Assembly: GCA_964013405.1 (NCBI GenBank)
Contig: CAXGWI010000074.1
Coordinates: forward strand, 1 to 16,621
Source: an uncultured Myxococcales bacterium
GTDB lineage: Bacteria; Myxococcota; UBA4151
Direction of reading: 5' to 3'
Length of the DNA stretch: 16,621 nt
Under the pieces are notes generated by a model. It searched no databases. It was not told the origin of the DNA and saw only the letters and a program-made list of their open reading frames with translations. Below are positions 1 through 16,621 of this stretch, in pieces. A program made the position numbers and the translations under genes. The first letter of the stretch is position 1. The number at the start of each line of letters is the position of its first letter.

Positions 1-1
1 T

Positions 2-604
2 GTCTCGGGGGACACAGGCGCCCTGCTGATCACAGCGTTCGTGGGCAGCACATTCTTCATCGGATTGGCAGAGGCCGTCGTCGATCTCTCGGCATTGGCC
101 ACCGACGCACTCATGATTTGCAGGACAGTGCTGGGGCCCCTCGCAGTCGATACAGCGACCCATCGGTGCGCCCTCAGCGATCTCACAGGCGATCTCACAG
201 ACCGAGTCGTCTCGGCACCGGCCTGGGGGCAGGGGGACACACATTTCATCGCGCACATTGCAGTAGGCATGGGCTGGACAATCGCTATGGGCTCGGCATG
301 GCCCCAAAGGTCCGGCATCCTCGGGGGCAACGGTACCCGCGTCGATCGCTCCGACCGGGCCGCTATCTGCCGATGCACCGCCCCGGTCGTCAGCGCTCGC
401 ATCCAAGGTCTCCCTCGGCCCGGTGTCCCGCCCCGGTCCCGCATCGAAGGTCGGCGGAAAAACACAGGCGCTGTTGAAGCAAATGTAGCCTTCTTCGCAT
501 TGATCATCGACAAGACAGCCATTGCCTGCATCTGGCCTTTCAGTGGAGGCTGTGGGGCAGGCACAGAGCACCAGGAGTGCGATGGGCAACAATCGGTTTT
601 GCAT
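2..604 (-). CDS. Cys-rich repeat lipoprotein, N-terminal 201 codons (runs off the left edge; absent from the ORF track)
   Basis: Manual translation from ATG at 604: MQNRLLPIALLVLCAC-PTASTERPDAGNGCLVDDQCEEGYICFNSACVFPPTFDAGPG...PCRAHSDCPAHAYCNVRDEMCVPLPPGRCRDDSVCEIAC...CQSDEECAAHERCDQQGACVPRD, with no stop before the edge. Lipobox-like L-C-A-C16, DAG-rich linker and C-x5-C-x5-C-x4/6-C repeats. SD AAGGAG at 615-610; the upstream gene's TAG (609-607) ends 2 nt before the ATG. Confidence 0.9.
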   Translation of the reverse strand, partial: MQNRLLPIALLVLCACPTASTERPDAGNGCLVDDQCEEGYICFNSACVFPPTFDAGPGRDTGPRETLDASADDRGGASADSGPVGAIDAGTVAPEDAGPLGPCRAHSDCPAHAYCNVRDEMCVPLPPGRCRDDSVCEIACEIAEGAPMGRCIDCEGPQHCPANHECVGGQCREIDDGLCQSDEECAAHERCDQQGACVPRD

Positions 605-606
605 CA

Positions 607-2850
607 CTACTCCTTGGTGAGGTCCATCCCGCCGGGATACGCGTAACTGACATCATTGCTGTACGCATAGACGAGGATCCCGAAGGGCTGTCCGGTCAAG
701 TCGAGGATATTGTGCTGTCCCGACCCCAACAAGACCGTGGAGCGATACCATGGACTGCTGCCGATCCGGGCGGCGTCTTCGATGAGAAAGGGGGTGCGGC
801 CCCGGTCGCCCATCTCTAAGTCGTTCACGCCGACCCCGTCGAGCTCGAGAATCGCACCGCCGCTGTGGATGATGGTCACGTACTGCACCGCATAGGTTTC
901 CGGCGTGAGGAAGGTGTATTCGGATCGGTACTGAGCGGTGGGCGGGATGGCCATCATCGAGGGATCGCCGGAATTGGGTGGCGGGTAAGAGAGAACGCCA
1001 CAGTTGGCGTCGCCCGTCGTACAGCCTGAACTGATGAACTGGGTCATGGCGAATTTACCAGTGCCCGTGGCTTGAAAGTCCTGTTTCGTGCCAAATTCAC
1101 ACCACTCGCCGGGGCCAAGGATCAGGGTGTCCCCCTCGGCCAGATCCAGGCAACCGTAGAGGCCACCCTTGATGGGGCCTAGACTCGCGATGCCCCGAAG
1201 CGGCGGATCAAAGGTGATCTCCGTCGCTTCCGAGGCCATCAGTCGGTAATAATTGGCTTCTGCCCGGGTGTTCGCCCGCCAGACGGTGTGGGCGCCCACG
1301 TAACGGTTGCGCCAGGTTTCCACGGGGAGATTCACCGTCTCAAGGTGATCGCAGGCAAGATAGCCCTCGGGCACGTAGGCGCAGAGATGGCCTCCGAAGA
1401 CGCCGATCTCTTCACTAGCGAGCACTTCGACGCCGGTGAGATCGGCTCGCATTGGGTCGGGATCAGCAACGCTCATGATGGTGAGCACATCGTAGGGATC
1501 GACGGTGACAAAGAGGCTGTCACCCTCCTCTCGGGCCTCGGGGATCGTTTGGAAGACCCGGTTGCCCATGCGTAATTCGACCTCAGCACGACGCTCACCA
1601 CCGACGATGCTGATCCAGCCTTCGAGTCGCTCTGATTGCCCCTGAAAGGTCCAATCCACGTGGGTATGACTGAAGGTGTAATAGTGCCGGCCCTGGGAGC
1701 CGGCTGGCAACAGGATGGTCGCATCGTTGGTAAAGGTCCAGGAACAGCACAGTGGCTGAAATTGATAGGCGGTCACCGGTGCTGTGGTCACCACCTTATA
1801 GGCCCGAGGCGCCAGTTCCGATGTGTAGGTTGCTTGGCCGCCCTCAAGGATGGTGCCGGCGGATTTCGGCGGCAAAATCATGGTGAGTTGCCCCTGGGCT
1901 GGAAGCACCAAGTTCTGCGCTTCGCCCCGCAGTCGCATTTGTCGGCCGCCGGCGGTGCGGGATTCGGAATAGACCGTCTGGCTCGGTGCCCCCCCTCGAC
2001 CACCGATATTGCGTACGTTTTGGCTCGCCACCAACTGGACCACCTGATCTTCGCCATCGTCGCCACGCTCGGTGACGGTCACCTGGACTTCGTAGGCGTT
2101 GGGGTTGGCAAGGACGACGGCATAGGGGTGGTTTGCTTGGACCCGTTGGTTGTCGGAGTAGTTGGGTAGGTCGACGGCGAAAAAGGTACAGCCATCGTAG
2201 GAACTGCGTTCCCGGGCGAGCTCGCAGGCCGGAATGCAGATGCCACCGCTGCAACTCTCGCCGGGTTGGCATTCTGTGACACCGGTAAAGCTTAACTCAT
2301 CTTCCGCACAGACCCCGAAGCTCGTGTCATCGATGCAGGAGACTCGACCGGCATGGCAGAGGGTGCGGCGGCAGATGCCTTCGGCGCAAACCTCGTCCCG
2401 ATCGCAGGCTTCGGTCACCCAGCCCGAGCTCTGCTCATTACAGACTTCCCGGGCGCCATCCTCGTTACAGCGACGCTCACCAGCCTGGCAGATTGGATCC
2501 TCACACTCACCGATATTCACACAGCGTTGACCGTTCTCACAGGGAAGCTCTTCGAACCAACGCCCCCGATCTTCGCATTGTTCTCGGACCCCTTCGTCGT
2601 TGCAACGCAAGGCCCCGGCCACGCAGACCGGGTCCATGCACTCGCCGTCTTGGCAAAACTGACCGGCTCCACAGGGCAGATCGATGAAGCGTCCAAAGCT
2701 ACAGACTTGCGAGGTGCCGTCGTCTTTGCACTGCCGTTCATCGGCCGCACATTCGTTGGGTGGGCCCGAGCCAGCGTCGACTTCAGTCGGTGCTTCCGTT
2801 TGGGGGCAGGCGAGTATGAAGGCGAGAATCCAAAGACTGCGTTTTCTCAT
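607..2850 (-). CDS. Lipoprotein with 4 N-terminal 6-Cys repeats and a C-terminal IgGFc-binding-protein N-terminal-like domain
   Basis: 747 aa; signal MRKRSLWILAFILA-C15. Motifs typical of bacterial IgGFc_binding-domain proteins: GCTFFAVDLPN, TNDATILLP, DLTGVEVLASEEIGVFGGHLCAYVP, CDHLE..LPVETW, GDPSMMAIPPTAQYRSEYTFLTP and terminal SYAYPGG. Confidence 0.85.
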   Translation of the reverse strand: MRKRSLWILAFILACPQTEAPTEVDAGSGPPNECAADERQCKDDGTSQVCSFGRFIDLPCGAGQFCQDGECMDPVCVAGALRCNDEGVREQCEDRGRWFEELPCENGQRCVNIGECEDPICQAGERRCNEDGAREVCNEQSSGWVTEACDRDEVCAEGICRRTLCHAGRVSCIDDTSFGVCAEDELSFTGVTECQPGESCSGGICIPACELARERSSYDGCTFFAVDLPNYSDNQRVQANHPYAVVLANPNAYEVQVTVTERGDDGEDQVVQLVASQNVRNIGGRGGAPSQTVYSESRTAGGRQMRLRGEAQNLVLPAQGQLTMILPPKSAGTILEGGQATYTSELAPRAYKVVTTAPVTAYQFQPLCCSWTFTNDATILLPAGSQGRHYYTFSHTHVDWTFQGQSERLEGWISIVGGERRAEVELRMGNRVFQTIPEAREEGDSLFVTVDPYDVLTIMSVADPDPMRADLTGVEVLASEEIGVFGGHLCAYVPEGYLACDHLETVNLPVETWRNRYVGAHTVWRANTRAEANYYRLMASEATEITFDPPLRGIASLGPIKGGLYGCLDLAEGDTLILGPGEWCEFGTKQDFQATGTGKFAMTQFISSGCTTGDANCGVLSYPPPNSGDPSMMAIPPTAQYRSEYTFLTPETYAVQYVTIIHSGGAILELDGVGVNDLEMGDRGRTPFLIEDAARIGSSPWYRSTVLLGSGQHNILDLTGQPFGILVYAYSNDVSYAYPGGMDLTKE
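2236..2751 (-). repeat. Four tandem ~43-aa protein repeats C-x6-C-x8-C-x9/12-C-x5-C-x4/5-C
   Basis: CAADERQCKDDGTSQVC.., CVAGALRCNDEGVREQC.., CQAGERRCNEDGAREVC.., CHAGRVSCIDDTSFGVC.., read from the translation. Confidence 0.85.
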
Positions 2851-2862
2851 CGATTCTCCCGA

Positions 2863-4401
2863 TTATTTTTCGGCGATGCCTATGTCGGGTGCTGAGCCGA
2901 CGATGGGGATCCCCGCGATGGGGACCCCTCGATCCACAAGGTTAATGCCGCTGACGTTGCCCAGGTCGAGGGCCATGAAGCTGACGGCCTCGGCAAGGAT
3001 CGAGTCTGCTAAGCGCCCCCCATTGATCCAATCCAAGACACTGCTTTGCTCGTTGCCGACTCGCCCTTCGGCCGCGCCGCTACCCCGAGCGAAGGCGTTG
3101 TAGTCGAAGCGGTCGACGTTTTCCCATACCGTGAAGTTGAAACTTCGCACTTCATGCTCATGGAAGAGATTGTTGCGGACCTGAATGTCCCGGTTCTCAA
3201 ACTCGTCGCCGTGGATGGTGAGACCGCTGTCATATTGACTGATGATATTGTGGTAGACGCGGACGTCCTTAACCGTCGTGAGGACCAGGCCAGAGGTACG
3301 TGTGGCGAGCTGTGAGACCATATAATTGCGCATAACCAACACGTCGTTAGGTACCAGGGCTTCGGCCACGGCATCGTGCACGCCCTGACCGATCCAGAGG
3401 GCCCTTGTACACTCAGCTAGATGATTGTTTTCCAGTTGGGCATCGGTGACAGCCCCCTGAATCTTGATGCAAGCACTGTTTTCCCGTTGGAGATGGTTCC
3501 ACACCCGCAGCGCCTGGACTTCCACTTCGCGGCCGTCCCTGAGTTCGAGGCCGTCGTCGCCATTGTCATGGAAGCGACTACTGTGGATGCTCAGGTCGGT
3601 GGGCGCCCCTAGGGGGCGATCTTCGAAGCCGGCTGGGGGATCTCGATGGTTGGGGAGATGGAGGCCGTCGGCACTGTTGTCATGAACCCGTAGACCGGCC
3701 AGTTCCAAGCCGTCGACGTTGCCATAAATCCGGAGGCCATCGGCCGCATTGTCCCCATCCCCGTTGTTGTCGATCTGGGCGTTGATGAGCTTGGAACTTC
3801 GCAAGTCAGGACCGAAGGCGATGCCCACCCTTCGAGCACCTGTGGCCCGAAGGCCTGCCAGGATCACATGGCTCGCCGGGCTATTGCTGGCGATGCCGGC
3901 GACGTGGACTGCCCGGTCGACTCGAGACTCTGCATCGATGTCCAGCCCCTGAATCATCCAATGGGAGCGGTTCAAACGCAGGACTGGAACATCTTGGTCA
4001 TCCCCCGGCGTCAGTGTTGCGCCCGGCTCAGCAATCACTTGAATCGGCGCATCCTCTTCACCGCGCTGGCACAAATCATCGACGGCAAAATGACCGCGAA
4101 AGACACCTTTCTTGACCACCAAACGATCGCCAGGCTCCAGAGCTCGGAGGGCGACTTGAAGGTCCTCGAAGGGGGCCTCCTCGGTTCCGATTCCGCCAGG
4201 CACGCCCGCGGGGTCGGCATAGCGGGTCCGCAGGGGCTCCGGCAGGGTCGGGGAAGGCGTGGCTTCCATCGCGGGGAAGGCCTCCCCGAGCACCATGACC
4301 GTAGGCTCCTCAAGCAGCCGGTCCGCAGCCAGCGGAATGGTGCCCGTAGGCTCGACACACGCGAGTGTGAGAACGAGGATGATGCTGCTGCGTCCAGTCA
4401 T
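2863..4401 (-). CDS. Lipoprotein with right-handed parallel beta-helix (pectin-lyase-like fold) repeats
   Basis: 512 aa; signal MTGRSSIILVLTLA-C15. N-terminal cap ADPAG..GIGTEEAPFEDLQVAL..LEPGDRLVVKKG, PbH1-like repeats (IDNNGDG..DGLRI, VHDNSADGLHL, FHDNGDDGLEL, VYHNII, VRNNLF) and C-terminal GSAPDIG motif. GAGG upstream of the ATG. Confidence 0.85.
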   Translation of the reverse strand: MTGRSSIILVLTLACVEPTGTIPLAADRLLEEPTVMVLGEAFPAMEATPSPTLPEPLRTRYADPAGVPGGIGTEEAPFEDLQVALRALEPGDRLVVKKGVFRGHFAVDDLCQRGEEDAPIQVIAEPGATLTPGDDQDVPVLRLNRSHWMIQGLDIDAESRVDRAVHVAGIASNSPASHVILAGLRATGARRVGIAFGPDLRSSKLINAQIDNNGDGDNAADGLRIYGNVDGLELAGLRVHDNSADGLHLPNHRDPPAGFEDRPLGAPTDLSIHSSRFHDNGDDGLELRDGREVEVQALRVWNHLQRENSACIKIQGAVTDAQLENNHLAECTRALWIGQGVHDAVAEALVPNDVLVMRNYMVSQLATRTSGLVLTTVKDVRVYHNIISQYDSGLTIHGDEFENRDIQVRNNLFHEHEVRSFNFTVWENVDRFDYNAFARGSGAAEGRVGNEQSSVLDWINGGRLADSILAEAVSFMALDLGNVSGINLVDRGVPIAGIPIVGSAPDIGIAEK

Positions 4402-4461
4402 GATGATACCCTCGCCCCCAAGCAGCTTAGAACCCTACCGGTAGCAGGACAAGTTCAACAG

Positions 4462-4490
4462 TTGAGGGATCGAGCAGGAGGTGACAGAAT
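4462..4490 (+). promoter_or_regulatory. Putative sigma70-type promoter for the 4518 gene
   Basis: TTGAGG (4462-4467), 17-nt spacer, CAGAAT (4485-4490) preceded by TG at 4482-4483 (extended -10), within the 116-bp divergent intergenic region. Pattern match only. Confidence 0.3.
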
Positions 4491-4517
4491 ACCACCGCCT
4501 AAGGAAATGGAGTTGGC

Positions 4518-6392
4518 ATGCGCTCCCTGCTCTTTTTTTGTCTCATTTTGGCTGCATGTATTCCCGATGATAGCGGGATCGGTCCCGATGGGCGCCCCAC
4601 TGGGCTTTGTGTCGCTTCCCGCTTAGCCTGCCACGATAATATGGTGAAGCAGTGCACACCTGATGGTCAGCAGCGGGTCATCGTGACCCGTTGTGGCGAG
4701 GATCAGTACTGTTCCCAGGCTGCCTGCCATGATCGAATCTGCGAGCCTTATCTCCGTCGTTGTGACGAGGGCATTGTCTTACTTTGTGACCAGCGGGGGA
4801 GCCGGGAGTCAGCTCTGATCGATGGGGATTGCGCCGGGCTCGGGCTGCAGTGTGACGATGGGCGCTGTGTCCGCCAACCCTGTGACCCTGCTTGTGGTGA
4901 AGGGATGTATTGCGATGGCGAAGGCACTTGTCTCAATCAACAATGCCAGCCCATGGTTCGAGGTTGCGTCGAGAACAGCGTCAGGACCTGTAACCAGTGG
5001 GGTTCTGGTTACCTAGAGGAGCTCGACGAGGACTGTGGCGATCGGGCCCAATGCCTCGCAGACGCTTGTGTCCCCGTCGCCGGCGGTGATGCGGGCCCCC
5101 GCCCCGATGCCGGTGGTGGCAGTGGAGGTGGCTGTGCGAGCCATGAGGAGTGCCCGGTCCATCAAATTTGTAATGCCCATAGCCGGCAGTGCGAGAACCT
5201 GACGCCCCCGGCTTGCCGTGACAACACCCAATGCCCGCCAGGCCAATTTTGCGAGCGGACGCCTCAGCAGGAGGTGGGCCAATGCCAGTTTGGTCAGCCC
5301 CAGTGCCGGGAGGATGGGGATTGCGATGCCGGCCTGGTTTGTCAGCGGGGCCACTGCATCGAGGCCGGTAGCGGCGGTTGTACGACCGACGTTGAATGCG
5401 GTTCGGGTCGCATCTGTGTGGATGCAGCCTGTGTGGTTGGATGCCGCGGCGATGGGGACTGTGCCGAGGGGCATTTATGTCGGGATGGGGCCTGCGTTCC
5501 GAGTCAGGCCGAATGCACTCGACACAGCGATTGCGCTGCGGATCAGGCCTGCTTGAACAGTGCCTGCATTCGGCCTGTGACCCGACAAGGACAGGCCTGT
5601 GGGGCCGATGGAGACTGCGGCTGGGGCGAGCGCTGTTTCTCCTTTAACGAGCAAGCTGCGGTCTGCATGGGCACCTGCGGGACGGGAAGCGACTGCCCAG
5701 AGCGGAGTATCTGCATGGCGGCCTTGGGTGCCCGGCTCTGCGTTCCGGACACGGTGGCCTCACCCAATGGGGGACAGGCGACTCTGAACAATGGGGAAGC
5801 CTGCGAGCCCGCCGGTGCGACATTGTGCAAATCGGCCCTGTGCACGGGGACCCCGAGCACGTGTCGAGCCAATTGTGGCAGCGACCGGCATTGTCAGGGG
5901 CAACAGGTCTGTACCCATCTCAACCAGGGCAATGGTGAGACCGCTTACCTGCTCGATATCTGTGCTGATCCCGGCGAGTTTGGTCAGCGACCCGGTGCCA
6001 ACGGGCCGGGGGAAAACTGTGCGACGGGAGATGCATGTGCATCGGGCATTTGTTTGGATGGCAGTTGTCGGCAGCCATGTTGTACCAGTGGTGAATGCCC
6101 CAATCGACACATCTGTCGCCAAGAGCGGGTTCCCGTGCCTGGGGCCAGTGACTGGCAGGTCAATCTCTGCATCCCGGTACCACCGGCCTTTACCCTGGGG
6201 ACCTCCGTCGGGGGCGCCACCTGTGCGGTCGCCGGCGACTGTCGCAGCGGGATTTGCACTTCCGGTCGTTGTGTCGACGCCTGCTGTGGTCGCCGTGACT
6301 GTGCGGGCCTTGCCGCCTGTACCGCGAGTGACATGGGCCAAGGAGGCGACGCCCTGATGAACCTTTGTATTACGCCTGAGGTGCCGGGGTGA
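4518..6392 (+). CDS. Highly Cys-rich multi-repeat lipoprotein (no catalytic domain recognised)
   Basis: 624 aa; SD GGAG upstream; signal MRSLLFFCLILAA-C14; 82 Cys by manual count. Three 6-Cys repeats, a GDAGPRPDAGGG linker, about 8 C-x5-C-x5-C-xn-C repeats, then about 3 G..C..C.SG.C..C...C(C) modules. Confidence 0.88.
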   Translation: MRSLLFFCLILAACIPDDSGIGPDGRPTGLCVASRLACHDNMVKQCTPDGQQRVIVTRCGEDQYCSQAACHDRICEPYLRRCDEGIVLLCDQRGSRESALIDGDCAGLGLQCDDGRCVRQPCDPACGEGMYCDGEGTCLNQQCQPMVRGCVENSVRTCNQWGSGYLEELDEDCGDRAQCLADACVPVAGGDAGPRPDAGGGSGGGCASHEECPVHQICNAHSRQCENLTPPACRDNTQCPPGQFCERTPQQEVGQCQFGQPQCREDGDCDAGLVCQRGHCIEAGSGGCTTDVECGSGRICVDAACVVGCRGDGDCAEGHLCRDGACVPSQAECTRHSDCAADQACLNSACIRPVTRQGQACGADGDCGWGERCFSFNEQAAVCMGTCGTGSDCPERSICMAALGARLCVPDTVASPNGGQATLNNGEACEPAGATLCKSALCTGTPSTCRANCGSDRHCQGQQVCTHLNQGNGETAYLLDICADPGEFGQRPGANGPGENCATGDACASGICLDGSCRQPCCTSGECPNRHICRQERVPVPGASDWQVNLCIPVPPAFTLGTSVGGATCAVAGDCRSGICTSGRCVDACCGRRDCAGLAACTASDMGQGGDALMNLCITPEVPG

Positions 6393-6573
6393 TCGGGGGC
6401 GGACCGGAAACGGCGCCGAAGCCGGGGCAGGTCAAAACCGGCAACTGAGGGTATTTCGTCAGGCCGGGCATCGTCTTCGCCCGCTGACAGAGCAGGAAGC
6501 GTGAGCCCCGCCTATTTCCGATGAGGCGGGCGTGGACGCACTGGGCACAGAGGCCTAGTTCGGCAGGAGCCAC
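6370..6573 (-). CDS. Small hypothetical Cys4 protein (putative metal-binding)
   Basis: 67 aa: GLCAQCVHARLIGNRRGSRFLLC...KYPQLPVLTCPGF (C-x2-C-x16-C-x19-C). Resembles, from recall, a conserved small bacterial hypothetical family. The GTG start overlaps the 3' end of the upstream same-strand gene by 19 nt. Confidence 0.7.
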   Translation of the reverse strand: MAPAELGLCAQCVHARLIGNRRGSRFLLCQRAKTMPGLTKYPQLPVLTCPGFGAVSGPPPITPAPQA

Positions 6574-7487
6574 GGGATGACGCTCGCAAGGTCAGGGTGT
6601 TCGAAGGTAAACCCTCCGTCCAAGAGTCGCGTGGGCAGGGCACCGCAACTGGGAAGTAAAAGGTCATCGGCCACACCGCCGGTGACCAGTCGAAGCCCCC
6701 AGGCCGGCGCCGGGAGGAAACAGGGCCTACCCAACTGTTTGGCGAGCGCCCGGCTCAGGTCGATTTGGGCACAGGGCGTCGGTGCCGTCAGGTTCACCGG
6801 GCCTTCGATGGGGTGGTCGGCGAGAAAGATCATGGCTCGGCTTGCATCCAGTGCACTTAACCAAGCCCAAAGTTGATCGCCGGAACCGAGTCGCCCGCCC
6901 GCGCCCATTTTGATGGGCCCGAGCAATTTCTGGAAGGCCGGGGCGTCGGGGGCGAGCACCAAGCCAAGCCGAAGAAATGTCATGGAAGCACCGTGATCTC
7001 GAGCGGGTTCGGCGGCCGCTTCCCAGCGTTCACAGACCTCGCTCAGGAACATCGTTCCAGCCGGGCTCGCTTCGGTCACGGTTTCTTGGTCGCAGTCGCC
7101 GTAGTAGCCGACAGCGGAGGCCTGAAGCCATCTGGGTGGCGGTGCCTGACACGCGAGATAAGCAGCAACGAGACATTGGGTGGCCTTGAGCCGACTCTCC
7201 AGGACTCGTTCTCGGTGGGCCTGTCCGAGACGTCCATCAGCCAGACTCGAGCCGGCGAGGTTGACCAGAACGTCAGTCCCTTCAAGAGCATCCCGCAGGG
7301 GTTTCAAGCCACCGTTCTTGCCCTCGGCGTTCTCCTGGGGGTTCCAGCGCACCACGCGCTCGTTTTGCTCCGTCGATCGAAGCCCAGATCGGGAGAAGAT
7401 GGTGACGTCATGCCCTAAGGCCGCCAGGGCTTGCCGAAGATGGCGCCCAACGACACCGGAGGCGCCGGCGATAACCCAGTGACTCAC
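6555..7487 (-). CDS. TIGR01777/YfcH-family NAD(P)-dependent epimerase-like oxidoreductase (atypical SDR, DUF1731-type C-terminus)
   Basis: 310 aa; Rossmann IAGASGVVG, VLVNLAG, ESRLKAT, ASAVGYYG, FLSEVCERWE, LRLGLVL, GGRLGSGDQLWAW, GPVNLTAP, PTRLLDGGFTFEHP. GTGA overlap with the amidase stop. Confidence 0.93.
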   Translation of the reverse strand: MSHWVIAGASGVVGRHLRQALAALGHDVTIFSRSGLRSTEQNERVVRWNPQENAEGKNGGLKPLRDALEGTDVLVNLAGSSLADGRLGQAHRERVLESRLKATQCLVAAYLACQAPPPRWLQASAVGYYGDCDQETVTEASPAGTMFLSEVCERWEAAAEPARDHGASMTFLRLGLVLAPDAPAFQKLLGPIKMGAGGRLGSGDQLWAWLSALDASRAMIFLADHPIEGPVNLTAPTPCAQIDLSRALAKQLGRPCFLPAPAWGLRLVTGGVADDLLLPSCGALPTRLLDGGFTFEHPDLASVIPWLLPN

Positions 7488-9151
7488 GACAGGATGTCCA
7501 ATCGGTAGGCAGGCGGTTGGTGGGCTGTGGCCGCTTCGACGACCCGACCCATCTGCAGTAAGAGGGCTTCTTCATGGGCTCGACCCATCAACTGTAGTCC
7601 CACCGGTAGACCCTCGCTGTCATAGCCACAGGGAATCGAGAGGGCAGGCAGGCCAGTCAGGTTAGCAGGCTGCGCGTAGCGCATGATCGTCTGAAGCAGG
7701 GTGAGGTCGCTGTCACCCCGGGCGAGCGCATCGGGGCGAATGGGCGGGGCCGTCCGTCCGGTTGTGGGGCTGGCGATCACATCACATTGGCCCAGGGCCC
7801 GGTGAAAGTGTGCGTTCAACCGGGGCCGCAGGCGTTGGGCGTGTACATAGTCTTTGGCGGTGAGCTCCCCGGCGATGTTGAGGTTGAGCCGGTTGTCGAG
7901 GCCGTAGGACTGCCGTTGCTGGGGCCACCAGGGCGCTTGGCCCGCCAAAATCTCGCTCGCGATGGTGGTGAAATGACAAAGACGTAAGAGGTCGAGTTCG
8001 GGGATTTCGACCTCGATAACCTCGGCGCCGGCTTGCTCGAGGTGGGAGACGCCGGCTCGGGCCCAGGTCACGACGGCCTCATCGGCGTCCTCGAACCAGG
8101 GCGTAAAGACGCCGACCTTCAGGCCGCTGAGGTCTCCCTGATTCAATTGGTCCAAGTGCGGCGCCGGTTGATCCAGGCCAGGGGGGTAGAGGGGGTCTGG
8201 GCCGGCCATCAGACCGTAGGCTAGGGCGACGTCGGCAACACTGGCACCGAGGGGTCCGACGTGTCCCACACTCCAGCAAAAGGGCAGGGCACCGTGTTCA
8301 CTGACTCGGGCAAAGGTGGGCTTCAGCCCAACGATGCCATTAAAGGCCGCGGGAATCCGGATCGAGCCGCCGCCATCTGCACCCACCGCAATTGGACAAA
8401 ACCCGCTCGCGACGGCCGCGGCGCTGCCACCGGAAGAGCCGCCCACGCAGTGGCCCGCGTTGTAGGGGTTTCGGGGCGTGCCATGGATCGGGTTGATGCC
8501 GGTCACCCCCATGCCGATCTCATGGAGATTCGTTTTGCCGATGAGCAGGGCACCCGCAGCCCGCAAGCGGGCCACCGCAGTGGCATCCTGCTTGGCGGGG
8601 CCATCGGCCATGAAGGCGGTACCGCCCGTCGTTGGGTAACCGGCTTGGTGGAGTTCGTCTTTAACCGCAACGGGGACGCCCTCCAGCAGGCTCCGGGGCC
8701 GGCCCTCACTCAGCCGCATGGCGCTTTCGGTGGCCTGGGCGATGACGTCTTCTGCTTGCTGGGCGATGAAGGTGGGTCTTGCGGGGTTGCTCTTGGCTTC
8801 TTCTTGGCCGGCGAGAAGAACGGCTTTGGCCACGTCGAGCGGCGTACATCGACCGCTTCGGTAGGCCTGGGCGAAGTCGACAACACCGGGCCAGGTGGCC
8901 GGTCTCGGGACTTCGGCGACCGTTTCGAGCACGATGGGCTCACCTTTGGCTCGAGGGCCAGGCTCGAGCGGGTCGGGGAGGCAACTGGCTTCCGCCGCCT
9001 CGGCTTCGTGAAAGACTGCAAATCCCAGGTCGGCGATGAGCTTCTTGCGCAGCCACCGGCCGATGATCGGCGCCTCGACCAGAAACACGATCAACCGCAG
9101 CAACCAGCCAGCACTCCGGGGGGCCGGCGTGGTTTTTAGATCATAAGTCAT
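7484..9151 (-). CDS. Amidase-signature family enzyme, fatty acid amide hydrolase (plant FAAH)-like
   Basis: 555 aa; Ser-cisSer-Lys triad motifs GVPVAVKDE, GGSSGGSAAAVASG and GADGGGSIRIPAAFNGIVGLKPT; GKTNLHEIG; C-terminal ANLTGLPALSIPCG..GLPVGLQLMG. SD GGAG upstream. Confidence 0.93.
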   Translation of the reverse strand: MTYDLKTTPAPRSAGWLLRLIVFLVEAPIIGRWLRKKLIADLGFAVFHEAEAAEASCLPDPLEPGPRAKGEPIVLETVAEVPRPATWPGVVDFAQAYRSGRCTPLDVAKAVLLAGQEEAKSNPARPTFIAQQAEDVIAQATESAMRLSEGRPRSLLEGVPVAVKDELHQAGYPTTGGTAFMADGPAKQDATAVARLRAAGALLIGKTNLHEIGMGVTGINPIHGTPRNPYNAGHCVGGSSGGSAAAVASGFCPIAVGADGGGSIRIPAAFNGIVGLKPTFARVSEHGALPFCWSVGHVGPLGASVADVALAYGLMAGPDPLYPPGLDQPAPHLDQLNQGDLSGLKVGVFTPWFEDADEAVVTWARAGVSHLEQAGAEVIEVEIPELDLLRLCHFTTIASEILAGQAPWWPQQRQSYGLDNRLNLNIAGELTAKDYVHAQRLRPRLNAHFHRALGQCDVIASPTTGRTAPPIRPDALARGDSDLTLLQTIMRYAQPANLTGLPALSIPCGYDSEGLPVGLQLMGRAHEEALLLQMGRVVEAATAHQPPAYRLDILS

Positions 9152-9193
9152 GGTCCAACTCCCTTGTTGTTGCTTCTACGCAAGCCGCGAAAC

Positions 9194-9208
9194 GGTCAAG
9201 CCTTGACC
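9194..9208. promoter_or_regulatory. Inverted repeat GGTCAAG-C-CTTGACC in the divergent promoter region (candidate operator)
   Basis: Perfect 7-bp arms with a 1-nt spacer, near the middle of the 99-bp gap between the amidase and PCD starts. Extended -10-like TGGTAGGCT at 9228-9236 on the + strand. Confidence 0.4.
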
Positions 9209-9250
9209 CTTGCCTCGCGCCCACGGATGGTAGGCTCACGGAGAAGTCGA

Positions 9251-9601
9251 ATGGCTGATGGAGAAGCCTGCGCGCTGGCGGAAAAGGACTGTGTTCCCTG
9301 TCGTGGCGGCGTGCCGCCCATGGGGGCAGAGGAGATCGCCGAGTATCTACCCCAATTGGATCCAAGCTGGTCGATCAACGAGGCCGGTCATCTAGAGCGT
9401 CAGTTCGAGACCGAGGACTTCGCCCAAGCCCTTGCCTTGGCAAATGCCCTCGGGGCCATCGCTGAGGCCCAATGGCACCATCCCGACTTGACGGTGCGTT
9501 GGGGAAGCGTGGGCGTCGAGATTTGGACCCACAAGATCAATGGTCTCACCGAATCGGATTTCGTGCTCGCAGCTCGCTTCGACCGGGCGGCTGAGGCGTG
9601 A
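9251..9601 (+). CDS. phhB: Pterin-4-alpha-carbinolamine dehydratase (4a-hydroxytetrahydrobiopterin dehydratase, COG2154)
   Basis: 116 aa from ATG 9251 (SD GGAG at 9240-9243). LAEKDCVPCRGGVPP N-terminus; EAQWHHPDLTVRWGSVGVEIWTHKINGLTESDF matches the E-x3-H-H-P-x5-W-x9-H-x8-D catalytic motif. Confidence 0.95.
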   Translation: MADGEACALAEKDCVPCRGGVPPMGAEEIAEYLPQLDPSWSINEAGHLERQFETEDFAQALALANALGAIAEAQWHHPDLTVRWGSVGVEIWTHKINGLTESDFVLAARFDRAAEA

Positions 9602-11148
9602 GACCATCAGGGGACGCAGATCAGCGCTTCGGCTTTTTGATCGACAACCGGAAGTGCATCGGCTGCCACGCATGCTCCACGGCGTGTAAATCGGAAAATG
9701 AGGTCCCCCTCGGTGTGAACCGAACCTGGGTCAAAGGGGTGGAGACCGGCGTTTTTCCCAATGTGACCCGGCATTTTCAGGTCACCCGGTGTAACCACTG
9801 CGAAAATCCACCTTGTGTCGCCATTTGCCCGGTGACGGCCATGTACCAACGGGAAGACGGGATCGTGGAGTTCGACGGTCGCGAGTGCATCGGCTGCAAG
9901 GCCTGTCTCCAAGCCTGCCCCTACGATGCGATTCACGTGGATCCGAACACGGGAACCGCGGCCAAATGTCATTATTGCGCCCACCGGACGGATATCGGTC
10001 TTGAGCCGGCCTGCGTGGTCGTCTGTCCAGAGCACGCTATTTTAGCTGGCGATCTCAACGACCCAGGCAGTGAAATTAGCCAGGTTCTTGCCCGGGAGCG
10101 GGTGACGGTACGGAAGCCAGAACAGGGCACAGCACCCAAGCTCTTCTACATTGAAGGCGAGGCGGTCAGTTTGAACCCCCAAGCCCTGGCTCTTGAGCCG
10201 ACCGGTGGAGTTTTTGCGGAACGAGGGGGGGACCAGTTGCCACCGGGGAGCGGGACCCCGGCCGCGCAAATGGCCCAAGTGGCGTTTAACGCCCAACATA
10301 AGGTGCCCTGGCATTGGCCCGTTCCCGCCTATCTCGTCACCAAGGCCGTTGCCGCAGGCCTGCCGATGGTCCTTGGGATCAGCTGGCTTTTCCTCAAGGT
10401 CCCCTTTCAGGGTGAGGTGGCGTGGTGGGCTAGTCTAATCGCCAGCGCATTTCTCGCGCTGACCGGCCTCTTGCTGGTCATCGATCTGGAACGCCCAGAG
10501 CGATTCTTGAAGATCCTTCTCAGGCCCCAGTGGCGTAGTTGGCTGGCCCGTGGCGCTTTTGTCATCATGGCTCAGACTGGGCTCTTGCTGGCTTGGGTGT
10601 TGCTGGAGGGCTGGGGCTCGCCGGACCTGGCGTCCACTTGGCGCTTTCCCCTCTTGGCCATTTTGCTGCCATCGAGTCTGCTGACTGCAATCTATACGGC
10701 CTTTCTCTTCGCCCAGGCCGAGGGGCGTGATCTCTGGCAGAGTCCGCTGGCTCCCTTTCACTTGGGCCTGCAAGCCTTGGTCATGGGGGCTTCCGTGGTC
10801 TTGATGCTGGGTCTCTTTGTCGACCTCGAGCCAAGCCTGCGTCACGGTATGGGTTGGCTTTTGGGCCTGTCCCTGCTGGCTGATTTGTTCATCACTCTGG
10901 TGGGGGAGTTCGGCACGCCCCATGCCAGTTCGGTGGCTTCGGCCGCGGCTCGGCTGATCGTCAAAGGGCCTTTCGCCGGGCTCTTTTGGGGGGGCGCCGT
11001 GACCCTGGGGCACTTGCTCCCCATGGGCTTGCTTCTGGTCTCATGCGAAGGGGCCTATGGCGCGGCAGCAGGGCTCGCTGCGGGCATCGGCCTTTACTGC
11101 TTTGAGCACGTCTGGGTCATGGCCCCCCAGCACGTGGCCAACAGTTAG
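9598..11148 (+). CDS. Fusion of a NrfC/PsrB/DmsB-type 4x[4Fe-4S] ferredoxin and a NrfD/PsrC-type membrane anchor (about 8 TM helices)
   Basis: 516 aa; four Cys groups CIGCHACSTAC, CNHCENPPCVAIC, CIGCKACLQAC and CHYC-x11-CVVVC; KPEQGTAPKLFY. Then NrfD hallmarks W.WPVPAYL, DLERPERF, SWLARGA, YTAFLF, W.SP and about 8 hydrophobic segments. GTG start overlaps the PCD stop (GTGA). Confidence 0.93.
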   Translation: MRPSGDADQRFGFLIDNRKCIGCHACSTACKSENEVPLGVNRTWVKGVETGVFPNVTRHFQVTRCNHCENPPCVAICPVTAMYQREDGIVEFDGRECIGCKACLQACPYDAIHVDPNTGTAAKCHYCAHRTDIGLEPACVVVCPEHAILAGDLNDPGSEISQVLARERVTVRKPEQGTAPKLFYIEGEAVSLNPQALALEPTGGVFAERGGDQLPPGSGTPAAQMAQVAFNAQHKVPWHWPVPAYLVTKAVAAGLPMVLGISWLFLKVPFQGEVAWWASLIASAFLALTGLLLVIDLERPERFLKILLRPQWRSWLARGAFVIMAQTGLLLAWVLLEGWGSPDLASTWRFPLLAILLPSSLLTAIYTAFLFAQAEGRDLWQSPLAPFHLGLQALVMGASVVLMLGLFVDLEPSLRHGMGWLLGLSLLADLFITLVGEFGTPHASSVASAAARLIVKGPFAGLFWGGAVTLGHLLPMGLLLVSCEGAYGAAAGLAAGIGLYCFEHVWVMAPQHVANS

Positions 11149-11157
11149 GAGGTCGAC

Positions 11158-14022
11158 GTGTCCTTGCTCGACTCCATGCTCGCTCTCTTGGGGAAGGTGC
11201 CCGTGAAGGGGATTCCAAGGGCAGCGGAAGCGCCCAGTTACTCCGAAGCCCAGCGGGAACCGAAGGTCATCGACAGCCAGCGACTCCCCGACGGGCGCTT
11301 GGCTGCCTATCCGCCGGAAGCTGACTGGGATGACTGGGTCGAATGGGATGCTCGTCGCTGGCCCGAGAAAGTGCCCAGGCATTACCGTTTGGTCCCCACG
11401 GTCTGCTTCAACTGTGAGAGTGCCTGTGGGCTGTTGGCCTATGTGGACAAATCCTCTTATGAGATCCGCAAATTTGAGGGCAACCCAGCCCATCCAGGGA
11501 GTCGAGGACGCAATTGTGCCAAAGGACCAGCGACCCTCAACCAAATCTACGACCCGGAACGAATCCTCTACCCGCTCAAGCGAGTAGGGGCTCGAGGGGA
11601 GGGCCAATGGCAGCGGGTTTCCTGGGACCAGGCCCTCGATGAAATCAGCGCCAAGATGGCGCAGAGCAAGCGCCAGCGAGACAATGGCATCGTCTATCAC
11701 GTGGGCCGGCCTGGTGAAGATGGCTACACCAATCGAGTGGTCCAGAGTTGGGGTATGGACGGGCACAACAGCCACACCAACATTTGCTCTGCTGCGGCGC
11801 GGGCCGGCTATGCCTTCTGGGGGGGCTTCGATCGTCCCAGTCCGGACTACGCAAATGCTCGAGCCATCCTGCTGATCTCGAGCCACCTGGAGACTGGGCA
11901 TTACTTTAATCCCCATGCCCAGCGCATTATGGAGGCCAAAGAGAAGGGGGCGAAGCTGATCACCCTCGACCCCCGCCTCTCCAATACCGCAAGCAAGTCC
12001 GATGTGTGGCTGCCCACGTGGCCGGGTTCGGAAGCCACCTTGCTGCTCGCCATCGCGAACGAACTCCTGCAGTCGGGTCGCTACGACCGAGAATTCTTGC
12101 GCCAATGGGTGAACTGGGAAGACGTCCTCGAGGCAGCACCGGAGCATATCACGTCCGTCGATTCGGCCGAGATTATCGCCGCGGCTGGCGGCGGCTTTGA
12201 AGCCTTCGAAGCCTTGCTGAAAGCCCTCTACGCCGAGTTCACCTTTGAGCGGGCCGCTGAGGAAGCTCAGGTGCCCGTGGCGCGCATTCGTGAAGCGGCG
12301 GAGATCATCGCCGATTGTGATGGTCGACTGGCAGCCCACAACTGGCGTGCCGCCTCCATGGGCAATCGGGGCGGGTGGCAGGTCGCCCGTTGTTTGTTCT
12401 TCCTCAACGTCCTCACCGGCAGCGTCGGGACCCGGGGCGGCACCAGCGCCAACAGTTGGAATAAGTTCAGCGCAAAGCCCTGGCACCAACCGCCCACCTT
12501 GGAGACCTGGAACGAACTCCACCTGCCCCATGAGTGGCCCTTCGCCATGTATGAGATGAGTTTCCTCCTGCCTCATTTCCTCGAGGAAGGCCGGGGCGAT
12601 ATCGATGTGTATTTCACCCGGGTCTACAACCCGTTGTGGATTAATCCGGACGGATTTTCCTGGATGCAGGCCCTGCGGGACGAGACCAAGATTCGTTGCC
12701 ATGTGGCCCTGACTCCCACGTGGAATGAGTCGGCTTGGTTCGCAGACTATGTCTTACCCATGGGGCATGCTGGCGAGCGCCACGACCTCATGAGTCAAGA
12801 GACCCATGCGGGGCAGTGGATCGCCTTTCGACAGCCGGTTCGGCGGGTTGCGATGGAAGCCGACGGGATCGAAGTGGGACGAACCTACGAGGCGAACCCG
12901 GGGGAGGTCTGGGAGGAAAACGAGTTTTGGATCGATTTGTCAGCCCGCATGGACCCCGATGGCACGCTCGGCGTCCGGGAGCATTTCATCAGCCCCTATC
13001 GCGCCGGCGAGATCATTACGGTGGAAGAGTATTATCGCTGGATCTTCGAAAACTCGGTGCCCGGCTTACCGGAGGCAGCCGCCCAACGGGGGCTTAGCCC
13101 CCTCGAGTACATGCGTCGTTACGGTGCCTTTGAGGTGAAATCGGACATCGTCCAACCGTTCGCGGTCGTTGAAGACGGTCAGCCCAAAGGCTTTGGGACG
13201 CCGAGCGGGAAACTGGAGTTCTTCTCGAAGACGCTGGCCCAATGGGGCTGGCCCGAACAGGACTATGTCATCCCTTGGCCCCTGCGAAGTCATGTACACC
13301 CACAAGAGATTCGTCGGGATCAGGGCGAGATGATCCTGTTGCCGAACTTCCGCTTGCCCACGCTGATCCACACCCGAAGTGCGAACTGCAAGTGGCTCTA
13401 TGAAATCAGTCACCGGAACCCCCTTTGGATGCACAGCGAGGATGCGGAGCGCTTGGCTTTGAAGTCCGGTGACTTGGCTCGAGTCGAGACAGAGATTGGT
13501 TACTTTGTCGCCAAAGTTTGGGTCACCGAAGGGATCAAGCCAGGCATCGTTGGCTTGAGCCATCACTTAGGACGCTGGCGTCTCAAGAGCGATGAAGGGC
13601 AGAATCGTTTCAGTTCGGCCGAGGCGGAGTTGGACACCGAGGACCCCCAGGCCCAACAACTGCGCTTTCGAGGGGGGGCGACGGCCTATGACACTTGGGA
13701 CCCAGACACTCAGAGGATCTGGTGGCAGGATGTGGGCGTTCACCAGAACCTGACCCATGCGGTGCAGCCGGACCCCATCTCCGGTGCCCACTGTTGGCTG
13801 CAGAAGGCCCTGAGCGTCGAGCCAGCCAGACCCGGTGATGCCTACGGTGATGTGGGCGTGGACCTCGAAAAATCCAAAGCGCTCTACAAGCGCTGGCATG
13901 CACTGACGCGCTCGGCCGTGGACCATAGCCCCGACGGCAGTCGGCGCCCTTATTGGTTGAAGCGGCCGCTGAAGCCGGTACCGGCCGCGTACCGCTTACC
14001 GGAGTCTCCTTTTGGGCGCTGA
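11158..14022 (+). CDS. Mo/W-bisPGD oxidoreductase catalytic subunit (DMSO reductase superfamily, Psr/Phs/Ttr/Arr-like, substrate unknown), no Tat signal
   Basis: 954 aa; SD AGGAGG before GTG. FS0 motif C83-x2-C-x3-C-x29-C120-A-K; PERILYPLKR, VSWDQALDEI; candidate Mo-ligand Cys210 in HNSHTNIC; DPRLSNTASKSD, ESAWFADYVLP, GTPSGKLEF; molybdopterin-dinucleotide-binding domain (HTRS..LWMHSEDAERLALKSGD..VTEGIKPG). Confidence 0.95.
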   Translation: MSLLDSMLALLGKVPVKGIPRAAEAPSYSEAQREPKVIDSQRLPDGRLAAYPPEADWDDWVEWDARRWPEKVPRHYRLVPTVCFNCESACGLLAYVDKSSYEIRKFEGNPAHPGSRGRNCAKGPATLNQIYDPERILYPLKRVGARGEGQWQRVSWDQALDEISAKMAQSKRQRDNGIVYHVGRPGEDGYTNRVVQSWGMDGHNSHTNICSAAARAGYAFWGGFDRPSPDYANARAILLISSHLETGHYFNPHAQRIMEAKEKGAKLITLDPRLSNTASKSDVWLPTWPGSEATLLLAIANELLQSGRYDREFLRQWVNWEDVLEAAPEHITSVDSAEIIAAAGGGFEAFEALLKALYAEFTFERAAEEAQVPVARIREAAEIIADCDGRLAAHNWRAASMGNRGGWQVARCLFFLNVLTGSVGTRGGTSANSWNKFSAKPWHQPPTLETWNELHLPHEWPFAMYEMSFLLPHFLEEGRGDIDVYFTRVYNPLWINPDGFSWMQALRDETKIRCHVALTPTWNESAWFADYVLPMGHAGERHDLMSQETHAGQWIAFRQPVRRVAMEADGIEVGRTYEANPGEVWEENEFWIDLSARMDPDGTLGVREHFISPYRAGEIITVEEYYRWIFENSVPGLPEAAAQRGLSPLEYMRRYGAFEVKSDIVQPFAVVEDGQPKGFGTPSGKLEFFSKTLAQWGWPEQDYVIPWPLRSHVHPQEIRRDQGEMILLPNFRLPTLIHTRSANCKWLYEISHRNPLWMHSEDAERLALKSGDLARVETEIGYFVAKVWVTEGIKPGIVGLSHHLGRWRLKSDEGQNRFSSAEAELDTEDPQAQQLRFRGGATAYDTWDPDTQRIWWQDVGVHQNLTHAVQPDPISGAHCWLQKALSVEPARPGDAYGDVGVDLEKSKALYKRWHALTRSAVDHSPDGSRRPYWLKRPLKPVPAAYRLPESPFGR

Positions 14023-14950
14023 TCTTGGGCAACTGCGTAGTCGGTCACAGAACTATGCTTTGCTGGCTCAGATCGTCGCCTCGGGTTTTGATGAAGCACT
14101 GTTGCCAATCCTACGGTTTTCACCGCGCTATGGTCCTGTCCTTCAGGGCCTTTCGGTCTCGGATCTGGCCCAGCGCCACCAGCGGATCTTTGGCTTCGAT
14201 ATCAGCCCGGTTGCCGGCGCGTTCTTGGATCCCAAGGGTCGTGTGGGTGGGCCGTTAAGCGATCAACTCACCGAGAACCTGATCGCCATCGGCGCAAAGC
14301 CAGATGCCGGTGATTTCGAGCCTGAAGCCCTGGCTGAGCAATTGGCCCTGCTCTCTCGCCTTGTGGGCGGCGAAGTCGAGGGCTGGGAAAATGAGCGACC
14401 CGAGGAGTGGCAGGGCTTCCAACTAGCCCAAGGGCTCGTCCTTCATCAGCACTTGATGCCGTGGTTGCCGCCCCTCGTGGTGGCGCTCTCGATGCAAAGC
14501 GAAAGGGCTTATCAAGTCCTGGGTGAAGAGATCTGGAGTTGTAGCCATGGGCACCTGGCCGATCTGGACCCTCGTTGTGATGGGTACCAGACATCTCAAC
14601 CAGCAGGCCGGGACGGGGGCGGTCTGCTGAGCGCACCTGAGACGGGACTCGCCCAGATTGCGGCTTTCCTCGTTCGACCGTTGGACAGTGGTTGGTATCT
14701 GAGTCGAAGTGACCTTGCCGCCGTCGCTGCCGAGGCTGGCGCTTCCCTCGCACCGGGCTCCCGCCAGCAGATGATGGAAGACCTGCTCTATGCCGTCGAG
14801 TTGGAATCGCTCGTTCAGACCTTGGCCGGAAAGGTTGATGCTTGGTCCGCAGCTTACGCCGCGTTGGCGGCGCCCAATCTGATCCGCCCATGGGGCCAAA
14901 GACTCCATGAGACTCGGCAGATGATCGCTGGGCTAGGCGCTGCTACCTAA
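14012..14950 (+). CDS. TorD/DmsD-like redox-enzyme maturation chaperone with C-terminal extension
   Basis: 312 aa; TTG start with GGAG at 14001-14004, overlapping the molybdoenzyme end by 11 nt. HQRIFGFDISPVAGAFL (P-x-x-S-x-Y/F-like motif), EPEALAEQLALLSRL (degenerate E-P-x-D-H) and LHQHLMPWLP; lies directly downstream of the molybdoenzyme. Confidence 0.78.
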   Translation: MGADLGQLRSRSQNYALLAQIVASGFDEALLPILRFSPRYGPVLQGLSVSDLAQRHQRIFGFDISPVAGAFLDPKGRVGGPLSDQLTENLIAIGAKPDAGDFEPEALAEQLALLSRLVGGEVEGWENERPEEWQGFQLAQGLVLHQHLMPWLPPLVVALSMQSERAYQVLGEEIWSCSHGHLADLDPRCDGYQTSQPAGRDGGGLLSAPETGLAQIAAFLVRPLDSGWYLSRSDLAAVAAEAGASLAPGSRQQMMEDLLYAVELESLVQTLAGKVDAWSAAYAALAAPNLIRPWGQRLHETRQMIAGLGAAT

Positions 14951-16620
14951 AGCGGCGGCGGCGGTCCTTGCTGGACATTGCTTCCCGGCGCGCTGGGACA
15001 AAGTTGTAATGACAGCTTACGGAGCGATTCTTTCAAATCAACACTACGGCAAAGCCTTCGGGCCTGGTCCAAAACAGGGGCTGCCTCCACCTCGCGATAT
15101 TCCTGCTCAGTGAGGAGTTTGGCGAGCGCTTGGATGTGGATGCGTGCCTCTTCGCTGTCTTCCAGCTGCACAGCCTGAATGATCAACCCGGTGTGGGCTC
15201 CTTGGAGGAGGAGCGGGTCCCCCCGTTCGATGTGCTTGCGTAGGATCTGTTCCGACCGATGGTCCGGACCCAAACTGACACGACTCCAAGTGAGTTGGAC
15301 CTCGATACGACGCATTCGGTTCTCTGCGAGACCACGGCGCCGGCACAGTCGAATCACATCCAGCAGCATCTCCACAGCCTCCTCGTGGCGCTCGTCCAGC
15401 CGGAGAAAGTTGGCTCTAACCGCCGTGGTCCGAAGCAGGTGGTCGGCAATGGTGTTGTCGGCGAACCGGGCGGTGATCTCTTGCTCCCAGGATTCGGCGG
15501 CGATGCGGTCGCCGGTGAAGAGATGGGAGAGGGTAAGCCCTTGGAGGACAGCCAACTGTAACAAGGGGCTGTCCTCTAAGGTTTCCAGGGTCTCCCAGGC
15601 TGCTGAGAAGAGGACCTGTGCCTGGGGTAGCTTGGCACGAAAGTAGGCACTCCAGGCCCGATTGCTATTGATCATGCCAAGCCACCGAGCATCCTCGGTT
15701 TCTTGGTAGGCCTTGGCATACCATTCGTCGGCCTCGCTCAGTCGAGCCTCCCGTTCCGCAACGACTCCCCGAGCATTCCACAGCGCCGTTCGCATTCGGG
15801 TGGGACCGACTTGGTCTTCAATCAGAAGCAGTGGATTTAAGGCCTCAAGCATGGCCTCTGGCCCAGCCCAGAGATCCAGATGACCCAAGCGTTCGTAGCC
15901 GATTTTCATGCGCACGGGATCGGAAGCAGGAATGTTCAGACGGGCCGCAGCCTGATCGGCCAGGCTGAGGAGGTCGAGGGCCCGATGGTGATCGAGTCGA
16001 ATGTGGGCTGATTGCCATGCACTCTCCAGCCATTGAACCGCTTCTTCGTATCGACCGGCCGCGATGAGGTGGCGGCCGATCGACTCGGCTTGGTCGCCGT
16101 TGAGCGGTCCGATCGAAGTCTGTTTGCAGGCGGCCCAGGCCTCGTGGATCTGGCGGCTTCGATTCGCCCGGATCGCCCGGTCACGTAAGCAGTCAGCGAG
16201 CATGCGGTGAGCGAAACGGTAGCCATCGTCTCTGGCCTTGAGGAGGGCTGCATTGACCAGCGCATCCAGCCATTGAGGCCGCGCCTCCAGGCCCAGGCGA
16301 CCACAGCAGAAAATCCAGTCACCATCATCGAAACTTGGACTTTCGCAGGCGGCCACTTCGAGGGCGAGGAGCGCAGCGGCGCTGTCCTCGCCAAGGATGA
16401 GTTCGATACGGACGATGAACAACTGTTCCAAGTTCGCTGGGACGCGAACCTCTGCTCCTGCTTTGAGTCGCAAGCCTTCGGGGCTTGGCTCGAGGAGACC
16501 GCGCTCCAGCCAGTCGCTGACCAGGTGGACAGCAAACAAGGGGCGCCCGCCCGAGGAAGCGACGACCTGTTCAGCAAGCACAGCGTCGAGATGGATGAGC
16601 TGGTCGAGGACTGCCCGAAT
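14947..16620 (-). CDS. C-terminal part of a STAND/AAA-ATPase-TPR protein (probably a Ser/Thr-kinase-ATPase-TPR regulator; N-terminus outside the window)
   Basis: Frame stays open from the right edge (IRAVLDQLIHLDAVLAEQVVASSGGRPLFAVHLVSDWLERGLL). GxP-like motif GGRPLF, VPANLEQL, winged-helix-type YRFAHRML, then helical TPR-like repeats (IGRHLIAAGRYEEAVQWLESA, ARLSEADEWYAKA). The kinase domain is inferred, not seen. Confidence 0.8.
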   Translation of the reverse strand: MRAVLDQLIHLDAVLAEQVVASSGGRPLFAVHLVSDWLERGLLEPSPEGLRLKAGAEVRVPANLEQLFIVRIELILGEDSAAALLALEVAACESPSFDDGDWIFCCGRLGLEARPQWLDALVNAALLKARDDGYRFAHRMLADCLRDRAIRANRSRQIHEAWAACKQTSIGPLNGDQAESIGRHLIAAGRYEEAVQWLESAWQSAHIRLDHHRALDLLSLADQAAARLNIPASDPVRMKIGYERLGHLDLWAGPEAMLEALNPLLLIEDQVGPTRMRTALWNARGVVAEREARLSEADEWYAKAYQETEDARWLGMINSNRAWSAYFRAKLPQAQVLFSAAWETLETLEDSPLLQLAVLQGLTLSHLFTGDRIAAESWEQEITARFADNTIADHLLRTTAVRANFLRLDERHEEAVEMLLDVIRLCRRRGLAENRMRRIEVQLTWSRVSLGPDHRSEQILRKHIERGDPLLLQGAHTGLIIQAVQLEDSEEARIHIQALAKLLTEQEYREVEAAPVLDQARRLCRSVDLKESLRKLSLQLCPSAPGSNVQQGPPPPL

Positions 16621-16621
16621 G

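Follow-up and report, generated by a model that had tools for sequence, protein, structure and literature searches.

A two-gene, Tat-less iron-sulfur molybdoenzyme with a predicted inverted NrfD anchor is a candidate cytoplasmic sulfite:quinone oxidoreductase

The 16,621-nucleotide stretch of DNA analyzed here (the window; contig CAXGWI010000074.1 of an uncultured Myxococcales bacterium) encodes a two-gene molybdoenzyme complex that likely works inside the cell, because an export signal is absent and the NrfD anchor is predicted to be inverted. We regard it as modestly probable that this complex is a cytoplasmic sulfite:quinone oxidoreductase, which would oxidize sulfite to sulfate and pass the electrons to the membrane quinone. 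The pair is one more member of a known family, to which it adds no new component.

Organization of the fused locus

The FeS-NrfD gene (B-C; positions 9598..11148, forward strand) encodes a 516-residue protein with the Pfam domains Fer4_11 and NrfD and no signal peptide, and the gene for the Mo/W-bisPGD catalytic subunit A (11158..14022, forward strand) encodes 954 residues with the Pfam domains Molybdop_Fe4S4, Molybdopterin and Molydop_binding, confirming both gene positions in the initial annotation. A Shine-Dalgarno sequence, AGGAGG (11147..11152, forward strand), overlaps the B-C stop codon, and the GTG start codon of A lies 5 nt further on.

As had been proposed, the FeS domain is joined to the N-terminus of NrfD in a single open reading frame, with NrfD at residues 232-480. 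The FeS electron-transfer domain is PsrB-like (9625..10158, forward strand; residues 10-187; phmmer alignment to 2vpw_B, E 4e-56), with intact cysteines in columns that are invariant in the alignment, the first of them at residue 20, where the motif had been said to begin. Both domains form one open reading frame in 74 of the 75 loci that hold both, and an independent metagenome contig crosses the junction without a gap. Two candidate unfused members (L057 and L162) were rejected, the breaks in their linkers being a frameshift or a gap of Ns.

The NrfD domain (10291..11133, forward strand) has eight predicted membrane helices and is predicted to be N-in. In the AlphaFold model, the anchor helices span residues 241-512 with a block pLDDT of mostly 83-98, and the FeS domain is modeled with low confidence. 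Foldseek places the anchor on PsrC (2vpw_C) with a TM of 0.76, and the features of NrfD/PsrC proteins are present: eight helices, two bundles, and the quinone-site Tyr, Asp/His, Ser and Tyr-Thr, represented by the conserved residues Y245, D296, S314, Y366 and T367 (residue roles taken from Table 2 of PMC8076601). At the place of the NrfD helix-8 Arg, the window's anchor has E503. In subunit A, the FS0 cluster is intact (C83/C86/C90/C120), C210 is the predicted Mo ligand, and R184, H206, R215, D225, R226 and R397 are conserved.

Absence of an export signal and predicted orientation of the anchor

The initial annotation reported no twin-arginine leader on either subunit, and indeed no RR pair occurs within the first 60 residues of the Mo subunit or of the FeS-NrfD protein. 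An alternative start that adds a Tat leader, sought on both subunits, is impossible because only three in-frame open codons lie upstream of the Mo subunit and one upstream of FeS-NrfD. A motif search found a Tat-like motif in 0 of 120 homologues of the Mo subunit and in 0 of 20 further loci. The acidic stretch noted near the N-terminus of the Mo subunit corresponds to a YPP..WDDW motif at residues 51-64; since the Tat-bearing sister clade carries the YPP..W motif too, it is no marker of the Tat-less form. Separately, the amphipathic moment of the A leader exceeds that of shuffles (p<0.05) in 41 of 101 homologues and not in the window's own protein (p 0.33), which leaves a remnant signal as a lead only.

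Orientation was judged from the charge rule and a structural model. The loop count of Lys and Arg, earlier estimated at about 9 against about 3, came on recounting to 10 on the FeS side and 3 on the other. Fused anchors average 10.9 on the FeS side versus 1.9 on the opposite side, with the bias toward the FeS side in 76/76 (27/27 after thinning to 60% identity), and 15 further fused anchors have 13-16 versus 0-3. Unfused anchors of the sister clade show the reverse, with 5.0 versus 11.4 and a reversed bias in 120/120 (thinned, 14/14), as do the control anchors E. coli NrfD (6 versus 11), DmsC (4 versus 7) and TtrC (5 versus 10); a SoeC-like stand-in has 13 versus 0. This controlled positive-inside comparison and the eight-helix model support, as a prediction, the earlier proposal that the A and B modules are cytoplasmic and NrfD is flipped. 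The predicted inversion is thus well supported, and the FeS domain and the quinone-bearing N-terminal face of the anchor are predicted to lie on the cytoplasmic side.

Family identity and prior descriptions

The novelty implied at the outset stands for the substrate, none having been found characterized, and falls for the family: a Tat-less subgroup matching it was reported in 2008, its green-sulfur members are known as PSRLC3, and an inverted SoeC has likewise been proposed. Passages of Duval 2008 (PMC2500031) describe a Tat-less "Unk" subgroup with a 60-kDa B subunit, say that it lacks a C anchor, and state neither its topology nor its function. The window's pair matches this subgroup: B (516 aa) lies 5' of A, A has no Tat leader, B is about 60 kDa instead of 26, the Mo ligand is Cys, a separate C gene is absent, and the fused pair occurs in groups that overlap with the organisms named in those passages (Rhodococcus RHA1, Chloroflexus, Roseiflexus, Chlorobi). 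It differs in that the C anchor reported there as missing is actually fused to B. A Rhodococcus RHA1 pRHL3 protein is 55% identical to the window's and falls in the same clade, with the Azoarcus type outside; this match was made by the pRHL3 protein rather than directly by the old accession YP_709030.

Passages of PMC9324843, PMC6338057 and PMC5473276 describe PSRLC3, a complex found in green sulfur bacteria; the first calls it "inferred to be sulfite oxidase", and the second gives it the same inferred role. It is likewise a two-gene, fused, Tat-less pair of the same clade (53-54% identity for A, 62-67% for the FeS domain), the green-sulfur loci being assigned the name by match to this description rather than by accession. 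We take PSRLC3 to be defined by the B-C fusion, and its primary accounts are reportedly those of Frigaard and Bryant 2008 and Gregersen 2011. The window differs in its non-phototrophic host, the lack of a dsrA match and the TorD-like gene after A. Passages of PMC13332983, PMC5437934, PMC4464133, PMC6303296 and PMC8232776 contain no description of the fused family, and the literature yielded no activity assay for any of its members. The family comprises at least 596 stretches in GTDB genomes, usually annotated as "formate dehydrogenase" or generically.

Comparison with SoeABC, the sister clade and PsrABC

The same reaction is proposed for SoeABC (Allochromatium vinosum, Aquifex aeolicus), which is also Tat-less and predicted to face the cytoplasm with an anchor expected to be inverted, traits that the window's pair shares by prediction; for SoeC, an inverted NrfD whose quinone site lies on the N side had been proposed earlier (PMC8076601). 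SoeABC differs in its three genes in A-B-C order and its separate DmsC-type anchor, and the A subunits are only about 25% identical, with a different active-site loop in the SoeA-like protein. A single clade of the window's A with SoeA, represented by one stand-in chosen by context (L166, which adjoins xsc) rather than by a characterized enzyme, was rejected (AU test, p-AU 5.9e-5). In the anchor tree, the fused anchor is joined with that of the Tat-bearing sister (95/96) and SoeC with DmsC (99/97); the 60 matches listed from plasmids contained no SoeC with DmsC. Because the trees reject kinship with SoeABC, the inversion here is probably separate from that of SoeC.

The Tat-bearing B-C-A sister clade (Sulfurovum, myxobacteria; the main Unk group) has an A about 45% identical to the window's, with the same active-site residues (5/5 tested), and its anchor, also related, shares the quinone-site Asp, Ser and Tyr-Thr. 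In contrast to the fused pair, its B and C are separate, its A carries a leader (RRxF(L/I)K in 12/12 loci), its charge bias is opposite, and positions 503 and 245 are Lys and Asn, where fused anchors have Glu and Tyr. The fused group is monophyletic in a quick tree (support 95), but neither the careful A tree nor the anchor tree fixes the root within the Unk clade; on a parsimonious reading the ancestor would have been Tat-bearing and N-out, which would set the direction of the flip. PsrABC of Thermus thermophilus (PDB 2VPW) has the same three modules and folds, but it is exported, its quinone site and both anchor termini are on the P side, and its A is just 22% identical in structural alignment.

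Gene neighborhoods and the host

A sulfur-handling gene lies in the fetched flank of 51/88 fused loci versus only 1/12 sister loci, a persulfide-dioxygenase-like, sHdr-type lipoate or SQR-like gene in 43/88 and SulP in 19/88, counts that are not independent because the loci are related. A sulfur marker is missing from 18 of 56 long loci, including 7 of 8 actinobacterial ones. Green sulfur bacteria carry the same fused pair (FMO in 4 of 5 genomes tested), and the 12 green-sulfur-type loci have TauE in all 12, DsrE2 in 11 and dsrA within 20 kb in 5. The Rhodococcus locus neighbors TusA, DsrE and MBL-rhodanese genes, and the Natrinema locus rhodanese-MBL and TauE genes.

The window holds no sulfur-gene neighbor. 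In the host genome (94% complete), persulfide dioxygenase, SQR, SulP, sHdr-type lipoate ligase, DsrA, Xsc, cysteine dioxygenase, sulfite reductase and PAPS reductase were not found with the queries used. With those queries, no pathway that would supply sulfite was found in this host. The host does encode alternative complex III.

Proposed mechanism and alternative readings

In the proposed mechanism, sulfite would bind a cationic pocket at Mo-Cys210 formed by R184, H206, R215 and R226, and electrons would pass from Mo to FS0, through four FeS clusters, to the quinone. Because both half-reactions would take place on the cytoplasmic side, the sulfite:quinone reaction would be electroneutral on its own; energy conservation would come from reoxidation of the quinol, in this host likely via alternative complex III. 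The enzyme would clear and exploit sulfite made intracellularly, a SoeABC-like job performed by a separate lineage. Weighing against this reading are the lack of a sulfite source found in the host, the long loci that have no sulfur marker, the identical active-site residues of the sister clade with its likely polysulfide reductases, and the loop that differs from the SoeA-like protein. The gene neighborhoods of the fused loci and the published inference for PSRLC3 favor it, as do the energetics: oxidation of sulfite by menaquinone is downhill, and reduction of polysulfide by menaquinol is uphill.

Those potentials bear on a rather unlikely alternative with the same inward topology, in which the enzyme would use quinol to reduce polysulfide or persulfide in the cytoplasm and so remove sulfane sulfur: with both sites on the cytoplasmic side, the usual way of driving the uphill reaction by the proton-motive force would presumably be closed. 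PsrA (2vpw_A) is the best sequence match of A among solved structures, all tested active-site residues are common to the sister clade, and the rhodanese, TusA and DsrE neighbors handle sulfane sulfur, all of which would suit a reductase; however, genes of oxidative pathways and transporters for sulfate or sulfite predominate next to fused loci, and among the carriers are green sulfur bacteria as well as a host that has alternative complex III. The Sulfurovum enzyme named polysulfide reductase likely belongs to the sister clade, as Sulfurovum NBC37-1 is listed under Unk in passages of PMC2500031 and the Sulfurovum-wide PsrA1 group, which would correspond to this clade, is described as close to the NBC37-1 sulfur-respiration enzyme. 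Yet psrA1B1C1 of Sulfurovum indicum showed no significant induction by sulfur reduction.

It is also unlikely that an inward-facing complex acts on another anion, whether thiosulfate, tetrathionate, a sulfinate or other organosulfur compound, or arsenate. This reading draws on the model of A (pLDDT 89.7), whose nearest folds are ArrA, acetylene hydratase and PsrA, with ArrA nearest and R184, H206 and R215 aligned with ArrA positions that we take to have active-site roles, as well as on the lack of a known sulfite source nearby in the host and in many actinobacterial carriers. Against it, arsenic-resistance markers occur in 0/88 fused loci (three queries, two of them partial genes), and NCBIfam scores of A fall far under all named-family cut-offs (TtrA 115 versus 1750, ArrA 111 versus 1600, PhsA 199 versus 694), which, with the absence of Tat export, places it outside Psr/Phs, Ttr and Arr. 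Finally, export by an unrecognized route to face the periplasm like PsrABC is very improbable: the host has TatC and the leaderless B subunits of the sister clade indicate that piggy-back export occurs in the lineage, but this operon encodes no Tat-bearing subunit that could take the others along, the 240-residue FeS region runs straight into helix 1 in the model, and the charge bias is opposite to that of all N-out controls in all 76 anchors.

Returning to sulfite oxidation, a broader proposition is plausible and put forward tentatively: that the NrfD anchor was turned over twice independently, in SoeABC and in the fused family; that this family and its Tat-bearing sister hold one catalytic pocket on opposite membrane faces, the helix-8 gate having changed from Lys/Arg to Glu; and that the inward-facing enzyme, widespread and mis-annotated, is a sulfite:quinone oxidoreductase that completes the oxidation of sulfur in green sulfur bacteria, Chloroflexota, Rhodothermota, myxobacteria, actinobacteria and haloarchaea. 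In surveys, persulfide dioxygenase and sHdr are abundant and known sulfite dehydrogenases rare (PMC12345210); if the family oxidizes sulfite, such surveys may overlook the last step of sulfur oxidation. A sister pair with opposite anchor orientation would also offer a direct test of NrfD quinone-proton coupling and of the way an entire membrane domain flips over evolutionary time.

Flanking genes

A pterin-4a-carbinolamine dehydratase gene (9251..9601, forward strand; Pfam Pterin_4a) overlaps the B-C start and was rejected as part of the system, being a local neighbor that 0 of 80 related loci share. Overlapping the 3' end of A is a gene for a TorD/NarJ-like maturation protein with a C-terminal extension (14012..14950, forward strand; weak match to Pfam Nitrate_red_del, E 7e-4). 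An Asp-His pair present in 28 of 30 TorD-like homologues is absent from the window's protein, and complex prediction with the first 40 residues of A gave no answer either way (score 0.00). The protein has a homologue in a related locus (L074, E 6e-18).

A Tat-less fused molybdoenzyme operon

Four open reading frames on one strand of the window abut or overlap: a pterin dehydratase (9251–9601), a 516-residue FeS-NrfD fusion (9598–11148), the 954-residue Mo-bisPGD catalytic subunit A (11158–14022), whose start is preceded by a clear Shine-Dalgarno sequence, and a TorD-like protein (14012–14950). The cut-off was missed for every named NCBIfam family. The initial annotation had noted that neither enzyme subunit carries a Tat leader, and this held: RR is absent from the first 60 residues of both A and FeS-NrfD, and with only three (A) and one (FeS-NrfD) open in-frame codons upstream, a Tat signal from an alternative start is excluded. 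Contigs from other marine metagenomes run gap-free over two boundaries, that between FeS and NrfD (X5 record 18) and that between B and A, including the start of A (X7 record 28), so misassembly does not account for this layout. An Asp-His pair that 28 of 30 homologues retain is missing from the TorD-like protein, which carries a conserved C-terminal extension of roughly 130 residues with no Pfam match. The genes clustered at positions 1–6392 are unrelated and encode large lipoproteins, rich in Cys and probably secreted, with an IgGFc-binding domain, a beta-helix and DUF7107 repeats.

Scoring of candidates gave at least 8000 relatives of A; the top 120, leaving aside the self match, share 60–76% identity with window A. 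GTDB genomes contain at least 596 confirmed stretches with A relatives, and carriers among the matches listed include Chloroflexota, Rhodothermales, myxobacteria, Acidimicrobiia and Gemmatimonadota, in addition to plasmids of Thermomicrobium, Rhodococcus and haloarchaea. A motif search detected Tat-like motifs in 0/120 A homologues and 0/20 further loci, and a start codon lies 11–13 codons ahead of the first FeS Cys in 57 of 67 loci. The fusion seen in the window extends to the family, as FeS and NrfD form a single open reading frame in 74 of the 75 loci holding both domains; this exception and one further apparently unfused locus are linker frameshifts or gaps. One locus has an orphan A (L067, positions 5839–8685), with ABC-transporter genes in place of a B-C gene within 6 kb upstream. 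Four divergent homologues (P0242, P0246, P0249 and P0268), apparently without FS0 cysteines or the Mo-ligand Cys, are possibly inactive paralogues or decayed genes. Many A subunits start with a short amphipathic helix (window 11158–11230), significant in 41/101 homologues and not significant in window A itself, that is reminiscent of the remnant signal peptide of NarG.

Anchor topology relative to a Tat-bearing sister group

The modelled fusion contains eight membrane helices (residues 241–512) and matches PsrC (TM 0.76 on target) and ActC; its FeS domain is low-confidence. A search covering 400 genomes of the host's phylum also yielded a natural control, a sister group with about 45% identity in A, operons ordered B-C-A and a separate anchor gene. 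An RRxF(L/I)K leader is present on sister A in 12/12 fetched loci and also on a frameshifted Sulfurovum gene. The sister operons (L121–L132, L089; 12 fetched host-phylum genomes) mostly have a polyferredoxin gene downstream of them.

Lys and Arg residues were counted in anchor loops on the FeS side and the opposite side, using loop limits from modelled helices applied on one joint alignment and leaving out L029 (truncated), L057 (split), L136 (duplicate) and P0228 (short). Fused anchors averaged 10.9 on the FeS side versus 1.9 on the other (positive in 76/76). Sister anchors averaged 5.0 versus 11.4 (negative in 120/120), these having been picked by similarity to one sister anchor, with Tat-bearing context verified for the 12 loci and Sulfurovum only. 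After thinning to 60% identity, 27/27 fused anchors remained positive and 14/14 sister anchors negative. The N-out references NrfD (6 versus 11), DmsC (4 versus 7) and TtrC (5 versus 10) share the sister pattern; a SoeC-like anchor (13 versus 0) and 15 more fused anchors share the fused pattern. The window anchor gave 10 versus 3, in line with an earlier hand count of about 9 versus 3. Given this bias, the positive-inside rule predicts a cytoplasmic location for the FeS face and the quinone site, and the N-in orientation suggested in the initial annotation is, for topology alone, very probably correct.

Quinone-site positions given for PsrC and NrfD (Table 2, PMC8076601) are retained in the fused anchor as Y245, D296, S314, Y366 and T367. 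Helix 8 of NrfD anchors carries an Arg that is replaced by Glu in 87% of fused anchors and by Lys in 99% of sister anchors; this position is residue 503 of the fusion (window 11104–11106), and the SoeC-like anchor retains Arg. Lys249 within helix 1 is invariant in fused and sister anchors alike.

Relation to described complexes

In the 'Unk' clade of Duval et al. 2008 (PMC2500031), one subgroup has no Tat signal, reportedly no C, and a 60-kDa B. The second Unk block of the supplement (Rubrobacter, Rhodococcus RHA1, Nocardioides, Chloroflexus, Roseiflexus and five Chlorobi) is taken here as that subgroup. As the RHA1 plasmid locus carries the fused pair, the anchor of this subgroup is fused, not missing. 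Of 301 genomes from relatives of a Rhodothermales carrier, 45 matched, and FMO was present in 4/5 tested. Twelve loci of this green sulfur bacterial group hold the fused Tat-less pair, with TauE near 12, DsrE2 near 11 and dsrA near 5. By description, these pairs fit PSRLC3, which is characterized as 'two genes' (PMC5473276), an 'alternative sulfite-oxidizing system' (PMC6338057) and 'inferred to be sulfite oxidase' (PMC9324843). The window enzyme is a member of both the Unk Tat-less subgroup and PSRLC3. The group was already named, which the initial annotation had not recognized; its statement that it knew of no characterized substrate agrees with full-text searches (subscription journals lying mostly outside coverage), which yielded no assay or topology statement for the fused family. 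An inverted SoeC is expected by Calisto and Pereira 2021 (PMC8076601), and the portions of that article covered do not mention the fused form. What is added here is a controlled comparison that supports a flip of the anchor between the two sister clades, the window being a further member of a known, unassayed group.

SoeABC was represented by an Azospirillum A-B-C operon beside xsc. In the A tree, fused and sister proteins form one clade (100/100) together with P0286, a more distant, Tat-bearing homologue; Azoarcus-type Tat-bearing enzymes branch next to this clade. A single clade of the fused group and SoeA was rejected (p-AU 5.9e-5, with a single stand-in SoeA on a long branch). The anchor tree places fused with sister anchors (95/96) and SoeC with DmsC (99/97). 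Since both trees place SoeABC elsewhere, the fused-group inversion is probably independent of that of SoeC; the flip presumably started from a Tat-bearing, N-out ancestor, the most parsimonious reading, with the root within the clade open in 2/3 trees. The fused enzyme is proposed to work like SoeABC but belongs outside it.

Substrate and proposed mechanism

The A model is confident (pLDDT 89.7), with ArrA, acetylene hydratase and PsrA as nearest folds, and in alignments C210 falls at the position of the Cys ligand in PsrA and ArrA. Residues R184, H206, R215, D225, R226 and R397 are invariant in 45/45 fused and 5/5 sister A proteins, suggesting an anion pocket and similar chemistry in both; active-site residues of sister A are identical to those of the inward-facing form. 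Gene neighbourhoods favour sulfur, with at least one sulfur marker in 51/88 fused loci (38/56 long loci) versus 1/12 sister loci, although the fused loci are kin and the counts not independent. Nearby genes include a persulfide-dioxygenase-like MBL (18/88), a lipoate ligase or GcvH-like protein of the sHdr-linked type (19/88), an SQR-like flavoprotein (9/88), SulP (19/88) and a YeeE-type protein (9/88). Arsenic markers occur in 0/88 fused loci. Against the sulfur reading, sulfur markers are missing from 7/8 long actinobacterial loci. Anaerolineales loci (L001, L029–L068) have a lipoate ligase, a GcvH-like protein and a CCG-domain membrane protein upstream of the pair and a DUF2270 membrane protein downstream (20/88 loci).

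On balance, we lean towards a mechanism in which the Mo site, lying in the cytoplasm, would oxidise sulfite, and five FeS clusters would carry the electrons to quinone on the cytoplasmic side of the membrane. This step would be electroneutral, and energy would be conserved at quinol reoxidation. A reductive reading, as polysulfide reductase, is less likely but credible, because Sulfurovum enzymes termed polysulfide reductases (PMC10045233) likely belong to the sister clade.

Host genome

Evidence against the sulfite reading comes from the host genome, which is 94% complete and in which the queries used detected no sulfite-making route: SQR, SulP, the sHdr-type lipoate ligase, DsrA, Xsc and cysteine dioxygenase were not found. 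The best persulfide-dioxygenase-like match resembles glyoxalase II. Nor was a sulfite reductase or PAPS-reductase-family gene found, which suggests that the host depends on reduced sulfur from food. As 0/5 genomes of the host's own family carry A, the gene is patchy and may be acquired. The host does encode MoeA, a MobA-like gene, TatC, alternative complex III, a YeeE pair and four rhodanese proteins.
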